Source: a virus | Direction: 5' to 3' (one strand) | Virus genome (UHGV): UHGV-0073881 | Length of the DNA: 64,000 nucleotides | Part shown: piece by piece, positions 1 through 64,000 of the stretch | How the letters are laid out: every line of letters begins with the position of its first letter | Position numbering within the stretch: the stretch's first letter is position 1 | The notes under the pieces: generated by a model | The model's database searches: none | Seen by the model: the letters and a program-made list of their open reading frames with translations, nothing else | Told to the model about the DNA's origin: nothing | Translations under genes and position numbers: made by a program

Positions 1-148
1 CCATCCCCTCTTACTCCCCTTCCTCCCAAAAGTCAAGAGAAAAATTTGTAGAGAACTGAAAAATAATTCTTGACTAGTTTTCTGTTTTCTGTTAGTTGCG
101 TACACGCGTTTCATTCACAACTTTCCAAAAATATTTTTAAAAATTTTC

Positions 149-177
149 TTGACTCTATGAATCCAGTTTTGTAGTAT
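149..177 (+). promoter_or_regulatory. sigma70-like promoter, TTGACT-N17-TAGTAT
   Basis: -35 TTGACT 149-154, 17-nt spacer, -10 TAGTAT 172-177; upstream of first early ORF. Confidence 0.45.
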
Positions 178-230
178 TTGCATCAACGGGGCAAGCAAGC
201 CCCAACAATCCTAAACTGGAGAATCTAAAA

Positions 231-614
231 ATGAAAAAATACTACATGCCTAAATTCATCAAGAAAGAAAACTTTCGTAATGCTCTGGAAAAATCTATGG
301 GCGAACAATTCAAAGGAAAAATAATTGTTGTTCACGCTTACAATTTTAAGTATGATGTGAATGGAAACAAGATAAACCATTATACCGCTACAATGTTAGA
401 TGGTACACTATCAGGAGAAAAAGCCGTCATAAATGCACTTGCTGGACGTGGAAAAACTCTCATCCGTTGCGATAAACGCCGCTATCAGGGTAGTGCTTAT
501 GGTTATGAAGATGCAATCTATCATCTTGATAACATGGGTTACAATGTCGAAAAAGCTGGCGTATCTCAAATGATTGGCAGTGATGGCTATGTAACAATCT
601 TTGAAATTAACTAA
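231..614 (+). CDS. hypothetical early protein (127 aa)
   Basis: ORF track; ATG preceded by conserved leader CCTAAACTGGAGAATCTAAAA with GGAG RBS. Confidence 0.6.
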   Translation: MKKYYMPKFIKKENFRNALEKSMGEQFKGKIIVVHAYNFKYDVNGNKINHYTATMLDGTLSGEKAVINALAGRGKTLIRCDKRRYQGSAYGYEDAIYHLDNMGYNVEKAGVSQMIGSDGYVTIFEIN

Positions 615-616
615 TA

Positions 617-680
617 AAGTACTTTACATGGGGTTTATAGTTCGATAGGATAAGCCCCAGATAAAGAACTTTATCACTAA
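617..680 (+). repeat. conserved intergenic cassette type A (G4/C4 hairpin, promoter-like TTTACA-N17-TAGGAT)
   Basis: ACTTTACATGGGGTTTAT...ATAAGCCCCAGATAAAG; one of 7 near-identical copies. Confidence 0.6.
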
Positions 681-700
681 CCTAAACTGGAGTTTTAAAA

Positions 701-958
701 ATGGCTACCATTAAAAACATCGTAATTACTGCAAAATCCCGTGATGACGCTCGCGCAACTGCTAAAAAATTAAATGGTAAAGTAGTTGACAACGGAAAAA
801 GTTCTGCTGTAAGATGGGGCGTAAAGACAGACAAGGAATTAACCTTGAAACATAGCTCTAAAAACCTGTTTAAAGGTGTACAGACTATCGGTAAAACAAA
901 TGTATTTACAAAACAAGGTTATAAAATGCACTTGGCATTAACTGACAATTTAATCTAA
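701..958 (+). CDS. hypothetical early protein (85 aa)
   Basis: ORF track; conserved leader and RBS. Confidence 0.6.
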   Translation: MATIKNIVITAKSRDDARATAKKLNGKVVDNGKSSAVRWGVKTDKELTLKHSSKNLFKGVQTIGKTNVFTKQGYKMHLALTDNLI

Positions 959-1025
959 AAAGTACTTTACATGGGGTTTATAAATTGCTAGTATAAGCCC
1001 CAGATAAAGAGCTTTACCACTAAAC
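958..1025 (+). repeat. conserved intergenic cassette type A (hairpin, TTTACA-N17-TAGTAT)
   Basis: same cassette as 617-680; stem GGGGTTTATA/TATAAGCCCC. Confidence 0.6.
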
Positions 1026-1049
1026 AATCCTAAACTGGAGAATCTAAAA

Positions 1050-1562
1050 ATGAAATTTGTTGAAAGTACCTTTGAAGTTCAAAAAGAAAAATTCACCATT
1101 ATCTATGAGGCAATGAATATTTGTGAGCCTTCCCATTGTGTGGATAACTGGCAATTTACTGATGAGCATAAAGGCGGGGTTACAATCAAAGTTAAGAATG
1201 CAGAACGTAACAGCTACAAATATGCAATTCCCACACATTACCCGCTTTCACAACTTACCAGTGACTACGCAAAACAGGGAAGGGATAACCCGTCATTGGA
1301 AGCTTACAAGAGCTTACAGGATGAGCTAGAAAGGGATTTACAGGCTAATAACTACATCTTGTATGCCTCAGTAGTTGACGCTGAAGGCAACACGGTTTTA
1401 AATAGTTTTTCCCTTGCGTATGGTTTCGATTGGTGCTATCTTGACGGGGAAGATTTAGATTCACGCTTAAAAGAGGAAGTCAGTAATTCAGGTGCTGAAG
1501 AGGAAGTTTTAGAGCGTTTGGAAGATTTAAAAGACAGTGTGATGAATATCTTTAACATTTAA
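1050..1562 (+). CDS. hypothetical early protein (170 aa)
   Basis: ORF track; conserved leader and RBS. Confidence 0.6.
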   Translation: MKFVESTFEVQKEKFTIIYEAMNICEPSHCVDNWQFTDEHKGGVTIKVKNAERNSYKYAIPTHYPLSQLTSDYAKQGRDNPSLEAYKSLQDELERDLQANNYILYASVVDAEGNTVLNSFSLAYGFDWCYLDGEDLDSRLKEEVSNSGAEEEVLERLEDLKDSVMNIFNI

Positions 1563-1625
1563 AAGTACTTTACATGGGGTTATCAGGCTGATAAGATAGC
1601 CCCAGATAAAGAGCTTTACCCAATA
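1562..1625 (+). repeat. conserved intergenic cassette type A (hairpin, TTTACA-N17-TAAGAT)
   Basis: same cassette; stem GGGGTTATC/GATAGCCCC. Confidence 0.6.
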
Positions 1626-1646
1626 ACCTAAACTGGAGATTCTAAA

Positions 1647-1943
1647 ATGTTTATCGCTGCAAATGTACGTTCCAAATTGAGCAAGCTTTTACAAGATATC
1701 AAATTTGTAGAATCTATGCGCCGCACTCATGAAGTAACGGAGTGGTATCATGGGAAAATAAATGGTAAAGAAGTTGTTATTTGTATTTGGAATTTTTGTA
1801 AAGAATACAAAAAGCCGTTGCTTCAGGTGGATATCTATGATAATGCAAATAAAAATTCTGTTAAGTCTACAAGGGATATGATAGATTCTTTTGAGATTAG
1901 CCACACTGGCAGACTATTTCACAAAGGAAAATCATCATGCTAA
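1647..1943 (+). CDS. hypothetical early protein (98 aa)
   Basis: ORF track; conserved leader. Confidence 0.55.
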   Translation: MFIAANVRSKLSKLLQDIKFVESMRRTHEVTEWYHGKINGKEVVICIWNFCKEYKKPLLQVDIYDNANKNSVKSTRDMIDSFEISHTGRLFHKGKSSC

Positions 1944-2260
1944 TTTCTGGAGTTGCCTTACTCATTGCTATTTTAGCACTGTATAAATCATGTAAAGCAC
2001 ATCATGCGGCAAGTGATGCAATCACAAGACAAATCAATAATAAACTTGTGACGTCCTTTCTAGAGCGTTTAAACGTGGAACAACTGAAGCGCTTAGAGAT
2101 GGGCTTCAGATTCAAGGCTGATACGTATCAGGTTAGCGACATTCTAAGCGGTGATTTTCAATTGATTGATGATTATAACGCTTTATTAAATGCTTTAAAT
2201 ATCAGTGACTTGAAAGATTATCATGCTGTTATTGTTCACGAAATAAGCAAACGAAAATAA
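1937..2260 (+). CDS. hypothetical protein with N-terminal hydrophobic helix (107 aa)
   Basis: ORF track; ATG 1937 overlaps upstream stop; N-terminus LISGVALLIAILALY. Confidence 0.55.
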   Translation: MLISGVALLIAILALYKSCKAHHAASDAITRQINNKLVTSFLERLNVEQLKRLEMGFRFKADTYQVSDILSGDFQLIDDYNALLNALNISDLKDYHAVIVHEISKRK

Positions 2261-2353
2261 ATTACTAAAAAGGGCTTGCAACTGATAGCAAAAACAAGTA
2301 AATTACTAATCAGACGGGCAAACAAGCCCACTTCCTAAACTGGAGAATCTAAA

Positions 2354-2626
2354 ATGTATACTACCAACAATAGCCGAACTTTAAATGTAACTTTAAAGCA
2401 CTATGTAGAGGGTGTATTAAACTTTGAAGACTTGCAAGCAGAACAGCACTTGTTAGGTTGGCAAGTAGCAGGATTACAAAAAACTGCCACCGGATATGGG
2501 AAGAAAATCCCTACATCGTGGAAAGTGCGCTATTTAGGCAAGTTACGTAGAATTTATCAAGATGTTTATAGCAATAGTGGTGTAAGTTACATTATTGTTA
2601 ACGGTAAGAAGTTGTATTTAATCTAA
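2354..2626 (+). CDS. hypothetical early protein (90 aa)
   Basis: ORF track; conserved leader. Confidence 0.55.
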   Translation: MYTTNNSRTLNVTLKHYVEGVLNFEDLQAEQHLLGWQVAGLQKTATGYGKKIPTSWKVRYLGKLRRIYQDVYSNSGVSYIIVNGKKLYLI

Positions 2627-2629
2627 TAA

Positions 2630-2693
2630 ATTGCTTTACATGGGGTTATCAGGCTGATAAGATAGCCCCAGATAAAGAGATTTACCCAATAAC
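2630..2693 (+). repeat. conserved intergenic cassette type A
   Basis: near-identical to 1562-1625. Confidence 0.6.
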
Positions 2694-2712
2694 CTAAACT
2701 GGAGATTCTAAA

Positions 2713-3114
2713 ATGACTGCTAATCGTGATATCGCTATTCTGAAAGCACGATTGACTGTAAATCGTATTAATTCTATCACATCCACAGCACCCGATGAGA
2801 CATTGCATAACATTATCGGTAAAATTCAAGGTGTAATTTTAGACGTAGAAAACATCAAAAATTCACTTGCAAACGTTGCAAATGGTGCTACACTTGACGG
2901 CGCACAATATGAAATGGCTGATATGTTAGCCAAATCAAAAGTAATGAATAAAGAACTTGATTTGAAAATGTTTCGATTTGCTGTTAAAGTGTGGCTAGCT
3001 ATTGAGTTCGATGCTAATTTTGCAATTGCTGATTTCTTTGCTACATGGTTACAACGTAACCTGTCAAAACAAGACTTTGAAGATATCTGCGACACAATTT
3101 ACGCAGAACTTTAA
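2713..3114 (+). CDS. hypothetical early protein (133 aa)
   Basis: ORF track; conserved leader. Confidence 0.6.
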   Translation: MTANRDIAILKARLTVNRINSITSTAPDETLHNIIGKIQGVILDVENIKNSLANVANGATLDGAQYEMADMLAKSKVMNKELDLKMFRFAVKVWLAIEFDANFAIADFFATWLQRNLSKQDFEDICDTIYAEL

Positions 3115-3217
3115 AAAACGTTTGACACTAATTTTTAGATAGATTAAAGTACTAATCAGACGGGTATGCAATAACCTCCCCAGTAAGTGAAGTCCTTAAA
3201 CTAGGAGATTCTAAAAA

Positions 3218-3421
3218 ATGGCTATTATTAACGGCTTAACCATCGAAAAAACACACATCAAAGACATTAAAGTTGGGGATACAGTTCTTTTTCACGGCGT
3301 AGAAAAAACTGTCACCGCAAAAGATATCAAAGAAGATTCTTTCATGGGTGTGACTCTATTCGGCGACTCTTATCGCTTAGGATACCTTGCAGTTTTAAAA
3401 GTTATCAAAAATAACCGATAA
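3218..3421 (+). CDS. hypothetical early protein (67 aa)
   Basis: ORF track; leader variant CTTAAACTAGGAGATTCTAAAAAATG. Confidence 0.55.
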   Translation: MAIINGLTIEKTHIKDIKVGDTVLFHGVEKTVTAKDIKEDSFMGVTLFGDSYRLGYLAVLKVIKNNR

Positions 3422-3487
3422 AGTACTTTACAGGGGGCTTAAAAGTTGATACCTTAAGCCCCAGATAAAGAGCTTTACCAAATCAAT
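3421..3487 (+). repeat. conserved intergenic cassette type A (hairpin GGGGCTTAA/TTAAGCCCC)
   Basis: same flanking arms AGTACTTTACA ... CCCCAGATAAAGAGCTTTACC. Confidence 0.55.
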
Positions 3488-3507
3488 CCTAAACTGGAGA
3501 TTCTAAA

Positions 3508-4065
3508 ATGAAATGCTTTCACGGTACTACTCAAGAAAACTTTTTAAACCTCATCAATGGCGGCGAAAAACCTACAGGTGCTTGGAATTGCTCTGATATG
3601 GATGGTTATTTTTACGTATACCCTGTCAGTAAGTTCTGCGACGTAGAAGAGATGGACGAAGAACAAATCACAAATGAAGGGTTGCGCAATGCTCTTGATA
3701 GTGCTACAATCACAGCAGCTATCCAAATGAAAACTCAAAATATTGTTATCTTAGAACTTGAAATTCCAGAAGATGAGTTACAAGATGATTGGTCTTGTGA
3801 GAATATGAGTGACATCGCAAGCTTTACAGAGCACTTTGATAAAGATTGGGTTAAAAAGGTTTATACAACTGAATTCAATGCAATGTATTCACCGTTTTTT
3901 GTTCCTAACTTACAAAATCGTAATTTGGGATATATTGATGAAAAGCTTGAAGAGGTTGCAACATTCATCCAAAATGCCGATGATAGCTCAATCATCTATT
4001 GCAATATGCTGGACGCAATGCAAGAAAGCTTAACAGAAAGCGTTTTAAGCGACGTTTTAGCGTAA
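3508..4065 (+). CDS. hypothetical acidic early protein (185 aa)
   Basis: ORF track; conserved leader. Confidence 0.6.
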   Translation: MKCFHGTTQENFLNLINGGEKPTGAWNCSDMDGYFYVYPVSKFCDVEEMDEEQITNEGLRNALDSATITAAIQMKTQNIVILELEIPEDELQDDWSCENMSDIASFTEHFDKDWVKKVYTTEFNAMYSPFFVPNLQNRNLGYIDEKLEEVATFIQNADDSSIIYCNMLDAMQESLTESVLSDVLA

Positions 4066-4128
4066 ACCATACAATCACACTAACGACATTCAAAAGCCCC
4101 GCATAGGGGCTTACAAGGGGATTAAATC

Positions 4129-4365
4129 ATGTTAACAACAATCTATCTCATGCTTGCCGTTTGCTCTGGTGCAAATAATTGTCATTATGGCATTATGGAA
4201 TCTTTCGAAGGCACTAAACAAAATGCAGTAGAGGCTTGCAATATTGCTAGACAGGACTACCCGAAATCGTCTATAATGGACTGTTATGTCTCACAAGGTG
4301 AAGACGAAAGCACAGAATACTACGAAAACGTTAATGAAGATGAATTTTTAGAGATTTACAAATAA
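4129..4365 (+). CDS. hypothetical small protein with N-terminal signal-like segment (78 aa)
   Basis: ORF track; N-terminus MLTTIYLMLAVCSG; RBS AAGGGGA. Confidence 0.5.
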   Translation: MLTTIYLMLAVCSGANNCHYGIMESFEGTKQNAVEACNIARQDYPKSSIMDCYVSQGEDESTEYYENVNEDEFLEIYK

Positions 4366-4423
4366 AGTACTTTACATGGGGCTTAAAAGCTTGATACCAT
4401 AAGCCCCAGATAAAGAGCTTTCC
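4366..4423 (+). repeat. conserved intergenic cassette type A
   Basis: AGTACTTTACATGGGGCTTAAAAGCTTGATACCATAAGCCCCAGATAAAGAGC. Confidence 0.55.
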
Positions 4424-4441
4424 TAAACTGGAGTTTTCACA

Positions 4442-4588
4442 ATGTCAAATATAGTTGAAATGGTTTTTAATAATCCGGTATTCTCAGAGATGATTTTCTC
4501 GTTTATCATGATGTTACTTGTTAAAACCATGAAAAAAGCCGAAAAATTACACTCAAAGAAAAAAGCTATTGCAAACCGTTTTAAGTAA
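4442..4588 (+). CDS. hypothetical small membrane protein (about 49 aa)
   Basis: ATG 4442 behind leader CCTAAACTGGAGTTTTCACA; hydrophobic translation; not in ORF track. Confidence 0.35.
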   Translation: MSNIVEMVFNNPVFSEMIFSFIMMLLVKTMKKAEKLHSKKKAIANRFK

Positions 4589-4635
4589 AGATATAGTATC
4601 AATCAAGCCCACTTCCTAAACTGGAGAATCTAAAA

Positions 4636-4977
4636 ATGGCATACGTAACAATTATCACTGATAAAGAAAACTCTTCTTGGTCCACACAAGTAAGCGATAA
4701 AATGTCGCCTATGCAATGCCTCAAATACTTTGAGCAATGGAACAGGGGGGAAGATGTAAGCCCTTTCCAAGTAATGCAGGTTGTACATGTTGACAATGAC
4801 GGCAACAAAACTACCCTTAACACTGAATACTATGCTACACGTTTTGAGACTCGCAAAGAAGCTATGCGGGAACTAAGAGAAAAGGGCTATAGTCACATTG
4901 CCGCTTTGATTTGGTCTGATTTGCTTAAAAAACAAGCATTAACCTACGTCAAGCCTGAAAAAATCTTTATAAACTAA
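4636..4977 (+). CDS. hypothetical early protein (113 aa)
   Basis: ORF track; conserved leader. Confidence 0.6.
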   Translation: MAYVTIITDKENSSWSTQVSDKMSPMQCLKYFEQWNRGEDVSPFQVMQVVHVDNDGNKTTLNTEYYATRFETRKEAMRELREKGYSHIAALIWSDLLKKQALTYVKPEKIFIN

Positions 4978-5199
4978 TCAACAACTTACAAAATTCTTTG
5001 AAAAAACTGTTGACATTGCCCCTTGACAATAGTACATTTGTTCGAGGGGGTTTATCTAAAGGGATTCACTTAAAAGATTCTTTATAGATAAGCGAAAAAG
5101 TACTTGCAATCAGATTTCAAAACAAGTAAATTACTAAGCAACGGGGAGGGGATGACCTTCCCCACTAAGTAAAGTCCTTAAACTAGGAGATTCTAAAAA

Positions 5200-5448
5200 A
5201 TGTATACTAAAACACAACTCAAAAGCATGGTAAACAGTGGTTTAATGAATGATGTTTATAAGGATTGCAGACGTTACGGGGAAATAAGAGAGATAATTGA
5301 TTATGAGTATACTCACACAATAAATTTCAAAACTAATGAAAAACGGACTGACTTTATAACTGTAGTGATTATTGAATACAAAAATTTATTGTGGACTTTT
5401 GAGCTGGTGAAAGGTGAGTGTATAGAAATCGAATACAAGGCCGCTTAA
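5200..5448 (+). CDS. hypothetical early protein (82 aa)
   Basis: ORF track; leader variant with AGGAG. Confidence 0.55.
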   Translation: MYTKTQLKSMVNSGLMNDVYKDCRRYGEIREIIDYEYTHTINFKTNEKRTDFITVVIIEYKNLLWTFELVKGECIEIEYKAA

Positions 5449-5500
5449 AAGTACTTTATAGGGGGATTAAAAGCTGACACCTTAAGCCCCCAAACACCTT
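5448..5500 (+). repeat. conserved intergenic cassette type A (degenerate copy)
   Basis: AAGTACTTTATAGGGGGATTAAAAGCTGACACCTTAAGCCCCC. Confidence 0.45.
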
Positions 5501-5504
5501 TACA

Positions 5505-5537
5505 GCCCCTTTTGTCTCTCTCATAGGGGCTTTTTTT
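5505..5537 (+). terminator. rho-independent terminator ending the early block
   Basis: stem GCCCCT/AGGGGC, 14-nt loop, then TTTTTTT. Confidence 0.6.
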
Positions 5538-7100
5538 ACGTCTATGTAATAGCCCCTCTCAAATGCTTATATAAACCCTTCCCCTGTCCTTTCCAGAATC
5601 TTACAAGACCTTAAAAAGCAATAACTCTATAGCTTACTCTATAACCTCTTATCAAATCAACTTAAATATAAGCCCATAACCCGAAAGGGAAGGGCAATCC
5701 CTTAAACGCTCTATAACGCTCTATAACGGCTTATCAACTCAACTTAACCAATCATATTAACCCACTCTTAAAAGCCCTCTATAGAGCTTCATAGACCCTT
5801 AAAAGAATCTTATAAGGGGTGTAAGCTTTATCATCTCGTTAGTATCTTGTGAATAGTTAAACAGGGGGCTTGTTATTAGCTTAAAAGTATGTTATAGGGG
5901 CTTAAAAGTAGCTATAAAGTTACGTAAAAGTATCGTAAATGCTAGCCCCCTTAACATTTCTTTAACAATTTCTTAACAATCCCTACATAGTTATGCTTAT
6001 TAGAGACTTGTTAGCACCTTGTTAAATCTCTGTTAAGACTATGTTACAACCTTGTTAGATTCTTTGGAGTCCCTATATAAGCCCCTGTAAAGGGCTATAA
6101 AGAGCTATACAGTCAGTTGGGCTATAGTTACTATGGAGAACCTTAGAAATGGCTGTATAGAGCTATACAGGGCTTTTAAGAGGGCTTTTAAGAGAATCAC
6201 TGAGAAAGATAGGGAACTATAGACCAAGAGATAGTGACATGTTAACAGCTTGTTAAAAAGGTTAAACACTTGTTAGGAACTTGTTAATAATCTTAACAAA
6301 ATAACTCTTAACATTTAACTACTCAACTCTTGTTAGCAATCTGTTAAGACTCTGTAAAGACTATGCAACAACTGTTAAGCACTTGTTACAATCTTGTTAG
6401 CTCTGTTAAGGGTCTATTAAGAACTCTGAAGAGATGTTAAGAGGATGTAGTAACTGTTAAGAAATTGTTAATGATATTTTAAGATTTTGCAAAGGGTATG
6501 TTACAGGGATGTTAAGGGCTACCAAGCAGATATACACCCTAGACAGATATTTTTCAGTTCCTTCAAAGAACCTAAATAAAACACTTGACAGTCTATTTTA
6601 TAAAAATTTTATAGAACTGAATAACTATCTATACACTATCTAGTATAAAACAGGTAATAACAGGCTTATAAGATACCTTGTTAGTACCGTGTTAGACCTT
6701 GTAGGATAAGCCTTAGAAGGGAATACCTGTTTAGTGCTATATAACAGTCTATATAGAGGCTTAGTAAACCCTAGTGAACCATCTATAGAGAGTCACATAG
6801 TTAACATAGAGATTAAGATGGGTATAGGAGCTTCTAAGGGGTTGTTAAGATGTTAGGAAGGGGGTTGTATAGGTGGTTAAGAAGGCTTGTTAGAGAGCTT
6901 GTTAGAGGGCTATTTAGAAGGGGCTATACAGTTCACTATATCGAATCACTAGAAAGAGACTAAGAGGCTATATAGATACTATATAATACTATATAGAGAG
7001 TATGCTTAGATAGGTTGTTTAGAAGGGCTAGATATTTTATCACATATCATGGTGACCCAAGATGAACGTAGTGAATCCAAATTTTATAAAATTATAAATT
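5538..7100. repeat. ORF-free repeat-dense region (short TTGTTA / CTGTTAAG / CTTGTTAG and CTATACAG / CTATATAG repeats)
   Basis: no ORF of 60 aa or more on either strand; dozens of short direct and palindromic repeats, densest 5930-6480 and 6650-7000. Confidence 0.6.
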
Positions 7101-7114
7101 TCGTAAATTTTACT

Positions 7115-7165
7115 CAATAAAAAGCCCCTATGAGATAGATTCTATCGAATCCATATTAAGGGGCT
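7115..7165 (-). terminator. terminator-like hairpin ending the leftward block
   Basis: minus strand: stem AGCCCCT...AGGGGCT followed by TTTTATT; long loop. Confidence 0.4.
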
Positions 7166-7417
7166 GTAAAGTTCTTAGCAAAGGTTATCTATGATAGCCT
7201 GAATAGCTGGAATAGTTGTGTGATAAAAATGAGTGTTTCCATTATGAGCTTCTCTCTCTTGTAACATGATAGAGTGACCCTTTACAGGGAAGCATTGAAT
7301 GTGATAACGATTCCCGTTAAATATTGCTCCACCACCTGAACAGAAACCTTCCAAGACTGACTTAGCAAGGAACTCATTTTCGCTACCTCTAAAGAGGGGC
7401 TGTTACACCCCTTTAAA

Positions 7418-7654
7418 TCACTCTTCAGTCTTCTTCTCATCAGACTTTTTAGTTTTCTTATCAACTTTCTTAGGCTTCTCTTCAACCTTAGCTTCTGGTT
7501 CATTTTGAGTTGCCTGAATAGCAATGTCCAGAAGTTTTGCCAAGTCTGATTTAATCACCGTAACAGGTTGCTCATTGTAGTAGCTCTTGTCAAGGTGCTC
7601 TTTCAGTTCATTAAGAGAGCTAAAGCCGAATGGCTGGATAGGTGTCTTAATCAT
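7418..7654 (-). CDS. hypothetical protein with K/E-rich C-terminus (78 aa)
   Basis: ORF track; preferred over overlapping 7282-7524. Confidence 0.5.
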   Translation of the reverse strand: MIKTPIQPFGFSSLNELKEHLDKSYYNEQPVTVIKSDLAKLLDIAIQATQNEPEAKVEEKPKKVDKKTKKSDEKKTEE

Positions 7655-7728
7655 TCATTACTCCTTATAAGCATCTTCCAAAATGTGTTTATTAATCATC
7701 TCTGCAATTGCATAACGAATACAGATAA

Positions 7729-8235
7729 CTAGAATTTTAGGTTGCATTCTTTACTCACTTCTTCAAATTTCTGTTCATGTTCCAAGGCTTTCTTCCTGTG
7801 GAACCTCATTCTTAAGTAGGCTGCAATCATACCACCTACAGGAAGCACATACAAGAACCAAATTTCTTCGATTTTGTTTATTGACTGCTTAATAGTCATT
7901 TCTTGACCGTAAAAAGCTGTTATAGCCACTGCACAGACCATGATAAAGAACATTGCCAAGAATACAATCATTCCTGCATAGGCTCTTACGTGCTGTTCTG
8001 ATAAAGTCTGCTTGTTCTTTGCATCAATCAGTCCGTTGTAGTCATTTGAAAAGTCCCTGTAGAAAGCTTTCAAGTATTCTCGGCTATAACCTTCAAAACA
8101 ACCTGTGCCAAACCAATCATCCCCTCCAAAGTGGGAAATTACACCCGTTTCACCGTTTGCTTTAACAATCTTGATAGAAACATGGTGCTTAGATTTTGTA
8201 TGGGAAATCTGGTCTCTTTCTTCTAACATAATCAT
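7729..8235 (-). CDS. hypothetical membrane protein (168 aa)
   Basis: ORF track; ATG start; two hydrophobic segments in C-terminal half. Confidence 0.6.
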   Translation of the reverse strand: MIMLEERDQISHTKSKHHVSIKIVKANGETGVISHFGGDDWFGTGCFEGYSREYLKAFYRDFSNDYNGLIDAKNKQTLSEQHVRAYAGMIVFLAMFFIMVCAVAITAFYGQEMTIKQSINKIEEIWFLYVLPVGGMIAAYLRMRFHRKKALEHEQKFEEVSKECNLKF

Positions 8236-8453
8236 TGTTTAATCCTCTCTAAACGTGCATTCCACTCAATGTCAATCATTTTCTTAAAAGTTTTTCCCCT
8301 TGGGGTTACATTTGGAATGCCTTCATCTGCTGTGCAATAGAGAATATCCCCTCTTGCTGCTTTACCGTAGCACTGTTTGATTTTCTTGGCTCTCCTGTAT
8401 GACTCTGCTGCTGCAATCATCCAGTACTCACCTAAAGTTGTAAACTTTTTCAT
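8232..8453 (-). CDS. hypothetical protein (73 aa)
   Basis: ORF track; overlapping start-stop with neighbours. Confidence 0.5.
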   Translation of the reverse strand: MKKFTTLGEYWMIAAAESYRRAKKIKQCYGKAARGDILYCTADEGIPNVTPRGKTFKKMIDIEWNARLERIKQ

Positions 8454-9151
8454 TCGTTCACCATTGCGTTGTAAAACTGTCTTTGAATTTCTTCAGCAAT
8501 TTGATGAGGTGTCAAACCAGCTTTCAGCATCATTCTCACGGTGTATTCAATATTTCCGTGGTTTACTACTCTGTCAGCGATAAAGGCAGCCTCTTTAAAC
8601 TCTTCAGCTTTCTTCTTAGCGTCTTCACATGCCCCTGTCAAGAGGGAAGAAAACTTTTTATGTGGTGGTAACCAATGATGGTGTGGATTGTTGGAAGTAA
8701 ATGCTTTGAAGAACTCTCCAACATGGTCAACAACTCTTGAATCTCCACCTTTTACATTCAGTTCTGTGGTGTAACGGTTTTCATGCTTTGGTAAATCTTC
8801 AATCTGAAGAATCTTATGAGTAGGCTCAATAGTCACGTCTACAGAACGAATCTTTGGAGTTGTCTGAGATTCTTCGTGACGAATGAACAGAATGTCTTTA
8901 AACTGCCCTGTGAACTGACCACTTGAGTACTCATCAGTAGAGTAGATGATACCTGCGTGTAACACTCCGAGAGTACCTTGTGGGTTATGTCGATAATCTT
9001 TAAACATCAGTTTCTTAAGTGGTCTGAAAAAGATACGCCCAGATTCTGCTACGTGCGTAATCTCAGCCTGAGTAGAATCTTGACCATTGTAACGGTTTCC
9101 TAAAGAAACCTGAATAGTAATCTTGTCACCAGCTTTTGGTTTAGTGTTCAT
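8450..9151 (-). CDS. hypothetical protein (about 233 aa)
   Basis: ORF track 8450-9166; start moved to ATG with GAGGA RBS (MNTKPK). Confidence 0.6.
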   Translation of the reverse strand: MNTKPKAGDKITIQVSLGNRYNGQDSTQAEITHVAESGRIFFRPLKKLMFKDYRHNPQGTLGVLHAGIIYSTDEYSSGQFTGQFKDILFIRHEESQTTPKIRSVDVTIEPTHKILQIEDLPKHENRYTTELNVKGGDSRVVDHVGEFFKAFTSNNPHHHWLPPHKKFSSLLTGACEDAKKKAEEFKEAAFIADRVVNHGNIEYTVRMMLKAGLTPHQIAEEIQRQFYNAMVNE

Positions 9152-9224
9152 TTTCTTTCCTCGCATATGAAAAAGGGAACTACCTTTCGATAGTTCCCAT
9201 GTTATACGTTTTTATGTATCACTG

Positions 9225-9827
9225 TCAAGTGTGTTTTTTAGGCAGTAATGCACTTCTTTTATCCCTGACATTATCAAGAATACCAATAAAGGTATCTTTA
9301 GCACCTTTCCAAGGGCTGAAGTCTGGGATGTACTCTCGAATTCCTTCGATAACAACCTTCAAAGCATTGTTCTTCATCCACCAATCAGGACTTGAAGCAG
9401 ACATGACATAGAACTGTTTATCGTCTGTCAAAATAGGTTCTTCAGTCATCGGTGAGATGTAAGTTGTAACAACTGCACCACTATTCATGTAGTAAGTACG
9501 TTTTGTAACCTTACTCAATGTTTTGTGCAGGTCTGCAAACAGTGTCACAACATCTTTGTGGTCAATGTCTTTTTCAAGGTCGATACGATACTTCAATAGA
9601 GCCTCATCAACCTCTTTATCAGTAAACTTGAAGTACTGCACCTCATCAATAAGGCAAACAGACACGTTGTTTACGTTAAAGGTTTGTTTAACAACCTTTG
9701 CAGGTGACGTTATAGTTGGCTGAAAAGCTGCAATCAGACCTTCAATGTTTCCGTAGAAACTTACAAGCTGAACTTGAGGCTGTTGAATGTACTCATCAGG
9801 GGCATTTTTATTTTCTATTTCTGACAT
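9225..9827 (-). CDS. hypothetical protein (200 aa)
   Basis: ORF track; ATG start. Confidence 0.6.
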   Translation of the reverse strand: MSEIENKNAPDEYIQQPQVQLVSFYGNIEGLIAAFQPTITSPAKVVKQTFNVNNVSVCLIDEVQYFKFTDKEVDEALLKYRIDLEKDIDHKDVVTLFADLHKTLSKVTKRTYYMNSGAVVTTYISPMTEEPILTDDKQFYVMSASSPDWWMKNNALKVVIEGIREYIPDFSPWKGAKDTFIGILDNVRDKRSALLPKKHT

Positions 9828-9828
9828 G

Positions 9829-10173
9829 TTACAATTTCCTTACAAGATATTTCTTAAGTGGGGTGTTAGGCTTTTCGAAGACCTCCAGAGAATCTATCTT
9901 AATATGTTCACCTCTCATACCTGTGGCTTGATAGATGTAATATTCAAGCATACCAACCTGTTTAGCTGGTAAGTCATGTTTTACAAACACAACAACTTTA
10001 TCTCTGGATTTATAGATGATTGTACCATCTTTGAAACTTAGTTTCTTAGGTCTCTCATAATCACCTAGTTCACACATAATGAAGAGTTTTGACAGATAGT
10101 TGTCAATTTGTGAAGTCAAAGCTTCTGGGATATCTGCAAAACTCTTGTAAACGACCACATGCAACTTAATCAT
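9829..10173 (-). CDS. hypothetical protein
   Basis: ORF track 9829-10218; start moved to internal Met (MIKLHVV) to reduce overlap. Confidence 0.45.
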   Translation of the reverse strand: MIKLHVVVYKSFADIPEALTSQIDNYLSKLFIMCELGDYERPKKLSFKDGTIIYKSRDKVVVFVKHDLPAKQVGMLEYYIYQATGMRGEHIKIDSLEVFEKPNTPLKKYLVRKL

Positions 10174-10459
10174 CGCGGTATTCCCTGACGAAGAAGTAGT
10201 TAACCTTGTTGCCACCAACTAAAAGGTTAAAGCAGGTGTTTTCAAACTTGACGTTTGCTGCATCGTATGTGTTATACGGGTCTGCAACCTGCTCTGTTGA
10301 GACTTTCTTATTTTGGGGATTCAAGAGGCCACCATAAAGTTTCTTGATAGCCTCTGAAACAACTTCCCAAATCACCTCATCAGTAATTTCTTCGAACAGG
10401 TCAAATTCACGTTCAAGACGAAAGTCACAAATCGGGAATACAACCTGTATCTTACTCAT
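10166..10459 (-). CDS. hypothetical acidic protein (97 aa)
   Basis: ORF track. Confidence 0.5.
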   Translation of the reverse strand: MSKIQVVFPICDFRLEREFDLFEEITDEVIWEVVSEAIKKLYGGLLNPQNKKVSTEQVADPYNTYDAANVKFENTCFNLLVGGNKVNYFFVREYRDD

Positions 10460-10839
10460 TAGCGGATTACCTGAGATACCTGAATAGCTTCTGTTACAGA
10501 AATGTCACCGACCTTTTCTTCAGTGATAAAAGTGAAGGTAACAAGAGATTCTTCAACTTTTTCTTCTTCAAGTGGTACTCCGTTAAGCTCATCAAAGATT
10601 GCTTGTGTAGTCCAATCTTCCTGACCATCTGGGTAATGAATGGCATACAGTGGGAATCCTGTAGCATACCAACCAAATACTGGACAGCCATCTTCATCGT
10701 CACGGAATCTACGTAGAGTTGAACCTGAGCCTGTGAAACGAAGACTTAGATTACCATTGCATTGGAAAATTGTTGCCTCAGCAAGACCTGCGTTGTCATG
10801 AGCATATGTATCAACTTTTACATGAATCTCTTTATTCAT
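10459..10839 (-). CDS. hypothetical protein (about 126 aa)
   Basis: ORF track 10459-10938; start moved to internal ATG (MNKEIHV) next to upstream stop. Confidence 0.5.
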   Translation of the reverse strand: MNKEIHVKVDTYAHDNAGLAEATIFQCNGNLSLRFTGSGSTLRRFRDDEDGCPVFGWYATGFPLYAIHYPDGQEDWTTQAIFDELNGVPLEEEKVEESLVTFTFITEEKVGDISVTEAIQVSQVIR

Positions 10840-11230
10840 AATAACCTCTCTCAGCTTTCTCAATTTTATCCAGAAGTTTGATGCACTGGTTGTTGTGATA
10901 AGTTGCCTCACGGTTGTGCATTGCTTTCTGTCTCTCAAGTAGAGCTTTATAGTAACCTGCTAACTGCTCTCTTGTCAAGGGTTGCTCTGAAATAATATCT
11001 AAAGAACTTTCTCCAAGTGAGCAAAACATACCGTCATCGTTGACTTCATAGAGTTCATTTGTAAAGAAACCCTTGTTAGCCATCGTGATAGGTGAACGAT
11101 TGATAACCTCAATGATAAACTTGGTAACAACCTCCTCACCATAAGTGATTAGCTTGCTTCCATAGATACGTACCTTCATACCACTTCTCGTGTACTTGAA
11201 AGTCCCAACATCACTAGCCCAAATCTTCAT
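10832..11230 (-). CDS. hypothetical protein (132 aa)
   Basis: ORF track; RBS before ATG. Confidence 0.55.
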   Translation of the reverse strand: MKIWASDVGTFKYTRSGMKVRIYGSKLITYGEEVVTKFIIEVINRSPITMANKGFFTNELYEVNDDGMFCSLGESSLDIISEQPLTREQLAGYYKALLERQKAMHNREATYHNNQCIKLLDKIEKAERGYYE

Positions 11231-11281
11231 AACTTTTCTCCATAGAAATAAAAAAGGCTCCCGAAGGAGCCTCTGAATATA

Positions 11282-11746
11282 TTACTTTGGGTATACAGCG
11301 TCAAGATAAATTTTTGCTTCCATTCTACGTCTGTTTTTCAGACCCTTAGAAGGTACTTTCTTACCTTTGACTGTAATCTTGTTCCACCATTGCATAGCTT
11401 CTGCGCATCCAACTTTATCTCCAGCATTATGACGCTTGATAAATGTCGAGGCTTGCATAGCTGCAATACCAATGTTATAAGTCTCAATGACAAGAGCATC
11501 AAACTCATTCTGTGTAGTAGGAACTTTAATCGCTCTTGCTACAGCACCAATGTAGTTTTCAACATCTGCCAGAAGATACTGTTCAGCTTGTTCAGCAGTA
11601 ATCTTCATACCCATAGTTACTGGTTTTCCGTGGATACGGATTGTACCGTATCCAATTGTAGGAATTCCAGCAGAGTCTGGATATGCTTCTAGCTCAAGCC
11701 CTTCAAAGAACTTGATAGCATCAAGACCTTTCTGTGAGAGCCTCAT
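11282..11746 (-). CDS. endolysin, GH24 lysozyme family (T4 e / lambda R-like muramidase)
   Basis: N-terminal FEGLELEAYPDSAGIPTIGYG matches the GH24 lysozyme catalytic motif (Glu ... TIGYG); 154 aa. Confidence 0.85.
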   Translation of the reverse strand: MRLSQKGLDAIKFFEGLELEAYPDSAGIPTIGYGTIRIHGKPVTMGMKITAEQAEQYLLADVENYIGAVARAIKVPTTQNEFDALVIETYNIGIAAMQASTFIKRHNAGDKVGCAEAMQWWNKITVKGKKVPSKGLKNRRRMEAKIYLDAVYPK

Positions 11747-12381
11747 TATTCACCTCCAACTGCATTAACGACAACTGTTGCGGTATTTGAAGTAACACTT
11801 CCACCAGCACCAGTTACAACACATGTGTAAGCTCCTGCATCATCAGCAGTTGTTGCATTTTCTTTAGTATACGTTGCAGATGTAGCAGAAGGGATGTTCA
11901 CATTGTCTTTCTTCCACTGATAGCCAGTAGCATTTGAGGCAACAACCTGTAGAGTCAGAGTATCACCTTCATTAACCGTCTGGTCAGTTGGTTGTGTAGT
12001 AATTGTTGGAGGAACTACAGCATCTTTCAACTTAGCATTCAGCATCGAGAAAGGTTTAACTCTTGCAAGCCATTCATAGTAAATGGTGTCAACATCTTTA
12101 CCATTGATAATTGCATATTGCAAATCCATGAAGAAGTCAGCAGTCCTCATCTGTGAGCCAATTGCATATAGCAACTCTTCATTAAATGGAACGTCATAGT
12201 CTGGAACGTATGTGAAGTTTGTCACTTCAGCAATATCAGCTTCAGGCCAAGGTGAACTGTATGTGAGTGGCAATACAGCAGCTTGGTAAGTTCTGAAGTC
12301 ATATCTTTTACCAGCTTTAACATTCGCAATAAAACCTTTCACGAATTCTTTAAAGTCTGGATATGTTTTTGCTTTAATCAT
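11746..12381 (-). CDS. hypothetical protein with C-terminal Ig-like domain; paralog of the next gene
   Basis: C-terminus TITTQPTDQTVNEGDTLTLQV...YTCVVTGAGGSVTSNTATVVV is Ig/I-set-like; N-terminal 120 aa resembles 12378-12746. Confidence 0.6.
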   Translation of the reverse strand: MIKAKTYPDFKEFVKGFIANVKAGKRYDFRTYQAAVLPLTYSSPWPEADIAEVTNFTYVPDYDVPFNEELLYAIGSQMRTADFFMDLQYAIINGKDVDTIYYEWLARVKPFSMLNAKLKDAVVPPTITTQPTDQTVNEGDTLTLQVVASNATGYQWKKDNVNIPSATSATYTKENATTADDAGAYTCVVTGAGGSVTSNTATVVVNAVGGE

Positions 12382-12746
12382 TTATTAGCCTCTAATCTAG
12401 CATTTAATCTAAAATAACCTCTGTGGTGAGGGGAAACATCACCAACCACAATACCACCAATCTTATAACCTTTCCCCATGACGTATTGAATATCCATTAA
12501 GAAAGTCCCAAGACCAACAATGTGAAACATTGGGTAAAGTAATTCTTCAGAATCTGGTAAGTCAATTACAGGGGTATAATTAAAGGTGTTTAGAGTGGGG
12601 TTGATATCTTCTTCAGGCCATTGGCTATCACGCCATGTTAAGGGTGTTGGAAGTACATCATCAAGATTATACCTTTCACCTTTTTGAACACTTTGAACAT
12701 AAGATTGTAGGAAGCAGTAAAAGTCCTTTCCACTCTTTGCTTTCAT
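12378..12746 (-). CDS. hypothetical protein, tandem paralog of 11746-12381 N-terminal domain
   Basis: shared pattern MxKAKxxxDF...KGxRYxxxxxxxxPLTxxxSxWPExDI...FxYxPxxDxPxxEELLY. Confidence 0.55.
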   Translation of the reverse strand: MKAKSGKDFYCFLQSYVQSVQKGERYNLDDVLPTPLTWRDSQWPEEDINPTLNTFNYTPVIDLPDSEELLYPMFHIVGLGTFLMDIQYVMGKGYKIGGIVVGDVSPHHRGYFRLNARLEANK

Positions 12747-12789
12747 TATCTTTCCTTAACAAAGAAAAGGGGCTTTCGCCCCAAATCAC

Positions 12790-13380
12790 TTAAGCCATAG
12801 TCTTAAGCATGTTTTTAAGTTTTTTGAGATTCATAGCCTCATCTAACTTAAATCCAAATCCATTGACATACTCAATGAAATCAGATTTCTTACTCAGAGA
12901 GAGTGCATAACTCATATCAAAGTCATTACTAGGAGTTGACTCTGGAGAAGTGTTCACATCGAAAGAAATCTCAGTGGCTGTTGACTCTTCCTCTCTCATG
13001 TTATCAATTACAACACACGTATAGTTGGCTGGAGAGAAGTTTGTTGAACCTTCCACATAGATATACTTTTCGTTGTGAATAAGGTTTGAGAATACCTTGA
13101 AGAAAGTTTCAGAATCGTGGCAGACGAGTTTAAATTCACTCTTTCCACCAAGAGCCATAAGTGAATATGGGTTTTCACCATCAATGTTGTAAGCAGGGTT
13201 CATACACTGAACTGTCACACGCATGAGGTTGTTTGCAATAGTCTTCTGTTTAAAAGAATTAGGAACGTAGTGCATACCTCTTGCACACTGATTAACTAAT
13301 TCCTTTAGAAGGTCATCGGAGTATGGCGAAGTGATAGATACAGACCCATCACCATTATAATTAAAACTTACATTTAACAT
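12790..13380 (-). CDS. hypothetical protein (196 aa)
   Basis: ORF track; ATG start. Confidence 0.55.
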   Translation of the reverse strand: MLNVSFNYNGDGSVSITSPYSDDLLKELVNQCARGMHYVPNSFKQKTIANNLMRVTVQCMNPAYNIDGENPYSLMALGGKSEFKLVCHDSETFFKVFSNLIHNEKYIYVEGSTNFSPANYTCVVIDNMREEESTATEISFDVNTSPESTPSNDFDMSYALSLSKKSDFIEYVNGFGFKLDEAMNLKKLKNMLKTMA

Positions 13381-13607
13381 TTGTTAGTTCTCCTACGATT
13401 AATAATTTTGCTGCAATAGAGAAATGAAGCAAATTCACTGGAAGAAACCATTAAAACTTGTTCACTAGATTGAGCTACAGCCCTGAAGTAAATTGCTGTC
13501 AAAGCATCATAGTGTTTATTCTTTCCTACTGAAGTGAAATATCCATGACTCTTTGCAGTTTGATACAAATCTATAATATCTGTGATTTCTAATTGGGAGC
13601 TACACAT
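13374..13607 (-). CDS. hypothetical protein (77 aa)
   Basis: ORF track; ATG start. Confidence 0.4.
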   Translation of the reverse strand: MCSSQLEITDIIDLYQTAKSHGYFTSVGKNKHYDALTAIYFRAVAQSSEQVLMVSSSEFASFLYCSKIINRRRTNKC

Positions 13608-13999
13608 AATAAATCCTCTTGTCTTCTATAATTCTGGAAGTACAGGTACAAACCAATTTCAGAGGACGAATAGTGGATTGCTTCCACACGTTTTGATTCC
13701 TTACAGTGATTGGTATTATTACCTTTCTTCTTTTTGGTAGTTTTTCTCATTAAGTCTCCTTTGTAGAAAGGCAGACCTACAGCTTTAGTAAGATGGTACA
13801 GCAATCCATACAACAAGTCAAGAAAAATTACAATATCAAAATTTTACTTGACAAGCCTCTTGACAAGGTGTAAGTTAATAAAACACTTAGAAGATAACTT
13901 AAAAGACTCTTCTAAAAAGGCTATTTAAACAGATATCTTTCTGGATATCTATCTCTTATCTTAAAAGCCTTTTAAGAAGTCTTCATAGTAGGAGTCCCA

Positions 14000-14374
14000 A
14001 TGACCAAAAGAACAAACAAAGGCCAATTCAAAAAAGGCCAATCTGGTAACCCATCAGGGAGACCAAAAGGTTCCCGTAACAAGAGTTCTCTTGTAAAAGC
14101 CCAATTAACCATTGACAACTCAGCAGAGTTTGCTGCAAAGTTGTTTGAAGCAATCGTCACCAGAGACCCTGTAAAACTTGCAGAGTTTGGTCTTTCACCA
14201 AATGATGTTCAGTTAAAATCTATGATGGAGGCTGGTAAGGTCATCATGACCCACTCAGCAGGTGAGATGAAAGCTATTGCGGTTGATAACAAGAAGAACC
14301 CTGATAACATCGGTGGTAATACTCCACAGGAGAATAAACCAACGTTCTCTCCAGTGGCAGCGATTAAAAGATAA
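14000..14374 (+). CDS. hypothetical basic protein with GNPSGRPKGS motif (124 aa)
   Basis: ORF track; RBS TAGGAG 7 nt before ATG. Confidence 0.6.
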   Translation: MTKRTNKGQFKKGQSGNPSGRPKGSRNKSSLVKAQLTIDNSAEFAAKLFEAIVTRDPVKLAEFGLSPNDVQLKSMMEAGKVIMTHSAGEMKAIAVDNKKNPDNIGGNTPQENKPTFSPVAAIKR

Positions 14375-14454
14375 TTTAAAAAGGTGTTGACAGACTTTAT
14401 TGGTTACTTTAGAGTCTGTCACATCAAACAACAAATGAGAGAAGAGAGATAAAC

Positions 14455-15870
14455 ATGAGCGAATTATTTGACCACTCAAACCTTCATCAAGGTCGTACTG
14501 AAAATGGTGCTGTAAACCACACCTCTTCAATGTCAGCCTCGGTAGACTTCTACAAAGCTGCTGGCTCTAGCCGCAACTACGTAGAGAAACTTCCAAATCT
14601 TTTCTACAAAGCTTTACGGGAAGATATTGATGTTGCTGTACGAATCCTGCTTCATATGCGAGATGCACGAGAAGGTATGGGTGAGCGTAAAGCGTTCAGA
14701 ACTGTTTTGACTGAATCCATCAAAAGCAACATCCTAGACTCTTTCCAAGTTCTACGTATCATGGAAAAGATTTCTGAACTAGGCCGTTATGATGACTTTA
14801 AAATCTTCGTAGGTACTCGATACGAAACAGATGCTTTCAAACAACTTGAAGCAGCACTGTTAGACCCTAACACTGCACAGTTAGCTGCAAAGTGGTTGCC
14901 AAGGGTTAAGCGTCGTCATATGAACTTTGTAAACCGCTTCTGTAAGTTTGCAAAGCTAAGTCAGAAAGAGTACCGACTGTTACTGTCAGCCTTGTCTGAT
15001 ACGGTTGAGCAGAAGATTTCTGCAAATGCTTTTGGAGAGATTGATTACAGTAAAATCCCTTCACTGGCTGCTGCACGTTACCAGAAGCTTTTCGGTCGTA
15101 AAGATGGTGAGCGTTACAAAGCATACATTGAAGCTCTTACTAAAGGTGAGACCAAGATTAATGCTGGTGCAGTTTACCCATACGATGTGATTAAGTCAGT
15201 AAATTACGGAAACGCTACAGTTGCCAATGAACAATGGAAAGCTTTATCAAACTGGATGGCAGATGGTGAAAACATTCTCTGCATGACAGACGTATCAAGC
15301 TCTATGACTTGGGAAAGACACGGTGCAGTTACTGCTTTAGATATTGGTATGTCTCTTGCATTATACGTCGCAGAACGCAACACAGGTTGTTTTAAAGATG
15401 AGTTAATGGTTTACTCCAGCAGACCTCACTTTATTACACTGAGTGGAGATTTAGCACAACGTAAGCGTCAGGTAATGTCTCATGTTGAGTATGGTTCAAC
15501 TAACCTTCAAGCAGCATTTGACAGAATTCTTGAAATTGGTGTTAAAAATGGCTTGACACAAGAAGCTATGCCAAGTAAGCTTATTATCTTCTCTGATATG
15601 GAATTCAATCAGGTTGATGGTGCAAATGGTCTTACTAACTTTGAAGCAATTCAGAGTAAGTACAAAAAAGCTGGATATGAGATGCCACAACTGGTATTCT
15701 GGTACTTAGCTGACCGTAACGGTAATTGCGAAGTATCTGTAAAGGATAACGGAGTAGCAATGGTTTCAGGTTTCTCTCCAGCCACCTTAAAAGCTTTGCT
15801 TGGTGGTGAGAAGTTTGACCCTATCAGCGTAATGCTCAAAGCAGTAATGATTGAACGCTACGATTGGTAA
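14455..15870 (+). CDS. vWA-domain protein with Ro60/TROVE-like architecture (471 aa)
   Basis: C-terminal vWA with MIDAS motif DVSSSM, GSTN and IIFSDMEF segments; order and spacing resemble the Ro60 C-terminal half; N-terminal 270 aa helical domain unassigned. Confidence 0.7.
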   Translation: MSELFDHSNLHQGRTENGAVNHTSSMSASVDFYKAAGSSRNYVEKLPNLFYKALREDIDVAVRILLHMRDAREGMGERKAFRTVLTESIKSNILDSFQVLRIMEKISELGRYDDFKIFVGTRYETDAFKQLEAALLDPNTAQLAAKWLPRVKRRHMNFVNRFCKFAKLSQKEYRLLLSALSDTVEQKISANAFGEIDYSKIPSLAAARYQKLFGRKDGERYKAYIEALTKGETKINAGAVYPYDVIKSVNYGNATVANEQWKALSNWMADGENILCMTDVSSSMTWERHGAVTALDIGMSLALYVAERNTGCFKDELMVYSSRPHFITLSGDLAQRKRQVMSHVEYGSTNLQAAFDRILEIGVKNGLTQEAMPSKLIIFSDMEFNQVDGANGLTNFEAIQSKYKKAGYEMPQLVFWYLADRNGNCEVSVKDNGVAMVSGFSPATLKALLGGEKFDPISVMLKAVMIERYDW

Positions 15871-15888
15871 AAAGTTTTAAAAAGGGTA

Positions 15889-15917
15889 TTGACAAAGTGT
15901 TTAATACCCTTTAATAT
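15889..15917 (+). promoter_or_regulatory. sigma70-like promoter upstream of tRNA array (TTGACA-N17-TAATAT)
   Basis: -35 TTGACA 15889-15894, 17-nt spacer, -10 TAATAT 15912-15917; inside a hairpin AGGGTATT/AATACCCT. Confidence 0.5.
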
Positions 15918-15978
15918 GTTCTACATAGAAACGAAAAAGAAGTTTTCTGAAATAAATCAAATTATTTTAAAAAACCTC

Positions 15979-16008
15979 TTGACAAACACTAAAAAATAGT
16001 GTTATAGT
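15979..16008 (+). promoter_or_regulatory. sigma70-like promoter upstream of tRNA array (TTGACA-N17-TTATAG)
   Basis: -35 TTGACA 15979-15984, -10 TTATAGT at 16002-16008, about 28 nt before first tRNA. Confidence 0.5.
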
Positions 16009-16035
16009 TGTTACATAGGTTGTTAAAAAGATTAT

Positions 16036-16112
16036 CTCTGTTTAGCTCAGTTTGGTAGAGCGTTCCGTTTGGGGCGGTAAGGCCAGAGGTTCAAGTCCTC
16101 TAACAGAGACCA
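16036..16112 (+). tRNA. tRNA-Pro (anticodon TGG), isotype tentative
   Basis: acceptor CTCTGTT/AACAGAG, D-stem GCTC/GAGC, T-arm AGAGG-TTCAAGT-CCTCT, anticodon loop TTTGGGG, CCA encoded. Confidence 0.7.
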
Positions 16113-16119
16113 AATTAAT

Positions 16120-16194
16120 GTCGTAGAAGGCAAATGGTTAGCCACCTGACCTTCAATCAGTTGCTCGCGGGTTCGAATCCCGTCTACGACTCCA
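16120..16194 (+). tRNA. tRNA, anticodon TTC (Glu?), isotype uncertain
   Basis: acceptor GTCGTAG/CTACGAC, T-arm GCGGG-TTCGAAT-CCCGT, CCA encoded; anticodon loop CCTTCAA has C at position 33. Confidence 0.6.
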
Positions 16195-16200
16195 AATTTG

Positions 16201-16269
16201 ACAGAAGACCAAATACAGCAAACAACTTTTACTTTTCGCGCATAGAAAACATAAAAAGCTTGGTCTGGT
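16201..16269 (+). repeat. tRNA-array spacer module A (ACAGAAGACC ... ACAGCAA ... GGTCTGGT)
   Basis: conserved 5-prime ACAGAAGACC and 3-prime GGTCTGGT ends with AT-rich core; 4 copies in array. Confidence 0.6.
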
Positions 16270-16279
16270 CATTAAGAAT

Positions 16280-16356
16280 TGCGGGTATAGAGAAAGGGCG
16301 TCTCACATGTCTCATTAGCATGGTATCGGTAGGTTCGACTCCTGCACCCGCCTCCA
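16280..16356 (+). tRNA. tRNA-Met-like (anticodon CAT)
   Basis: acceptor TGCGGGT/ACCCGCC (1:72 mismatch), T-arm GTAGG-TTCGACT-CCTGC, loop CTCATTA, CCA encoded; weak D-stem. Confidence 0.6.
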
Positions 16357-16361
16357 AATTT

Positions 16362-16425
16362 ACAGAAGACCGTTTACAGCAATTCAAACAATTTTATCGG
16401 AAAATTAAAATGAATACGGTCTGGT
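16362..16425 (+). repeat. tRNA-array spacer module B
   Basis: ACAGAAGACCGTTTACAGCAA ... ACGGTCTGGT. Confidence 0.6.
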
Positions 16426-16437
16426 AATGTTAAACAT

Positions 16438-16514
16438 GGTTAGGAAGCACATAAGGCATGTGCGGTCGGCTGTTAACCGAATGGCACAGGGTTCGAATCC
16501 CTGACTAACCGCCA
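16438..16514 (+). tRNA. tRNA-Asn (anticodon GTT)
   Basis: acceptor GGTTAGG/ACTAACC, D-stem GCAC/GTGC, T-arm CAGGG-TTCGAAT-CCCTG, loop CTGTTAA, CCA encoded. Confidence 0.75.
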
Positions 16515-16524
16515 AAATTTAAAT

Positions 16525-16612
16525 GCGTCGTTATCCCGTAGATGGAAGCGGTGGTGACTGTAAATCACTTGTCATTACGACTCGGTAGGTTCGACTCCTT
16601 CACGGCGCACCA
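16525..16612 (+). tRNA. tRNA-Tyr (anticodon GTA), class II with long variable arm
   Basis: 88 nt; acceptor GCGTCGT/ACGGCGC, anticodon stem GGTGA/TCACT loop CTGTAAA, T-loop TTCGACT, CCA encoded. Confidence 0.7.
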
Positions 16613-16618
16613 AATAAA

Positions 16619-16696
16619 GGTTATGTAGTTTAATCTGGTTAAAATACCTCCCTGTCACGGAGGAAGATGTGGGTTCGAATCCCATCGTAACCGCCA
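16619..16696 (+). tRNA. tRNA-Asp (anticodon GTC)
   Basis: acceptor GGTTATG/CGTAACC, anticodon stem CCTCC/GGAGG loop CTGTCAC, T-arm GTGGG-TTCGAAT-CCCAT, CCA encoded. Confidence 0.75.
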
Positions 16697-16754
16697 ATTT
16701 TGAGAAGGGCTTTTTAGCCCCTCCCTTAAAGAGTTCTTGCGAGTATTCTTTAAA

Positions 16755-16835
16755 GGAGCAGAAGACCAAATTCAGCAAGCAACAAAAATATTTCAAGCCA
16801 ATTAATTTGAAAAATTTAAAACTTGGTCTGGTTCC
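16755..16835 (+). repeat. tRNA-array spacer module C
   Basis: GCAGAAGACCAAATTCAGCAA ... CTTGGTCTGGT. Confidence 0.55.
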
Positions 16836-16844
16836 AACAAATTT

Positions 16845-16969
16845 ACAGAAGACCGTTTACAGCAAGTTAAACAATCTAATTCTCTATGAAAGAAAGGGCG
16901 AAGGTTCGATTCCTTCACACGTTACGGCGTGTTGGTGTAATGGCAGCACTTAAGATGATACGGTCTGGT
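16845..16969 (+). repeat. tRNA-array spacer module D, carrying a tRNA-like T-arm and acceptor-like hairpin
   Basis: ACAGAAGACCGTTTACAGCAA ... GAAGG-TTCGATT-CCTTC (16900-16916), ACACG-TTACGG-CGTGT hairpin (16917-16932) ... ACGGTCTGGT; no full cloverleaf. Confidence 0.55.
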
Positions 16970-17118
16970 AATCCTCTTTGCAGTGACTTATGGAGCTAAT
17001 ATATCGTCCCATGAGTGCCGATGAATCTCTTGAGCATGATTCTAGATTAGCTTACTAAGAGATGACTCTACAAACCCTTTAGCAAGGTTTGCGTAGGTTA
17101 CTGCAAAGATGATTTAAT

Positions 17119-17194
17119 GGAAGTGTAGCAGAATGGTGATGCGGCAGACTTTTAATCTGACAGGCGATGGGTTCGAATCCCTCCACTTCTACCA
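17119..17194 (+). tRNA. tRNA-Lys (anticodon TTT)
   Basis: acceptor GGAAGTG/CACTTCT, anticodon loop CTTTTAA, T-loop TTCGAAT, CCA encoded. Confidence 0.7.
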
Positions 17195-17279
17195 AATTCG
17201 CCCTTAATTGAAGAATACCTACTTCGCGGCTGGAAACACCCACGAAAAATCAATTCTTCTCCAAAGGGCAACTTATTAC

Positions 17280-17356
17280 GGTTCAGTCGCAGATAAGGTA
17301 ATGCAAGGGTTTCATAAGCCCTATGAATGTGGGTTCGACTCCCATCTGAACCTCCA
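17280..17356 (+). tRNA. tRNA with anticodon CAT (Met or Ile2)
   Basis: acceptor GGTTCAG/CTGAACC, anticodon stem AGGGT/GCCCT loop TTCATAA, T-arm GTGGG-TTCGACT-CCCAT, CCA encoded. Confidence 0.75.
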
Positions 17357-17358
17357 AT

Positions 17359-17433
17359 TGTGGGTTAGCATAAATGGTAATGCAAACGGCTGATAACCGT
17401 TAGAAGAGGGTTCGATACCCTCACCTACAACCA
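17359..17433 (+). tRNA. tRNA-Ile (anticodon GAT)
   Basis: acceptor TGTGGGT/ACCTACA, D-stem GCA/TGC, anticodon stem AACGG/CCGTT loop CTGATAA, T-arm GAGGG-TTCGATA-CCCTC, CCA encoded. Confidence 0.75.
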
Positions 17434-17448
17434 ATTCCAATAAAGTTG

Positions 17449-17477
17449 TTGACATTAACATGTGACCACTTTATAGT
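17449..17477 (+). promoter_or_regulatory. strong sigma70-like promoter inside tRNA array (TTGACA-N17-TATAGT)
   Basis: -35 TTGACA 17449-17454, 17-nt spacer, -10 TATAGT 17472-17477; followed by about 320 nt with no ORF and no canonical tRNA. Confidence 0.55.
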
Positions 17478-17801
17478 AACTAAAATACTTCATAATATGT
17501 ATAATTCAAACACCAATACATGAGCGTTAGACGTAACACAATGTGGGGAAATTTGTTGTACATATTCTGAATAGTTTTCGTTAGTGTAGCGTCTATTTTG
17601 CAAACTTAAAAATAAATGCAAACGATAATGTTTTTCTGGCAGTAGCTTAATAGGCTAAACACCAGTGAGGTCTTCCAATCCCTCATCAAAGAATTTGGCG
17701 TACTAGCCCACGGTATGATTAATAAAGTGGGCGACATTCTAAAGGGTATCCCTTATGGGGCTTGGCTTAAATGCAATGAGTACCCTTTAAAATGTTAATT
17801 A

Positions 17802-17883
17802 CGGGGCGTATCTCAGCGGTCTTCTAAACCGCCGTTAACCGAGTAAGTGGAGTATGCGGGTTCGAGTCCTGCCGCCTCGACCA
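17802..17883 (+). tRNA. atypical tRNA-like gene (Arg TCT-like anticodon arm), possible pseudogene
   Basis: acceptor CGGGGCG/CGCCTCG, T-arm GCGGG-TTCGAGT-CCTGC, CCA encoded; stem GCGGT/ACCGC with loop CTTCTAA but no canonical D-arm and a 23-nt segment before the T-arm. Confidence 0.4.
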
Positions 17884-17898
17884 ATTTTGGATGAAATC

Positions 17899-18246
17899 AT
17901 GAAGACTTGTATTAGGTGCAAACTTAGCAAGGATGAAAATGATTTCTACATGAAAGATGGTAGGAGAACTCATTCATACTGTAAAAAGTGTGTTAATGAG
18001 CAAACCATAGAAAGACAAAGAGCACTTAAACTTTCAGCTGTTGAGTACAAAGGTGGGGTTTGTCATGATTGTGGTAAAAGGTATCATCCAGCAGTGTATG
18101 ACTTCCATCATTTGAATCCTTCAGAGAAAGATTTTAACATTGGTCATAGAAAAAGTCTTAAGTTCTCTCAGGAGCTAAAGAACGAACTTGACAAATGTGT
18201 TTTGCTATGTTCAAATTGCCATAGGGTAAGACATGCAAAGTATTAG
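17899..18246 (+). CDS. HNH endonuclease (zinc-finger plus HNH) embedded in tRNA array
   Basis: CxxC...CxxC and FHHLNPSEKD...LLCSNCHRVRH motifs; ORF track 17854 start lies inside the tRNA, so start moved to ATG 17899. Confidence 0.8.
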   Translation: MKTCIRCKLSKDENDFYMKDGRRTHSYCKKCVNEQTIERQRALKLSAVEYKGGVCHDCGKRYHPAVYDFHHLNPSEKDFNIGHRKSLKFSQELKNELDKCVLLCSNCHRVRHAKY

Positions 18247-18383
18247 TTAGCAGATTGCTTAGACGACCTTAACGGGTCTCCTGTAAGGAGGTGGTCTGTA
18301 TCTCATGTTTCCAGAGCATGTAAAAATATTCTGAGAAGGGGCTTTACAGTGTTGTGATAATACGGTAAGCTTCGAATTATAAT

Positions 18384-18466
18384 ATGGGACGATGTTAAGA
18401 CTCTAAGGCATGAGCAACGGCTTCCAACACCGTTTCAAAGGGGTTCAACTCCTCCGTCCCATGCCA
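18384..18466 (+). tRNA. tRNA, possibly Trp (anticodon CCA); atypical
   Basis: acceptor ATGGGAC/GTCCCAT, T-loop TTCAACT, CCA encoded; stem AACGG/CCGTT around TTCCAAC; extra nucleotides between acceptor and D region. Confidence 0.45.
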
Positions 18467-18478
18467 AAGTCTTATTAG

Positions 18479-18567
18479 GGGTAGGTAGCGGCTAATGGTA
18501 GCCAAACTGTCTTGAAAACAGTTGCCACTGTAGAGATACGGTGAGGGTTCGACTCCTTTACTTACCG
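18479..18567 (+). tRNA. tRNA-Ser (anticodon TGA), class II
   Basis: acceptor GGTAGGT/ACTTACC, D-stem GGC/GCC, anticodon stem ACTGT/ACAGT loop CTTGAAA, long variable arm, T-loop TTCGACT; CCA not encoded. Confidence 0.7.
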
Positions 18568-18817
18568 CCTAATAAGATTTAAAGCCGCGCTTCGTTCGGA
18601 TGTTGCGTTAGGTTTCACTTCGTGTATTGTCGTACACGATGTTGAGAAAGCACCTAGTAGGTGTCACGGAGAAGAGATAGCATCAAGCTCTCCAAAGGTT
18701 CTAGTCACCGGATTAAACAAGACTATGCAAAGACTGATTAGGTCTTTTTAGATAACTTCTGAGGCAAACTATACCATTGTTGCTTTGGGTCTTGGAAGTT
18801 CTCTACAAAGATTTAAT

Positions 18818-18894
18818 GCACCTATAGCCCAATTGGAAGAGGCAGCAGACTTAGAATCTGTTCAGTGTGAGTTCGACTCTCTCTAGGTGTACCA
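18818..18894 (+). tRNA. tRNA with anticodon TAG (Leu-type anticodon, class I length)
   Basis: acceptor GCACCTA/TAGGTGT, D-arm CCCAATTGGAAGAGG, anticodon stem GCAGA/TCTGT loop CTTAGAA, T-loop TTCGACT, CCA encoded. Confidence 0.6.
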
Positions 18895-18901
18895 AATTAA
18901 T

Positions 18902-18977
18902 GCAGGTGTAGCAAAATGGTTATGCGGCTGACTCTTAATCAGTAAGACGATGGGTTCAATTCCCTCCACCTGTACCA
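18902..18977 (+). tRNA. tRNA with anticodon CTT (Lys?)
   Basis: acceptor GCAGGTG/CACCTGT, anticodon stem GCTGA/TCAGT loop CTCTTAA, T-loop TTCAATT, CCA encoded. Confidence 0.6.
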
Positions 18978-18983
18978 AACATT

Positions 18984-19059
18984 GGGGATGTAGTTTACAT
19001 GGTTAAAACATAAGTTTTGCAAACTTAAGTACAGGGTTCAATTCCATGCTTCTCCACCA
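18984..19059 (+). tRNA. tRNA-Ala (anticodon TGC)
   Basis: acceptor GGGGATG/CTTCTCC with G3:U70 identity pair, anticodon stem TAAGT/ACTTA loop TTTGCAA, T-loop TTCAATT, CCA encoded. Confidence 0.75.
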
Positions 19060-19065
19060 ATTAGT

Positions 19066-19140
19066 GCATCCATAGTTTAAACGGGAAAATTACAGTCTTC
19101 CAAACTGAGGTTGAGGGTTCGATTCCCTCTGGATGCTCCA
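19066..19140 (+). tRNA. tRNA-Gly (anticodon TCC)
   Basis: acceptor GCATCCA/TGGATGC, T-arm GAGGG-TTCGATT-CCCTC, anticodon loop CTTCCAA, CCA encoded. Confidence 0.75.
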
Positions 19141-19146
19141 ATTCAT

Positions 19147-19222
19147 GCTCCTATCGTATAACTGGCTATTACGGTTGTCTTGTAAGCAACTTATCAGGGT
19201 TCGAATCCTTGTGGGAGCACCA
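19147..19222 (+). tRNA. tRNA-Thr (anticodon TGT)
   Basis: acceptor GCTCCTA/TGGGAGC, D-stem CGTA/TACG, anticodon stem GTTGT/GCAAC loop CTTGTAA, T-arm CAGGG-TTCGAAT-CCTTG, CCA encoded. Confidence 0.7.
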
Positions 19223-19316
19223 ATTTGAGGTCAAGTGAAAGACCGCTTGAGTCAACTGAAGACCGTAACAAATTCCACGGAGTTGAGTTAGCGGCACAAC
19301 TTCAGACCTCTTTAAA

Positions 19317-19391
19317 GCTCGCTTAGTTTATATGGTAAAGCCCCATCCTTACAAGTTGGTGAAGAAGGTTCAAGTCCTTCAGCGAGTACCA
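19317..19391 (+). tRNA. tRNA-Val (anticodon TAC)
   Basis: acceptor GCTCGCT/AGCGAGT, T-arm GAAGG-TTCAAGT-CCTTC, anticodon loop CTTACAA, CCA encoded. Confidence 0.7.
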
Positions 19392-19392
19392 A

Positions 19393-19470
19393 GTTCCAGT
19401 ATCCCAATTGGCAGAGGATGCAAGCTCAAACCTTGTATTAGTGACGGTTCGAATCCGTCTTGGAACACCA
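19393..19470 (+). tRNA. tRNA with anticodon CAA (Leu-type anticodon, class I length)
   Basis: acceptor GTTCCAG/TTGGAAC, D-stem ATCC/GGAT with loop CAATTGGCAGA, anticodon stem GCAAG/CTTGT loop CTCAAAC, T-arm GACGG-TTCGAAT-CCGTC, CCA encoded. Confidence 0.65.
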
Positions 19471-19487
19471 AATTTTAGGAGATTCCT

Positions 19488-19700
19488 ATGAAGCCTTATG
19501 GTAGACACGGTAAAGTTGAAATTGCAAGTTGTGGTTGCTGTGCTTCTCACGATGGTGAAGAAGATTACTACAAGTGGCGTACAGACCATCGTAGACGCTT
19601 TCTCAGAAGAGATAAGAAGAAAGCTAGACAGGAATCTCGAAAAGATATTGCAGAATTAGTTCAAATGGATAGAGCAGCAACCTACGAAGTTGTTAGTTAG
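19488..19700 (+). CDS. hypothetical small basic protein (70 aa); 3-prime end overlaps tRNA-Arg
   Basis: ORF track; RBS AGGAG 7 nt before ATG; last 50 nt overlap the tRNA at 19650. Confidence 0.35.
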   Translation: MKPYGRHGKVEIASCGCCASHDGEEDYYKWRTDHRRRFLRRDKKKARQESRKDIAELVQMDRAATYEVVS

Positions 19701-19723
19701 GGGTTCGAATCCCTTATTCTGCA
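19650..19723 (+). tRNA. tRNA-Arg (anticodon ACG)
   Basis: acceptor GCAGAAT/ATTCTGC, D-stem GTTC/GAGC, anticodon stem GCAAC/GTTGT loop CTACGAA, T-arm AGGGG-TTCGAAT-CCCTT; CCA not encoded. Confidence 0.75.
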
Positions 19724-19744
19724 CAAATTTTAGAAGGTAATTAT

Positions 19745-19972
19745 ATGCGTAAACTCATTATTGAAAGGCATAAAGATGCTGACAAGATTGAAACAACACA
19801 AGTTGGGGACACTGACTTCATTCTTGTAGGTTGGAAATGTGACCCAATAGCAGCTATGAAGGTTGTTCATGGTTTTGCAGGAATTGAATTTAATCAAATC
19901 ATATTTGAAACGCTATTACCAGAAAATCAGGATACGTGTAATAACGCATATATCCTGACAAGAGTTCGTTAG
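19745..19972 (+). CDS. hypothetical protein (75 aa) between tRNA genes
   Basis: ORF track; ATG start; stop abuts tRNA-Gln. Confidence 0.4.
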   Translation: MRKLIIERHKDADKIETTQVGDTDFILVGWKCDPIAAMKVVHGFAGIEFNQIIFETLLPENQDTCNNAYILTRVR

Positions 19973-20046
19973 GGGATTAGTTTACAAGGTTAAAACCTCG
20001 GTCTTTGAAATCGAAGAAGTTGGTTCAATTCCAACATCCCCCGCCA
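19971..20046 (+). tRNA. tRNA-Gln (anticodon TTG)
   Basis: acceptor AGGGGAT/ATCCCCC (1:72 mismatch), anticodon stem TCGGT/ATCGA loop CTTTGAA, T-arm GTTGG-TTCAATT-CCAAC, CCA encoded. Confidence 0.7.
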
Positions 20047-20048
20047 AT

Positions 20049-20127
20049 GCTCCATTACTCCAATTGGCAGAGAGGCCAGACTTAAAATCTGTGTTATGTA
20101 TCGGTTCGAATCCGATATGGAGTACCA
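20049..20127 (+). tRNA. tRNA with anticodon TAA (Leu-type anticodon, class I length)
   Basis: acceptor GCTCCAT/ATGGAGT, D-arm CCAATTGGCAGAG, anticodon loop CTTAAAA, T-arm ATCGG-TTCGAAT-CCGAT, CCA encoded. Confidence 0.65.
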
Positions 20128-20133
20128 AATATT

Positions 20134-20209
20134 AGCAGTGTAGCATAACTGGCAATGCTCCAGCCTCTGAAGCTGAAAGATTAAGGTTCAAATCCTTACA
20201 CTGCTGCCA
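20134..20209 (+). tRNA. tRNA with anticodon CTG (Gln)
   Basis: acceptor AGCAGTG/CACTGCT, D-stem GCAT/ATGC, anticodon loop CTCTGAA, T-arm TTAAG-GTTCAAAT-CCTTA, CCA encoded. Confidence 0.65.
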
Positions 20210-20240
20210 CTTCTAAGGGTTCTTACGAGAGTCCTTAAAT

Positions 20241-20317
20241 GTGGCCTTATCATAAATGGATAATGACCCATGCTGTGAACATGGTCTATACGGGTTCGAT
20301 TCCCGTAGGTCACCCCA
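20241..20317 (+). tRNA. tRNA-His (anticodon GTG)
   Basis: acceptor GTGGCCT/AGGTCAC with C73, D-stem TCAT/ATGA, anticodon stem CCATG/CATGG loop CTGTGAA, T-arm ACGGG-TTCGATT-CCCGT, CCA encoded. Confidence 0.75.
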
Positions 20318-20324
20318 ATTTTAA

Positions 20325-20401
20325 TAGCTCAATTAGCTTATATGGTTAAAGCGCGTGTCTGAAAAACATGAGAACAGGGTTCAAATCCCGATGGGCTACC
20401 A
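20325..20401 (+). tRNA. tRNA-Phe (anticodon GAA), irregular acceptor/D junction
   Basis: anticodon stem CGTGT/ACATG loop CTGAAAA, D-stem GCTT/AAGC, acceptor TAGCTCA/TGGGCTA, T-loop TTCAAAT, CCA at 20399-20401. Confidence 0.6.
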
Positions 20402-20417
20402 ACTTTATAGGTGCATA

Positions 20418-21152
20418 ATGAAAGAGATGACAGGACAAGGTAAAGAGATTTTCAATCTCCTTAAATCCGGTAACGGGTTCTCTAACCCTCTTATTACTGG
20501 TGCAGCAGTTCTTGGTGGTACAGTTGCTGCTTCTCAGTCATTAATCACTTCAATTAGTTCTGTATCAGACCCAGCTACCCAGCAAATCCTTATTGCTGCT
20601 GGCTTGACAACTGCCTTACTAAGCAGCTTTACAACAAGCCTTGGTAGCACCACTTCAACGACAACTACTTTAACTGACTATGGACAGAAGTCTGTAGATG
20701 AGTTTTCACAGCGTATGCAGGTAGCCAAAGGATACTCTAATGTTATGGGAGCAGCGGGTGAACAAGTTGGATGTACACCGTTTAGTGGAATCATGGGAGT
20801 TGCTACTGAATACGGTAACAAGGCTATGGATTTGATTAACACCTCCATAGATGCCGTAAACAGCGTTCTAAGCGACTTACAGGATGCAATTGATAAAGGA
20901 CTAGCAACCATCTCTGACCTCGCTACACAAGCTGTTACAGCGATTAATGAAGGTATGGCAAAGATTACTGCCTACGCTAATGAAGTGGCTCAGATGATTG
21001 CAGACGAAGCAGCAATGATTGCAGAGTATCTAAAAACCAATATTAATGGTTTCCTTGCAAATGTTTTACCAGATTGGTTTAACGATGATTGTAAGACGGG
21101 TGTAATTGATACAATTGCAACTCCAGAGATGAAAGAAGCTCTAAACAAATAA
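20418..21152 (+). CDS. hypothetical Ala/Ser/Thr-rich protein embedded in tRNA operon (about 244 aa)
   Basis: ORF track 20355-21152; start moved to first ATG after tRNA-Phe (MKEMTGQ) with AGGTG RBS. Confidence 0.6.
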   Translation: MKEMTGQGKEIFNLLKSGNGFSNPLITGAAVLGGTVAASQSLITSISSVSDPATQQILIAAGLTTALLSSFTTSLGSTTSTTTTLTDYGQKSVDEFSQRMQVAKGYSNVMGAAGEQVGCTPFSGIMGVATEYGNKAMDLINTSIDAVNSVLSDLQDAIDKGLATISDLATQAVTAINEGMAKITAYANEVAQMIADEAAMIAEYLKTNINGFLANVLPDWFNDDCKTGVIDTIATPEMKEALNK

Positions 21153-21155
21153 TTT

Positions 21156-21248
21156 GGAAGATTAACCCTAAAAGGTAAGGGAGCAGTTTGCTAAACTGCC
21201 AGTAGCTGAGAAATTGGTGTACCAGTTCAAGTCTGGTATCTTCCTCCA
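21156..21248 (+). tRNA. tRNA-Ser (anticodon GCT), class II
   Basis: 93 nt; acceptor GGAAGAT/ATCTTCC, D-stem CCC/GGG, anticodon stem GCAGT/ACTGC loop TTGCTAA, long variable arm, T-arm ACCAG-TTCAAGT-CTGGT, CCA encoded. Confidence 0.75.
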
Positions 21249-21254
21249 AATTTT

Positions 21255-21330
21255 GCATTGGTGTCAGAAATGGATATGTACCTGTCTGCAAAACAGGTTT
21301 ATGAGGGTTCGAGTCCCTTCCAATGCTCCA
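21255..21330 (+). tRNA. tRNA-Cys (anticodon GCA)
   Basis: acceptor GCATTGG/CCAATGC, anticodon stem CCTGT/ACAGG loop CTGCAAA, T-arm GAGGG-TTCGAGT-CCCTT, CCA encoded. Confidence 0.8.
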
Positions 21331-21364
21331 ATTTACTTTAATATCTCTCTCTCAAAGTATATAT

Positions 21365-21426
21365 GCCCTGCTATGAGTATTCTCCCTTTCGCTACCGGAG
21401 AGTATTTTTAGACAGGGCTTTTTTAT
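21365..21426 (+). terminator. terminator-like nested hairpin after tRNA array
   Basis: outer stem GCCCTG...CAGGGC followed by TTTTTTAT; inner CTCC/GGAG hairpin; large loop. Confidence 0.4.
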
Positions 21427-21490
21427 AGAGTTATACTTTATAGGAAAGACCTATACAGTATGTCTCTGACATACATTGTGGTTTCTCCTT

Positions 21491-21515
21491 GACGGTCTCT
21501 GCGCCGTCTTTTTTC
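21491..21515 (+). terminator. rho-independent terminator
   Basis: stem GACGG/CCGTC, loop TCTCTGCG, then TTTTTTC. Confidence 0.6.
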
Positions 21516-21552
21516 AGGGGAACCATTAACTTATTATCTTTGGAGAAATACA

Positions 21553-21753
21553 ATGAACGAGACTAACATTTATAAAGATTTTTACGAAGCACAGCAGCAA
21601 GTTAATCTGCTGAAAAATACTATCATGTCTATTGCTGAACGTCTAATTACGGCTACCGGTATTAAACCAGAAGAAGCAACAATGGACAGTCTTCTTGATG
21701 CTGTAGATGCCAAGTTTGGTGTATGTAAAGAAGAAGAAGCTAAACCTGAATAA
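21553..21753 (+). CDS. hypothetical small protein upstream of terminase (66 aa)
   Basis: ORF track; RBS GGAGAAATACA before ATG. Confidence 0.5.
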   Translation: MNETNIYKDFYEAQQQVNLLKNTIMSIAERLITATGIKPEEATMDSLLDAVDAKFGVCKEEEAKPE

Positions 21754-21774
21754 TTCTATTTGCAGAGGTGCTTA

Positions 21775-23376
21775 ATGGATTTAAATGCTATTAAGCAGAA
21801 GCGAGTGGAAGATGTAAGGAAAGTCCTAGCTGGAGAGTTGGGGCTTTCTGAAGAAGTAAAAGAAATTATCAAATCATTTGGTAAAGACCCGTCTAAATTC
21901 CTTCCTACTCAGATTCTGACTTTATTAAGATATTCACCAGACCAAGTAAGACTCATCTTTAAATTGATGACTGACAAGAACTACGTAGCTCCACAGCCTG
22001 GGTCTCAGGAAGTATTCTTGAACACTAATGCTGACTTGGTGCTATATGGTGGTGCTGCTGGTGCTGGTAAAACGGCTGCCCTTTTAATGGACTCATTACG
22101 ATTCATTGAAGACCCTAACTATAATGCTGTATATTTCCGTCGAAATACTACGCAGCTACAAGGGGGTTTATGGCCTGCTGCTAAAAAGCTATTTGGTAAG
22201 TTTGGTGGTACTCCACACGAACAGAAAATGACTATTACATTCCCTTCAGGAGCTACTATTAAGTTTACTTACTTGGAACTTGAAAAACACTCAGAAGGTC
22301 ACCAAGGGATTGAATACTCTGCTATCTACTTTGACGAAGGTACACACTTCTCAGCTTCACAGATTTCATATCTGCAAACACGTTTACGTTCTGGTGCTGA
22401 AGGTGACTCATACATGAAGATTTCTATGAACCCTGATAGAGACCACTTCATCTATGATTGGGTAGAACCTTTCCTTGATGAAGACGGTTATCCAGACCCT
22501 GACAAGTGCGGTAGAATTCGTTGGTATGTTATGAATGATGGTGTGATGGTTTCTGATTGGGACAGAGATAAGATTCTCGAAATGTTTCCTCTTGAGATTC
22601 CTCAAACATATACCTTCATTTCTGGTACAATTGATGATAACCCAATCCTTGACTTCTTGGAGCCTAAGTATCGTGGTAAGCTTGAAAACAACACTCCAGT
22701 TAACGTAGCAAGACTTCGTTTTGGTAACTGGAAAGCTCGTGCTGAAGGTTCTAACTATTGGCAAAGGCAATGGTGTGAGATTGTTGACAGTGTTCCACCA
22801 GATATCTTTGATGTTCGAGCATGGGACTTAGCGGCTACTTTACCATCTGAAGTCAACCCTAACCCTGACTGGACAGCGGGTGTCAGAATGGCTAAATCTA
22901 AAAAAGATGGTTGCTATTATGTCATGAACGTAGTAAGATTTAGGGATAGACCTTCTGGAGTCGAGACACAAATTAACTTGACTGCTGAAAGCGACGGTAA
23001 GCGCACAGGTATTTTTATCCCTCAAGACCCCGGCGCTGCTGGTAAATCCTACGCAACATCCCTTATCAGAAAGCTTGCTGAGAAAGGCTACAGAGCAAGA
23101 GCAAAACCAACAAACAAAGATAAAGTCACCCGTTTTGCGGGTTTCTCTGCTGCTTCTGAAGCAGGATTGGTTAAGATTGTCAGAGGTAGCTGGAACGAAG
23201 CTTACTTCCAAGAACTAGAAGGTTTTTGTGGAGATGGTAAGACCAAGGATGACCAAGTGGATGCTACAAGTGATGCTTTCAACAGTCTCAATGAGGTAAA
23301 ACTGTTTAAGCCACCTTCAATGGGAACTCACACAGATTTAGTGAGAAATAACCCTTATGAGGGACTTAGACGCTAA
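21775..23376 (+). CDS. terminase large subunit
   Basis: Walker A LYGGAAGAGKTAAL and Walker B-like IYFDEGTHF; start moved from TTG 21760 to ATG 21775 with GAGGTG RBS; heads the morphogenesis module. Confidence 0.85.
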   Translation: MDLNAIKQKRVEDVRKVLAGELGLSEEVKEIIKSFGKDPSKFLPTQILTLLRYSPDQVRLIFKLMTDKNYVAPQPGSQEVFLNTNADLVLYGGAAGAGKTAALLMDSLRFIEDPNYNAVYFRRNTTQLQGGLWPAAKKLFGKFGGTPHEQKMTITFPSGATIKFTYLELEKHSEGHQGIEYSAIYFDEGTHFSASQISYLQTRLRSGAEGDSYMKISMNPDRDHFIYDWVEPFLDEDGYPDPDKCGRIRWYVMNDGVMVSDWDRDKILEMFPLEIPQTYTFISGTIDDNPILDFLEPKYRGKLENNTPVNVARLRFGNWKARAEGSNYWQRQWCEIVDSVPPDIFDVRAWDLAATLPSEVNPNPDWTAGVRMAKSKKDGCYYVMNVVRFRDRPSGVETQINLTAESDGKRTGIFIPQDPGAAGKSYATSLIRKLAEKGYRARAKPTNKDKVTRFAGFSAASEAGLVKIVRGSWNEAYFQELEGFCGDGKTKDDQVDATSDAFNSLNEVKLFKPPSMGTHTDLVRNNPYEGLRR

Positions 23377-23392
23377 TGAAGCGGTGAGATGA

Positions 23393-24859
23393 ATGACAGA
23401 TATTACAGAAACACAAGAAAGCCTACCACCATTTAGAATGGGTGAGGTTGGGAGTCTTGGTATCAAAGTTCGTAATGGAAGAATCTATGAAGAACCTAGA
23501 CAAGCCTTAAGATTCCCAGAAAGTATCAAGACTTTCCAACTTATGATGCGTGACCCTGCTGTAGCAGCATCTGTAAACATTATTAAGATGTTTGTTAGAA
23601 AAGTCAACTGGAGATTTGTTCCACCGAAAGGTAAAGAGCAAGACCAGAAGATGATTGAGCGAGCAGACTTCTTTAACTCTCTGATGGATGACATGGAGCA
23701 TGATTGGGCTGACTTTATTAACTCTGTAATGTCATTCTGTACTTACGGATTCTGCGTGAATGAGAAAGTTTACAAGAAGCGTCAGGGTAATAAAGGGAAA
23801 TATCCTTCAAGATATAATGACGGATTAATTGGTTGGGCTAAACTCCCAATTAGAAATCAGTCAACTCTTGATAAGTGGTATTTTGACGAAGACTACAGAA
23901 AAGTAATTGGTGTTAGACAGAACCTTAGAAATGTTTCACATATTGCTGGAGCAATTAATCTTGGAGAAAGACCTCTGACAAGGAAACTTCCAAGAAGTAA
24001 ATTTATGCTGTTCAAATATGACGACGAATATGGAAACCCAGAGGGACGTTCACCATTACTTAATGCTTATGTACCTTGGAAATATAAAGTTCAGATTGAA
24101 GAGTACGAAGCTGTAGGTGTTTCCAGAGACTTAGTAGGTATGCCAAAGATTGGTTTACCACCTGATTATCTGGATGAGAATGCAGAACCTGAAAAGAAAG
24201 CTTTCGTAGAATACTGCAAAGCTGTAGTAAATGATATGATTGCAAATGACCGAGCAGGTTTAATCTGGCCTAGATTTATCGACCCAGAAACTAAAGAGGA
24301 TATTTTCGAGTTCTCCCTAGTTTCTAGACAGGGTGCTAAAGCATACGACACAGGGGCTATCATTGACCGTTATTCAAAACAGATTATGATGGCGTTTATG
24401 TCCGATGTACTTGCAATGGGACAATCAAAGTACGGTTCATTCTCTTTGGCAGATTCTAAGACAAGCTTACTGGCAATGTCTGTAGATATTCTTCTGAAAC
24501 AAATTAAGAACGTTATTAATCGTGACCTAGTAGCACAGACTTATGCTCTTAATATGTGGGATGATGAAGAACACGTCGAAATTGTCTATGACGATATTGA
24601 AACCCCAGACCTAGAAGCTATCGGTGCTTATATTCAGAAGACCGTTGCAGTTGGTGCTATGGAAGTTGACAAGCAATTGTCAGATAAGCTTAGAGAGAAT
24701 ATTGGCTTGCCACCTGCTGATGAATCTAAACCTGTGTCTGAAGCTTTATCTCCAAATACTCAGAGTCGTTCTGGTGATGGTTATAAGACTGCTGGAGAGG
24801 GAACTGCTAAGACTCCTTCAGCAAAAGACCCAAGTACAGCTAATAAGGCAAACAAATAA
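23393..24859 (+). CDS. portal protein (putative)
   Basis: 488 aa ORF immediately after large terminase; position and size; no motif verified. Confidence 0.7.
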   Translation: MTDITETQESLPPFRMGEVGSLGIKVRNGRIYEEPRQALRFPESIKTFQLMMRDPAVAASVNIIKMFVRKVNWRFVPPKGKEQDQKMIERADFFNSLMDDMEHDWADFINSVMSFCTYGFCVNEKVYKKRQGNKGKYPSRYNDGLIGWAKLPIRNQSTLDKWYFDEDYRKVIGVRQNLRNVSHIAGAINLGERPLTRKLPRSKFMLFKYDDEYGNPEGRSPLLNAYVPWKYKVQIEEYEAVGVSRDLVGMPKIGLPPDYLDENAEPEKKAFVEYCKAVVNDMIANDRAGLIWPRFIDPETKEDIFEFSLVSRQGAKAYDTGAIIDRYSKQIMMAFMSDVLAMGQSKYGSFSLADSKTSLLAMSVDILLKQIKNVINRDLVAQTYALNMWDDEEHVEIVYDDIETPDLEAIGAYIQKTVAVGAMEVDKQLSDKLRENIGLPPADESKPVSEALSPNTQSRSGDGYKTAGEGTAKTPSAKDPSTANKANK

Positions 24860-25359
24860 TGGCAGAAGTTATCTCTATTTCCAATGCTACGAGAGTGCAT
24901 TCTTATAGAGGTGTCTTAGTCATTACTGACAATTTAACTGTGGAGGCTGGCTCAAGGGTCAGCCTTACAGGGTTTGTTAGTGATGGTGGAACCTCGAATG
25001 TTTTCACAATTTGCAGGTTACTTGATGCTCTAATGAGCGGAAAATCGTTTATTTCACAAAATTGTTACGAAATTGTTAAAATTCCATTTGACAGTTCATG
25101 CCTTTTGGGTGTAAAGTTATATAACTGTGAGAATAAACGTATTAACGTTAACAGCGTTGAAGCTGCTTTCATTACCATTGACACAGCATTTCAATCCCCT
25201 ATGACAGTAAACAAAGAGACTAACAGACTTGAATACATTTTTTCACAAAATGATTACAAAGTACTTGTCAAAGGTAAAGTTTATGATATGATTGTAAATG
25301 TGGTGGATGAATCTGGTAACCATTCAACAGCCCTTAAACAGAAAGTAAGGTTTAATTAA
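24859..25359 (+). CDS. hypothetical head-module protein (166 aa)
   Basis: ORF track; ATGA start-stop overlap with portal. Confidence 0.55.
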   Translation: MAEVISISNATRVHSYRGVLVITDNLTVEAGSRVSLTGFVSDGGTSNVFTICRLLDALMSGKSFISQNCYEIVKIPFDSSCLLGVKLYNCENKRINVNSVEAAFITIDTAFQSPMTVNKETNRLEYIFSQNDYKVLVKGKVYDMIVNVVDESGNHSTALKQKVRFN

Positions 25360-25691
25360 TGGGAACATTAACTATTGATGGTAAGAATAAAATCCTAGCC
25401 ACACTAACCCCGACGACAATTGTTTTACACAATGTAGACCCAACGGCAGACCCTACAGCAAACAAGGTTACTCAGCCAGTGGCTATTCTATTTTCAGAAC
25501 CTAACAACGGGCTAATTGCCTCAGAAGATGCAGTTAATATTACTGTACCAGCTTCTGCTACGGTTTCTCATTATAGCCTGTGGGATGACAATAACAAGTG
25601 CATGGCAACGGGTGCTTTAAGTAGTCCTCAATTCTTTGCTGAAGAAGGTATTTATGTTATCTCTTCAGTATCTGTGGATTTAAACAAATAG
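25359..25691 (+). CDS. hypothetical head-module protein (110 aa)
   Basis: ORF track; coupled to upstream ORF. Confidence 0.55.
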   Translation: MGTLTIDGKNKILATLTPTTIVLHNVDPTADPTANKVTQPVAILFSEPNNGLIASEDAVNITVPASATVSHYSLWDDNNKCMATGALSSPQFFAEEGIYVISSVSVDLNK

Positions 25692-25702
25692 GGTGAAAAA
25701 GA

Positions 25703-27040
25703 ATGAGTTCGAATATCTTCAGACTTGCTGATAGATTATTCAACCAGCCTTTACTAGCCACAGAATCACTAGCTCACTCAGCAGCGACTTATGTTAATAA
25801 CCGTCTGTTAGGTGAAGTTCAAGCAGCAGTAAACTTTGACAAACCTAAAGGTGAAGCAAGAAGTCTTTTAAAAGTAAAAGATGACATTGCTATTATCCCT
25901 ATTATGGGTGGCCTTACACATCGTATGACCTTTATGGATGCTATGTGTACTGGTGGTCTAAGTTCTTATGAAGGTTTACGCAGAGGCTTCGACGAAGCTT
26001 TAGCAGATGAATCTATCAATACTATCTTGCTGCATATTGATTCAGGTGGTGGTGAAGCGTCAGGTTGTTTTGAGTTGGCACGTCATATCATGGCCTCAAG
26101 AGGCAAAAAGAAAATTATTGCTTATGTAGATGAGTTCGCATGTTCCGCTGCATATGCTCTTGCATCTTCTGCTGACGAAGTTATTGCTTCTCCAGATGCT
26201 GATGTTGGTTCAATTGGTGTAATTATGGTTCACCAAGAATTAACTAAGGCATTTGAAAAGAATGGCGTAACAATTAACGTTATTAAAGCTGGAGAATTTA
26301 AAGGTATGGGTTCCCCATTCCAAACTCTCTCAGAAGAAAGTAAAGCAAGACTTCAGAAACGTATTGACGACACCTACTCAACCTTTACAGGTTTTGTTGC
26401 AGAATCTCGTAATATCTCTGAAGAAGCTGTAAAGAATACTGAGGCGAATGTTTATTCTGCTCAGGAAGCTCTTGAACTTGGTTTAATTAATTCAATCATG
26501 TCTCAAGATGATTTCTTAAATTACTTACAAGGTTCTGAAGAAGCTCCTGTAAGTTTAAACGTTAACAATTCAGGTGAAGAAATGACTGAACAAGAAAAGC
26601 AAGAACTAGAAGCTTTGCGTCTTCAGGTTGCTCAAATGAAAGCTAAAGAACAAGAAGCTGCTCTGTCAGATTTAACTGGCAAGATTTCTGCTTCTGCCGA
26701 AGCTTTTGGGTTTGATGCAAAAGAAGCTGCAACAGCTATTTTAGGTGCTGGTCTTGATAACCCTCTGAGTGTTCTGTTTATGAATGCTATGGAAGGTGCT
26801 AACCAGAAACTTAATGAAACTATCGCGTCCCATGCTTCTGCCATGTCTGAGAAGGACACAGAAATCACTAAGCTGAAAGAAACTGCTGGTGCTGTTCTGG
26901 AACACTCAAACGCAATGGAAGAACTTGGCAATGACGGTGAAGCAGAACTTGAAGTTGAAAAACCAGCTTCCGAAGCAAATGCTGAACCTGACCAACGCAA
27001 ACTGGCTCTCCAGAATGCTTTGAAATCTCTTATCAAATAA
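25703..27040 (+). CDS. prohead protease (S49/ClpP-like) fused to scaffold-like C-terminal domain
   Basis: N-terminal half has ClpP/SppA-like segments (LLHIDSGGGEASG, AYALASSADE); C-terminal 150 aa Ala/Glu-rich coiled-coil-like. Confidence 0.7.
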   Translation: MSSNIFRLADRLFNQPLLATESLAHSAATYVNNRLLGEVQAAVNFDKPKGEARSLLKVKDDIAIIPIMGGLTHRMTFMDAMCTGGLSSYEGLRRGFDEALADESINTILLHIDSGGGEASGCFELARHIMASRGKKKIIAYVDEFACSAAYALASSADEVIASPDADVGSIGVIMVHQELTKAFEKNGVTINVIKAGEFKGMGSPFQTLSEESKARLQKRIDDTYSTFTGFVAESRNISEEAVKNTEANVYSAQEALELGLINSIMSQDDFLNYLQGSEEAPVSLNVNNSGEEMTEQEKQELEALRLQVAQMKAKEQEAALSDLTGKISASAEAFGFDAKEAATAILGAGLDNPLSVLFMNAMEGANQKLNETIASHASAMSEKDTEITKLKETAGAVLEHSNAMEELGNDGEAELEVEKPASEANAEPDQRKLALQNALKSLIK

Positions 27041-27052
27041 GGAACACAAATA

Positions 27053-27430
27053 ATGGCATATCAAGGTTTTACACACTTGGGTAACAGAGAACCTCTGAAT
27101 GATATCATCCTATGGGAACAGATTACTCCAACTGGTCACTCTCGTAAAGAGTATGCTCCTGTAGCGAGCACAGAATACCGTGTAGGTGAAGTTCTGAAAG
27201 CTGACGGCTCTAAAGTAGCTGCTGGTCAAGAAGCTCAGGCTGATTCTATCTGTATCGTAAACTTCTACGCAGACCTACAACTGTCTTATCATGGTCAGTT
27301 GAAAGTTGTTGGTATCTACCGTGACGCCGAACTGAAGGACATGCTGACACTTGAAGATGGTGTTGACGCTGCTGCTGTTAAAGCTGCCCTGAAAGCGAAA
27401 GGCATTGATTTTGTACCAACTGGCCTGTAA
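27053..27430 (+). CDS. head decoration protein (putative)
   Basis: 125 aa ORF between protease/scaffold and capsid gene, the position of decoration genes in lambda-type head modules. Confidence 0.45.
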   Translation: MAYQGFTHLGNREPLNDIILWEQITPTGHSRKEYAPVASTEYRVGEVLKADGSKVAAGQEAQADSICIVNFYADLQLSYHGQLKVVGIYRDAELKDMLTLEDGVDAAAVKAALKAKGIDFVPTGL

Positions 27431-27461
27431 TTAATTATAAGACATTCTGGAGAATTTTATA

Positions 27462-28571
27462 ATGGCATTAACTAATTCTGAAAAAAGCAGATTTTTCCTT
27501 GCTGACCTGACTGGCGAAGTTCAGTCTATCCCAAATACTTACGGTTATATTTCCGGTTTGGGTCTTTTCCGTTCTGCTCCACAGACTCAGACAACTTTCC
27601 TGATGGACTTGACTGATTGGGACATTAGCTTGCTTGACGCTGTAGACCGTACCAGCCGTAAGGCTGAAACAAGCTCTCCAGAGAGAGTTAAGCAGATTAG
27701 CTTCCCAATGATGTATTTCAAGGAAGTTGAAAGCATTACTCCTGATGAGATTCAGGGTGTACGTCAGCCAGGCACTGCAAACGAACTGACTACTGAAGCT
27801 ATCGTTCGTGCTAAGAAGCTGATGAAGATTCGTACCAAGTTCGATATTACTCGTGAGTTCTTGTTCATGCAAGCTCTGAAGGGTAAAGTAATCGACGCTA
27901 ACGGTGTTCTGTACGCTGACCTGTACAAGCAGTTCGATGTTACTAAGAAGACTATCTACTTCGACCTTGACAACCCTAACTCTGATATCGATGCGCACAT
28001 TGAAGACCTGCGTATGCACATGGAAGACGAAGCTAAGACAGGTACTGTAATCAACGGTGAAGAAATTCATATCGTTGTTGACAGAACTTTCTTCAGTAAG
28101 CTTATCAAGCATCCGAAGATTCGTGATGCGTATCTGGCTCAACAGACTCCTCTGGCATGGCAACAGATTACTGGCTCTCTGAGAACTGGTGGTGCTGATG
28201 GTGTTCAGGCTCATATGAACACGTTCTACTATGGTGGTGTTAAGTTTGTCCAGTACAACGGTAAGTTCAAAGATAAGCGTAACAAGACCCACACTCTGGT
28301 GAGCATTGATGGTGTTGCTCAGGATGGAACTGTAGGTGTAGGTCACGCATTCCCTAACGTAGCAATGTTGGGTGAAGCTAACAACATCTTTGAAGTGGCT
28401 TACGCTCCATGTCCTAAGATGGGTTATGCAAATACTCTTGGTCAGGAACTGTACGTATTTGAATACGAAAAAGACCGTGACGAAGGTATTGATTTCGAAG
28501 CTCACTCTTACATGCTGCCATACTGCACACGCCCTCAGTTACTGGTAGACGTTCGTTCTGACGCTGCTTAA
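27462..28571 (+). CDS. major capsid protein (putative)
   Basis: 369 aa ORF after protease/scaffold and decoration genes; strong RBS CTGGAG; call by position and size. Confidence 0.75.
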   Translation: MALTNSEKSRFFLADLTGEVQSIPNTYGYISGLGLFRSAPQTQTTFLMDLTDWDISLLDAVDRTSRKAETSSPERVKQISFPMMYFKEVESITPDEIQGVRQPGTANELTTEAIVRAKKLMKIRTKFDITREFLFMQALKGKVIDANGVLYADLYKQFDVTKKTIYFDLDNPNSDIDAHIEDLRMHMEDEAKTGTVINGEEIHIVVDRTFFSKLIKHPKIRDAYLAQQTPLAWQQITGSLRTGGADGVQAHMNTFYYGGVKFVQYNGKFKDKRNKTHTLVSIDGVAQDGTVGVGHAFPNVAMLGEANNIFEVAYAPCPKMGYANTLGQELYVFEYEKDRDEGIDFEAHSYMLPYCTRPQLLVDVRSDAA

Positions 28572-28591
28572 GACTTGAAAGGAGGGTTATA

Positions 28592-29041
28592 ATGTGTTAT
28601 ACAGGCGACCCCGCCAATAACCCTCTTGATAGAGTTAGAATTCTCTGCACCGACACTAATAATGATGAAATTCTTATTGAGCAATCGGTGCTAGAGTGGT
28701 TCTACCAAGAATCTGGAAAGGATGAAAAGAAAGCAGCCATCAAAGCTCTTAAATATTTACTCTTTCAAGTAGCCAAGATGGGAGATGAGAAAGTTGGTGG
28801 TGTTTATTTACGTAACTCTTCCAGATTCAAATCTCTGAAAGCTGTTTATGACGACCTTATTAAAAGCTCTGTTTCAGGACTACCCTATGTAGGTGGTATT
28901 AATCAGTGTGATATTAATATGCGTAGTCAAAATCCTTGCTCTGTCAAGAAATATACTGAATATGGCGATGCTGCAAGATACGAGGGTAGAGATTACTGCA
29001 ATCGTGTTAATGGCGTATTTGTAATTGAGCGAGATGAATAA
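28592..29041 (+). CDS. hypothetical head-tail joining module protein (149 aa)
   Basis: ORF track; RBS GGAGGG. Confidence 0.55.
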   Translation: MCYTGDPANNPLDRVRILCTDTNNDEILIEQSVLEWFYQESGKDEKKAAIKALKYLLFQVAKMGDEKVGGVYLRNSSRFKSLKAVYDDLIKSSVSGLPYVGGINQCDINMRSQNPCSVKKYTEYGDAARYEGRDYCNRVNGVFVIERDE

Positions 29042-29523
29042 TGGTAAAAAGGGTTATTCACCCCGCTAGAGCTAAATTAGTCGGGGCTATGAAGAACTTG
29101 CAAACGGCTAATGCTCAAGTTGGGTATTTTCAAGAACAAGGTCAACATAGCTCTGGTTTTTCTTATCCTGCTTTAATGTACTTACACGAAGTTATAGGGG
29201 TTCCCTCAGCTTCTGGTAAGGTTTATCGTAGGCTGTTTGAAATCACTATGATGCTACACAAACAGACCTTGTTAGAGCAGACTAAGAAGAATCTCTATAA
29301 GCAACTAAACAGTCTTACTGTAGACCCTTCAAATACCTTGGAAGCATTCGCAAAGAGTGCTCAAGGGGCAATTAAAAGAGGTTTTGGTAATACTGCTATC
29401 CTTCCTCCTAACGCACCTTCCACAGTAGCTAAAAAAGGTTTTAACGCTCCACTTGTGGAAACAGGTGACTTAAGAGAAAACCTTGCTTATAAAATTTCTA
29501 CTAAAAAGGGCATTAAGAAATGA
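29041..29523 (+). CDS. hypothetical head completion/neck protein (160 aa)
   Basis: ORF track; overlapping start-stop. Confidence 0.5.
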   Translation: MVKRVIHPARAKLVGAMKNLQTANAQVGYFQEQGQHSSGFSYPALMYLHEVIGVPSASGKVYRRLFEITMMLHKQTLLEQTKKNLYKQLNSLTVDPSNTLEAFAKSAQGAIKRGFGNTAILPPNAPSTVAKKGFNAPLVETGDLRENLAYKISTKKGIKK

Positions 29524-29921
29524 GACTCTTAAACAGACACAGCTTTGTAGTTAAACGCAAAGTATCTGAAGACGGCTATTACAATAACGATGGTGATTGG
29601 ATTGCTTCTCAAGATATTGTTGAGGTAAACTGCAAAGGTAATATTCAACCTTATATTAAGGGTTCTGTAAAGAATGGTACACAGATTGTTTTACCTGAAG
29701 GTATCAGACTGACAGATACAAGAATCCTTTTCACTGTAGCTGAGTTAAGAACGTCAGATGACGTTGATTGGACTGAGGCTGATATTGTTATGATTAAAGG
29801 ACACGAATACGAAGTCTTTATGACAATGGATTGGTCAGAACAGTTAGCTCACACATCCCATTATGAATATATCATCATTAGAAGGGATAAGATGAATGCA
29901 GTTAGAAACAGCAGAACTTGA
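29520..29921 (+). CDS. hypothetical neck/tail completion protein (133 aa)
   Basis: ORF track; 4-nt overlap. Confidence 0.5.
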   Translation: MRLLNRHSFVVKRKVSEDGYYNNDGDWIASQDIVEVNCKGNIQPYIKGSVKNGTQIVLPEGIRLTDTRILFTVAELRTSDDVDWTEADIVMIKGHEYEVFMTMDWSEQLAHTSHYEYIIIRRDKMNAVRNSRT

Positions 29922-30495
29922 GAAAGGGATTGTCAGAACTTTGGTTGATGTTATTGGTCACCGTCTAGCACGAGATAAGAATAACAGACCAAACGTTATC
30001 AGGGCATACCCATCTGACAACTCAAATGATAAAGGTCTAAAACCTGACCAGCCATTTATTACAGTTTACTGTCAAGATGCTACAACGCCTTATGGGTGGG
30101 TACTTGATAAATTCGTGGAAGATGATGTAGTTTGTTATAGAATTGCTTTTCAGATTCCAGTGTTAATTACTGTGAATGGTAAAGGTGCTCATAGTATTAT
30201 GCTAGAGCTAAAACAGAGATTAGAGATGAGTTCCACAAGGGATTTATTAGCTGAGGAAACAGGAGCATCTGTTCTTGATACCGGAGCTATCCCAAATGAT
30301 TACACTTATCTTAATACAGACTTTGAAAATTCTGCACCTCTTGTTGTAACACTCGTAAAAAATTCAGTATTAAAAGATGAACGTGGAAGTATTATTGAAC
30401 GTGTCATTGTTGATGGTGAGTTAGTTTATGAGGAAGGACAGGAGCCACCAGAATATACTATCCATCTAGATGTAGACTCCAAAGGGGTAAAATAA
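29896..30495 (+). CDS. hypothetical neck/tail completion protein (199 aa)
   Basis: ORF track. Confidence 0.5.
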   Translation: MQLETAELEKGIVRTLVDVIGHRLARDKNNRPNVIRAYPSDNSNDKGLKPDQPFITVYCQDATTPYGWVLDKFVEDDVVCYRIAFQIPVLITVNGKGAHSIMLELKQRLEMSSTRDLLAEETGASVLDTGAIPNDYTYLNTDFENSAPLVVTLVKNSVLKDERGSIIERVIVDGELVYEEGQEPPEYTIHLDVDSKGVK

Positions 30496-31848
30496 ATGTG
30501 GAATCCAATTGTTAATGTAGATATTACATTGAACACAGCAGGGACTACGAGAGAAGGTTTTGGACTGCCATTATTCTTAGCTTCAACAGATAACTTTGAA
30601 GAAAGAATTCGTGGTTATACTTCACTAACTGAAGTTGCCGAAGACTTTGATGAAAGTTCTGCTGCATACAAAGCTGCAAAACAGCTATGGAGTCAGACTC
30701 CAAAAGTAACTCAACTTTATATTGGTAGACGTTCTATGCAGTATACCGTTGCTGTTCCTGATGCCGTTGCTGAGAGCACAGAATACTCTCTTACAGTTGC
30801 TGTAGGTGGTGGTGTATCTCAGCCATTCCAGTACACAGCTAAGGCCGATGATACAGCCCTGATTGTTCTGAATGAATTTAAAACTCAGATTGAAGCAAGC
30901 CCTGCTGTTAAAGATGATGTTCAGGTTAATGTAACAGGTGCTGGTGACTCAGCTACAATGATTATCTCCAAAGCAGGTGATAATGATTTCGTAAAAGTTA
31001 CCACAACTGGTAAGACTCTTTCAATCTCTTCTACGACTGCTGACAGTGCATCAACTGCTCTCTCTGCAATTGAAACGTACTCAACAGATTGGTACTTCAT
31101 TGCAACAGAAGACAGAACTTCACAGTTTGTCTTGGCAATGGCATCTGAAATTCAGGCTCGTAAGAAGATTTTCTTCACAGCTAACTCTGATGTGAAAGCT
31201 CTACAGGGAACCGACCTAGCTTCTGCTACAGACGTACCAGCACAGCTTGCTAAATCCAAGTACACTCGTACAGTTTGCTTGTGGCATCACACTGCAAGAT
31301 ACGACTACCCAGAAATGGCTTACATTGCTTACGGTGCTCCATATGACGCAGGTTCCATTGCTTGGGGTAACGCTCAGTTGACGGGTGTTGAAACATCTTA
31401 TCAGCCAGCTAACAAGAGACCTCTGACAAGCATTCAGAAATCTGCACTAGATGCACGTAGCTGTAACTTCATTGACCTTGATGGTGGTGTTCCGGTTGTG
31501 CGTAGAGGTATCACTTCAGGTGGGGAATGGATTGATATCGTTCGTGGTGTCGATTGGCTGACTTCTGACTTGAAAACTTCTCTGAGAGACTTGCTAATTA
31601 ATCAGAAGGGTGGTAAGATTACTTATGATGATACTGGTATTACTCGTATTCGTCAAGTCATTGAAACATCTCTTCAGAGAGCGGTTAACAGAAACTTTTT
31701 ATCATCTTACACCGTTAATGTACCTAAAGCTTCTCAGGTTTCTTTAGCAGACAAGAAAGCACGTATCCTGAAAGATATTACCTTCCACGGTATTATCGCA
31801 GGTGCTATCTTGGATGTTGACCTGAAAGGTACAGTGGCTTACGAATAA
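30496..31848 (+). CDS. tail sheath protein (putative)
   Basis: 450 aa ORF followed by a 148 aa ORF, two chaperone-sized ORFs and a tape measure gene, the usual contractile-tail order. Confidence 0.55.
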   Translation: MWNPIVNVDITLNTAGTTREGFGLPLFLASTDNFEERIRGYTSLTEVAEDFDESSAAYKAAKQLWSQTPKVTQLYIGRRSMQYTVAVPDAVAESTEYSLTVAVGGGVSQPFQYTAKADDTALIVLNEFKTQIEASPAVKDDVQVNVTGAGDSATMIISKAGDNDFVKVTTTGKTLSISSTTADSASTALSAIETYSTDWYFIATEDRTSQFVLAMASEIQARKKIFFTANSDVKALQGTDLASATDVPAQLAKSKYTRTVCLWHHTARYDYPEMAYIAYGAPYDAGSIAWGNAQLTGVETSYQPANKRPLTSIQKSALDARSCNFIDLDGGVPVVRRGITSGGEWIDIVRGVDWLTSDLKTSLRDLLINQKGGKITYDDTGITRIRQVIETSLQRAVNRNFLSSYTVNVPKASQVSLADKKARILKDITFHGIIAGAILDVDLKGTVAYE

Positions 31849-31863
31849 TAGGAGTACTTTGGA

Positions 31864-32310
31864 ATGGCTATGTATCAGCAATATTCCCCTAAAGACGTAG
31901 TTTGTAGCTGGAATGGTATTGCCATCGAAGGCTTTGCTCCAGACTCTTTCCTACGCCTACAGAGAACATCACCACTTGTTACACCAGTTGTTGGTGCAGG
32001 TGGTCAGGTAGCTCTGACAAGAAACGCAGATAAGACAGGCACTATTGAGATTGAGCTAATGCAGACCTCTCTATCTAACCAGATTCTTTCTGCGATTCAA
32101 GCTAAACAGGACGATATGGAACTTGAAGAAGATATCTCTTCTAACTTCGTAATCTATGACCCTTCGGGGTCTGTAATGGCAACTGGTATTAATGCTTGGT
32201 TGCAAGAACTTCCACAGGTTGAGTTAGGTCGTGACCAGAACTCTAAGACGTGGATTTTCGGATGCGAACGTTTAGACTATACTTCTACAGTACCAGCGTC
32301 AAGCGTTTAA
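31864..32310 (+). CDS. tail tube protein (putative)
   Basis: 148 aa ORF directly after putative sheath; RBS TAGGAG. Confidence 0.5.
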   Translation: MAMYQQYSPKDVVCSWNGIAIEGFAPDSFLRLQRTSPLVTPVVGAGGQVALTRNADKTGTIEIELMQTSLSNQILSAIQAKQDDMELEEDISSNFVIYDPSGSVMATGINAWLQELPQVELGRDQNSKTWIFGCERLDYTSTVPASSV

Positions 32311-32388
32311 TAAATCCTAATAAGGGGGAGACTGTAAAAGGTCTTCCCCTTTTGTGTTTTTGTACACCAATAATTTTAAGGAATCACA

Positions 32389-32796
32389 ATGAAGACTCAA
32401 ACCAAACACATTAATGGAAAGAAAGTAACTATTATTCTTTTAGGTGCAAGAGAAGGTATTAAAATGTCTATGAAGCTCGGTAAAGTAGTTGTACCGACAT
32501 TTGCACAGATGCTTTCTAGTTTAACTGGAAATAAAGAAGCTGAAGAAGCTCCGAAGGTTCCATTTAAAGAACTTGTAGAAGCTTGCTTTGACAGAATTGA
32601 TGAGTTGGATATTGACTCAATGGCAGAATTACTATTTCAGGGGGCAACAGTTGATGACTTCCCACTGAAAGTTGACTCTTACTTCCAAGGAAACTACGGA
32701 GAATTTATTGACTTCTTAGCATTTGCTCTGGAGGCTAATTTCGGAAGTTTTTTCGAGGCAAGCATTTTCAAAAGCCTAACTTCTCAGGAAGCTTAA
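32389..32796 (+). CDS. tail assembly chaperone (putative)
   Basis: 135 aa acidic ORF immediately upstream of tape measure region. Confidence 0.5.
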   Translation: MKTQTKHINGKKVTIILLGAREGIKMSMKLGKVVVPTFAQMLSSLTGNKEAEEAPKVPFKELVEACFDRIDELDIDSMAELLFQGATVDDFPLKVDSYFQGNYGEFIDFLAFALEANFGSFFEASIFKSLTSQEA

Positions 32797-32804
32797 GATA
32801 TGCT

Positions 32805-33032
32805 ATGCAGACCCCACTGACTGATGGGGCTGTAGAAGCAACTTATGAAGAAGCAGATGAGATGAAATTTGTGCTTGCTATTTACGGTATGGAAGGGTGC
32901 AAAGAAACACTTGACCAACTTTTCTCTATGTCCTTCACTGACCTACTATCATTACGTCAGTATCTGGAAATCCAGAGGTCATACAAAGAGGAAATTGCTT
33001 ACAACGAACTTAGAAAGGCAGGTAAAATTTAA
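32805..33032 (+). CDS. second tail assembly chaperone ORF (putative)
   Basis: 75 aa ORF in a different frame between chaperone and tape measure gene. Confidence 0.4.
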   Translation: MQTPLTDGAVEATYEEADEMKFVLAIYGMEGCKETLDQLFSMSFTDLLSLRQYLEIQRSYKEEIAYNELRKAGKI

Positions 33033-35239
33033 TGGCACAATATACAGTTGATAGTTTTATTGTTGAGTTGGGCTTTAGTGAAAAGGTTGTGAAGGGTTTA
33101 CAAAGAGTTGAAAAGATGGCTATGCAATCTGCACAACGAATTGAAAGAAACCTGAATAAAGCCTTTGCTGTGAAGCCAAATAAAAACTCTCAAGAAGCTT
33201 TAAACAGACTTGTTAAAAACGCTCAGACTGCTTCGGGCAGAATCAATAAAGCCCTGAACAACTCCCTTAACTTAGACTCCCAAGGTGCAAAGTCTCTGAA
33301 GAAATTAGAGACACAAGGTAAGAAGACTGCCAAAGAAATTAATAAGGCTCTAAGACAGGCTATGAATGTTGATGGTAAAGTCAAGATTCGTGGTGTTGGT
33401 AGAGGCCGTGGTAATTCTAATCCTCCAATTGGTGGAGGTTCACCAAGAGTTAGACCTGATATTGCTCAGAGACAAATGGAAAGAATGTTTAATAACAATT
33501 TCTACTCTGGCCTTACTCGTCGTCTTGAAACTATTGGTGGACAGGGTAACCAAATGGCTGCTTCTTTCAGAGGCAACTTGCAAGGAATCTATAACAAGTA
33601 TAAAGGGAGTGGTAAGGTTGGTGAATATGAGATGGAAGTTAAAAAACTCATTGACACAACCAAAAGATGGGTAATTGCAGAAAATGCTAGACTTAAGGCA
33701 GTCAAAGAATCAGCATGGCTACAGGATAGAGCAAACTCTTCACTAAGACAACTAGTAGGTGGTTTTGTTTCTGCATACGCTATGTTAGAATTGGCTCAGA
33801 AGACTATTGATGCAGGTGTTAAAAGACAATCTGCACAGTTAGCTTCTACGGCAATCTTTGGAGCAGATACACAGCAAGCTAGAATGTTCGCTGCATCGTT
33901 CGCTCACCAGATTGGACAGAACTACACAGACACTATGAAGCAGTATTCAAACTTTGCTGCTGGTGCTCAACCAACACTTGGTTTCCAAGGTACTCAAGAG
34001 TTCTATAAGAATGCTGCTATGTTTGCCCGTATTAGAGGGGCATCTGACGAAGACCTGAAAGGTATCATGGTTGCTTTCCAACAGATGGCTTCTAAGGGTA
34101 AGATTCAGGCTGAAGAACTTCGTGGACAGTTAGGTGACCGTTTAGCTGGTGCTGTACAACTGTTTGCTGACGCGATTGGTAAGACCCCACAGGAACTGGA
34201 TAAACTGATGAAGGATGGTAAACTTCTTGCTAAAGACGTTCTTCCTCAAGTTTCTGAGAAGATGAGAGAGTTAGTAGAAGCAGCAGGTGGTATGAATGCC
34301 GTGTCTAAGCAGACAGCTACTTCTATGGGTCAAGCAAAAGCTATGTGGGACAATACCCTCGTAGCACTGTTTAACAACTCTAGTGAAGGTATTTCACAGT
34401 TGTCTAACTCAATTTCAATGTTCTTACAAGGTTCCCTTGGTACTGCTGAAGCTTTAGGTACTGGTATTGGATACCTGTTAAAAGGTGCTGGAAACTTACT
34501 TGATTTCATTACAGACATTATGTATAGAATCTCTGGGCTGTACTACCTATCTATGGGTTATTACAACGAATTAGATGCTAGTCAACAGAAACTTGTAAAA
34601 GAAGCTTCTGAGTTCCTTGCAACAGTTATTGCTATTGGTGCTGCTGTAGCAACGGTCGCTAAAGTGGCGAAGCTTATCACTGGATTCTTTGATACAGCAA
34701 TTGTACGAAAGATTCTTCAGAGATTTGGCATTGAGGTGGCTGAGAAAGTTGCACCAAGAGCAGCTCCATTTTTAATGCCACCTCAAGTAAAGGTGGCCTT
34801 GGCAACAATTGCACTATCTAGGTCTTCTGACCCTAATGCTGGAAAGAGATACAATGAGGTCACTCTTCCAAAACCTTTTGAAGATGCTGTATCAAGTGTT
34901 ACCAACGCTAAACGCCCAATGTTCTTTGACCAGAATGGACAGTTGCAGTTTGCACAATATACGACTGACACTGATGGTAACATCCAAAGAGTTGATAATG
35001 GTATGTCAAATTGGGATATCATTATGAACAACTTGTCAGAGTCTTTAAACAACTTTGCAAACAAGTTCAATCAGACCCCTATGATGATGACACCTTCTGG
35101 ATTACCTATGCAAACTAAGCAGACTCTTAATGTCACGTTTAACCTTGATGGTAACCAGATTGCTACTAAGATGGTCGATATTACTAACAAGAACCAAGAA
35201 GATATTTTGTTAAACTCAGCTTACCCAGAGGATAATTAA
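33032..35239 (+). CDS. tail tape measure protein
   Basis: 735 aa, long low-complexity helical protein with Gly-rich segments, after chaperone ORFs. Confidence 0.8.
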
Positions 35240-36050
35240 TGTTATGGGATAACAACATGCAAATCAAGTACTCTGGAAAGGATGGTATTTATTTCCATCT
35301 TAGAGATAATGTAGACGCATTCTTGACATTATCTGCAACAGAGCAAATGGAGTATGATTCACCTATGTTGGTGACTACTCAAGCAATGCAAAGTGGTCAG
35401 ACTATTACTGACAACGTGCAACGTTCCCCTAAGACAATTTCTATTTCTGGTGTTGTGGTAGTTGGCTACGAAGGTAGCCTTCTACGTACTCGTCAAGGCC
35501 AATTAGTAGAAAACTTTATTTCAACTGTAGAGACTTGGAGAGACCAGAAGCAAATTATTTCAATCGTCTGTAAAGATGGTATTAAGATTGACGACGCTGT
35601 AATTACCCAATTTAAAGCTTCTAAAGAACACACAATTTCTAATGGTCTTCGTATTCAGATGACCTTCCAAGAAATTAACTTTAAAGCCGTTGTAGGGACT
35701 ACAGATGTTAGTGCAGCAACTGGTAAAACATCCACAACTAAAGATGACGGTGTAACTTCTAAAAAGAACACTGGTAATACTACAACATCTCTTGGAAGTG
35801 GTAAATTGAATTGTCAATTGCTTTATGATATCCAAGCAAGTGGTGTGAGGATTCTTTCTAGTGCAGAGCAAAAAGCACTAGGTAACTGTGGTTTATCTGC
35901 AAACACTAATAAAGGTGTAACCACATTTAGTGACAAAGCTAATGCTGGAGCAGCTAATGCAATCAGACAAACCTCAGCCAACCAATCAGCAGGTAAAGGG
36001 AATGCTTTACAGACTCATTCAGTAAATCCTAACAAGAAAGGAAATTATTA

Positions 36051-36051
<1 letters not shown>
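35239..36051 (+). CDS. baseplate/tail hub module protein (270 aa)
   Basis: ORF track; ATGA overlap with tape measure stop. Confidence 0.5.
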
Positions 36052-37368
<1,317 letters not shown>

Positions 37369-37369
<1 letters not shown>

Positions 37370-38010
37370 TGAAATCCCCTGTAACAAGAATGTCAGGGTA
37401 CGTTACTGAGTGTTTGGATGAATTTAAAAAGGAACTCTACACTGGTTTACCAGCTATTATTGTTTCCTATGATGCTAAAACACAATCTGCAACGGTAAGG
37501 CCATTATATTCTATTGATGGTCTTCCAATGCCAGAGATTACAGGTGTTCCAGTTCAGTTCCCTAGTGGTGGTGGAGCATCTTTAACGTTCCCTGTAAAGA
37601 CAAATGACAGATGCTGGTTAGCATTCTCTATGCTTCCACTTGATGACTATGTAGTTAATGACAAGAACGTACAGATGGAAACAAATCTAAGAAGAACACA
37701 TGATATGACTGACTGTGTAGCTTTTGTAGGTATCTGTACAAGAACTCAGAACTTTAATCCTGACCCAACAGCAGTCAGATTACACTACGGAGATTCAGTA
37801 TTAAGAATCACTGATGATGGTAATTTTTGGTTCACTGGTGATGTTCATATTTCTAAGAATCTTTACGTTGAAGAAGATGTAATTGCCAAAGGTGAAGTTC
37901 ATGGTTCAGATTTTGTCAGTGATACTACAGGTGTTAGTTTCAATGAGCATAACCACCATTATTACTGGACTGACGGTGGCGGTGAAGCTGATACAACAGA
38001 GGCACAATAA
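37369..38010 (+). CDS. baseplate spike/assembly protein V-like (putative)
   Basis: 213 aa; size and position. Confidence 0.4.
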
Positions 38011-38426
38011 TGAAGACAGATTTTGCAATTAACCTTGGTGGAGACTACGTAGCTAAAATGGGTTCAGACTCTGTTTACGTAGCCCACGGAGACTTAAAAA
38101 TTATTGGTAACCAAATTAGAATTATCCCTGAAGATGATAAAGCTACACAGGTTGCACAAAGATTACATATTAGATGTTTACTAAGGGCTGGAGAAGTATT
38201 CTTTAATACGTCTGCTGGATTCCCTTATTTGCAACTTGCTAAGTTCAAACAGAGAACATCAATTTTTGACAACTATATGAAAGGCTATCTTGTTGAAACG
38301 AGAGATGTGACAAACATCTACAATTATTCTTCAACAATCGATAGTGCCATGAGAAAAGTTTCAGTTAGCTTTAGTGCAACTACAACTGCTGATACTGTAG
38401 AAATTAATGAAGAGGTAAACATTTAA
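38010..38426 (+). CDS. baseplate wedge protein W/gp25-like (putative)
   Basis: 138 aa ORF between V-like and J-like ORFs. Confidence 0.4.
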
Positions 38427-39895
38427 TGGCTGGATTAACTACAACTGGTTTGCAGACAAAAAGATATCAAGAAATCTTAGATGATATTAAAGAAAGACTA
38501 TACAGAGATATTTCACCTAACCTTGACGTATCTGAAGATAGCCAGCTTGGACTCTTCTTAGCTTCTGTTTGTAGAGCCTTGGCAGATGCACATGAAATCT
38601 TGTCAGAAATCTATGACGGTGGCACTATTGACAAAGCTGAGGGATTTAGCCTTGATGATGTAACAGCACTGAATGCTGTATACAGATATGTTGCACAAGC
38701 TACGAGAGGTCAGGCTGAGTTTACTGGTGCATCCGGTTCTCCAGTTCCATCTACAACAAGGCTGAGAAGTACAGCAGGTAATATTTTCTACCCTGTATCA
38801 ACATTTACGCTAACTCCGTCTTACTGCGTTGAAGCAAATTTGGAAGTTAACTCTTTACGTACTGACTCAAACTATGTTATTATTATTGATAACGTTGAAT
38901 ACTCATATCAACCAACAAGCTCAGATACTGTTACAACACTTTTACAGCACTTAGCAGACTCTATCAATGGTGGTCTCGTTGCTAAAGCGGAAGTTGTTAA
39001 TGATGGTTCTGTGTTGAAAATCTATAAAGACACTGGAGATATTGTTGCCAGAACAAACCCTATGGTTGTAACTGCAACAACCTTCTTGACATTCACAAAG
39101 ATTACTACAATTAATGATGTAGTGGCTGAACAGACAGGTGCTTTACCAACTCTGGCAGGAACACTTATTGAGATTGAAACAACTGTAGATGGTCTTGACG
39201 GTGTATTTAACAGGTATGACCTAGTAACTGGACGTGATGAAGAGTCTGATACAGAACTACGTCAGCGTTACCTAGAATCTTTAGCAGTTACTGGTGTGGG
39301 TACTTTAGATGCTATCGTTGCTGCTGTCAAGAGAGTTCAAGGTGTATCTGATGCTTCTGGTGTAGAAAATGACACAGAGACTACTTCTTCTGATGAGTTA
39401 CCTCCAAAGTCTTTCAAGATTGTCGTTGTAGGTGGTCAGAACGACAACGTAGCACAGGCTATCTGGGATGCTAAACCTGCTGGTATTAGAGCATACGGCT
39501 CTATCTTTGGAACAGCTTATGACTTAGGTGACTTACCACATAATGTCTACTTTAGCAGACCAATGCCTAAGTATGTTTTTGTCAAGGTAAAATACTCAAT
39601 GTACGATGAAGAATCTTTGAACATCCCTGAACAGGATATCCATGACAGAATTGTGCAGGGTATTAACGCTTATGGTAGAACCTTGAAAGTTGGTAATGAC
39701 GTTATCCCTAACAGAATCTATGGATATGTTTATGACGTTATCCAAGGTATTGAGATTAATGAAATCAAAGTAGCCTTGGCAAATAACCAATCAGTTCCTC
39801 CAGCAGATGACCAGTACACAACTGCAAGAATCACAGTTGATGGTGACCAGTATACCGTATGGGAAAGCAGTCAGTATACCATTACTAAGGAATAA
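38426..39895 (+). CDS. baseplate J-like protein (putative)
   Basis: 489 aa; position in coupled baseplate operon. Confidence 0.45.
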   Translation: MAGLTTTGLQTKRYQEILDDIKERLYRDISPNLDVSEDSQLGLFLASVCRALADAHEILSEIYDGGTIDKAEGFSLDDVTALNAVYRYVAQATRGQAEFTGASGSPVPSTTRLRSTAGNIFYPVSTFTLTPSYCVEANLEVNSLRTDSNYVIIIDNVEYSYQPTSSDTVTTLLQHLADSINGGLVAKAEVVNDGSVLKIYKDTGDIVARTNPMVVTATTFLTFTKITTINDVVAEQTGALPTLAGTLIEIETTVDGLDGVFNRYDLVTGRDEESDTELRQRYLESLAVTGVGTLDAIVAAVKRVQGVSDASGVENDTETTSSDELPPKSFKIVVVGGQNDNVAQAIWDAKPAGIRAYGSIFGTAYDLGDLPHNVYFSRPMPKYVFVKVKYSMYDEESLNIPEQDIHDRIVQGINAYGRTLKVGNDVIPNRIYGYVYDVIQGIEINEIKVALANNQSVPPADDQYTTARITVDGDQYTVWESSQYTITKE

Positions 39896-39898
39896 TTA

Positions 39899-40756
39899 AT
39901 GTTACAAAAAATTGACAACATCTATGAAAAGACGTTGGACGAGAGAACTGTAACACAATTCAAAGACAAGTTTATTTACACAAGTCTATTGAAATCTATC
40001 ACAGATGAGTTACAATTGATTGAGGATATTAGTTTTCAGTTATACACTGAACGTAATATTCGTACAGGTGTAGGCCAGCAATTAGATAACATTGGGGCTT
40101 TGATTAAAGTCCCTAGACCTATTGGTGCTACAGATGAAGCTTACAGAGCTATCCTATATATCCAAATCTTTCTAAGACGTTCTGACACAACTCCAACGTT
40201 TCTTCAAAGAGCTATTATGACTCTTTACAATGCTACGTTCAGTCAAATCTTTGAGCATATTACTCCTATGACTGGCGGTATTGTTATAAGAGTTAATACC
40301 AGAAACAACGTTGTAGATACAGCATACACACTTTCAAAGATTGCTGCAACAACTATTGGTTCAGCAGTTATCTTGAGAGATGTGACTTTGAATGGTACTG
40401 CATGGACACCTGTAGAGGTTGCTGACTCAGCTTTAGCAATCACTGATGACAAGAATAGCTGGTTCGTTACAGATAACAACAAAGGTCTTGTAACAAACAA
40501 CACAGGTGGCTCTCTTGAGGCAAACTTACTAGGAAGTTTAGCAGATGCTGGTGTAAAGGATGGCTACATGAGGGTTGATAAAACTGGTGGGAGTACCAGT
40601 AAAGACTACTTCAAAGTCTCTAAGACAGCAAACGGTAATGACTATTTCATTGCTGGTAAAGAAACAGTCGCAGGTGGTGATTACGGTGTAATGGCTGAGG
40701 TTGCACAAATCATCAAAGGCAGAAAAGATAAATCCCAACAAGAAGGAAGTTCATAA
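39899..40756 (+). CDS. baseplate/tail fiber attachment protein (putative)
   Basis: 285 aa; precedes tail fiber genes. Confidence 0.4.
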
Positions 40757-41058
40757 TGGCAGATTTAAATTGGGCTACAGGCTCAGTAGATGCTGATGGT
40801 AACCAGCTTAAAGTATTACCACCACCAGAAGTTCAAGCAACTGGCCTTTTAAGGGGTGAACCTATGGGCCGTCAGTGGTTTAACTATATCTTAAACTACC
40901 TTCTGGTAAAAGTAAACGGGACGGTAGGTGAAGTCAAATCTTTTGCCACTGAACAACCTGATTTAGTTGAAAGTGGTTGGACGCTTATTAAAACAGAAAC
41001 AGGTACTGCAACAACATCGACAACAAACCTATACACATATGAATATGTAGGGAGCTAA
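40756..41058 (+). CDS. hypothetical protein (100 aa), possibly fiber-associated
   Basis: ORF track; coupled. Confidence 0.45.
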
Positions 41059-41060
41059 TA

Positions 41061-42269
41061 ATGGCAGTTGGTGAAATTCAAATTAGTGCATTACCTCAAG
41101 CCTCTCTACCAATCGGGCTTAGTGATATTTTTCACTTGAAGCAGGGTATTGAGGATAAAAGGTGTACACTAGAGCAATTACTTGCTCCACACGCATCTTT
41201 AAAGAATAACCCACACGAAGTTACAAAAAATCAGGTTGGTTTGAGTAGTGTTATTAACGCACTCCAATTAGTTGCTGCTAATAACTTGTCAGATGTTGTT
41301 AATGTTCAGGAAGCAAGAGCAAACTTAGGAATCCTTTCAAGTGACCAAGTTAATGCTCTTATTCAGACTCACATTGATGACAAGAATAACCCTCACAATA
41401 CTACGAAGGGTCAAGTTGGATTAGGTAACCTCCAGAACTGGACATACTCCAATTCATACTCTGAAGATGCTGACAAATATGCTACAGCAAGGGCTGTAAA
41501 CGCACTGTACAGGGCTATTCAGAATAGTTACCCGATTGGTTCTATTCACCTGACTGTGAACCCTGCAAACCCCACTACGTACCTTCTTTGTGGGGGTACT
41601 TGGGAACTTGTCTCTAAAGGTAGAGCACTTGTAGGTTATGATACAGATTCCAGACCAGTTGATTCAACATTTGGTAGTCAGAATGTGACATTGAACAGTA
41701 ACCACTTACCTGCTCACAGCCACTCAATTTACCTAACTGGTGGTACTCACAAGCATGGTAATAGTGTTTCTGTATCAAGCTTTGACTACGGAACAAGAAC
41801 TACAAGTGGTTTTGACTATGGCACAAAGGCTACTAGTGGTTTTGACTATGGAAGCAAATCAACGACTCCATTTGATTATGGAAACAAATCTACGGATTAT
41901 AGTGGCGACCATACCCATACGATTCCAGATTTTCCTGCTTATGAATGGAAAAATGCCACCGACAATGGTCGTTACAGAATGGGGATTAACACTAGAGATG
42001 GGGTAACAGGCTCATCCGGGAATCACGCGCATACAGTCTATATTGGTGCTCATAGCCATTCTGTGTATATCGGTGCTCACAACCACACACTTGATATCGG
42101 TGCTCACAACCATACTTTGGCAATTGGTGCTCACACACATACAGTAACTGTAGACATTGAAGATGCTGACCATACACACTCTGGTACAACTGGTAACACT
42201 GGTAGTGGACAAGCTTTTAGTGTGGAGCAACCTTCCTATGTAGTTTACATCTGGAAGAGAGTAGCTTAA
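41061..42269 (+). CDS. tail fiber protein with tandem FDYG repeats and His-x-His C-terminal repeats
   Basis: four tandem (S/G)FDYG(T/S)K repeats; C-terminal GAHSHSVYIGAHNHTLDIGAHNHTLAIGAHTHTV resembles metal-binding HxH motifs of T4-type fiber tips. Confidence 0.7.
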   Translation: MAVGEIQISALPQASLPIGLSDIFHLKQGIEDKRCTLEQLLAPHASLKNNPHEVTKNQVGLSSVINALQLVAANNLSDVVNVQEARANLGILSSDQVNALIQTHIDDKNNPHNTTKGQVGLGNLQNWTYSNSYSEDADKYATARAVNALYRAIQNSYPIGSIHLTVNPANPTTYLLCGGTWELVSKGRALVGYDTDSRPVDSTFGSQNVTLNSNHLPAHSHSIYLTGGTHKHGNSVSVSSFDYGTRTTSGFDYGTKATSGFDYGSKSTTPFDYGNKSTDYSGDHTHTIPDFPAYEWKNATDNGRYRMGINTRDGVTGSSGNHAHTVYIGAHSHSVYIGAHNHTLDIGAHNHTLAIGAHTHTVTVDIEDADHTHSGTTGNTGSGQAFSVEQPSYVVYIWKRVA

Positions 42270-42315
42270 TTATTTTTAAGGGGGCTGTAAAGCCCTCTAT
42301 TAAGAGGATTGATAA

Positions 42316-44664
42316 ATGGCTGAATACAAACTAAGTGAACTAAACAGTATTGATACAGTTCGCTCAGACGACCTATTACATTTGAGAGTTATTAAAAGAC
42401 CTGAAATGTTAGGTGACGAAGACCGTAAAATTACTTACGCAAATTTTCTAGCCTCATTTAGACTTGAAAGATTCCTGCAATTATCTGGTGGAACTATGAC
42501 AGGTAATTTGGGAATTGTGAAGTTAACTTACGGTGGAAAAGATTTATTTGACCCTACAAATTCTTCTGAAATTTCTATTGGGGATACTGCAAAGACTTTT
42601 AAAGTTAATGCAAATGGTCTTGCTTTAAAAGTTGCCGATGCAACAAGAACTGCATTTGTTTATCACACTCTGAATAAACCAAGCCCAGCAGATTTGGGTA
42701 TGAGAACAAATGCTGAAAATGATGCAAGATATGCTATTAAGAATGCAGATAACACCTTTGCAGCTAGGCAGATTGTTAATATCAACGGTGCTGGTATTAC
42801 CCTGAAAAGTATCTTCCCAGATGCTGGAGCATATTTTGAAGCAAGAGACTCTAACAATGCTTTGAGATTTACTGTAGGTAACTTGGATGCAAGTTCAGAT
42901 GTTACTTTAGTAAATAGCAAGGGTGCTAAGTTGACTCTTGGGACAAACGCTGTTAGTGTTGATAAGGATTTTGCAATTACTGGTCAAGTATTACCAAGTG
43001 ATTTGTCTAACTTCGATGCAAGATACTACACTCAGAATGCTGCTGACCAGAGATTTGCAAGACTGACTGCAAATAACACCTTCTCAGGTACTAACAATTT
43101 CACAAACTATCAGACAATCACTTCTGATGGGGCTTTGCTGAGATTGAAGCCAGCTACAGCAAATGGTGCAGTGTTTGTTCAAGCTTATGCAGGTTCTGGC
43201 TCAGAGTCTTGGTATCTTGGTCAACCTGACGGGACTAAGCAGGATGTTAACTTGTTTAACCAGATGACAGGTGCAACTATGAGACTCTCTACAGAGTTCT
43301 TCTTCAGTAAAGCACTAAACGTTACTGGACAGGTTAAGCCAAGTGACTACAACAACTTTGACTCAAGATACCTGCCAGCTTCTTTAGGTAGCACACTTGC
43401 TAGGACTAACTCTGCAAATACTTTTAATGGTATTCAGACTATCCTATCTGATGAAACTCCGCTTCTACTGAAGAATAATACACTTAATGCACCATTGTAT
43501 ATTTCAGGGATTAATGCAAACAACATTAGAAGATGGTATCTTGGTAATGGAGACCGTTACAATCCAGAATCCCTATTTTTGTCTAATGACACAACAGGTG
43601 CAGCGATTGTATTAAGTAACACCATTAATATGACTAAGACCATTAATGTTACTGGTCAGGTTCAACCAAGTGATTTGTCTAACTTTGATGCAAGATACTT
43701 CTTAAAAGGTTATTTCATTGGTCAATCAGTTATGACAAGAACGGTCAATGCTCTTGACAAACCAAACACTTTTGACATTAACTACGCAGGGTTTGTGAGA
43801 GCAAATGGTATGATTGATGGGTTAGGCTCTTTAGCTATTCATGTTCCACACTCTGCTGGTTGTGAGCATGGTAGAGGCATTAGTTTTGACTATGGAAGTG
43901 TGGGTTCGGGTCTTGGTCTAGGCACATATGCCTATGATGCAAGTGGTAATTACCGTGGTTCAGCAGAAATCTACACAACTGCCAGAAAACCAACAACTGC
44001 GGAGTTAGGTGTGTACAGTAAAGCAGAAACTGACCAGAGAATTGCAACAGCTATCACAAACTCAACAGACCTAAACAAGATTTACCCTGTAGGTATGGTT
44101 ACACTGTTTGCTTCTAATGTCAACCCTAACGTAGCCTTTGCAGGAACTACTTGGGCTTACTTGGCAAATGGACAGTTTAGAACTATCCGTATTGCATCGT
44201 CAACTGGTGAAGATGTTGGTTCGGTTGGTGGTTCAGATACTAAGAGTATTGCCGTTGGGCATCTTCCAAACCACACGCACAGTTTCTCAGGTACTGTATC
44301 GACATTTGACCACGGAACAATTGGTACTTCACTAAACGGTTGGCATGGTCACTCTGTGAGTGGCTCTACTGCTGCTGCTGGTGCTCACAACCACACATCA
44401 TTTGCACTTGGTTGGCAGAAGGGATGGGGTTTCCCAGCCGGTAACCAGAACATGGGTGAGTATGCAAAACCAACGTCAACTAATGGTGAACACGCTCACT
44501 CATTCTCCGGCACTGCTGCTGGCGATGGTAACCACACTCACACTGTTCCAGTTGGTGCTCACAACCATACTTTCAGTGGTAACACTGGTGGTACGGGTTC
44601 TGGTTCAGCATTTGACGTTACTAACGCATTCATTAAATTGATGGCATGGGTTAGAACTGCGTAA
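42316..44664 (+). CDS. long tail fiber protein with His-x-His C-terminal repeats
   Basis: 782 aa; repeated PSDxxNFDxRY motif three times; C-terminal HTHSFSG...GAHNHT...GEHAHSFSG...GNHTHTVPVGAHNHT. Confidence 0.75.
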   Translation: MAEYKLSELNSIDTVRSDDLLHLRVIKRPEMLGDEDRKITYANFLASFRLERFLQLSGGTMTGNLGIVKLTYGGKDLFDPTNSSEISIGDTAKTFKVNANGLALKVADATRTAFVYHTLNKPSPADLGMRTNAENDARYAIKNADNTFAARQIVNINGAGITLKSIFPDAGAYFEARDSNNALRFTVGNLDASSDVTLVNSKGAKLTLGTNAVSVDKDFAITGQVLPSDLSNFDARYYTQNAADQRFARLTANNTFSGTNNFTNYQTITSDGALLRLKPATANGAVFVQAYAGSGSESWYLGQPDGTKQDVNLFNQMTGATMRLSTEFFFSKALNVTGQVKPSDYNNFDSRYLPASLGSTLARTNSANTFNGIQTILSDETPLLLKNNTLNAPLYISGINANNIRRWYLGNGDRYNPESLFLSNDTTGAAIVLSNTINMTKTINVTGQVQPSDLSNFDARYFLKGYFIGQSVMTRTVNALDKPNTFDINYAGFVRANGMIDGLGSLAIHVPHSAGCEHGRGISFDYGSVGSGLGLGTYAYDASGNYRGSAEIYTTARKPTTAELGVYSKAETDQRIATAITNSTDLNKIYPVGMVTLFASNVNPNVAFAGTTWAYLANGQFRTIRIASSTGEDVGSVGGSDTKSIAVGHLPNHTHSFSGTVSTFDHGTIGTSLNGWHGHSVSGSTAAAGAHNHTSFALGWQKGWGFPAGNQNMGEYAKPTSTNGEHAHSFSGTAAGDGNHTHTVPVGAHNHTFSGNTGGTGSGSAFDVTNAFIKLMAWVRTA

Positions 44665-44750
44665 TCAACTTATTGACTAATTGTTAAGATGGTGTTAATA
44701 TTTCTTAGTAGGTATTCTCACCATCTTGGCTTAAGAAGTAAGGTGATTAA

Positions 44751-44945
44751 ATGCCAACTATCCTAGCAATCCTCTTAAAAAACCTTGGGGCATTCTTCTG
44801 GAAGCTTGCACTTTCTCTTCTAAGTGAATACATGATTGAAAAAGCATTCTTCAGACTTGCAAGATACCTTGCGAGTAAGACTGATACGCCTATCGACGAT
44901 GAATTTGTAGATAACTTGGAAAAAGCTTTTAAAGGTGAGAAATAA
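44751..44945 (+). CDS. hypothetical small protein (64 aa), possible membrane protein
   Basis: ORF track; hydrophobic N-terminal half. Confidence 0.45.
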   Translation: MPTILAILLKNLGAFFWKLALSLLSEYMIEKAFFRLARYLASKTDTPIDDEFVDNLEKAFKGEK

Positions 44946-45319
44946 TGAAGTGGTTAGAAGATGCTTTCAAGAATAATATCGGTGCAATTGTTGTAGGTAT
45001 TTTCAGTGTAATTGGGATGTACACTACAATGCAGGTCTCTGACGGAAAGCAAGAAGTTTCTATCAACACAAAGTTACAACAGTTGGATAGTTACTCAAAA
45101 GGTAACTATTCATCTATTCGTGATTTGCAGTCTGATATGAGACTTCTTCAGTTAGGTATGGAGAACCAGAAGGTACAGCTAGAGAACGTTAAGGGGGAAA
45201 ACGCTAAGTTGACCAAAACCCTTGATAAATTCTCAGATAGTGTGAACAACTTAGCACAGTCTGTATCAGCTTTACAAGCAATTACCGAACAAAATACACA
45301 AAGCACTAAGAAAAAATAA
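44945..45319 (+). CDS. hypothetical protein with N-terminal transmembrane helix and coiled-coil C-terminus (124 aa)
   Basis: IGAIVVGIFSVIGMYTTM hydrophobic segment, then Q/L-rich heptad-like region. Confidence 0.5.
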   Translation: MKWLEDAFKNNIGAIVVGIFSVIGMYTTMQVSDGKQEVSINTKLQQLDSYSKGNYSSIRDLQSDMRLLQLGMENQKVQLENVKGENAKLTKTLDKFSDSVNNLAQSVSALQAITEQNTQSTKKK

Positions 45320-45323
45320 TGTT

Positions 45324-45352
45324 AAGGCTCCCGTAAAAAGGAGCCTTTTTCT
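45324..45352. terminator. bidirectional rho-independent terminator between convergent blocks
   Basis: stem AAGGCTCC/GGAGCCTT, loop CGTAAAA, flanked by A-run and T-run. Confidence 0.6.
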
Positions 45353-45355
45353 TAT

Positions 45356-46255
45356 CTACTTACCAACTGACAAGGGAGCTTCAATCTTCCCTGCATGACG
45401 GTAATCTTTCAAGCCACCTATGAAGTCACTTGCAGTTTTATGTTTAATGTCTTCAAGGCATTTCAAGTCTTGAACAATCTCAAATTTAGGTGCTGGAAAC
45501 TCTTCATTACCTAGCAACTGGAAAACCTGAGACATATGGTTTTGATAAATTTGAGTATCCCCAAAAGTGCCTACCAAGTATCTTGGAGTGTACCCTGTCA
45601 TCTTACACAGAACATGCAAAATAAAACCATATGATGCAATATTAAATGGTAAACCTAAGAAGGTGTCACATGACCTTTGATACCATTTCAAATCCATCTC
45701 TCCAGTATTCGAAACATAAATCTGGAAAAGAACATGACAAGGTGCTAATGCCATAGAACCACTTGCAATATCTGCTGCATTCCAAGCATTAACCAGCATG
45801 TAACGGTCTGTAGGAGACTTTTTAACCTTATCAATAAGAATGTCTAACTGGTCAACTACAACGCCACCATGACCTTCTGAAGCCCTCCACTGGACACCAT
45901 AGATTCGTCCACCTGCATCTTCCAGCCAATCCTTCTCAGTCGCATAAGAAGTCTTCAACCAACGCTTGAAGTCATCTGTCCAGATAGTCCAACGTTCTCC
46001 GTCATTCTCTCCCCAAGTTCTGTATCGAAGAGTTCCAAGGGTGTTTTCACCATTTAAGAACCAAAGTGCTTCCCCAATTACCTGACGCATGAAGGTTTGC
46101 TTTGAAGTGATTAATGGGAATCCAGAACGCATATCAAAGCGAAACTCTGGTGGAGCAAAGGTGGTAACAACTTTACCAGTTCGTGTATCACGCTGCTCAC
46201 CGACTGTTAAAACATGGTTCAAAATATTCTTGTAACTTACATCTGCTTGTGACAT
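45356..46255 (-). CDS. thyA: thymidylate synthase (ThyA type)
   Basis: RDTRTGKVVTTFAPPEFRFDMRSGFPLITSK, active-site MALAPCH and YQRSCDTFLGLPFNIASY motifs. Confidence 0.9.
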   Translation of the reverse strand: MSQADVSYKNILNHVLTVGEQRDTRTGKVVTTFAPPEFRFDMRSGFPLITSKQTFMRQVIGEALWFLNGENTLGTLRYRTWGENDGERWTIWTDDFKRWLKTSYATEKDWLEDAGGRIYGVQWRASEGHGGVVVDQLDILIDKVKKSPTDRYMLVNAWNAADIASGSMALAPCHVLFQIYVSNTGEMDLKWYQRSCDTFLGLPFNIASYGFILHVLCKMTGYTPRYLVGTFGDTQIYQNHMSQVFQLLGNEEFPAPKFEIVQDLKCLEDIKHKTASDFIGGLKDYRHAGKIEAPLSVGK

Positions 46256-46256
46256 A

Positions 46257-46802
46257 TCAGAAACGTCCTCTTACTTGTGGAACATAAATGTTGAATACAA
46301 CGCTGTCATCCTTCGATGGTTTTGACTGTATTCTAGCAAAAGTTGACTCATCATACAAGTACTCAAAGAAACCCTTGTAAGGAAGCTTCACAGTTGCTTC
46401 TTCAGTCACTTCACGAATATATGTTTGACAAACTGCATCTGCATATGGTAAAGCTTGGATTAGAATGCTTGCCCCGCCAATTATACAAACATCTTGCTCG
46501 ATACTATTATCAAGATGTTTTAAGAATGCCCCAAAAGCGTCTGAATGAACCTTAGCAAACATTACATCTTCTCTACCAAAATCTATACCTTCATACGGTA
46601 ATGAGTTTGTCAGAACAATATTATCACGGTCTGGTAAAGGTTTGCTTCCAAGACTCTTGAAAGTGTCATTACCCATAACTACCAATTGACCTGTGGTAAT
46701 CTTTTTGAACTCTTGCATGTCTTGCTTATTACGAGGCCAAGGCATACCAGAAGGACAACCAAACTCCCCGTTAAGACCATTTGCAAAAACTAATTTAATC
46801 AT
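46257..46802 (-). CDS. folA: dihydrofolate reductase
   Basis: MPW ... VVMGNDTFKSLGSKPLPDRDNIVLTN pattern of DHFR; adjacent to thyA. Confidence 0.85.
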   Translation of the reverse strand: MIKLVFANGLNGEFGCPSGMPWPRNKQDMQEFKKITTGQLVVMGNDTFKSLGSKPLPDRDNIVLTNSLPYEGIDFGREDVMFAKVHSDAFGAFLKHLDNSIEQDVCIIGGASILIQALPYADAVCQTYIREVTEEATVKLPYKGFFEYLYDESTFARIQSKPSKDDSVVFNIYVPQVRGRF

Positions 46803-47071
46803 TGTGTGAACCCCTTTACAATAAACCAGTTAGCAATATTTTTAACAAATTTAACTGGGTGAAATACTAAATGTGGTTGTGGTTCATAACCACCATAAGC
46901 CCAGAAAGAGATAATGTTATTACAATCCGTGCAACGTGTATACTCTTCGGCTACATTACCTGCGACAATCTCTGTAATCTCACCTTGGAAATTTGTACCT
47001 CCACAATGTGGGCATTTTAAAGGTTCGCCGTCTTGACTGTAACAGTGTTCAAACTTCTCAAACAGTTTCAT
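46799..47071 (-). CDS. hypothetical zinc-ribbon protein (90 aa)
   Basis: CPHCGG ... CTDCNN cysteine pairs. Confidence 0.5.
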   Translation of the reverse strand: MKLFEKFEHCYSQDGEPLKCPHCGGTNFQGEITEIVAGNVAEEYTRCTDCNNIISFWAYGGYEPQPHLVFHPVKFVKNIANWFIVKGFTQ

Positions 47072-47589
47072 TTTTTGTTTACCTTAAAAGTTTGCTGGAT
47101 ATCAACTACGAAGTCTAAATCATCACACTCACTTGATAGGAAATCTTCAAAGTGTTTTGGTATAAAACTTAGGAAATCCATAGAACCCAAATCACCTACT
47201 AAGCGAATGTAATAATCGTTCTCGCAAGTTGCATTAACTAAATGCCGTCCTATGTATGGCTTCACAATATCTCTTATATCATCTACGAAGATATTCAAAA
47301 GAGCTTTGAAGGATTTAGGGTACTGAGTTCCTCCATACAAGTCAATGCTTGCTTCAGTCTTTACAGAGATTGATTTAGCATCTCTGAACTCAGTTGAGAA
47401 AAGATGAGCAGGGAGAATACAAAGTGAATCTCCAGTATCTTCATCAACCAACTCAATAGTTCCTGCATCATAGTTTGTTTCAATCAGTATTTCACCCTCT
47501 TGTATCTTTCTTGCTTCAAGGTGAGTTGTGATAATACCTCTCAGTATTGATGCTTCAGGGAGAAATAAGTTGATTCCTATTTTCTGCAT
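47068..47589 (-). CDS. hypothetical protein (173 aa)
   Basis: ORF track; coupled. Confidence 0.5.
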   Translation of the reverse strand: MQKIGINLFLPEASILRGIITTHLEARKIQEGEILIETNYDAGTIELVDEDTGDSLCILPAHLFSTEFRDAKSISVKTEASIDLYGGTQYPKSFKALLNIFVDDIRDIVKPYIGRHLVNATCENDYYIRLVGDLGSMDFLSFIPKHFEDFLSSECDDLDFVVDIQQTFKVNKK

Positions 47590-47590
47590 A

Positions 47591-48094
47591 TCAAACCTCT
47601 ACAAATGTTTGCTTCATGTTATCGTATGAATAGAATTTTATACACTTTTGAGTATTCCAGTCAACCTTTTCTTTGTAAGAAAGACCTTTTGAGATTCGCT
47701 TACCAAGAGTCTGATAGACGATATCTCGAAGCTTTCTGTACTCAGGTGCATCATCTAAAGCTTTTGCATCTGTAGTTGCCTTGTAACCGTCTATAGAACG
47801 TTGATTCCAATCCTGCTGAGTTGGTGACATTGGCTTGTAAAGCTGTGGCAGATGATTGTAAAGCATGTTACCTTCTTCTAAAGCAAGCTTCAGTTGGTGA
47901 AGGTACTCATTCAAACGACCATCCTCTTCAAGCCACTCATACAGAGACTGTAAAGCCCCTAGATTGTTGTTGTAATGGGCAGCACGTTTTACAGAACCCT
48001 TGTCAGTACGATAAGGTGACTTTGGAAGACTCAGTATCTGACCTTTCAAAACGTTGAATCCAAAGACCAAATCTATTTTCATGGGAAGAGACAT
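47591..48094 (-). CDS. hypothetical protein (167 aa)
   Basis: ORF track. Confidence 0.5.
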   Translation of the reverse strand: MSLPMKIDLVFGFNVLKGQILSLPKSPYRTDKGSVKRAAHYNNNLGALQSLYEWLEEDGRLNEYLHQLKLALEEGNMLYNHLPQLYKPMSPTQQDWNQRSIDGYKATTDAKALDDAPEYRKLRDIVYQTLGKRISKGLSYKEKVDWNTQKCIKFYSYDNMKQTFVEV

Positions 48095-48438
48095 TTGATA
48101 TCCTCATTTTTAAAAGTGAATGTTGTGTAGATAGTACCTTCAACATCTAACCAGATAGCAGTGGCATCCACACCATCAAGGTTATTGAAAAGTTCTTTGA
48201 TGAACGAGTTACGAATATCCTTTGCACAGGTTGTCTCAAGTTTAATGTTTGAGATTGCTGAACCAATTGCCATATAGCCTTTGACACGATTCTTCTCAGA
48301 ATGCTTGATATCACCTTTCTGTAGTTTAGCAATCATCTCTACAAGAATCTCATGCCCCCATACCTTCTCAGCCTCTGTAGGCTTACTATAAAAACCAATT
48401 GCAAAGTTACCTTTAAAGATTGCATTTTCACGTTTCAT
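48079..48438 (-). CDS. hypothetical protein (119 aa)
   Basis: ORF track. Confidence 0.5.
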   Translation of the reverse strand: MKRENAIFKGNFAIGFYSKPTEAEKVWGHEILVEMIAKLQKGDIKHSEKNRVKGYMAIGSAISNIKLETTCAKDIRNSFIKELFNNLDGVDATAIWLDVEGTIYTTFTFKNEDIKCLFP

Positions 48439-48439
48439 A

Positions 48440-48739
48440 CTAATCTACCTTACTTAAGTTGAAGTTTAAGCCAAGTTTATCACAAACACTAATCATGTAG
48501 TCAAGAGATACTTTCCCACTACCATTCAGGATGTTTGAGACTCTGGCTTGAGATATTTCACAAATCTTTGCTACCTGAATCTGTGAAAGGTTGTTTCTTT
48601 TCATGTGTATGTTTAACTTTTTAGAGATGTAAAACTTCATCTCATCAACATCCATTCCTGCTATATAAGCTTCCATTTCGGCCTCTCTATCTGCCTCCCA
48701 ATCATCTTGAGGTGCATAAGGGTCAAAGATACTATTCAT
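48440..48739 (-). CDS. helix-turn-helix (XRE-like) DNA-binding protein
   Basis: LSQIQVAKICEISQARVSNILNG is a typical HTH_XRE segment. Confidence 0.65.
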   Translation of the reverse strand: MNSIFDPYAPQDDWEADREAEMEAYIAGMDVDEMKFYISKKLNIHMKRNNLSQIQVAKICEISQARVSNILNGSGKVSLDYMISVCDKLGLNFNLSKVD

Positions 48740-48935
48740 CTTTCTTTCTCCGTTTACGAGAAGTGTCGATTAACGAATCAAGGTTAGTAGCTCTAACTTG
48801 TTCACGAGTACCATTGATGTAGTTATCAAGGGACTCTACAACAGTGTTGAAGTCTTTAGCCCAAACTCTGTAAATAACTACGCCGTCATCGTCAATAACT
48901 TCACCATAGTCTACTCTACAGATATTCTTCTTCAT
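48732..48935 (-). CDS. hypothetical protein (67 aa)
   Basis: ORF track. Confidence 0.45.
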   Translation of the reverse strand: MKKNICRVDYGEVIDDDGVVIYRVWAKDFNTVVESLDNYINGTREQVRATNLDSLIDTSRKRRKKDE

Positions 48936-49312
48936 TGTGGAAGACCCATGCAGTGACGGTTAATGATAAAGTGTTCAACACCGTCTAAAGCACCCTGAGA
49001 AACGTGCTCTTTCACAACTTCAATTTCAGTAATCTGCTCAGGGTTAAGAACGTCAATGTTTTCTGTAACCATCATATCAGAAACATCAAGGTAGTACTGC
49101 CCCATTGTGTGGTAATTGAAATCAATTATCTTGTCAGTTAATTCAGAAACAGTGTCTTGAGAAATCGGCTTTGTCAATTCTCCAGCTTTAGAAACAACCT
49201 TTTGAGCAACCTGACAAGCTTCTACTCTGACGTTGTTGTAATCAATCTTTGGCATATCTGCATAAGCATTGAAGCTTAGTGCGGCAAAGATACATAGTAC
49301 AATCTTTTTCAT
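48932..49312 (-). CDS. hypothetical secreted protein with signal peptide (126 aa)
   Basis: N-terminus MKKIVLCIFAALSFNAYA. Confidence 0.55.
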   Translation of the reverse strand: MKKIVLCIFAALSFNAYADMPKIDYNNVRVEACQVAQKVVSKAGELTKPISQDTVSELTDKIIDFNYHTMGQYYLDVSDMMVTENIDVLNPEQITEIEVVKEHVSQGALDGVEHFIINRHCMGLPQ

Positions 49313-49486
49313 AACTTACTCCTATATAATATTTTGTATACCTACGAGTATAAAAATAAGCTATAACACCTGACTTGTCAACAGATTTTATAGCTTATTT
49401 GGCAGATTTTTTATAAAGCTACTGCCATCCTTCCATACCTTACCACACAAGACCAAACCATGCCGTACTCCACTTCACAGGACCAA

Positions 49487-49527
49487 GCATCACTTAAAAA
49501 TCCTCTTAGAAGACTCTTAAGTGATGC
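49487..49527. promoter_or_regulatory. 41-bp palindrome GCATCACTTAA-N19-TTAAGTGATGC (candidate operator or terminator)
   Basis: perfect 11-bp inverted arms; near-identical copy at 51022-51062. Confidence 0.45.
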
Positions 49528-49685
49528 AATCGAATTTTAATGTAGCTCCGATTAACTACCCATACCTGACCGAACCTTACCGAGCCTTACCAGACACTAC
49601 AGAACAGGACCGCACCGCACCTCATTAAAAGACCCTCTTTAAAGACCTTTTAATAAGGAGCCTCCGAAGAGGCTACCTAGTCAAC

Positions 49686-50126
49686 TTAGAAGGGTTTTCT
49701 ACGTTGCTTGTTAATATTAGCTTTCATAGCAGCTAAGTGGTTTTGCTGTTCAATCAGTCGTGAACGTTCTTGATGGCTAAGTGTCATAGTGTTCACATTC
49801 TCAATTGCTTGAGTGGCTTGTTTTAAAGCACGACCAATCTTACCAGACATTTTACGTTTTGCAATAGTTGCTTGATGTTTTGGCTCAACTACTCGATAAC
49901 CGACACCCATTGAAGCAACCAGATAAATCTTCTCTTCTTTAAGAAGCTTCTCAATAAACTTCTCAAGTCGATTTAGGCGTGTAAGTGCGTAAGCCTTCAT
50001 TTCATCTTCGTACTTAACAATGTCACCTTGATAAGTTGGCTTCACAATACCTAAGAAGGTGTCCATCTCAGAATGTGATACGGTGTCACCGTAACTAAAC
50101 TTTGCTGCTAATGCTTTTGTATTCAT
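49686..50126 (-). CDS. hypothetical protein (146 aa)
   Basis: ORF track; flanked by paralogous intergenic regions. Confidence 0.55.
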   Translation of the reverse strand: MNTKALAAKFSYGDTVSHSEMDTFLGIVKPTYQGDIVKYEDEMKAYALTRLNRLEKFIEKLLKEEKIYLVASMGVGYRVVEPKHQATIAKRKMSGKIGRALKQATQAIENVNTMTLSHQERSRLIEQQNHLAAMKANINKQRRKPF

Positions 50127-50128
50127 AA

Positions 50129-50734
<606 letters not shown>

Positions 50735-51021
50735 TTAGTTGATTGTTAAGTTGTTTGTAAAGAACCCTCAACAGAAGACTCTTTAGAAACTTGGTAGATT
50801 TTTAACGTGGCTACTACCATCCACCCATATCATACCAAACCTGACCAAATCTTACCGCACCCAACATCGCCTAACCTTACCACACCTCATTAAAAGACCC
50901 TGTTTAAAGACCTTTTAAAAAGGTAAGTCTCATTTTAATGTAGCTGAGACTAACTACCCATACTAAACCTCACCGCACCTCACCGAGCCGCGCATTACCA
51001 AACCAGACCAAACCTTGCCTC

Positions 51022-51062
51022 ACATCACTTAAAAATCCTCTTAGAAGACTCTTAAGTGATGC
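51022..51062. promoter_or_regulatory. second copy of palindrome (ACATCACTTAA-N19-TTAAGTGATGC)
   Basis: 10 of 11 arm positions paired; same loop as 49487-49527. Confidence 0.45.
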
Positions 51063-51125
51063 TGGTGAGTACCCGTTGGTTTATGCTGCTTAGTATACTC
51101 ACCAAATTTTCTAGGTCAACAACTT

Positions 51126-52229
51126 TTATTCATAGTCTCGAATAACTAACCCAACAGGGAACTGTAAAGACCCCTTGCGAGTCATCTTCTGGAACTGAAC
51201 CGTTAAAGGTTTCCCGATAAACTCTTCAGGGTGTTCAGCAAGATACTGTTTCTTCTCATGGGTAGTTTTCCATGAAACATCTACAAAGACATTTGGAAGT
51301 GTCTCTACAACAAACTTACCATGACCCCGCTTATCGGTCTTCACACCAGTAATTTTAAACTCCTCTGTGTGCATCTTCTTATGTTTAATCAGGAAGTATG
51401 AACGGTGACCACACTCATAGAAGGACTCTGGAGAGATTGAGCGGTACATTGCACCTTCAAACTTAGCTTCAACCCACTTATCATGAGCTTCATCAAACTC
51501 TTCCCAAGAATTTACACGACGAGATTTAACAGGGACAACTCTACAGCCATCTCTAAAGTCATTCAATGGTGAAGTCTCAATAATACTTCTACGCTCAGGC
51601 CATGTCTTAGTGCTGTCACAGATATCATACCAGTAAAACTTGAGTAAATGTCGGTCAGGATTGTCTTCATTTTTAATCATGGAGACAATATCTTCTAAGT
51701 CCAACCCATGAGCATAGATTTCACCATCAAATTCATCAACGTCTTTATGGAGCCTCAACATTGCCATAATGTCAGGTATTAGCTCAGTAGGAATTTTATA
51801 AATAGTGTTCTCACGAGAATATGCTGTAAATACACTGCCAATACTTAAGTGTCTTGAAATCCTACAACGTACACCATCCAGTTTTGGTTGAGCATCAGCA
51901 GGAAATTTCAGATACTTTGCATGACTAACCTTTGCAGCATCATGAGCAAGCTGTACACCTACCTTCTCAGTATTCTGTGCAGACTCTTTTGTGTAAGCGT
52001 AACCTTTACGGTCTACTTGTTTCTTGTACTTAGCAGAAACTTCAAAGAGAGCTTGCTGTTCAGCATTACGCTCATTCTTTTTACCGATGTTCTTAGGCTC
52101 TGCTGTGTACTCTTCAAACATCATCTTGCCATTTTCTTTACCGTAGGTTGTAACCACCTTATCACCTACAGCAACACACGACCAAACGTTAAAAGAGCCA
52201 TCTTTATTTTGTTTGTACAGAATTGTCAT
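51126..52229 (-). CDS. ATP-dependent DNA ligase (putative)
   Basis: nucleotidyltransferase motif I KLDGVR (QPKLDGVRCRI); 367 aa, similar in size to T7-type ligases. Confidence 0.7.
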   Translation of the reverse strand: MTILYKQNKDGSFNVWSCVAVGDKVVTTYGKENGKMMFEEYTAEPKNIGKKNERNAEQQALFEVSAKYKKQVDRKGYAYTKESAQNTEKVGVQLAHDAAKVSHAKYLKFPADAQPKLDGVRCRISRHLSIGSVFTAYSRENTIYKIPTELIPDIMAMLRLHKDVDEFDGEIYAHGLDLEDIVSMIKNEDNPDRHLLKFYWYDICDSTKTWPERRSIIETSPLNDFRDGCRVVPVKSRRVNSWEEFDEAHDKWVEAKFEGAMYRSISPESFYECGHRSYFLIKHKKMHTEEFKITGVKTDKRGHGKFVVETLPNVFVDVSWKTTHEKKQYLAEHPEEFIGKPLTVQFQKMTRKGSLQFPVGLVIRDYE

Positions 52230-52483
52230 TTTCTCTTACCACCAATCTCTACGTCGATAACTTGAGTGTCTCCACAAACATCAAACTTGTGAATGACATT
52301 TTCTACAGTGTAAGTCCAACCATCAATCCTTACCCACTCACCTTCTCGTGGTACGATAGGGTTACGTTGGGCAACTGTAGTAGTTGAGTGTATAACGTCA
52401 TATAGGTGAATAAAGTTTACCAGTACTTGCATCTTAATATCCTTCGTCAATAACGGTGATGTGTTGAGTGCTTGACTTACCAT
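52226..52483 (-). CDS. hypothetical protein (85 aa)
   Basis: ORF track. Confidence 0.45.
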   Translation of the reverse strand: MVSQALNTSPLLTKDIKMQVLVNFIHLYDVIHSTTTVAQRNPIVPREGEWVRIDGWTYTVENVIHKFDVCGDTQVIDVEIGGKRK

Positions 52484-52679
52484 ACCTGTAAGAAGTTGTT
52501 GTCTGTGAATTTGGGCAACGGACTACTATTAAGTCATATTTAAATGTTGACCAATTAAGTTTGTATATTGAACAATCTCTCATCTCTGGAGGTAACTCAT
52601 AGCTACTGTCTTGTTTGTCATAACTTGGGTTACAGCCAGTTAGAAAAAGCACTCCAAGTGCAATGATTGTTTTCCACAT
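52434..52679 (-). CDS. putative lipoprotein (81 aa)
   Basis: N-terminus MWKTIIALGVLFLTGCNP with lipobox LTGC. Confidence 0.5.
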   Translation of the reverse strand: MWKTIIALGVLFLTGCNPSYDKQDSSYELPPEMRDCSIYKLNWSTFKYDLIVVRCPNSQTTTSYRYGKSSTQHITVIDEGY

Positions 52680-52900
52680 AGTTGATTTCCTTTTTCACAG
52701 TTTTCTTCGTAACCTTCTTGGACGGTCTTGTAAAGTTCCTTGAAAGTTTCTTCTTTCACTGGCTCTACAGACTTTGTTTTACACAAGTCCAAGTACCATT
52801 GATAGTCTAACCCACGACACCATGCTTCAGACACAAAAGAAATCTGAGGGTTTATGTTTCGGATTATTGCTAAACCAGCTTCTTCTTTACTGCTCATCAA
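52640..52900 (-). CDS. hypothetical protein (86 aa)
   Basis: ORF track; overlaps lipoprotein ORF start region. Confidence 0.4.
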   Translation of the reverse strand: MMSSKEEAGLAIIRNINPQISFVSEAWCRGLDYQWYLDLCKTKSVEPVKEETFKELYKTVQEGYEENCEKGNQLCGKQSLHLECFF

Positions 52901-53026
52901 ACTTAACCTCTCTAAAAGTTCTTAAGTAATATAGTTTGTAGTAAACTATTTCGCAACTACGAACGTTTGTTTTCAAAAGGTTCCAATCAAAACCTTCACC
53001 CATACTTCCCCAGATGCTGTAGAGCT

Positions 53027-53230
53027 TCACTGTAAAATGCTCCATCCAGTTTTCTGCCAATCACACCCACGATACCATGTAGCCATTGGGTAACCCATTT
53101 CACAGACAATCTTCCCATCTTTCATTTCGAAGAACTCATCAGATGTGAAATTTTCATTACGTACTTTGTGACCACTCTTCATGGCTTCAATAGCTTCTTC
53201 ATAAGTCATTTTGATTTCTCCAATACTCAA
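53027..53230 (-). CDS. hypothetical protein (67 aa)
   Basis: ORF track. Confidence 0.45.
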   Translation of the reverse strand: MSIGEIKMTYEEAIEAMKSGHKVRNENFTSDEFFEMKDGKIVCEMGYPMATWYRGCDWQKTGWSILQ

Positions 53231-53439
53231 AAGTTAATGTCAATGCGTTCACCCTTAAGGACTCCAGTGTGGTCTTTTGCAATCTTACCATCAACAATAA
53301 GGATATGTGCAAACCTTAAAGAGTCACGATTAAAACCTTTTACGAACTTACTAGGCATCACTACAATAAGCATCTCCTGAATCAACTCTGGAGTATAGCA
53401 ATTGTCGTGAAGTTGTTGGATAACGTCTGAAAGTGTCAT
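53227..53439 (-). CDS. hypothetical protein (70 aa)
   Basis: ORF track. Confidence 0.45.
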   Translation of the reverse strand: MTLSDVIQQLHDNCYTPELIQEMLIVVMPSKFVKGFNRDSLRFAHILIVDGKIAKDHTGVLKGERIDINF

Positions 53440-53490
53440 AAATCCTCCTATACAAGATATAGTATAAGGTACTCTTCCATGAGCACCTTG

Positions 53491-54003
53491 TCAACTTAGT
53501 TTTGCAAACTCTCCGTGGAGTTTCATAGCAGCTTCACAGTAAGCTTCATGGGCTTCTTCAGGGGTGTCATACATCCCAAGATGATAATTCTTACCTTGTA
53601 AACGAATCATTGCCCTAAACCTTTTCCCTATCTTCTGTACACCTTTTGGTAAACCTGATATGGACTTTCTAGACCGATTGCAAGAGTTTTGTGAAGCCGT
53701 ACAAACCCTCAAATTCAAATACCTATTATCCCAACCATCACAATTCTTGTGGTCAACCTGTAAGGTTTTATCAGGTAGGTATCCATCCATATACAAGATA
53801 ACTAAACGATTTGCTTGGTAACTCCTTCCATCAATCAGCAATTGGACAGACTTGTGACCATCAGTGTTTGTTCTGTAGTTTCCAGCCCTCTTACCTCCAA
53901 ATCTAGAGTTAAAGTTTGCATTACCTTCTCTAAATTTCCAAGTAAAGACCCCTGTATCGGGGTCGTACTCTAAAAGCTCCTTTAAACGAATTTCTGTAAT
54001 CAT
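53491..54003 (-). CDS. HNH homing endonuclease (NUMOD4-like N-terminus, HNH, AP2-like C-terminus)
   Basis: LKELLEYDPDTGVFTW, VDHKNCDGWDNRYLNLRVCTASQN, GVQKIGKRFRAMIRLQGKNYHLGMYDTPEEAHEAY; start moved from TTG 54042 to ATG 54003. Confidence 0.85.
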   Translation of the reverse strand: MITEIRLKELLEYDPDTGVFTWKFREGNANFNSRFGGKRAGNYRTNTDGHKSVQLLIDGRSYQANRLVILYMDGYLPDKTLQVDHKNCDGWDNRYLNLRVCTASQNSCNRSRKSISGLPKGVQKIGKRFRAMIRLQGKNYHLGMYDTPEEAHEAYCEAAMKLHGEFAKLS

Positions 54004-54013
54004 TTCAACACCA

Positions 54014-56713
54014 TCAATGTACTTCCAACCAGCTCTTACCAACCTTACCAGTACCTGTAACCATAGTTTCTTTTCTTAGACCAAGGTTTTTAGAAGCCTG
54101 CCCGTACATCCAGTCAGTGATAGCTTTAACCTCTTGAGTCATACTTTCTGGACATTCCCAACTATTTTCATCGTGATATGCCAGAAGAAGTCTAGCTCCA
54201 ATAGCTGGCTTACGTCCATTCAGCTTCATCAACCCTTCATCATAGGCTCTACGACATGCAAGGTTAATTGCTTCATTCTGTACTTGACTTTCTGAACCCA
54301 TCAAAAGGTAATTTAACAGCTTGTGTGGAGACTTACACCATAACCAAGCTCCAGCAACCTTTACAAAACCCCCTTTAGAGATTGCAGCAGTCTTACCAAA
54401 GACCTCTTCAAGAGCCTTCTTAGTCGCTTTAAAGTCAGCTTCTAAGTTATCAATCAGTTTCTTAATCTTCGGCAAACGAACGAAGTAAGTCTGTTTAGTC
54501 AATGCACCCTCCTGAGTAGTTGCTGCTTTAATGGTCTTAGCAAACTTCTCATCCCCTGCACCAAACAGCAGTGCATAGATGCCATTCTTAGCTTTCTTAC
54601 GACCTTTACTGATTTCGTGAAGAAGATTTTCATCCTGAGTCATACGACAAGTCAAGATATCCTGCTCATCATTCAAGCTGAAGTAGATACTGTTCAGTGT
54701 GTGAGCATCAGTGCCTGAGTAAACTACGTACAAGTCGTTTTCAGAGTCATAACGCAGATACTTGTCAACCTCTGGATTCAGGTATTCGTCAAAGTGTTTG
54801 CAGTAGTAGCGACCATCTTCTTGACGAACAAATTCAATCTCTTCTTTACCTTCGGTTACCGCTTTGGTGAACTCTTTATCACCCATAAAGTTACACAGTA
54901 AAACAAGCTGTGCAGAGTTCATATCCACAGAGACTACGTTGGTTCCCTTCTCACAAATCCAAACTGCCCTCATTGGTTCACCATAAACAGCAGCACCGGA
55001 AGGTACGTTTACAATACCATACTGTGTCATACGTCCAGTGGATGTACCAAACACCATTGCACCAGCACTTAAACGACCATCTGGACGAATCTGATTCAAC
55101 CAACCTTTCTCATCATCCTTTGAGTTCTCAATAGTTCTGCGTCGGTGCATCAAAGTATAGTACTTCGCAATCTTCTGCCCAAGTTCACCTTCGATAGTGT
55201 CATAAGAAGATTCAGTCAGTTTTGGTGAAGTACGAATCAAGCAAGGTTCAAGAACATCTGTGTATTTCTTCACAGACCAATTATGCTCGATGTACTGTAC
55301 CCCTTCATGCTCAACGTAGTTTAAACCACAACGTTCAACCATTTCATCCCACTTAGGATGTTTACGAATCATCTTCTTATTATCTTTGAAGCGACAAACC
55401 TTAACAGGACGACCATCTGAGTCTTTCTTGTAGTTCCAATCATCAGGAATCCAACCAACAGATTTCAGATACTCTTTAACTACTGCAACCTGAGTCATGC
55501 GTGAAACTTCAAACTCAATCGGTGTATATGGTGCATCAATCAAACCCGTGTAACGACTTGACTCAAGTTCAAAGTGATTAACAACATGATTGTTGTAGTA
55601 CTTGACAATCTTAACAGTTTTAACTGGCTTCCAATCTTTGCACTTCTTGTCAACCTTCGCATTTAGCTCATTACATACTGCACGAGCATCTTTCATTGCC
55701 ACGAAACCTTCTTTGTACTCTTCTCCGGTTACCGTGTTAGTTGGTGTGTAGCAGTTACGTTTCTCTACGCTGAAAATCTTGGTAGTTGGTTTACCAAATG
55801 GCTTAATAGGATAACTTTGCATTTCCCCATTACGAACCTGCTGACGATACTTTGTCTTAGGATACTTGGTAATACGTTTCAAACCATCTGCTTCACCAAA
55901 AGTTTCAACATACTCATTCCAAGCTTTTGCAAATTCTTCACCAGTAACTTTCCCTTTTGTCTTGATAGTTGGTGGTAAGAATGGCTCAACCTCTGAAGCA
56001 AGGTCAGCAGTCATCTTATCAAGTTCTTTAACACAACTCTTCATCATGTTAATGTCAGCTTTCCAACCATTGATAGCTTGCTGGCTCATCCAGAAAGATG
56101 TTTCTTTAGCTCGCATGTAGGTTTCGTAGGTATCCACACCACACTTCTTCAGCTTCACATACTCATTATCAAGAGCACGTTTAGTTTTGGCGTTGATTCG
56201 AATATCTTCAACAACACGAGTTAAGATTTCAGCGTTCCAAACTCCCCACTCTTCAATCTCAGGCTTACGGACACCAACACGAGCACCCCATGCAGCCAAA
56301 CCATGAGAACCCTTGTAACCTTTCGGTGTAGGTCTATCCATCCACTGAACACGAGATTGGATAAGTGAATCTTGGAAGAAATTACTCCAAGGCTTACATT
56401 TAGGGTTATCAAAGTTCCACAGGTCAGGTGCAATGTGGTTGAACACCCACCAGTCATAACCAAGACCGTTGTGAATGCAAAGACGTTTCGCCTTTAAAGC
56501 AAACTCAACACCCTCTCTTAAGCCACCCTTGATATACTTGGTGTACTTGTGACCAAGAATAGGCTCATCAGTGAATACCCACACAGGTGGTTCATCACTG
56601 TCATCTTTGTAATCTGCAAAAGCCATTACGTGAGCTTTAGTGAACTCAAGCAGCAATCCGTCAGTTTCTGTATCGCCTACCAGATGCAAATTTTTAAAGT
56701 CTACGTTTTCCAT
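54014..56713 (-). CDS. DNA polymerase, family A with 3-5 exonuclease domain
   Basis: exo motif HLVGDTETDGL, polymerase motif B-like KNGIYALLFGAGDEKF and motif C YHDE; start at ATG 56713 (MENVDF) with GAGGGAG RBS. Confidence 0.9.
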   Translation of the reverse strand: MENVDFKNLHLVGDTETDGLLLEFTKAHVMAFADYKDDSDEPPVWVFTDEPILGHKYTKYIKGGLREGVEFALKAKRLCIHNGLGYDWWVFNHIAPDLWNFDNPKCKPWSNFFQDSLIQSRVQWMDRPTPKGYKGSHGLAAWGARVGVRKPEIEEWGVWNAEILTRVVEDIRINAKTKRALDNEYVKLKKCGVDTYETYMRAKETSFWMSQQAINGWKADINMMKSCVKELDKMTADLASEVEPFLPPTIKTKGKVTGEEFAKAWNEYVETFGEADGLKRITKYPKTKYRQQVRNGEMQSYPIKPFGKPTTKIFSVEKRNCYTPTNTVTGEEYKEGFVAMKDARAVCNELNAKVDKKCKDWKPVKTVKIVKYYNNHVVNHFELESSRYTGLIDAPYTPIEFEVSRMTQVAVVKEYLKSVGWIPDDWNYKKDSDGRPVKVCRFKDNKKMIRKHPKWDEMVERCGLNYVEHEGVQYIEHNWSVKKYTDVLEPCLIRTSPKLTESSYDTIEGELGQKIAKYYTLMHRRRTIENSKDDEKGWLNQIRPDGRLSAGAMVFGTSTGRMTQYGIVNVPSGAAVYGEPMRAVWICEKGTNVVSVDMNSAQLVLLCNFMGDKEFTKAVTEGKEEIEFVRQEDGRYYCKHFDEYLNPEVDKYLRYDSENDLYVVYSGTDAHTLNSIYFSLNDEQDILTCRMTQDENLLHEISKGRKKAKNGIYALLFGAGDEKFAKTIKAATTQEGALTKQTYFVRLPKIKKLIDNLEADFKATKKALEEVFGKTAAISKGGFVKVAGAWLWCKSPHKLLNYLLMGSESQVQNEAINLACRRAYDEGLMKLNGRKPAIGARLLLAYHDENSWECPESMTQEVKAITDWMYGQASKNLGLRKETMVTGTGKVGKSWLEVH

Positions 56714-56969
56714 TTTCACTCCCTCTCAAACATATGACTCCATACCTTACTGCAAAACGACACAAAAAGCAAGTTGACAAATAACTTGACAGGGTGTTAG
56801 TCTTGTATGCAGTGGGTTTTAACTTAAAAGACTCCCTTTACAGATTAACTATACAGATTCTTTAAAACCCTTAAAAGATTTTAATAGCTTTTAAAAAGCT
56901 TTAAAGTATTACGTATAGAATACGTAAAGAAAGAGATTAAGACTTAATAGAAACTATAAAGAGGCTGCC

Positions 56970-57392
56970 ATGCAGAGAATGTTTGTTCACCCTGACGTAG
57001 CAAATTTCCTAAAAGCTTTGGAGAAGTTAGAAGAACTTGACATAGCTGCTCAGAAGGAATATGCTTACCATCATCGTCGAATGGTTGATGTTCAACACGA
57101 AATAGAACTTTCAGAAGGTTACGACGAAGATTTGAAATGCTCTGTTTTCGAGCATATGAAAGAGATTGCTTCTGATAGGCGTAAAGCAAAAGATACATGT
57201 TTTTTGATAGATGCCTTAAAAAAGAAGTTGCAAAGTGGAACAGACTTGTGTAGTCTAGCAACACTTCTTCAGGATGTTGAGAGTTCTTGGGACAGACATT
57301 ACTTCCCAAGGTCTGAAAAGACACTTGACTTCTCTTCACCGGAAGGATTAAAATTATCACGACTTACATTAAACAAAATGAGAGAGAAATAA
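56970..57392 (+). CDS. hypothetical protein (140 aa)
   Basis: ORF track; RBS AAGAGG. Confidence 0.55.
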   Translation: MQRMFVHPDVANFLKALEKLEELDIAAQKEYAYHHRRMVDVQHEIELSEGYDEDLKCSVFEHMKEIASDRRKAKDTCFLIDALKKKLQSGTDLCSLATLLQDVESSWDRHYFPRSEKTLDFSSPEGLKLSRLTLNKMREK

Positions 57393-57393
57393 T

Positions 57394-58194
57394 ATGAAAA
57401 CTGTAAATGAAATGCTGGCAGAAAAGAACATCAACGAACAATTCCTGTTAACTACTGTGGAAAGCCTTGCTGTAATTTTCCGTAGCAATACGTTCACTCG
57501 TGGCTTTATGCCAGAATCACTTCAAGTTACAGATATTGACAGTGACGAATCTTTCCGCTCAACTGTAGAGTTACTTACCAGCAATCGTAAAATTGCTCTG
57601 ACCTCTATCGTTGTTGGTGTTGACTCTCTGGCTAAATTCCTGTTTGAGAACATGCAGAGTGGTGATTACTCTAGCATGGATGAGCAAAGCATTAATATGC
57701 TGCTTAATGAGATGACTGAACAGCAAATGGTCATGGGTATTGTTGGTGGAGTATCAAGTGTCATGGCTATGCTGGAAAAGCGTATGGAAGATAAATCTTC
57801 ACGCTATGACAAACTTGATTGGGGTTTCAATGTAATCTCTGAACGTGCTAAAGCGCTGGCTATTGAAACTTACCAGAAACTGGAAGACTTGACTAAACAG
57901 GACGCAGATATTAAGCTTGACGACATTCAGGTTATGGTTACTGCTCTGACACCTGCAATCATGACTATCATGAATATTCACGCAATTCTTGAAGTTGCAG
58001 ATTTGCTGAAGTCTCCACCTTCTTTCATTGAAGAAATCAGTGGTGGTGCAAGTGCATCTGCTTTGCAAGATGTTCTTATGCAGACCAACGTAGCAATTGT
58101 ACGTGAGAAGATTGCCATTAACTTTGGCGATGAATTTTTGCAGCAGATTGAAGCAATGGCTGAAAAGAACGGTGAAGATATTACAATTCACTAA
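57394..58194 (+). CDS. hypothetical protein (266 aa)
   Basis: ORF track; coupled to upstream ORF. Confidence 0.6.
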   Translation: MKTVNEMLAEKNINEQFLLTTVESLAVIFRSNTFTRGFMPESLQVTDIDSDESFRSTVELLTSNRKIALTSIVVGVDSLAKFLFENMQSGDYSSMDEQSINMLLNEMTEQQMVMGIVGGVSSVMAMLEKRMEDKSSRYDKLDWGFNVISERAKALAIETYQKLEDLTKQDADIKLDDIQVMVTALTPAIMTIMNIHAILEVADLLKSPPSFIEEISGGASASALQDVLMQTNVAIVREKIAINFGDEFLQQIEAMAEKNGEDITIH

Positions 58195-58209
58195 TTGTTA
58201 ATACCCAAA

Positions 58210-58238
58210 TAGCCTCCTTAATTGGGGGCTTTTTATTA
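58210..58238 (+). terminator. rho-independent terminator-like hairpin
   Basis: stem AGCCTCC/GGGGGCT, loop TTAATT, then TTTTATT. Confidence 0.5.
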
Positions 58239-58252
58239 TGGAGAGGTTGAGT

Positions 58253-58993
58253 ATGAAAAGTATTATTGCATTCACTGGTAAGGCTCGTTCTGGAAAAGAC
58301 ACTTCCTGTACTCTGGTAAGAAATGCCTTGACTGAGAAAGGTTACAAAGTTAAAGTTTTTGCGTTTGCAGATAACCTTAAAAACACTGCTGGAGATATCT
58401 TCAACCTGACTTGGGAAGATTTGTATGGAGACACAAAAGAAACTCCACAGGTCTTCACACTGACTCATTCAGCATTATCTTCACAGGTTATTTGGGCTTT
58501 TTACAGACACATGCAAGATAAGGATATCCACAAGGATTTAAAGCTGTGTGGTGAATTAACCGACAAACTAATCAAAGAATTGAAAAAGGTTGGTAAACCG
58601 ACATTACTCACCAGACTCGGCTTGCGTAATGAATATAAAATCTCTTCACGTCAAATCCAACAAGTTTGGGGAAGTGAAGTTGTCCGTAAAATCTTGGGTG
58701 AAAGGTTCTGGATTATTGACTTAGCAGAACGCATGGAGAAGTTCTTTGGTGAATGCCATACAGAAGACCATGAAGGTATTGCACTAATCTGTGATTTAAG
58801 ATTTGACATTGAGGCTGAGTTTCTTCAAAGTTATGACAGTAAAATCATTGAGGTGAAGAGGGACAATACTACACAAGTTGCTTCACATCATTCTGAGAAA
58901 GGTATTTCAACCTTGTTTGAGCGTGACATTATTCAAAACAATGGCACAATGGATGAGCTTGAAAGTAAACTAAAAGCTATCATTGGAATTTAA
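58253..58993 (+). CDS. deoxynucleoside monophosphate kinase (T4 gp1-like, putative)
   Basis: P-loop FTGKARSGKDT resembles the T4 dNMP kinase N-terminus; start taken at ATG 58253. Confidence 0.65.
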   Translation: MKSIIAFTGKARSGKDTSCTLVRNALTEKGYKVKVFAFADNLKNTAGDIFNLTWEDLYGDTKETPQVFTLTHSALSSQVIWAFYRHMQDKDIHKDLKLCGELTDKLIKELKKVGKPTLLTRLGLRNEYKISSRQIQQVWGSEVVRKILGERFWIIDLAERMEKFFGECHTEDHEGIALICDLRFDIEAEFLQSYDSKIIEVKRDNTTQVASHHSEKGISTLFERDIIQNNGTMDELESKLKAIIGI

Positions 58994-59201
58994 AAAGAGA
59001 GATATTAAGATGAGAGTAGATAATTTAAAAGTAATTGACCACCGTTCTGTAGAACTCTCATCTCTTTCTAAGGAAGTAATGATGGAGCGACTTGAAAGGG
59101 TCACTTCACGAAGGAAAGAGATTGCTGAAGAAATTCATGAACTAGACAAGATTGAAAATGGTTTAAAAGCTGAACTGCAACGTAGAGGTGCTAATGTCTA
59201 A
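58983..59201 (+). CDS. hypothetical protein (72 aa)
   Basis: ORF track. Confidence 0.45.
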   Translation: MEFKKRDIKMRVDNLKVIDHRSVELSSLSKEVMMERLERVTSRRKEIAEEIHELDKIENGLKAELQRRGANV

Positions 59202-61179
59202 AGGTCGTAAATTGAAAGAGGCTGGTCAGTTTGTTGGTCACTGTGCATGTCCTAAGTGTGGTTCATCAGATGCAGGGTCTATCTATCATCATGACGATGA
59301 TTCTTATTCGATGACTTGCTTTAGCTGTAACAAAGGGTTTCCAGAGTGGGATTTTGATAAGGGTCAGATTGTGAGCACATATTCTACAGGTTCTGATAAT
59401 AATAGCCGTACTTTCCGTGGTATGGATTTAGATGAAGTAAAAGAGAACCTTGAAGCAATGGATTTAAAAGACAGGAAGATTCCTGCAAAGGTTCTTGAAC
59501 GTCTTGGTATTAAGGTTGACATTGATGAAAACGGTGATATTGACGCTCACTTTTACCCAACTTATAAGAAAGATGAAAATGGGAAGCTGAAGCATGTTGG
59601 TTATCGTGTTCGCCACAAATACCCTGAAGACCATCCTAAAGAGCATCTTCGTGGCAAGTTAAAAGACTTCTCAGGTGGTGTAGGAGATATTAAAGGTGAA
59701 CTGGCTATGTTCGGTTCATGGATTGCTCCAGAAGGTGGTAACCGTCTTTTCATTTGGGAAGGAGAGATGGAATGTGCTACAGCAATCTATATGACTTCTT
59801 TGGCAATCAAAGATAAGTCACGTAGAAAGAATTACTGTCACGTTTCTGTACCATCTGGTGCAAACATTAAGTCTATCAAAGAAAACTATCAGTACATTAC
59901 ATCGTTTGATGAGATTTACCTGTGCTTTGATAATGACGAAGCTGGAGCCAAAGTAACTAAAGAAGCTGCTGGTATTCTGCCTATTGAGAAGGTTCGTTTA
60001 TTCCAGTACCCAGAAGGTGTTAAAGACCTTAGCGAGTGGTGGACTAAATTCTTCAAAGACAAAGATACAGTCCTTGAAGGGTTTAAGCAGAGAATTTACA
60101 ATGCACCTCGTTACTGCCCTGCTGGTATCAAGAACTTCGCAGATGGTTTTGAGGCTATGAAGAATCGTGGTCAGATTCCACTGATTCCCTTCCCAGATTC
60201 CTTCGGAGACCTTAACAGGTTGACTTATGGAGGTTATGGCTTAGGGGAAATTACAACTCTGGCTGCACCATCTTCAGTTGGTAAATCTGCATACACTCGT
60301 GAAATGATTTACACAGCTTGGAAAGAAACTGACTACAATATCGGTGTAATTCCTGTGGAAGACACCTATGAAGAGTTAATGGAAATGCTCTGTGCAATTC
60401 ACCTGAGTAAGCAGATTTCAGAAATTAATTATGATGAACGGGATTGGGATGAAATCAAAGTTGCACATGCTGAGTTGTCTGCTGGTCGTCGTATCCATAT
60501 CGTTGACCACCAAGGGGCAATTGACCAAGACAACCTTCTAGAGTTTGTTGACTATCTGGTTAACAGTCTAGGTTGCAAGATTATTATTCTTGACCCTATT
60601 ACGTTGGCACTGTCACGTTCTGATACAGATGAAGAAGAAGTTCTGTCTGAGTTACTTCGTCGTTGTAAGCGTTATCAATACGCTCAAGTAAACGTCTGTC
60701 ACGTTCGTAAGAGTGCAGGTGGTCAGAAAGCTAACTCTGAAGGTGGAGATATCTCTGAAGAGGATATCAAGGGTTCTGGTGCATACTTCCAGATTTCTAT
60801 GAACAACATTCTGTTAATGCGTAACAAGGTTGACCCAGACCCTGTTAAGAAAAACTTGACTAAAATCAAGTTAACAAAATGTCGTCGTCATGGTAAGTCA
60901 ACTGGTATTGCTGGTCACACTTGGTATAACCCAGATACAGGTCGTCTTATCAAGGCTGCTGGTAGTGGTGTTGATATTGACGGTGCAGCAGAGAATATCC
61001 GTCAGCAATTTGGTATCGGTGAACCGGAAGACCACTATGATGATTCTATGCCACACTATGAAGATGGAGACTTTGACAAAGATACTGGTGAAATCTACAC
61101 TGAAGAACAACGTCAAAGTTCTACCATTCCACCTGTGATTAATGAGGATGATGATGACTGCCCGTTTGAAACTGAATGA
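59194..61179 (+). CDS. primase-helicase (zinc-finger primase fused to DnaB-like helicase, T7 gp4-type)
   Basis: N-terminal CACPKCGSS...CFSCNKGF zinc ribbon; Walker A LAAPSSVGKSAYT; 663 aa; start ATG 59194 with AGAGGTG RBS. Confidence 0.85.
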   Translation: MSKGRKLKEAGQFVGHCACPKCGSSDAGSIYHHDDDSYSMTCFSCNKGFPEWDFDKGQIVSTYSTGSDNNSRTFRGMDLDEVKENLEAMDLKDRKIPAKVLERLGIKVDIDENGDIDAHFYPTYKKDENGKLKHVGYRVRHKYPEDHPKEHLRGKLKDFSGGVGDIKGELAMFGSWIAPEGGNRLFIWEGEMECATAIYMTSLAIKDKSRRKNYCHVSVPSGANIKSIKENYQYITSFDEIYLCFDNDEAGAKVTKEAAGILPIEKVRLFQYPEGVKDLSEWWTKFFKDKDTVLEGFKQRIYNAPRYCPAGIKNFADGFEAMKNRGQIPLIPFPDSFGDLNRLTYGGYGLGEITTLAAPSSVGKSAYTREMIYTAWKETDYNIGVIPVEDTYEELMEMLCAIHLSKQISEINYDERDWDEIKVAHAELSAGRRIHIVDHQGAIDQDNLLEFVDYLVNSLGCKIIILDPITLALSRSDTDEEEVLSELLRRCKRYQYAQVNVCHVRKSAGGQKANSEGGDISEEDIKGSGAYFQISMNNILLMRNKVDPDPVKKNLTKIKLTKCRRHGKSTGIAGHTWYNPDTGRLIKAAGSGVDIDGAAENIRQQFGIGEPEDHYDDSMPHYEDGDFDKDTGEIYTEEQRQSSTIPPVINEDDDDCPFETE

Positions 61180-61432
61180 GTGTTATCTGAAGGAGGGTTT
61201 CACGCCCTTCTATTCAGAAGAGACTACTAAAAAATTCGCAAAAGAGTGCTTGACTAAGATTGAACAGTTCGCTAAAGTACTCATCAACAAGGGGCACGAT
61301 GTTACTTTTGAACATGAAAGCCGTAAAGATAAAGACTTGTTTGCACTGTCAATTGACAAAGCTGATACAATTTATCTTTTCACCTTGACTTTAAAAACAT
61401 TTGAATATGAAATATATCGGAGCACAAAATGA
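61142..61432 (+). CDS. hypothetical protein (96 aa)
   Basis: ORF track; overlaps primase-helicase 3-prime end. Confidence 0.4.
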   Translation: MRMMMTARLKLNECYLKEGFTPFYSEETTKKFAKECLTKIEQFAKVLINKGHDVTFEHESRKDKDLFALSIDKADTIYLFTLTLKTFEYEIYRSTK

Positions 61433-61653
61433 AACACTCTAAAGCATTTGAAGCAGTATTTGGCGATTCCATGAAAGCAACTGCTGGTAAGTCTGCTGCA
61501 CATTATGAAGCGAAGCGTGTACGTACTGGCAAGACTGCTCGCAAAGCTGCTAAGAAAGCTGCTTAAAAAGATTTGACAAAGGAGTATGAAGTCTGTAACA
61601 TTGTACTCCTTCGAGTTTGAGTTAAAAGTTTAATTGAGTAAAGAGGTATTAAA

Positions 61654-62496
61654 ATGTCTAAAGTTGTTAAAATGAAATCTCCGGTAGAAAAGTACAACGG
61701 TCAAGAGCGCGAGACAATGCGTTATCTGCTGAAAGATGTTTGGTTCTACTACCTGAACACTATTCCACGCCCGGGAAAAGGTAAGTCAGTAGATAAGAAA
61801 TTCCCAGGCAAAGATTGCAACTACAGCGTTTCAATTCTTGCAAAGGATGGTAACAAGCTGTTTAAAGAGTTTACCAAGACCAAGAAGAGTCCTGAAGGTT
61901 GGGATAAGGTCACCACTGAAGTTGTTGATGCAGATGACTTTGAAGAAAAATTTGGTTGTGAGCCTCCATTTGAAGCTGACACCTATCACATCTTGAAAGT
62001 TAGTCGTGCTGCTGCTTACAAAGATGGTGCTGTGTGGACAGCTAAACAGTCTTTCCCTGTAAGTCTGATTGAAGAAATTAACGGGAAGCGTGTTGCAGTT
62101 AAGCAGCCTATGAAGAAAATCAAAGCGCTTAAATCTGATAAGCACGAAGATGATAAGAACTATGACGTAGTTCACCCAGACATTGCAGTTGGTAACGGTT
62201 CTTTTGGTAGTGTTATCTTGGCAACTCACTTCTACACATTTGAAGGTGCTGTGTTGACGAAACCAATTCAAGAGCAGTTTATCATTGATACTCTGGTTCC
62301 GTACACTGGTGGTACAGGTAGCAACTCTGATACTGAACTGGATGAAGACGAACTGGCAATGCTTGGTCTGGATGGTGTTGAAGATAATGGTACTATCACT
62401 GAAGAAGAACCTACAGAAAATGATGGTGACGACGACGATGATGACCTTCCAACTCCAGACGACGATGACGACGATGACTTTGATACTGAAGAATAA
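61654..62496 (+). CDS. single-stranded DNA-binding protein-like with acidic C-terminal tail
   Basis: C-terminus DGDDDDDDLPTPDDDDDDDFDTEE resembles acidic tails of phage SSBs; sits between helicase and FEN genes. Confidence 0.55.
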   Translation: MSKVVKMKSPVEKYNGQERETMRYLLKDVWFYYLNTIPRPGKGKSVDKKFPGKDCNYSVSILAKDGNKLFKEFTKTKKSPEGWDKVTTEVVDADDFEEKFGCEPPFEADTYHILKVSRAAAYKDGAVWTAKQSFPVSLIEEINGKRVAVKQPMKKIKALKSDKHEDDKNYDVVHPDIAVGNGSFGSVILATHFYTFEGAVLTKPIQEQFIIDTLVPYTGGTGSNSDTELDEDELAMLGLDGVEDNGTITEEEPTENDGDDDDDDLPTPDDDDDDDFDTEE

Positions 62497-62511
62497 TCGT
62501 TAAAACTAATA

Positions 62512-62542
62512 CTAAGCCCTGTACTATGTATGGGGCTTTTTC
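62512..62542 (+). terminator. terminator-like hairpin
   Basis: stem AGCCC/GGGCT with 15-nt loop (CTGTACTATGTATGG), then TTTTT. Confidence 0.45.
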
Positions 62543-62556
62543 GTATGGAGATTAAA

Positions 62557-63603
62557 ATGGAAAAGTATACACTTACAAAACTCCCAGATACTGTGACACA
62601 CGTCTTTATTGACTCTGATAGCATTGCCTATAAAGGTGCTTGTGTAGTTGAGAAAGCAAAGTACAAGTATGTGAACAAAATCACTGCTGAAGAGTCTGAA
62701 GGGTTTGACAGTGCAAAGCTTGCTAATCAATGGTTGTCAGACCAGAGAACTTTGACAGAAGAACTTGGCCTCAGCTTTGATGAAGATGAATGGGAAAGAC
62801 AAACTTGGAAAGAAGCTAAGAGTGAAAAAGAAGCTATTATGGCAACTCAACAAGTTCTTCAAGAATGGTTGAAGGTTGTCGGAAAAGAAAGACATTGGGA
62901 AGGTTACCTCACAGAGAAAGGTGTTCACAAACACAAAGACATTAAAGGTCTTGAACATCAATACCAAGGTAACAGGAAAGATGCTGTAACACCAACGCAC
63001 CTAGTTGCTTGTCGTGAGTATCTTCTGTCACGACCAGAGTTTAAGCTTTTAAAGGGAGGCTTTGAAGCTGACTCTATTGTAATTGCCAAAGCTGAGAAGA
63101 TGGGTAAAAAAGCTGCATTGATGAGTATTGATAAAGACCTTCGTCAAGCTGAAGGCACATACTGCATCGATATGACTTATGAGAAAGCCCCATTAATCTT
63201 TATCGCTGATGGTAATGTGGGAGAGATTTGGGATTGTCCTATCAAATCTAAACCAAAAGCTAAGAAGACGGTTGGAGTAGGCTTCAAATTCCTCTGCTAT
63301 CAAGCTGTAGCAGGTGATAATGCCGATAACTACTTTGGCCTTAAGGGTGCTGGTAAAGTTGCTGTAATGAACGCTCTGGAAGGTAAAACAACCTATAAAG
63401 AGTGTCTTGATGCAATCTATGAACTGTATGCTAAGAAAGACTCTTACACATACGTATCGTGGGACGGTGAAACAATTACAAGAACACCTCTTGAGTTGAT
63501 GGAACAACATTTCTTCTTAGCATACCAAGAGCGAAACAAATCAGATGACTTCTCATTTGAAAAGTATGGTTGGACTCCAAATGTTGACTCAGCAGACACT
63601 TAA
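62557..63603 (+). CDS. 5-3 exonuclease / flap endonuclease (FEN family)
   Basis: VFIDSDSIAYKGA, MSIDKDLRQ and AGDNADNYFGLKGAGKVAV resemble FEN/Pol I 5-prime nuclease motifs; start taken at ATG 62557. Confidence 0.8.
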   Translation: MEKYTLTKLPDTVTHVFIDSDSIAYKGACVVEKAKYKYVNKITAEESEGFDSAKLANQWLSDQRTLTEELGLSFDEDEWERQTWKEAKSEKEAIMATQQVLQEWLKVVGKERHWEGYLTEKGVHKHKDIKGLEHQYQGNRKDAVTPTHLVACREYLLSRPEFKLLKGGFEADSIVIAKAEKMGKKAALMSIDKDLRQAEGTYCIDMTYEKAPLIFIADGNVGEIWDCPIKSKPKAKKTVGVGFKFLCYQAVAGDNADNYFGLKGAGKVAVMNALEGKTTYKECLDAIYELYAKKDSYTYVSWDGETITRTPLELMEQHFFLAYQERNKSDDFSFEKYGWTPNVDSADT

Positions 63604-64000
63604 AGAGTATCTTCATTATGACCCCGAAACAGGGGTCTTTACTTGGTTGAAGAAATCGGCTAATAGGACAGTCATTGGTTCAGTTGCTGGAACACCCCAT
63701 AAAAGGGGCTATATCAGGATTACCATAAAGAGAAAATCATACATGGCTCATGATTTAGCCATTCTTTACACAGAGGGATTCTTACCAGACCGTGTAGACC
63801 ATCGTAACGGAATTACTAATGACAACCGAAGAATGAACTTGAGAGTTTGCACTCAAGCTGAAAATTGTTGGAATAGAAAAATACACTCCAACAATACATC
63901 TGGCGTAAAAGGTGTATCATTCAACAAAGCTTCACAGAGGTGGAGAGCAAGGATTATGGTTCACGGTGTAACACATTTCCTTGGTCTGTTTGACAATGTT
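63581..64000 (+). CDS. HNH homing endonuclease (partial, runs off window end)
   Basis: frame 2 from ATG 63581: LHYDPETGVFTW, VDHRNGITNDNRRMNLRVCTQAEN, GVKGVSFNKASQRWRARIMVHGVTHFLGLF; paralog of 53491-54003. Confidence 0.75.
   Translation, partial: MLTQQTLKEYLHYDPETGVFTWLKKSANRTVIGSVAGTPHKRGYIRITIKRKSYMAHDLAILYTEGFLPDRVDHRNGITNDNRRMNLRVCTQAENCWNRKIHSNNTSGVKGVSFNKASQRWRARIMVHGVTHFLGLFDNV

Follow-up and report, generated by a model that had tools for sequence, protein, structure and literature searches.

Within the 64,000-nt stretch of virus genome UHGV-0073881 that we analysed (hereafter the window), a 70-aa open reading frame (ORF) runs into a tRNA-Arg(ACG) gene and takes its stop codon from inside that gene. 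This raises the question of whether the ORF is a chance reading frame or whether protein-coding and tRNA sequences overlap here, the two readings that a preliminary description of the locus had offered. The features on which that description rested were confirmed: the ORF, with its AGGAG ribosome binding site (RBS), its ATG at 19488 and its end at 19700, was read directly from the sequence and the ORF listing, and a well-formed tRNA-Arg(ACG) at 19650–19723 was called by ARAGORN and matched by Rfam. The same-strand overlap of 51 nt (19650–19700) therefore stands. The features of the locus are as follows.

19393–19470, + strand: tRNA-Leu(CAA), the upstream neighbour (ARAGORN; Rfam, 44 bits).
19477–19481, + strand: Shine-Dalgarno sequence AGGAG, with a 6-nt spacer to the ATG (sequence).
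19488–19700, + strand: the 70-aa ORF (213 nt), a short allele of the phrog_10765 family, Moogle gp84-like (ORF listing, phrog_10765 match).
19488–19649, + strand: codons 1–54, the conserved protein core MKPYG..GK.E.A.CGCC...R...K..ARQ (purifying selection, homologue alignments).
19649–19651, + strand: proposed deletion junction, with TGC microhomology (alignments of long and short alleles).
19650–19700, + strand: the overlap, in which codons 55–70 (AELVQMDRAATYEVVS) and the stop codon are tRNA positions 1–51.
19650–19723, + strand: tRNA-Arg(ACG), an intact cloverleaf (ARAGORN, 19650–19724; Rfam RF00005).
19698–19700, + strand: the ORF stop TAG, which in tRNA-Arg spans the end of the variable loop (one base) and the start of the T stem (two bases) (sequence).
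19724–19726, + strand: CAA at the place of the encoded 3′ CCA of tRNA-Arg (comparison with related copies).

The length of the overlap alone is within chance. The remaining two frames into tRNA-Arg, read from the sequence, stay open for 2 or 6 codons before a stop, and an open run of 16 is nothing unusual. What lies beyond chance is the coding signal in codons 1–54 and the recurrence of the arrangement in 41 of the 42 GenBank phages that carry the gene. We consider it probable that a real 80-codon gene lost 82 nt, that its frame then ran on into tRNA-Arg, and that it is translated from a tRNA precursor whose processing leaves non-stop fragments.

The ORF lies in a co-oriented tRNA block of 5.3 kb (16036–21330 of the window) with 23 tRNAs called by ARAGORN and 23 Rfam matches, and this cluster is that of a FelixO1-like myovirus (Ounavirinae, Mooglevirus/Suspvirus type). 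A 701-base stretch surrounding the overlap matched Shigella phage ESh21 at 98%, and ~250 Ounavirinae records were matched overall. The ATG at 19488 is situated 17 nt beyond the 3′ CCA of tRNA-Leu(CAA).

Several other features of the cluster were observed along the way. A sequence at 16120–16191 matched the Rfam tRNA model (53.7 bits) and was uncalled by ARAGORN; in FelixO1, the corresponding position, immediately downstream of tRNA-Pro, is taken by a tRNA-Glu(TTC) (Table 1, PMC3185647). Conversely, the ARAGORN calls at 16280–16356 (tRNA-Met) and 20241–20317 (tRNA-His) fell below the Rfam gathering score. The counterpart tRNA-Met of FelixO1 is given 28.9 (Cove) and tRNA number 20 is termed a pseudo tRNA (Table 1, PMC3185647), and the FelixO1 tRNA-His is flagged as a pseudogene in RefSeq. 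A 79-nt tRNA-like sequence at 17802–17880 (Rfam, 31.7 bits; no ARAGORN call) has, by eye, the anticodon loop CTTCTAA (Arg-TCT), ends in CCA and is unusually long in its variable region. The longest-ORF start of an HNH endonuclease ORF (17854–18246) is an ATG inside the T-arm of this sequence (MRVRVLPPRP...), an overlap that is probably an artefact because the likely true HNH start is the ATG at 17899. Similarly, the ORF at 20355–21152 has its longest-ORF start, a GTG at 20355, inside tRNA-Phe (20326–20401). Its relatives are 244-aa proteins (PF23854, DUF7217; ‘putative membrane protein’ in Sf14) that start at the ATG at 20418, 17 nt after tRNA-Phe, with the same tRNA-Shine-Dalgarno-ATG spacing as for the 70-aa ORF. 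Downstream of tRNA-Arg, a 75-aa ORF (19745–19972; phrog_14202, E 4.5e-34) shares the last two bases of its TAG stop with tRNA-Gln (19971). Moogle, Michonne, Mordin and Sf14 lack the phrog_14202 gene, SUSP1, FelixO1 and others have a 185-aa ORF in its place, and it occurs twice in tandem in a genome deposited as CP164854.1 (L016). This last record (88,055 bp) is a complete Mooglevirus-like genome with the long allele described below and was submitted as a plasmid of Escherichia coli (protein AB2J12_25360); instead of a plasmid, it may be a phage in the carrier state or a contaminating one.

Judged from its sequence and that of its relatives, the tRNA-Arg(ACG) is a real tRNA gene. It scored 60.3 bits against Rfam RF00005 (gathering score 29; model positions 1–71 of 71), fourth best of the cluster’s 23 tRNA matches. 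Across 15 distinct variants, none of 315 stem cells was unpaired; 7 pairs varied, and 3 of these had changed on both sides (5:69 AT to GC, 31:41 AT to GC and 52:64 GC to AT, linear numbering). These pair counts come from a hand-corrected alignment, since MAFFT had set a FelixO1 gap in the anticodon stem. The anticodon loop was invariant in relatives. The window copy ends in ACAA where 33 other copies compared have ACCA or GCCA, and an encoded CCA follows 21 of the window’s 23 ARAGORN tRNAs, the exceptions being this tRNA-Arg and tRNA-Ser (18480–18569). The CAA at 19724–19726 is either a real point mutation needing CCA repair or a sequencing error. A host CCA-adding enzyme can restore an absent CCA, so the CAA does not disqualify the tRNA-Arg. 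That this tRNA-Arg is a mere remnant, decaying or tRNA-like, and the ORF alone matters has next to no probability: the replacement of the encoded CCA in the window copy alone points that way, but the Rfam score among the cluster’s best, the complete pairing with compensatory double changes, the invariant anticodon loop and the repairable 3′ end all argue against it.

We then asked whether the ORF is a gene. It matched phrog_10765 over its full length (E 8.6e-51; residues 1–70 on profile positions 1–70 of 70), and tblastn found the gene in 42 GenBank phage records, all Mooglevirus or Suspvirus, of which 41 hold the short allele that overlaps tRNA-Arg. In relatives’ records the ORF is usually annotated as a hypothetical protein overlapping tRNA-Arg, and it was left unannotated by the depositors of Sf14, 3HA14, KMM2, KMM4 and HP1. 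The short-allele protein cluster has 80 member sequences, and a metagenome scan added only three further short alleles, with an identical junction. An exhaustive HMMER and profile search also recovered free-standing homologues of 52–63 aa (41–49% identity) on unrelated phage contigs (P0005, P0006, P0008 and P0009), which align with ORF residues 1–58. The contigs of these distant homologues are without tRNAs, and one, of 77 kb, carries an SU10-type portal (podovirus). Core-domain homologues at L137:6001–6159 and L032:310–501 adjoin terminase and portal genes (SU10-type) of an unrelated ~77-kb phage, hence the family is not tied to tRNA clusters. A 5347-aa match from the exhaustive search (P0007) was dropped as spurious, as it was without the Cys motif.

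The core common to the distant members reads MKPyG..GK.E.A.CGCC...R...K..ARQ. Residues A13, C15, G16, C17, C18, R31, K43, A46, R47 and Q48 were invariant in 9 sequences, and M1, K2, P3, G5, K9 and E11 among 7 aligned sequences; P0009 lacks these six positions because it was called from an internal Met. Given these homologues and their shared core, conservation in the family covers roughly residues 1–50, all of which are kept in the window ORF. The signals for translation are conserved as well: TAGGAGATTCCTATG, the Shine-Dalgarno region, and the ATG were both invariant in five genera-spanning relatives, and Felixounaviruses keep GAGGAGAGCACTATG at the equivalent Shine-Dalgarno position. The Sf14 copy has an in-frame 3-nt deletion. 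Conservation of the frame in relatives had been set beforehand as a check, and the ORF was kept: across two genera, 16 distinct short-allele haplotypes included none with a frameshift or premature stop.

The pattern of substitution agreed with a protein-coding core. Among 19 nucleotide haplotypes of codons 1–54, drawn from long and short alleles, variable sites fell 4/4/19 by codon position (P = 9e-5; pN/pS 0.15), and short alleles alone gave 4/4/17 with the same pN/pS of 0.15. The other two frames contained stops and gave ratios of 2.55 and 0.46. Codons 1–54 are thus under purifying selection. The preliminary description’s suggestion of a chance reading frame, annotated as the longest frame with an RBS-like motif between two tRNA genes, has accordingly a very small probability. 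In its favour, the ORF is short, has no Pfam or NCBIfam match, was passed over by the several depositors named above and shares a cluster with two longest-ORF calls (at 17854 and 20355) that start inside tRNAs artefactually; the third-position bias confined to one frame, the homologues in unrelated phage contigs, the Shine-Dalgarno sequence and ATG conserved across genera and the in-frame indel of Sf14 outweigh these points. The ORF is, on the evidence of its conservation, a genuine small phage gene and not a chance frame.

The tail behaved differently from the core. In codons 55–70, variable sites fell 3/3/2 by codon position and pN/pS was 0.85; third-position bias was absent, every variant was compatible with the cloverleaf, and these codons therefore evolve as tRNA and not as protein. 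The columns of the TAG stop were equally invariant in tRNA-Arg variants without any ORF reading through. As the shared 51 nt are constrained by the tRNA only, the overlap is not dual coding (overprinting). The idea of a true coding/tRNA overlap thus holds at the level of the DNA and fails as dual coding.

Sequence searches of Pfam, NCBIfam and PDB with the ORF protein gave no usable relatives, and profile searches found no nuclease motif or match in its family. The AlphaFold2 model was weak (mean pLDDT 66.5, with the Cys-rich N-terminus < 50) and consisted of one long, very basic helix (29–69), which the tRNA-encoded tail simply extends. Three invariant Cys and an Arg/Lys-rich helix might, as a guess, indicate metal and nucleic-acid binding.

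How the gene came to end inside a tRNA is indicated by a longer allele. Shigella phage Silverhawkium gp86 is an 80-aa allele whose TAA lies one base upstream of tRNA-Arg, and at least 10 further contigs encode an 80-aa protein 96% identical to it (P0002). A single 82-nt gap separates the long and short alleles, lying between ...ATATTGC and ...ATAATGC/AGAATT, with a 3-nt TGC microhomology. The nearest long/short pair (L016 and L022) had 6 mismatches in ~356 nt plus the one 82-nt gap. We propose that an 80-codon gene lost its stop and its final 26 codons to an 82-nt deletion at the TGC microhomology, after which the frame would have continued into tRNA-Arg to stop at a TAG of variable-loop and T-stem bases. 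The conserved core (~first 50 residues) would have stayed intact with purifying selection continuing, and the 16-residue tail would be a by-product, with the tRNA alone dictating its sequence. A point against a deletion is that the microhomology at the junction is only 3 nt.

Long alleles occupied two clades of the N-terminal tree, and their tails were identical over 78 nt while their N-terminal parts differed at 12 sites, for which reason recombination is preferred over recurrent independent deletion. The indel is a segregating polymorphism moved by recombination or, less likely with a 3-nt microhomology, a recurrent deletion. Both alleles are in circulation in a recombining Mooglevirus/Suspvirus population.

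The direction of the change is suggested by the Felixounaviruses. FelixO1 (L007:1198–1305) and DE7 (L008:1198–1305) have a 35-aa mini-ORF (phrog_13848) between tRNA-Leu(CAA) and tRNA-Arg(ACG). In these phages and in IMG/VR Felixounaviruses, the RBS and ATG are kept in the spacer, codons ~3–52 are missing, and IAKKFRASYLNRRKNKVCEKLYGVLVG follows. Compared with the long-allele tail, IAKKFRASYLNRRKNKVCEKLYGVLVG was identical at 16 of 27 residues, with nucleotide differences of 8/7/14 by codon position; by tblastn, the long-allele tail and the mini-ORF were 55–58% alike over 31 aa (E 0.2–1), which is weak by itself. The phrog_13848 profile matched the long allele (P0001) at E 5.6e-4 and the FelixO1 mini-ORF at 1e-15. 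The Felixounavirus tail and the long-allele tail are probably homologous, a view that owes most to their shared position and frame. When IMG/VR was scanned with a degenerate 17-mer for Felixounavirus-type tails, the hits were mostly random, with 3 of 103 stretches relevant. The mini-ORF extends 10 nt into tRNA-Arg and has its TAG stop inside the tRNA, a 2-nt loss having put its own TAA out of frame. In alignments, the phrog_13848 C-terminal segment, IAK.FR.S.L.RR......KLYGVL.G, was absent from the window ORF, a consequence of the 82-nt deletion. Since Felixounaviruses keep the same start and the C-terminal part at the same spot, the long form is taken as ancestral, and the simplest history would start from an 80-codon ancestor, which lost an internal stretch in frame in Felixounavirus and 82 nt at its 3′ end in Mooglevirus/Suspvirus.

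The position of the stop codon has consequences for expression. Near-consensus promoter-like sites were found at 15979, 17449 and 18354, and a hairpin resembling a terminator follows tRNA-Cys at 21491, although such consensus matches occur at chance frequency; the consensus scan gave no promoter-like site just upstream of the ORF. Because the promoter-like sites lie only upstream of tRNA blocks, the ORF is most likely translated from a polycistronic tRNA precursor, and these consensus matches would fit a single transcription unit for the ORF and the tRNAs. Maturation of bacterial tRNAs involves RNase P cleavage at the mature 5′ end, which here would fall at 19649/19650, the boundary of codons 54 and 55 and upstream of the ORF stop. 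The frame is open from 19488 to this predicted site at 19649, so an ORF fragment cut there would have no in-frame stop. As cleavage would remove the stop codon, we infer that the full 70-aa product could come only from unprocessed precursor, on which ribosomes would have to unfold the 5′ half of tRNA-Arg to complete it. Processed ORF fragments would be non-stop mRNAs, passed to tmRNA-type rescue (trans-translation). Translation, the 70-aa product and the fate of these fragments are in this way predicted from the sequence. In the long allele the predicted RNase P cut falls one base after the UAA, and normal termination should therefore still be possible.

With this geometry, the overlap could be adaptive: ribosomes would unfold the tRNA 5′ half and RNase P would destroy the message, such that the level of the small protein is coupled inversely to tRNA-Arg maturation and the deletion allele was selected for the coupling. 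The predominance of the short allele, with exactly one junction everywhere, and a layout that sets translation against processing on one molecule are consistent with this. Frequency aside, however, we saw no sign of selection for the junction; the tail is without protein-level constraint, at least 11 genomes or contigs still carry the long allele, Felixounaviruses manage without the core altogether, and one deletion spread by recombination also predicts an identical junction. We regard selection for such coupling as quite improbable, and it is improbable, too, that the deletion allele has been kept because the precursor RNA then yields either a 70-aa message, with ribosomes unfolding the tRNA 5′ half, or a tRNA and a stop-less message that goes to rescue, its product being degraded. 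If true, this would be a phage counterpart of mitochondrial tRNA punctuation, serving to time a small basic protein or to set its dosage.

A stronger challenge to our account is that the short-allele gene may be effectively dead, with fast RNase P cleavage leaving stop-less copies and a product that is tagged and degraded, and with the coding signal kept only by recombination with functional long alleles and by the youth of the deletion. The sequence itself shows that no stop is left ahead of the RNase P site, alleles have clearly been exchanged by recombination, and Felixounaviruses have lost the whole N-terminal core at this locus, so that a sister genus can do without the core. The selection signal in short alleles could date in part from linkage to the long tail, and allele exchange weakens, without removing, the case for selection continuing after truncation. 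Better evidence for post-truncation selection is given by counts within clades: in four clades with short alleles only, the polymorphic codons were synonymous in 11 cases and non-synonymous in 7 (P = 1.2e-4), where random change would give 19% synonymous. With polymorphism still synonymous-biased in these clades, with the short allele in the majority (both in GenBank records and in its cluster of member sequences) and with its haplotypes from two genera uniformly intact, we consider a dead gene unlikely, and prefer a truncated gene that is still under selection.

For annotation, the CDS at 19488–19700 is worth keeping, with a remark that its last 16 codons are tRNA sequence; gene-calling pipelines often drop CDSs that overlap tRNAs or keep them uncommented, and the depositors of these phages did both. 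For evolution, one 80-codon ancestor would have been cut back at one end in one genus and at the other end in its sister, both remnants retaining the original start and borrowing a stop inside tRNA-Arg, with long and short alleles still segregating. This natural allele pair may also offer a handle on the competition between translation and RNase P on a tRNA-mRNA precursor, and on whether messages of this kind enter the tmRNA pathway.

Among known systems, the closest are the phage genes Moogle gp84, Michonne gp87, Mordin_86, SUSP1 gp135 and CHB7 gp87 (phrog_10765), which have the same 213-nt ORF and the same 51-nt overlap with tRNA-Arg(ACG); proteins of the Moogle gp84 type are 87–100% identical, and the window holds another copy with no substantial difference. 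Silverhawkium gp86 and the E. coli ‘plasmid’ protein AB2J12_25360 share the locus, start and core (residues 1–54 91–98% identical) but, unlike the window ORF, have 26 further native codons and their own TAA, with no tRNA overlap. The Felixounavirus mini-ORF resembles the window ORF in locus, RBS, ATG and run into tRNA-Arg, yet it has lost the core and retained the C-terminal part, opposite to what is seen in the window.

Farther afield, the nearest system in concept, which differs in how the stop is supplied, is the tRNA punctuation of mitochondria, reportedly described by Ojala, Montoya and Attardi in 1981, where protein genes abut or overlap downstream tRNA genes. As in the window, where a common precursor and its processing are predicted, coding regions are packed against tRNAs in one precursor, mRNA ends are set by tRNA excision, and a complete stop is absent upstream of the tRNA 5′ cleavage site. 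In mitochondria, truncated stops (U or UA) are completed by polyadenylation. We rejected such completion for the window: the sequence before the tRNA reads ...GAU AUU, and addition of A’s to this last codon gives AUU AAA, which holds no stop. The bacterial host, unlike the mitochondrial case, has tmRNA rescue.

A search of the literature for the ORF/tRNA-Arg overlap found no paper discussing it. T4 segB and its neighbours are ORFs interspersed among phage tRNA genes (PMC2330249), and the HNH genes of FelixO1 are embedded in its tRNA cluster (PMC3185647). In both, as in the window, small ORFs and homing endonuclease genes stand among co-oriented tRNA genes, but those genes have their own stop codons, unlike the window ORF. 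Overprinted, dual-coding viral genes (reviewed in PMC8227390) likewise place one DNA stretch within two same-strand gene products; there both products constrain the shared DNA, whereas the tRNA alone does so in the window. Set beside these systems, the ORF and tRNA, both already annotated publicly, have an ordinary explanation, deletion and run-on, which is not a new kind of coding and leaves the current understanding of coding unchanged.

Follow-up and report, generated by a model that had tools for sequence, protein, structure and literature searches.

A conserved DUF7217 gene within the tRNA array of a Felix O1-like phage: probable co-transcription with the tRNAs and a possible low-copy virion product

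How a protein-coding gene lodged between two tRNA genes comes to be expressed, and what its product does for the phage, are the questions raised by an open reading frame in the window analyzed here, a 64,000-nucleotide stretch of the virus genome UHGV-0073881. Compared by blastn, the region has matches in 557 phage records, of which the best is E. coli phage pEC-M719-6WT.1 (98.5% DNA identity), followed by Shigella and Citrobacter Mooglevirus phages (~89-93%) and also by Felixounavirus phages; on the strength of these matches, the window belongs to a Felix O1-like myovirus (Ounavirinae). The whole array comprises 23 tRNA genes on the + strand at 16036-21330 according to ARAGORN, with which Rfam agrees while adding a 24th at 16120-16191, and the large terminase gene (21760-23376) lies just 3' of it. 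A first-pass annotation, made from the sequence alone, had reported a 244-aa ORF of unknown function embedded between tRNA-Phe and tRNA-Ser of this array, rich in Ala, Ser and Thr, with hydrophobic N-terminal segments and probably co-transcribed with the tRNAs. Its placement of the ORF proved exact to the nucleotide, and the composition it described is borne out by the protein (Ala 12.3%, Thr 11.1%, Gly 8.6% and Ser 8.6%). A longer version of the ORF with a GTG start at 20355 was rejected, as it would overlap tRNA-Phe and is unused in curated relatives. The features of the locus are as follows.

15979-16008, + strand: sigma70-like promoter ahead of the array, from a consensus scan
16036-20401, + strand: upstream part of the tRNA array, with 21 ARAGORN tRNAs and the Rfam-only tRNA at 16120-16191
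17449-17477, + strand: putative sigma70-like promoter inside the array, TTGACA-17-TATAGT, a consensus match only
18354-18383, + strand: closest promoter-like site 5' of the ORF, GTGATA-18-TATAAT, from a consensus scan
20326-20401, + strand: tRNA-Phe(GAA) with an encoded CCA end, directly upstream of the ORF
20402-20417, + strand: 16-nt leader, predicted to be unstructured, with the Shine-Dalgarno sequence AGGTG at 20409-20413
20418-21152, + strand: DUF7217 gene of 244 aa, ATG at 20418 and TAA at 21150-21152, ortholog of Felix O1 ORF49/gp49 and Sf14 gp26
20772-20774, + strand: codon of Cys119, the first of a co-varying cysteine pair
21090-21092, + strand: codon of Cys225, the second of the pair, in the motif LPxWxxDxC
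21156-21248, + strand: tRNA-Ser(GCT), beginning 3 nt past the ORF stop (ARAGORN, Rfam)
21255-21330, + strand: tRNA-Cys(GCA), the final gene of the unit (ARAGORN, Rfam)
21365-21424, + strand: strong intrinsic-terminator-like hairpin (21365-21418) followed by U6, region z-score -6.1
21491-21514, + strand: second terminator-like hairpin with a T6 run, preceding a small ORF and the large terminase gene

The ORF at 20418-21152 is a real gene under strong constraint and a member of the DUF7217 (Felix O1 gp49) family. The profile search that the first-pass annotation had proposed returned Pfam DUF7217 (PF23854) at E = 8.4e-84, with 281.4 bits against a cut-off of 29, in a match that spans residues 8-242 of the protein and positions 2-237 of the 238-position model; phrog_2114 was matched at E = 3.8e-107. 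The hallmarks of the family are all present in the protein, namely the N-terminal FxLLxxGxxFxNPL, the central YG...ExxxR and the C-terminal LPxWxxDxC motifs together with the paired cysteines. The dN/dS of the gene is 0.065 against Michonne and 0.107 against Felix O1, and the nucleotide differences fall mostly in the third codon position (13/6/79 by position against Michonne and 38/21/110 against Felix O1). Homologues were detected by tblastn in 581 phage records that form two blocks, the Ounavirinae at 40-99% identity and the Ackermannviridae at ~27-31%, and an exhaustive profile search yielded 72 clusters at 50% identity, nearly all of them with members of 220-300 aa. The gene is universal in these two phage families, and it is already known: it is ORF49 of the Felix O1 genome paper, it has its Pfam family, and it is annotated in hundreds of genomes. 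Because the Felix O1 ortholog is ORF49/gp49 (29271-30005, 244 aa, pI 4.3), the record of the gene goes back to the deposition of the Felix O1 sequence and its description in 2010. Felix O1 gp49 (NP_944879), Sf14 gp26 and Michonne gp86 are the same gene, each of 244 aa and with 80-92% protein identity, located, as here, after tRNA-Phe and before tRNA-Ser/Cys and the terminase, with the same 16-nt leader in front; no substantive difference separates them from the window gene. What varies is the label, since the records conflict in calling the protein 'hypothetical' (as does that of VpaE1), 'putative membrane protein', 'GTP-binding domain', 'structural protein' or 'Red protein'. The 'GTP-binding domain' label, attached to phrog_289 and to some Klebsiella phage records, probably stems from Salmonella phage 38, in which the gene call is a fused one of 475 aa.

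That this real gene is expressed along with the tRNAs is, in our judgment, very likely. Between 18383 and 21409, a consensus scan of the + strand turned up no sigma70-like site, and we saw no convincing terminator in the array before 21365. The spacers around the ORF measure only 31, 8, 16 and 3 nt, and thus leave no room for a promoter there. Between the flanking tRNAs and the ORF, neither a promoter nor a terminator interrupts these tiny spacers, which is the pattern that an mRNA linked to tRNAs should display. The putative promoter at 17449-17477 matches, in motif and in relative position, the promoter P45 of the Felix O1 authors, and the annotation of Michonne has a terminator at the place that corresponds to the hairpin at 21365-21424. 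The leader and the start region of the ORF are predicted to be unstructured, which would leave the ribosome-binding site open. The junction itself, consisting of a tRNA CCA end, 16-17 nt, AGGT(G), 4-6 nt and the ATG, spans four genera, being found in Felix O1, Michonne, Roscha1 and Arno162, though in the last of these, a Pectobacterium phage, the upstream tRNA-like end is not called by ARAGORN. The identity of the flanking tRNAs varies: in the Erwinia phage Roscha1 tRNA-Ser(GCT) precedes the gene, in the others it follows it, and the tRNAs 3' of the gene number two, one or none depending on the phage. Judged from the genome sequences, the constant of the subfamily is that this is the last protein gene of the tRNA array, followed by the small ORF, the large terminase and the portal gene.

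Co-transcription of the ORF with the tRNAs is probably the most economical reading of this arrangement. The first-pass annotation had thought it probable, and it fits both the span free of promoters and terminators and the conserved tRNA-ATG junction; read as it is from the DNA, it keeps that grade of probability. A transcript of Felix O1 ORF49 has been detected by RT-PCR (Felix O1 paper), but we did not use the timing table of that study as a guide to when the gene is expressed, because its '5 min' class places ORF49 together with the major capsid protein gp58 and the baseplate protein gp71. A search for Felixounavirus transcriptomes found none. In the mechanism we propose, the gene would have no promoter of its own: transcription would start at sigma70-type promoters that lie within the array or before it and would take in the gene as part of the tRNA polycistron, and the transcription unit would close at the terminator past tRNA-Cys. 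The enzymes that mature the tRNAs on either side would then free the mRNA, or at any rate define its limits. Maturation of tRNA precursors, by 3' processing and by RNase P, provides the general basis for its proposed ends: 3' processing of tRNA-Phe would set the 5' end 16 nt ahead of the ATG and RNase P cleavage at tRNA-Ser would set the 3' end 3 nt past the stop, so that the message would carry a 16-nt leader and a 3-nt trailer. Protein genes are co-transcribed with tRNAs in the E. coli thrU-tyrU-glyT-thrT-tufB operon and in the 'tRNA punctuation' of mitochondria. The window locus resembles both in having few bases between the coding sequence and the tRNAs, although its processing is proposed from the sequence. 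It is not a new kind of element, as protein genes in phage tRNA clusters are familiar and tRNA-mRNA co-transcription is classical.

The more distant members of the family are arranged differently. LIMEstone1 ORF129, Sajous1 gp166 and moki gp39 of the Ackermannviridae belong to the same Pfam family and share the length, the motifs and the cysteine pair of the window protein at ~30% identity; unlike the window gene, however, the Ackermannviridae genes lie outside any tRNA array and stand alone, with a TAAATA hairpin at the start and a terminator at the 3' end. The Sajous1 'gp214-217 ferritin operon', which we also considered as the DUF7217 locus, consists of different genes, the family member being gp166. 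A conserved hairpin, AAAUACCCCC...GGGGGUAUUU with a U-run, precedes the start codon in 10 of 10 Ackermannviridae loci from several genera, its 3' arm and U-run abutting the ATG. Its free energy ranges from -11 to -20 kcal/mol, and three of the four that were folded are far more stable than their shuffles. In all ten loci the 5' arm is a TAAATA late-promoter-like box at -29 to -35. Genes e and soc of T4 have a late promoter inside a hairpin, which on read-through transcripts hides the start site. The same geometry appears, from the sequence, in the Ackermannviridae DUF7217 genes and not in the window gene. The annotation by the LIMEstone1 authors has a late promoter at the TAAATA box and a terminator at the hairpin, and the same ACTAAATA box also stands ahead of the prohead core gene. 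A promoter-in-hairpin design of this kind implies that the gene is expressed late and as a unit of its own, as would suit a protein of the particle or of its assembly. The Ackermannviridae gene is located between the capsid genes and a gene for a gp3-type tail completion protein, and it is two genes from UvsY, an exonuclease and UvsW.

The protein itself is acidic, with 25 D/E against 13 K/R, and is rich in Ala, Thr, Gly and Ser. AlphaFold2 gave a poor model with 13 close homologues (pLDDT 63.9) and a confident one only with a family-wide alignment of 29 sequences; in the latter the protein is all-alpha (pLDDT 96.6, pTM 0.87), with long helices at 25-47, 65-112, 127-160 and 165-221. The structure search that had been suggested alongside the profile search could therefore be run on a confident model, and this fold has no significant solved or annotated relative: Foldseek against the whole PDB gave a best E of 0.16, fold searches returned generic helical bundles only, the search of BFVD returned family members with no annotated relative among them, and sequence searches of the PDB with the protein and the 29-sequence profile found nothing specific. 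A new feature that emerged from this analysis is the covariation of a cysteine pair. Both Cys119 and Cys225 are present in 55 of 62 family representatives and both are absent from the remaining 7, with a single cysteine in none, and the sequences that lack the pair belong to at least three separate groups. The simplest reading of this all-or-none pattern suggests a structural disulfide between the two residues, which, judging from the helix lengths of the model, appear to lie in loops at the same end of the predicted bundle. Neither a signal peptide nor a transmembrane helix was found in the protein, and a probable disulfide in a protein that has no export signal would point to a stage of life outside the cell. 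The product would thus be pictured as an acidic, soluble bundle of alpha helices held together by a single conserved pair of cysteines.

Our preferred reading of its role, to which we assign a probability of roughly 0.5, is that of a low-copy virion protein situated outside the ordered lattices of capsid, tail and baseplate; it might be internal, attached to the tail lumen or the portal, or delivered into the cell. We prefer this reading because the late-promoter design, two independent detections in virions, the probable disulfide and the neighborhood of morphogenesis genes outweigh the counter-evidence. Both detections concern distant Ackermannviridae homologues of ~30% identity and involve low counts. 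LIMEstone1 ORF129, which matches DUF7217 at E = 2.6e-93, is annotated as a 'confirmed structural protein' on the evidence of 2 unique peptides, which give a coverage of 18%. Sajous1 gp166, which matches at E = 6.5e-99 and shares 31% identity with the window protein, was represented by 8 spectra in CsCl-purified virions in which the major capsid protein gave 924; this equals the count of the gp3-type tail completion protein (8) and exceeds that of the DNA-end protector (3). As the two datasets also include clear non-structural proteins (rIIB, ligase and PhoH in LIMEstone1, RegB and ParB in Sajous1), these detections are suggestive and fall short of proof. The function that the first-pass annotation had left blank is narrowed to this extent, that homologues of the protein are low-abundance parts of purified virions, while a role within the particle can be put forward only tentatively.

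Among the Ounavirinae themselves, the Felix O1 paper lists Gp49 among the virion proteins on the basis of the peptide-mass fingerprint of a 50.6-kDa band, which the authors discussed as the possible sheath 'by synteny and mass'; however, gp49 has 244 aa in the table of the same paper (~25 kDa) and is missing from its shotgun list, and the sheath-sized protein of Felix O1 is gp63 (48.9 kDa). Given this mismatch in mass, we regard the assignment of the 51-kDa band to gp49 as unreliable; it may reflect a dimer or a slip in labeling. None of the Ounavirinae virion mass-spectrometry tables that we examined shows the DUF7217 protein. The cryo-EM studies of Sf14 and Bas63 modelled or tabulated 22-25 structural proteins, the DUF7217 protein not among them, and no chain in the PDB, where virion models of Bas63 and Sf14 are deposited, matches it by sequence or by fold. 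If the protein is in the particle, it is thus not in an ordered symmetric assembly, and its absence from the virion models may be compatible with an internal or asymmetric component. T4 offers a precedent in gp2 and the internal proteins IPI-III, virion proteins that are low in copy number or stand outside the lattice and that are delivered together with the DNA. The T4 genes ipI and 2 lie between the tRNA cluster and gene 3, and the Ackermannviridae DUF7217 gene, which adjoins a homologue of gene 3, recalls this placement. The likeness to gp2 does not extend to sequence similarity, and the DUF7217 protein has no established capsid-targeting or cleavage signal; N-terminal peptides have been reported for Felix O1 gp49 (Felix O1 paper).

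A different role, which we hold possible but unlikely, is that of a non-structural or injected protein acting on DNA ends or in recombination, for example against RecBCD or as a substitute for lambda Red/Gam; such a role is compatible with delivery by the virion. For the N-terminal portion of the ortholog in Felix O1, both GenBank AF071201 and UniProt O80222 use the name 'red'. In the former, an 11.5-kb Felix O1 fragment, the first 453 nt are annotated as 'red: complements red mutants of bacteriophage Lambda', and a 1-nt indel splits the ORF, the UniProt product being 'Red protein' O80222. The complementation claim is nevertheless a depositor's note on a mis-framed ORF of 150 aa, and the cloned fragment held tRNA genes too: the deposited sequence starts inside the tRNA array, ~170 nt before the ORF, and a complementing clone from that end might therefore also carry tRNA sequence. 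Genomic context speaks for the same role in two lineages. In uncultured phage contigs of ~63-180 kb, family members of 20-23% identity come directly after rIIA-rIIB, 2-10 nt past them, and precede an Rv2179c-like exonuclease and an NAD-dependent ligase, an early or DNA-metabolism neighborhood, and the nearness of the Ackermannviridae gene to UvsY, the exonuclease and UvsW points the same way; against this, gene neighborhoods differ between the lineages. The acidity of the protein might likewise suit a DNA-directed function, but known DNA mimics have a charge density far higher than that of the DUF7217 protein. A further point in its favor is that, as the authors of PhageMaP observe, no RecBCD inhibitor is recognized in Bas63. 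The protein, however, shows no similarity in Pfam to Exo, Beta, Gam, nuclease or annealing families, and YqaJ/Exo, RecT/Redbeta/Erf and Gam are all absent from its Pfam matches at E <= 1. Homology to T4 gp2 was rejected on an hhalign probability of 0.4%, and the analogy is weakened further by the separate gp2 homologue that the Ackermannviridae already carry.

It is quite unlikely, in our view, that the protein is instead a late assembly factor or chaperone of head or tail morphogenesis whose presence in the particles is mere trace co-purification. The gene does adjoin the terminase and portal genes in the Ounavirinae, and in the Ackermannviridae it both sits between the capsid genes and the tail completion gene and has the late-promoter design; the low spectral counts and the absence from the cryo-EM models would also be as expected of a helper. 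An all-or-none cysteine pair is nonetheless hard to explain in a purely cytoplasmic protein, the Sajous1 spectral count is that of a bona fide structural gp3 homologue, and the rIIB-linked context of the uncultured lineage does not fit.

Very improbable is a membrane-active protein that serves lysis timing, superinfection exclusion or an rII-like protection. Many GenBank records label the protein as a putative membrane protein, residues 22-86 contain a single charged residue, and the gene adjoins rIIA/rIIB in one lineage. The hydrophobic N-terminal segments of the first-pass annotation did not hold up, however: the highest 19-residue Kyte-Doolittle mean is 1.49, below the level of ~1.6 usual for a membrane helix, and the nearly uncharged stretch 22-86 is not conserved in the family, being charged in distant members, and is buried in the compact soluble bundle that AlphaFold2 predicts. 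On these grounds, the membrane-protein or holin label was rejected. The weak, sub-threshold matches to Senescence/spartin and apolipoprotein families lend some color to a membrane role, but Senescence (PF06911) scored 21.6 bits, under its cut-off of 24.6, and Apolipoprotein A1/A4/E (PF01442) was a pre-computed match on two homologues only; the resemblance is compositional and reflects amphipathic, Ala-rich helices. A search for defense systems with PADLOC produced nothing beyond a weak match (E = 5.6e-4, 16.7 bits) of coiled-coil type to the tail of ZorA, which was likewise set aside.

That the ORF arose by chance or is a selfish insertion, comparable to the HNH homing-endonuclease genes that make up the other ORFs of the array and vary between phages, is effectively refuted by the Pfam match, the strong purifying selection on the gene, its spread over 581 records and universality in two phage families, the lack of a nuclease domain in its product (Pfam), and the peptides of homologues observed in LIMEstone1 and Sajous1. 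The Felix O1 tRNA array holds several HNH genes as well as ORF48/49, and in T4 segB lies between tRNA-Arg and tRNA-Ile of the tRNA cluster; the window gene is flanked by tRNA genes as segB is, but segB is a homing endonuclease whereas the window gene is a conserved core gene.

The cysteine covariation, the hairpin-promoter of the Ackermannviridae, the rIIB linkage and the 'red' note are leads on function and not results. A bolder picture, which we consider decidedly unlikely as a whole, would combine several of them: a few-copy DUF7217 protein of new fold would be delivered with the DNA and would protect or process the genome ends, and in the Ounavirinae its mRNA would be carved from a tRNA precursor. 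If this were true, protection of genome ends would account for the old report of lambda red rescue by a Felix O1 gene, and the shaping of the DUF7217 mRNA by RNase P and tRNA 3' processing would be a phage version of tRNA punctuation.

Few phages see as much use in typing, biocontrol and therapy as the Ounavirinae (Felix O1, Bas63, Sf14) and the Ackermannviridae (Vi01, CBA120, LIMEstone), and DUF7217 is one of the few genes without an assigned function that the two groups have in common. Our analysis gives grounds to drop the membrane and GTP-binding labels that the family has carried in sequence records, and it revives the complementation of lambda red as a testable genetic lead. The tRNA-flanked gene of the Ounavirinae, in turn, presents a convenient natural case of the making of an mRNA from a phage tRNA precursor.

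A conserved hairpin lies 5' of the DUF7217 genes of Ackermannviridae, with a TAAATA late-promoter-like box forming its 5' arm and with a 3' arm and U-run that touch or contain the ATG. This geometry is like that of the T4 e/soc switch, in which masked read-through transcripts are set against translatable late transcripts. In the same family, a gene encoding a DUF7424 lipoprotein or signal-peptide protein abuts the DUF7217 gene in convergent orientation, and is placed between it and a gp3-type tail completion gene. The features concerned are listed here by comparison locus (L-numbers).

L014, 6960-7003: hairpin before the DUF7217 gene
L015, 6955-7003: hairpin before the DUF7217 gene
L017, 2945-2994: hairpin before the DUF7217 gene
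L012, 5950-6003: hairpin before the DUF7217 gene
L003-L013, 5' of position 6001: hairpin before the DUF7217 gene
L031, 14208-14861, minus strand: DUF7424 lipoprotein/signal-peptide gene
L014, 7730-8383, minus strand: DUF7424 lipoprotein/signal-peptide gene
L017, 3721-4371, minus strand: DUF7424 lipoprotein/signal-peptide gene

Distant members occur on contigs of roughly 63-180 kb from uncultured phages. There the DUF7217 gene begins 2-10 nt after rIIA-rIIB, and genes for an Rv2179c-like exonuclease and an NAD-dependent DNA ligase come next.

L024, L025, L026, L027 and L028, about 8001-8726: DUF7217 gene

One of the contigs additionally carries a gene for an RNA polymerase beta'-like protein that contains an intein.

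In the window, the surroundings of the DUF7217 gene include the following features just before the tRNA array and within it.

14455-15870, plus strand: 471-aa DUF2828 + DUF7788 protein, immediately 5' of the array
16120-16191, plus strand: tRNA-Glu(TTC)-like gene (Rfam tRNA, 53.7 bits)
17802-17880, plus strand: weak tRNA-like match (31.7 bits, barely over the Rfam cut-off)
17854-18246, plus strand: 130-aa ORF inside the array
19488-19700, plus strand: 70-aa ORF sharing about 50 nt with tRNA-Arg (19650-19724)

The 471-aa protein is the counterpart of Felix O1 ORF42 ('RNA-binding protein') and, judged on position and description, Bas63 gp130 appears to be its counterpart in that relative. According to the PhageMaP preprint, Bas63 gp130 is Ro60-like and counters the ppl defence, and some of the 'tRNAs' might be Y-RNA-like partners. 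The tRNA-Glu(TTC)-like gene received no ARAGORN call; its anticodon loop, CCTTCAA, places a C where U33 is near-universal, whereas the tRNA-Glu genes of Michonne and Felix O1 carry a T at this position, and its acceptor stem is likewise diverged. The weak tRNA-like match runs into the start of the 130-aa ORF, for which a Pfam search gave no match, and in relatives HNH endonuclease genes occupy similar positions. The 70-aa ORF may be a spurious call; Michonne and pEC-M719-6WT.1 have the equivalent ORF, whose product is annotated there as hypothetical.

The BFVD entry A0A0N7CDB8 (Salmonella phage 38) is a 475-aa gene call that appears to join DUF7217 to the upstream ORFs. The corresponding ORFs of the related phage moki encode a 'GTP-binding protein' of 143 aa and a product of 84 aa. 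This fused call is probably why the 500-position phrog_289 profile bears the label 'GTP-binding domain', and probably how some Klebsiella phage records came to use that label for plain, unfused DUF7217 proteins. Compared with the complete genome, AF071201.1 (L021), the Felix O1 fragment of 1998, carries a 1-nt indel that splits the Felix O1 gene into 'red' and 'ORF2'.

L021, 171-623 and 746-904: 'red' and 'ORF2' parts of the split gene
L016, 8272-9006: counterpart Felix O1 locus

The 150-aa 'red' product is labelled 'complements red mutants of bacteriophage Lambda', and the truncated 'Red protein' entry persists as UniProt O80222. The text of the Felix O1 genome paper assigned gp49, the ortholog of the window protein, to a 50.6-kDa virion band and considered it a possible sheath, whereas its Supplementary Table 1 gives gp49 as 244 aa with a pI of 4.3; the sheath-sized protein is gp63, at 48.9 kDa (PMC3185647). 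Either the band is an SDS-resistant dimer, or the numbering is wrong, in which case subsequent papers may have taken over the slip.

Follow-up and report, generated by a model that had tools for sequence, protein, structure and literature searches.

Two short open reading frames, ORF1 and ORF2, lie in different frames immediately ahead of the tape measure gene in the virus genome UHGV-0073881, and the question raised by this locus is whether they are translated independently or joined, through a programmed frameshift, as the two parts of a tail assembly chaperone pair. We analyzed a 64,000-nt stretch of this genome (hereafter the window, to which all coordinates refer) together with related loci from other phages. 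A first-pass annotation of the window had proposed a frameshift between the two ORFs on the basis of their position. Our analyses upheld this proposal and suggested that a chaperone pair of the lambda G/GT type is very probably encoded here, with ORF1 as its G part, ORF2 as its T part and programmed -1 ribosomal frameshifting as the means of expression, a reading of the sequence that is supported by an in-phase slippery heptamer, matches to chaperone families, conservation, codon choice, suppression of synonymous variation and the annotation of relatives. The literature searched contained no experimental detection of the fusion protein in a Felix O1-like phage, and the support is therefore comparative.

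The gene pair and its probable slip site

DNA similarity placed the window among the Felix O1-like myoviruses (Ounavirinae). When the tube-to-tape-measure region was used as query, the nearest relative was Escherichia phage pEC-M719-6WT.1 with 98% nucleotide identity, and members of Felixounavirus, Mooglevirus and Suspvirus matched at about 86-88%. According to the ORF list and profile matches, the gene order on the + strand is tail sheath (30496-31848, phrog_205), tail tube (31864-32310, phrog_280), ORF1 (32389-32796), ORF2 (32805-33032) and tape measure protein (33032-35239; Pfam TMP_3, E = 3e-16; phrog_4036, 1399 bits). ORF1 starts with ATG and codes for the putative G chaperone, a standard translation product of 135 aa and about 15 kDa. 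ORF2 also starts with ATG and codes for 75 aa in the -1 frame relative to ORF1; both ORFs and their different frames were confirmed by an ORF listing and a frame map. ORF1 matched Pfam PF21822 (Phage_TAC_15) with E = 4.3e-22 and 79.4 bits, above the gathering cutoff of 22, over residues 9-125 (profile positions 1-124 of 127), and it also matched phrog_1613, a tail assembly chaperone family (E = 1.3e-48). ORF2 matched phrog_4963, which is labelled tail assembly chaperone and corresponds to the T part (E = 6.7e-51), over its full length (residues 1-75, profile positions 5-79 of 79). The position typical of a chaperone pair ahead of the tape measure gene was thereby borne out, since the ORFs lie directly between the tube and tape measure genes and both match chaperone families.

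An intrinsic-terminator-like hairpin with a T-rich tail (TTGTGTTTTT) was also observed at 32322-32351, between the tube gene and ORF1, and the record of phage Michonne carries an annotated terminator at the equivalent place. This hairpin may lower the expression of the chaperone and tape measure genes relative to the sheath and tube genes.

The -1 frame of ORF1 contains TAA at 32736-32738, is open from 32739 onward and ends with the stop at 33030-33032, overlapping ORF1 by 58 nt. The first-pass annotation had noticed no canonical slippery heptamer by eye and had pointed to the neighborhood of 32760-32800 as the place for one. This was mistaken: a canonical T_TTT_TTC (U_UUU_UUC) lies within the overlap at 32748-32754 on the + strand, slightly upstream of that interval and in X_XXY_YYZ phase with ORF1. 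Read in ORF1 as AGT TTT TTC (Ser-Phe-Phe), the heptamer is located 9 nt past the opening of the -1 frame and 48 nt ahead of the end of the ORF1 stop codon. It is the sole in-phase X_XXY_YYZ heptamer within ORF1 and, across about 17,600 codons in 83 putative genes of the window, the one occurrence of an in-phase TTTTTTY. All in-phase X_XXW_WWZ heptamers taken together occur at 0.31% per codon, so that the overlap, with its 17 codon slots, would be expected to contain about 0.05 of them. A chance origin of the heptamer is thus unlikely, given both this low expectation and its uniqueness. Sequences of this kind are prone to slip: in E. coli, unstimulated shifting at U_UU.U_UU.C and U_UU.U_UU.U exceeds 0.1%, and the H_HH.U_UU.Y motifs rank with the most efficient in that species (PMC4066793). 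An alternative slip at the TTTTCAAAAG stretch (32765-32774) was rejected, as no re-pairing into the ORF2 frame is possible there. The +1 frame of the window closes 28 nt past the ORF1 stop.

From the observed anatomy, conservation and selection of the sequence, we infer that slipping takes place at the heptamer and that it concerns a minority of ribosomes. Most ribosomes would read ORF1 to its stop and produce the 135-aa chaperone (G), and the minority would slip with tRNA-Phe on UUU in the P site (32749-32751) and on UUC in the A site (32752-32754). Both tRNAs would move back one base onto UUU UUU, C32754 would be read again as the first base of the next codon, CGA (32754-32756), and translation would proceed in the -1 frame to the stop at 33030-33032. 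The T segment entered in this way (32754-33032, + strand) comprises 92 codons plus the stop and includes ORF2, and its stop codon is overlapped by the tape measure start codon. The predicted G-T fusion has 214 aa and about 24.2 kDa, made up of 122 G residues followed by RGKHFQKPNFSGSLRYAMQTPL and onward to the end of ORF2. Its junction would read ...ANFGSFF|RGKHFQKP..., with VDSYFQGNYGEFIDFLAFALEANFGSFFR as the junction tryptic peptide; the coding sequence of the -1-frame peptide PNFSGSLR (32775-32798) precedes the ORF2 ATG. By analogy with lambda gpG and gpGT, G and the G part of GT would coat the tape measure protein, the T part would recruit the tube protein, and neither G nor GT would be retained in the virion.

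A search of solved structures (PDB) with the ORF1 sequence returned only a chance hit (E = 0.74). AlphaFold2 modelling of the 214-aa fusion with 27 aligned homologues gave a mean pLDDT of 61.6, residues 124-189, which make up most of the T part, scoring below 50, and Foldseek comparison of this model with the PDB gave no match below E = 0.25. With a low-confidence model and no informative Foldseek match, fold evidence adds nothing to the argument.

Conservation and selection in related phages

The comparison set comprised 92 related loci from GenBank phages and IMG/VR, or 93 sequences with the window, which fall into 27 clusters below 70% identity, with identity down to about 26-30%. Erwinia and Pectobacterium phages (about 45% identity to ORF1) as well as marine Alteromonas and Pseudoalteromonas phages (about 30%) are included. 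Across this range, 92 of the 93 sequences carry an in-phase T_TTT_TTC or T_TTT_TTT together with an open -1 frame across the site. At the loci covering the whole region, the -1 frame extends 113-275 nt beyond the ORF1 stop, and its end in annotated relatives coincides with the tape measure start or falls just short of it. The +1 frame of the related loci closes 4-109 nt beyond the ORF1 stop. The T parts of 26 lineages could be aligned from the first post-slip residue and have a conserved domain in common. In distant relatives the nucleotides after the heptamer differ, whereas the heptamer, its phase and the open -1 frame encoding the homologous T domain are kept. The first post-slip codon was always CGN (Arg) where the heptamer ends in C, as with CGA in the window, and TAC (Tyr) at related loci where it ends in T.

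Because the peptide pattern of a second IMG/VR scan ended in FF, the conservation of Phe-Phe is partly a product of selection of the loci, while codon choice is unaffected by it. The first Phe codon was TTT in all 27 clusters, against 82 TTT to 103 TTC (44% TTT) elsewhere in ORF1, and the codon before Phe-Phe always ended in T (AGT in 23 clusters, GGT in 2 and TCT in 2).

Nucleotide variation further marks out a dual-coding, almost invariant stretch that starts at the slip site (32746-32784, + strand). Among 30 unique Felix O1-like sequences, only one of its 39 columns was variable, compared with 44% upstream. Variable ORF1 third positions amounted to 1 of 13 within the stretch and 92 of 119 upstream (Fisher p = 1.2e-6), a contrast to be read with the reservation that the clusters are phylogenetically related and p-values therefore overstate independence. 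The conservation profile of eight Ounavirinae reached 0.86-0.90 over 32744-32771, the peak of the whole ORF1-ORF2 region. Furthermore, 251 of 295 phage records have a 45-nt slip-site element with at least 95% identity, and this element still reaches 88% in those Erwinia phages that have an ORF1 protein of just 44% identity. Dual coding from the heptamer onward predicts such suppression of synonymous variation, whereas independent initiation at 32805 does not.

Escherichia phage CL1 (OK040806, 1052-1066) has seven Ts instead of six, and the extra T fuses G and T exactly at the run, giving one 213-aa CDS named 'tape measure chaperone'. This was the only seven-T frame fusion among the 92 fetched loci, and the seventh T may reflect an error of homopolymer sequencing or else a real variant, which would make only G-T. 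In a large protein database, the fusion query retrieved only G-length proteins (124-143 aa) and no natural in-frame fusions, and the T-part query retrieved only 6 short ORFs. Some host labels in the set also call for a remark. The genome of 'Listeria phage LPML1' (OK283618) belongs to the Ounavirinae despite its label, its 45-nt slip-site element being as similar to that of the window as the element of Erwinia phage phiEa104 is, and single 'Staphylococcus' and 'Campylobacter' phage records match the window at more than 80% DNA identity. The group infects Enterobacteria, and the host labels of all three look doubtful.

Candidate stimulators and rival explanations

A Shine-Dalgarno (SD)-like GGAGG at 32730-32734 on the + strand, 13 nt 5' of the heptamer, is a candidate upstream stimulator. 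Of 30 representative lineages, 24 have an SD-like motif (GGAGG, AGGAG or GGGAG) at 11-13 nt ahead of the heptamer, and the residues encoded by it differ (Leu-Glu-Ala versus Lys/Arg-Glu). Its codons are biased: the Glu codon was GAG rather than its synonym at 22:5 within the motif versus 115:162 elsewhere (p = 7e-5), and the Lys codon was AAG at 12:1 versus 102:140 (p = 4e-4), both values being calculated with the kinship of the sequences ignored. SD-like stimulators of -1 shifts act at a spacing of 9-14 nt (PMC5009743). The motif, the codon bias and a spacing inside this reported range together point to an upstream stimulator similar to that of dnaX, and GGAGG 13 nt upstream probably boosts slipping by pairing with 16S rRNA, as it does there.

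Downstream of the heptamer, no convincing stimulatory structure emerged. The 46 nt after the heptamer folded no better than shuffled sequences (z = 0.12), nothing significant adjoined the heptamer within 32755-32840, and the mean z of the downstream fold across 27 lineages was -0.85, a weak and inconsistent tendency. An Rfam scan of 32300-33100 gave no match at E <= 1. It seems that no downstream structure at the usual spacing of 5-9 nt is involved. A stimulating effect of ribosomes queued at the stop codon or at the hairpin described below was rejected, because the distance from heptamer to stop varies from 42 to 153 nt among relatives.

A stable hairpin does occur at 32801-32840 on the + strand, just 3' of the ORF1 stop, with a folding energy of -19.4 kcal/mol (z = -4.2; none of 200 shuffles was as stable). 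Its start, 46 nt past the heptamer, is too distant for it to act as a classical stimulator. In 13 Felix-like sequences, 89% of the cells were paired, and two pairs differed on both sides, one from C-G to A-U and the other from A-U to G-C by way of synonymous changes in Pro and Asp codons. The hairpin contains the ORF2 AUG (32805-32807) and may hinder independent initiation of ORF2; in Felix O1 itself, the ATG is outside the hairpin.

These features bear directly on the rival explanation that survives best, namely that there is no frameshift and that ORF2 is translated alone from the ATG at 32805, by means of an upstream AGGAAG or through termination-reinitiation, with G and T as separate proteins. 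The ATG is indeed placed only 9 nt past the ORF1 stop codon, and AGGAAG can pair with the anti-SD at -4.3 kcal/mol, but this motif is weak and lies 14-19 nt from the ATG, the SD score of ORF2 is the weakest of the 18 starts in the structural block, and in the window the ATG is buried in the hairpin. Many GenBank records of Felix O1-like phages, the closest included, show two separate genes, yet most lineages are without a start near this position while their -1 frame is open from the heptamer. Specifically, the first -1-frame ATG comes 35-73 residues into the T part in most clusters, so T is not expressible there as a separate gene, and neither phiEa104 nor LPML1 has an ATG at the position corresponding to 32805. 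One Felix O1-like contig (IMGVR_UViG_3300045988_004167) has ATA at the position of the ORF2 ATG (ACATAGGTAAC versus ACATGGGTAAC) with the -1 frame open, which is consistent with an ORF2 that would need no start of its own. In addition, the conserved -1 codons ahead of the ATG (RGKHFQKPNFS...) and the suppressed synonymous variation of ORF1 are left unexplained by independent translation, and we regard it as very unlikely, although in this phage some T may also be made alone from this ATG by initiation or re-initiation.

The same fusion protein would also arise if RNA polymerase added one U in the T6 run and the edited mRNA were translated normally to G-T. A single extra T suffices to fuse the frames, as the CL1 record illustrates, and T7 runs are found in distant relatives; productive bacterial cases of transcriptional slippage, however, are described for runs of about 9 A or T (PMC5009743), whereas the run here is of 6. 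Moreover, the X_XXY_YYZ phase kept in 92 of 93 loci matters for tRNA re-pairing and not for polymerase slippage, and the selected SD-like motif 11-13 nt upstream would stimulate ribosomes. Polymerase slippage is likewise very unlikely. Least credible of all is that 32746-32784 is an RNA or DNA element of other function with the heptamer and open frame as by-products. The very high nucleotide conservation of the stretch could in principle stem from such an element, but it shows no significant local fold and no Rfam match, and in distant relatives the T-encoding -1 frame stays open and the heptamer stays in phase although the nucleotides that follow it differ.

Under the preferred reading of programmed -1 ribosomal frameshifting, it is conceivable, though on balance doubtful, that a three-part signal is characteristic of the whole PF21822 family, consisting of an invariant U6Y, an SD-like stimulator 11-13 nt upstream and, in Felix O1-like phages only, a covarying hairpin after the stop. 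Such a signal might, again tentatively, have its SD-like stimulator kept by synonymous codon choice and its hairpin burying the ORF2 AUG in the subgroup of the window, though not in Felix O1. If so, the buried AUG would leave T available only as the G-T fusion, and the three-part signal would add a small refinement to an established mechanism without amounting to a new one.

Known systems and annotation

Lambda gpG and gpGT are encoded by overlapping ORFs between the major tail (tube) and tape measure genes (Levin et al. 1993; Xu, Hendrix & Duda 2004, via PMC5009743), and in long-tailed phages ribosomes that slip by -1 shortly before the first ORF ends yield a minor fusion, an arrangement conserved despite low similarity (PMC5009743). 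The window resembles the lambda pair in its ORF order, in a putative -1 slip near the end of ORF1 and in an arrangement conserved at low similarity; we found the position between tube and tape measure genes, the overlapping alternative frame, the in-phase slip site and the conservation in divergent relatives that characterize G/GT-type pairs. The lambda heptamer is G_GGA_AAG, in contrast to U_UUU_UUC in the window, and the phage of the window further differs from lambda in its contractile tail and in an ORF1 that belongs to a different chaperone family (PF21822).

With E. coli dnaX, the window has in common a heptamer of two identical-base triplets and an SD-like motif within 9-14 nt (GGAGG, 13 nt). 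In dnaX, A_AAA_AAG is combined with a strong downstream stem-loop, about 50% of ribosomes shift, and the shifted frame terminates one codon later to give the shorter gamma subunit (PMC5009743). In contrast, no stem-loop was found in the window at the usual spacing of about 5-9 nt, and its shifted frame continues for 92 codons.

The closest comparison is offered by phages Moogle (KM236239), Michonne (KT001916) and Mijalis, which have the same gene pair at the same position with the same TTTTTTC heptamer, and whose flank (GGAAGTTTTTTCGA..GCAAGCATTTTCAAAAGCCTAACTTCT) is near-identical to that of the window at a nucleotide identity of about 86%. Their genome announcements state a -1 frameshift, citing Xu, Hendrix and Duda 2004, and do not mention the upstream SD-like motif and the post-stop hairpin. 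In GenBank, the Moogle and Michonne entries each have a joined CDS named 'tape measure chaperone', and the Michonne note 'ribosomal slippage (47149)' corresponds to locus position 1377, inside the homologous TTTTTTC (1374-1380). In the record of pEC-M719-6WT.1, with 98% identity to the window, the pair is annotated as two separate hypothetical proteins. The predicted frameshift is an ordinary one of the G/GT type, already annotated in close relatives, and the additions made here are small, namely a U6Y heptamer that is invariant across the family, an upstream SD-like motif with signs of selection and the hairpin after the G stop. The first two of these offer a clear and testable case of a phage chaperone frameshift with a candidate SD-like stimulator, and leave the understanding of the mechanism unchanged.

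The main value of the analysis lies in annotation, in that records now showing two separate genes, or a wrong name for ORF1 such as 'head closure protein' or 'tape-measure protein', need a joined CDS annotated with ribosomal slippage at TTTTTTC. Felix O1-like phages are used in Salmonella and E. coli typing, biocontrol and therapy, and correct annotation of their structural genes consequently has some practical use. The public names of ORF1 homologues are likewise inconsistent and range over 'head closure protein', 'Hc1 head...', 'tape-measure protein' and 'tape measure chaperone'.

Follow-up and report, generated by a model that had tools for sequence, protein, structure and literature searches.

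A P18-like gene coupled to a putative holin gene downstream of the fibre genes in a Felix O1-like phage

In bacteriophage T4, the holin gene t follows the fibre genes, gene e lies elsewhere, and the spanin genes pseT.3 and pseT.2 are found beside pseT. In T7, the holin gene 17.5 follows the tail-fibre gene 17, and the amidase gene 3.5 is far away. A holin gene placed after the fibre genes is thus the normal arrangement in both phages. For the corticovirus PM2, two reports (PMC9502842, PMC6356626) describe protein P17, encoded by gene k, as depolarising and permeabilising the cytoplasmic membrane and protein P18 (gp l) as necessary thereafter for disruption of the outer membrane. Homologues of P18 were identified in PaP3, Felix O1, RB49, P-SSM4, S-PM2 and P-SSM2 by Krupovic and Bamford (2007, PMC1950889); this homology has been in print since 2007 and is ignored by GenBank annotation.

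Among the Felix O1-like phages (Ounavirinae), scattered lysis genes have been described for Felix O1 (PMC3185647), Moogle (PMC4319497) and Meda (PMC6486253), and the spanins of the group were catalogued by Kongari et al. (PMC6139136). In Felix O1, Whichard et al. (2010) assigned gp77 as a fibre and proposed five holin candidates, gp79 being one of them. In the announcements of Moogle and Michonne, the gp79 homologue appears as a putative holin (class III) and the lysis genes are described as scattered; the Meda announcement (PMC6486253) calls no holin though the homologue is present. A functional test of either gp79 or the product of the gene before it was not found for any Ounavirinae phage in the literature searched.

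The DNA considered here is a stretch of 64,000 nucleotides from the virus genome UHGV-0073881, referred to below as the window. The source is a Mooglevirus-like member of the Felix O1-like myophages (Ounavirinae); positions 44000-46500 share 82-87% nucleotide identity with Mooglevirus and its relatives, e.g. Citrobacter phages HP1, Moogle and Mijalis, and the Mijalis genome is collinear with the window over ~17.7-81.6 kb. The original prediction, made from the letters of the DNA, had pointed to two small ORFs behind the tail fibres as resembling lysis accessory genes, separated from the endolysin by 33 kb. Features of the locus are collected in Table 1. The two ORFs, of 64 and 124 codons, share 1 nucleotide within the sequence TAATG, and are followed by a terminator and then by convergent genes for thymidylate synthase and DHFR. 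The pair is most likely a compact, translationally coupled lysis module with which the tail-fibre block ends on its 3' side. In this module a P18-like outer-membrane factor would be combined with a 124-aa holin, a reading to which a probability of roughly 0.6 is assigned.

Table 1. Positions of the features discussed, numbered from the first nucleotide of the window
Feature	Position	Strand	Details
Tail-fibre genes (two), upstream of the pair	41061-42269, 42316-44664		PHROG/Pfam tail-fibre matches
Sigma-70-like promoter candidate	44673-44701	+	TTGACT, 17 nt, TAATAT; upstream TG; just 5' of the pair
Conserved inverted repeat / RNA stem-loop	44683-44730	+	(TT)AAGATGGTG ... CACCATCTT(GG); -10 element inside
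64-aa gene	44751-44945	+	ATG; SD AAGGTGA at 44740-44746; PM2 P18/gp l family (very probable)
124-aa gene	44945-45319	+	ATG; SD GGTGAG at 44934-44939; Felix O1 gp79 homologue, putative holin
Rho-independent terminator, bidirectional	45324-45347	both	Terminator scan; closes the pair and convergent thyA
Endolysin gene	11282-11746	-	154 aa; PF00959, E=4e-38; phrog_7 endolysin, E=4e-55

Both members of the pair are genuine genes. Comparison with 19-24 distinct relatives gave dN/dS values of ~0.02 for each ORF, with synonymous sites near saturation, at nucleotide identities of ~80-93% and protein identities of 88-98%. Searches with tblastn recovered homologues of the 124-aa and 64-aa ORFs in phage records (261 and 397, respectively). 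Given these dN/dS values and the occurrence of homologues in hundreds of phage records, neither is a chance ORF, and the two small ORFs originally proposed at 44751-45319 were confirmed with respect to coordinates, SD sites and coding character. The order of fibre gene, small ORF, overlapping 111-124-aa ORF, terminator and thyA was found in Felixounavirus, Mooglevirus, Kolesnikvirus (Erwinia phage M7), Zyzzx (a Hafnia phage) and Bas63, and it is kept even where the 124-aa counterpart is only 27-30% identical. The overlap between the two genes, and with it translational coupling, was seen in every Ounavirinae locus examined. From this synteny and the position of the t79 terminator, we infer that gp78 and gp79 of Felix O1 are the homologues of the 64-aa and 124-aa proteins, respectively. 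In Bas63 the pair corresponds to bas63_0028/0029.

The 64-aa protein can be assigned, with little doubt and on the basis of sequence, to the P18 family (PF26925, Phage_PM2_Gpl). It belongs to phrog_402 (E=2e-20), for which PHROG gives the function as unknown, and precomputed matches to PF26925 exist for 76 of 76 relatives, including those 89-95% identical to it; Pfam and NCBIfam scans of the ORF itself were both empty, the local Pfam library being one without the PF26925 model. When a diverse family alignment of ten members was compared with PM2 gp l (51 aa) by hhalign, a probability of 94% (E=1.3e-7) was obtained, with 37% identity over 43 columns. A tblastn search with PM2 gp l matched the family member ECO319P1 directly (E=0.04). 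The protein shares the small (~50-80 aa), all-helical character of the family and its core, FF...A...T-x-T-x-x-DD(E/x)F. In family alignments F33, F34, T46 and D49 are invariant and E26, A37, T44 and D50 near-invariant. The AF2 model, built from an alignment of 35 sequences (pLDDT 79), predicts a hydrophobic N-terminal helix (residues 2-23), an amphipathic middle helix (26-43) and an acidic C-terminal helix (47-63) that bears the conserved T-x-T-x-x-D-D-E-F motif. A Foldseek search of this model against the PDB gave nothing significant, and an IMG/VR scan with the 64-aa alignment, a narrow pattern, returned mainly close relatives.

The description of this protein as hydrophobic was correct for its first ~23 residues, to which the hydrophobicity is confined (highest Kyte-Doolittle mean over 19 residues 1.55; the segment includes two lysines), whereas the remainder is amphipathic and acidic. 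Across the family the N-terminal helix reaches 2.08 in some members and 1.27 in others, and it is largely missing from PM2 gp l. Neither a cysteine nor a lipobox is present. A disruptin, i.e. a cationic peptide of the phiKT gp28 type, was considered and rejected: the protein contains nine Lys plus Arg and nine Asp plus Glu residues, giving a net charge of ~0 with an acidic C terminus. An assignment to a recognised holin or spanin was also set aside, the protein falling instead in the PM2 P18/gp l family, a third type of lysis factor. By analogy with PM2, the P18-like protein would act on the outer membrane in the source phage too.

The genomic surroundings of P18-like genes in other phages bear directly on this function. 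Distant P18-like genes lie immediately 3' of endolysin genes of at least three kinds in independent lineages. In a Shewanella baltica prophage the upstream gene encodes a GH24 lysozyme, and in a metagenomic phage an Amidase_3 endolysin. In the otherwise similar Vibrio phages 2.095.A and 1.090.B, the P18-like gene follows two different endolysins, a GH24 lysozyme and a different lysozyme-like enzyme, respectively. At another locus it follows a gene for a lysozyme-domain protein of 1112 aa, and in a TARA ocean phage one for a DUF5675 protein of unknown function. At the endolysin-linked and TARA loci examined, the upstream gene was accompanied by no small membrane-active ORF other than the P18-like one, and no lipoprotein ORF was found in the 6-12 kb that these loci covered. 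In two T4-like lineages the P18-like gene has the distal fibre gene on one side and a T4-type holin gene t on the other, and in PM2 the gp l gene overlaps the holin-like gene k. In PM2 and in the T4-like phages, the immediate partner of the P18-type gene thus encodes a holin or holin-like protein with a single transmembrane domain (TMD); in the window the partner encodes the 124-aa protein, with a single predicted TMD. The chief observation contrary to a role in lysis is the placement of P18-like genes in Grimontviridae, SU10-like phages and Lahexavirus, where they lie within the head-tail structural block, away from the lysis genes.

These contexts could also be taken to indicate that the P18-like 64-aa protein is the holin itself, a single-helix protein comparable with T7 gp17.5, and that the 124-aa protein is an antiholin or timing regulator. 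The status of the P18-like ORF as the only small membrane-active ORF by an endolysin or putative lysis gene in the Shewanella prophage, the two Vibrio phages, locus L048 and the TARA phage would accord with such a role, as would the lack of signal sequences in the endolysins at those loci and the holin-like combination of small size, N-terminal hydrophobic helix (up to 2.08) and charged C terminus. The loci are partial, however, and holins may lie elsewhere in those genomes; in many members the helix, at 1.27-1.55, is too polar for a TMD, and PM2 gp l is without it. Furthermore, the published accounts of PM2 assign the cytoplasmic-membrane lesion to P17 and the outer membrane to P18, and in T4-like phages the P18-like gene coexists with holin gene t. 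A holin function for the 64-aa protein is accordingly regarded as quite improbable.

The 124-aa protein, for which a database entry with 100% identity exists, belongs to phrog_4038 (E=5e-70), a group whose function PHROG likewise gives as unknown. Its relatives are few in kind: when 1.84 billion representative proteins were searched, only about three related clusters were recovered, all Ounavirinae-like. The original prediction described an N-terminal transmembrane helix and a coiled-coil tail. The helix is borderline in this protein (best 19-residue Kyte-Doolittle window 1.62, residues 11-29) but clear in distant homologues (1.83-1.84), and the tail is better described as one long helix, the AF2 model comprising helices at residues 2-29 (pLDDT below 50) and, behind a short linker, 40-123, the latter a single helix of 84 residues. 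Given that a distant homologue starts with MARRKEN, an N-in/C-out topology is favoured. The protein is probably anchored in the inner membrane by its first helix, N-in/C-out, and would extend a helix of ~12 nm into the periplasm. Such an architecture is shared by i-spanins and class III holins.

Comparison of the 124-aa protein with holin families gave no Pfam or NCBIfam match, including none to PF11031, and hhalign of its family with RB49 T, PM2 P17 (gp k) and the Mijalis i-spanin gave probabilities below 1%. Matches from Pfam, NCBIfam and the PDB to SMC, DivIC, Lpp, reovirus sigma-1 and designed coils were dismissed as sub-threshold coiled-coil noise, and a Foldseek search of the model against BFVD gave nothing significant. 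The holin/spanin-type resemblance originally claimed for the pair therefore pointed in the right direction, that of lysis, but not to the right families: the 64-aa protein falls in the P18 family, and the 124-aa protein matches no holin or spanin family. The pair was also considered as a two-component spanin. Here, the 124-aa protein has the architecture of an i-spanin, but a lipobox scan of the window in all frames, whose positive control (the genuine o-spanin of Mijalis) was recovered, revealed no plus-strand o-spanin candidate in or beside 44751-45319, and this assignment was rejected.

The endolysin said to lie 33 kb away proved genuine by its PF00959 match and is encoded on the minus strand. 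It is of the soluble lysozyme type, with neither a signal nor a SAR sequence, and its counterparts in Mijalis and Bas63 are annotated as endolysins. Because this enzyme is without a secretion signal, a holin is needed. In Mijalis and Bas63, canonical overlapped i/o-spanin genes adjoin those for polynucleotide kinase and rIIB; tblastn and the lipobox scan found no spanins inside the window, and by collinearity with Mijalis the spanin locus would lie ~3 kb past its left end. Given that the endolysin, the pair at the end of the fibre block and the spanins occupy separate sites, the lysis genes are distributed over three loci, as in T4. With no o-spanin partner beside the 124-aa gene and canonical spanins at the third locus, holin is the better guess for its product. 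The 124-aa protein, which is linked to lysis by its coupling to the P18-like gene and not by adjacency to the endolysin (33 kb), is considered the most plausible holin for this soluble enzyme. Other membrane ORFs of the window that could encode the holin are located at 7729-8235 and 1937-2260, and several more lie outside the window.

Homologues of the 124-aa protein are labelled 'putative holin', 'holin' or 'class III' in the records of many relatives, and the Bas63 annotation calls no holin despite the presence of a homologue. The basis of the 'holin' label is topology alone. The UE-M6 holin (PMC12661215) was rejected, being an unrelated protein with two TMDs that is paired with a GH108 lysin.

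The layout of the 124-aa protein also suggests a different device, namely a non-canonical envelope-spanning or outer-membrane machine in which the P18-like protein replaces the o-spanin and the true holin is another gene. In an i-spanin, too, a long periplasmic helix follows an N-terminal TMD; the two genes are coupled throughout the Ounavirinae; P18 is the outer-membrane factor of PM2; and in four endolysin-linked contexts the P18-like gene occupies the usual spanin position with no lipoprotein ORF near. Moreover, PaP3, P-SSM2, P-SSM4, S-PM2 and PM2, for which P18 or a homologue is reported, all appear on a list of phages in which no spanin was found (PMC6139136). Against this, a canonical overlapped i/o-spanin pair is already present in Ounavirinae and the 124-aa protein shows no similarity to the i-spanin of that pair, every other lineage has P18-like genes without a homologue of the 124-aa gene, and the 84-residue helix would reach across only about half of the periplasm. 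The device is thus considered unlikely.

The region immediately upstream of the pair contains a conserved element that may govern its expression. A consensus scan identified a promoter candidate with 9 of 12 consensus matches plus the TG, and both hexamers are near-invariant in all aligned Felixounavirus and Mooglevirus loci despite the saturation of synonymous sites nearby. The element is a candidate promoter. Applied to the window as a whole, a strict sigma-70 scan gave no division between early and late promoters. The inverted repeat that encloses the -10 element is unchanged in both arms in all relatives compared, and RNA folding of positions 44665-44750 gave -26.9 kcal/mol (z = -4.9). Kolesnikvirus and Zyzzx have a canonical terminator in its place, and the stem-loop may terminate or process transcripts that read through from the tail-fibre gene. 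Downstream of the pair, the bidirectional terminator has an annotated counterpart in Mijalis, and its Felix O1 equivalent bears the names t79/t80.

The setting of the pair has also to be weighed against functions other than lysis, such as superinfection exclusion, membrane protection or assistance in fibre or virion assembly. The pair ends a tail-fibre block, but a holin gene after the fibre genes is normal in T4 and T7, and RB49 is arranged likewise. P18-like genes do occur in the structural modules of Grimontviridae, SU10-like phages and Lahexavirus; elsewhere, however, they are recurrently and directly linked to endolysin genes and to holin gene t, and the family is homologous to an experimentally defined lysis factor. 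The possibility raised with the original prediction, that the proteins are virion components, was checked against the virion proteome list of Felix O1, from which gp78 and gp79 are both missing. A host-type promoter candidate lies upstream of the pair, and end-point RT-PCR in Felix O1 placed ORF79 in the '5 min' class, with ORF78 grouped with the lysin at 25 min; this assay is crude, given that the major capsid gene also falls in the '5 min' class. The lysis and membrane genes of Bas63 are mostly non-essential (PMC11482910), but pooled fitness assays often score lysis genes as non-essential, as for T7 (PMC11482910). Taken together, a non-lytic role for the pair has only a slim chance of being correct.

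The lysis-module reading would operate as follows. The coupled pair would be produced late in infection, and the 124-aa protein would build up in the inner membrane and serve as the holin for the cytoplasmic lysozyme. The P18-like protein would aid breakdown of the envelope, most probably at the stage of the outer membrane by analogy with PM2, and the spanins of the third locus would finish or duplicate that stage. Because spanins are already encoded, an outer-membrane role of the P18-like protein would be redundant, which weighs against the module. A broader proposal is that P18-like proteins constitute a widespread, overlooked third class of outer-membrane lysis factor, which in the Ounavirinae would form a lipoprotein-free unit with the 124-aa protein, so that two breaching systems operate in parallel and the holin lies elsewhere; this proposal is speculative and probably incorrect.

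A split lysis cassette, as the original prediction put it, remains the best reading of the locus, but it comes as no surprise, having been published for Felix O1, Moogle and Meda and having parallels in T4 and T7. The arrangement is already documented for the Felix O1-like group, and in this respect the finding is ordinary. Its value lies in an annotation gap: in spite of the published P18 homology and the existence of a Pfam family, the 64-aa gene is 'hypothetical' in essentially all of the ~250 Ounavirinae genomes and 'L-fuculose phosphate aldolase' in two records. Given that Felix O1-like phages are used in biocontrol and diagnostics of Salmonella and E. coli, their lysis machinery is of applied interest. 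Also of interest is the retention of a P18-type gene beside a holin gene in spanin-bearing phages, i.e. the Felix O1-like and RB49-like groups.

Comparison with the k/l genes of PM2 reveals a similar design. In both phages a gp l-type gene overlaps one that encodes a small protein whose N-terminal TMD, predicted in the case of the 124-aa protein, precedes a helical or coiled-coil remainder, and in each the late/structural gene block ends with the pair. The order differs, being k then l in PM2 and l-like then TMD gene here. The 124-aa protein is over twice the length of P17, to which it shows no detectable similarity, and gp l is without the extra N-terminal hydrophobic helix of the 64-aa protein. 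PM2 is, in addition, reported to be without endolysin or spanins, whereas the Felix O1-like group has both; a later study predicts that the PM2 structural protein P5 is an endolysin.

With respect to the lambda Rz/Rz1 spanins, the 124-aa protein resembles an i-spanin in its predicted N-terminal TMD and helical periplasmic domain, and the P18 family has been described as a functional analogue that acts on the outer membrane. By contrast with Rz/Rz1, no lipoprotein partner is embedded in, overlapping or adjacent to the gene here. The T7 gene 17.5 provides a parallel of position, as a small lysis gene directly after the fibre gene and apart from the muralytic enzyme, although gp17.5 is a class II-type holin and no sequence relationship is expected.

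The overall layout is closest to that of T4, in that the holin candidate follows the distal fibre gene, the endolysin is distant and the spanins lie by polynucleotide kinase and rII. The topology predicted for the 124-aa protein, a single TMD, N-in/C-out, with a periplasmic domain, is the 'class III' layout; the protein is not a homologue of T, and its periplasmic part would be one long helix in place of the larger domain of T. In the RB49-like phages, the P18-like gene ORF251w/Dc5 lies between gene 37 and t, the same synteny as that observed here.

Upstream of the gene pair comprising the 64-aa P18-like protein (related to the PM2 lysis factor P18) and the 124-aa putative holin lies an intergenic region that is near-invariant in Felixounavirus and Mooglevirus, whereas synonymous sites close by are saturated. 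This region contains a sigma-70-like promoter candidate (TTGACT, 17-nt spacing and TAATAT with TG), which is nested inside a stable stem-loop (folding energy -26.9 kcal/mol, z = -4.9) whose outermost base pairs reach the Shine-Dalgarno site. In Kolesnikvirus and Hafnia phage Zyzzx, a plain terminator occupies this position instead. The 64-aa homologue is mislabelled "L-fuculose phosphate aldolase" in two GenBank records; the misannotated relatives are OK272490 (JLBYU32), PP693300 (Yersinia phage P778) and OK539913 (HP1), and in HP1 the thymidylate synthase label sits on the DHFR gene and the DHFR label on the next small ORF.

Features considered in the phage window and in two Vibrio phage loci
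Feature	Sequence	Coordinates	Strand	Size	Remarks
Intergenic region upstream of pair	Window	44665-44750		86 nt	
Lipoprotein-signal ORF	Window	52434-52679	-	81 aa	Textbook lipoprotein signal MWKTIIALGVLFLTGC...
Central-TMD ORF	Window	7729-8235	-	168 aa	Single strong central TMD, Kyte-Doolittle 2.84
Hydrophobic N-terminus ORF	Window	1937-2260	+	107 aa	N-terminus strongly hydrophobic, Kyte-Doolittle 2.07
HNH-type homing-endonuclease-like ORF	Window	53491-54042	-	183 aa	Contains ...QVDHKNCDGWDNRYLNLRVCTASQN...
DNA polymerase gene	Window	54014-56719	-		
Endolysin/P18-like locus	L007 (Vibrio phage 1.090.B)	3477-4210			
Endolysin/P18-like locus	L008 (Vibrio phage 2.095.A)	2479-3210			

Two further ORFs of the window encode predicted membrane proteins. 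The 168-aa ORF, located ∼3 kb downstream of the endolysin gene on the same strand, is a candidate alternative holin. By synteny alone, it matches Mijalis gene 100 and bas63_0116; the latter scored as more essential in Escherichia coli S17-1 than in other strains in the PhageMaP work, where a role in lysis was raised as speculation (PMC11482910). The 107-aa ORF, within a block of small, presumably early genes, is predicted to encode another uncharacterised membrane protein.

Only one convincing lipobox ORF was found within the window. It lies among small genes between those for DNA ligase and DNA polymerase, no i-spanin-like gene adjoins it, and its product might be an exclusion lipoprotein of the Cor/Llp type. 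The HNH-type ORF directly adjoins the DNA polymerase gene at the latter's 3' end, a position equivalent to that of homing endonucleases annotated in relatives.

P18 or a homologue has been reported in PaP3, P-SSM2, P-SSM4, S-PM2 and PM2 (PMC1950889), and all five appear on the list of phages in which Kongari et al. found no spanin (PMC6139136). This overlap may be partly trivial, because the list includes the majority of cyanophages in any case (PMC6139136). In Felix O1 and RB49, a P18 homologue and spanins are both present (PMC1950889, PMC6139136).

No TMD-bearing or lipoprotein ORF was found near the P18-like gene in the two Vibrio phage loci. These phages, 1.090.B and 2.095.A, are otherwise alike, and their endolysins are unrelated, one being lysozyme-like and the other T4-lysozyme-like. 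The P18-like gene that follows is identical in both, so that the endolysin looks to have been swapped and the accessory P18-like gene kept.
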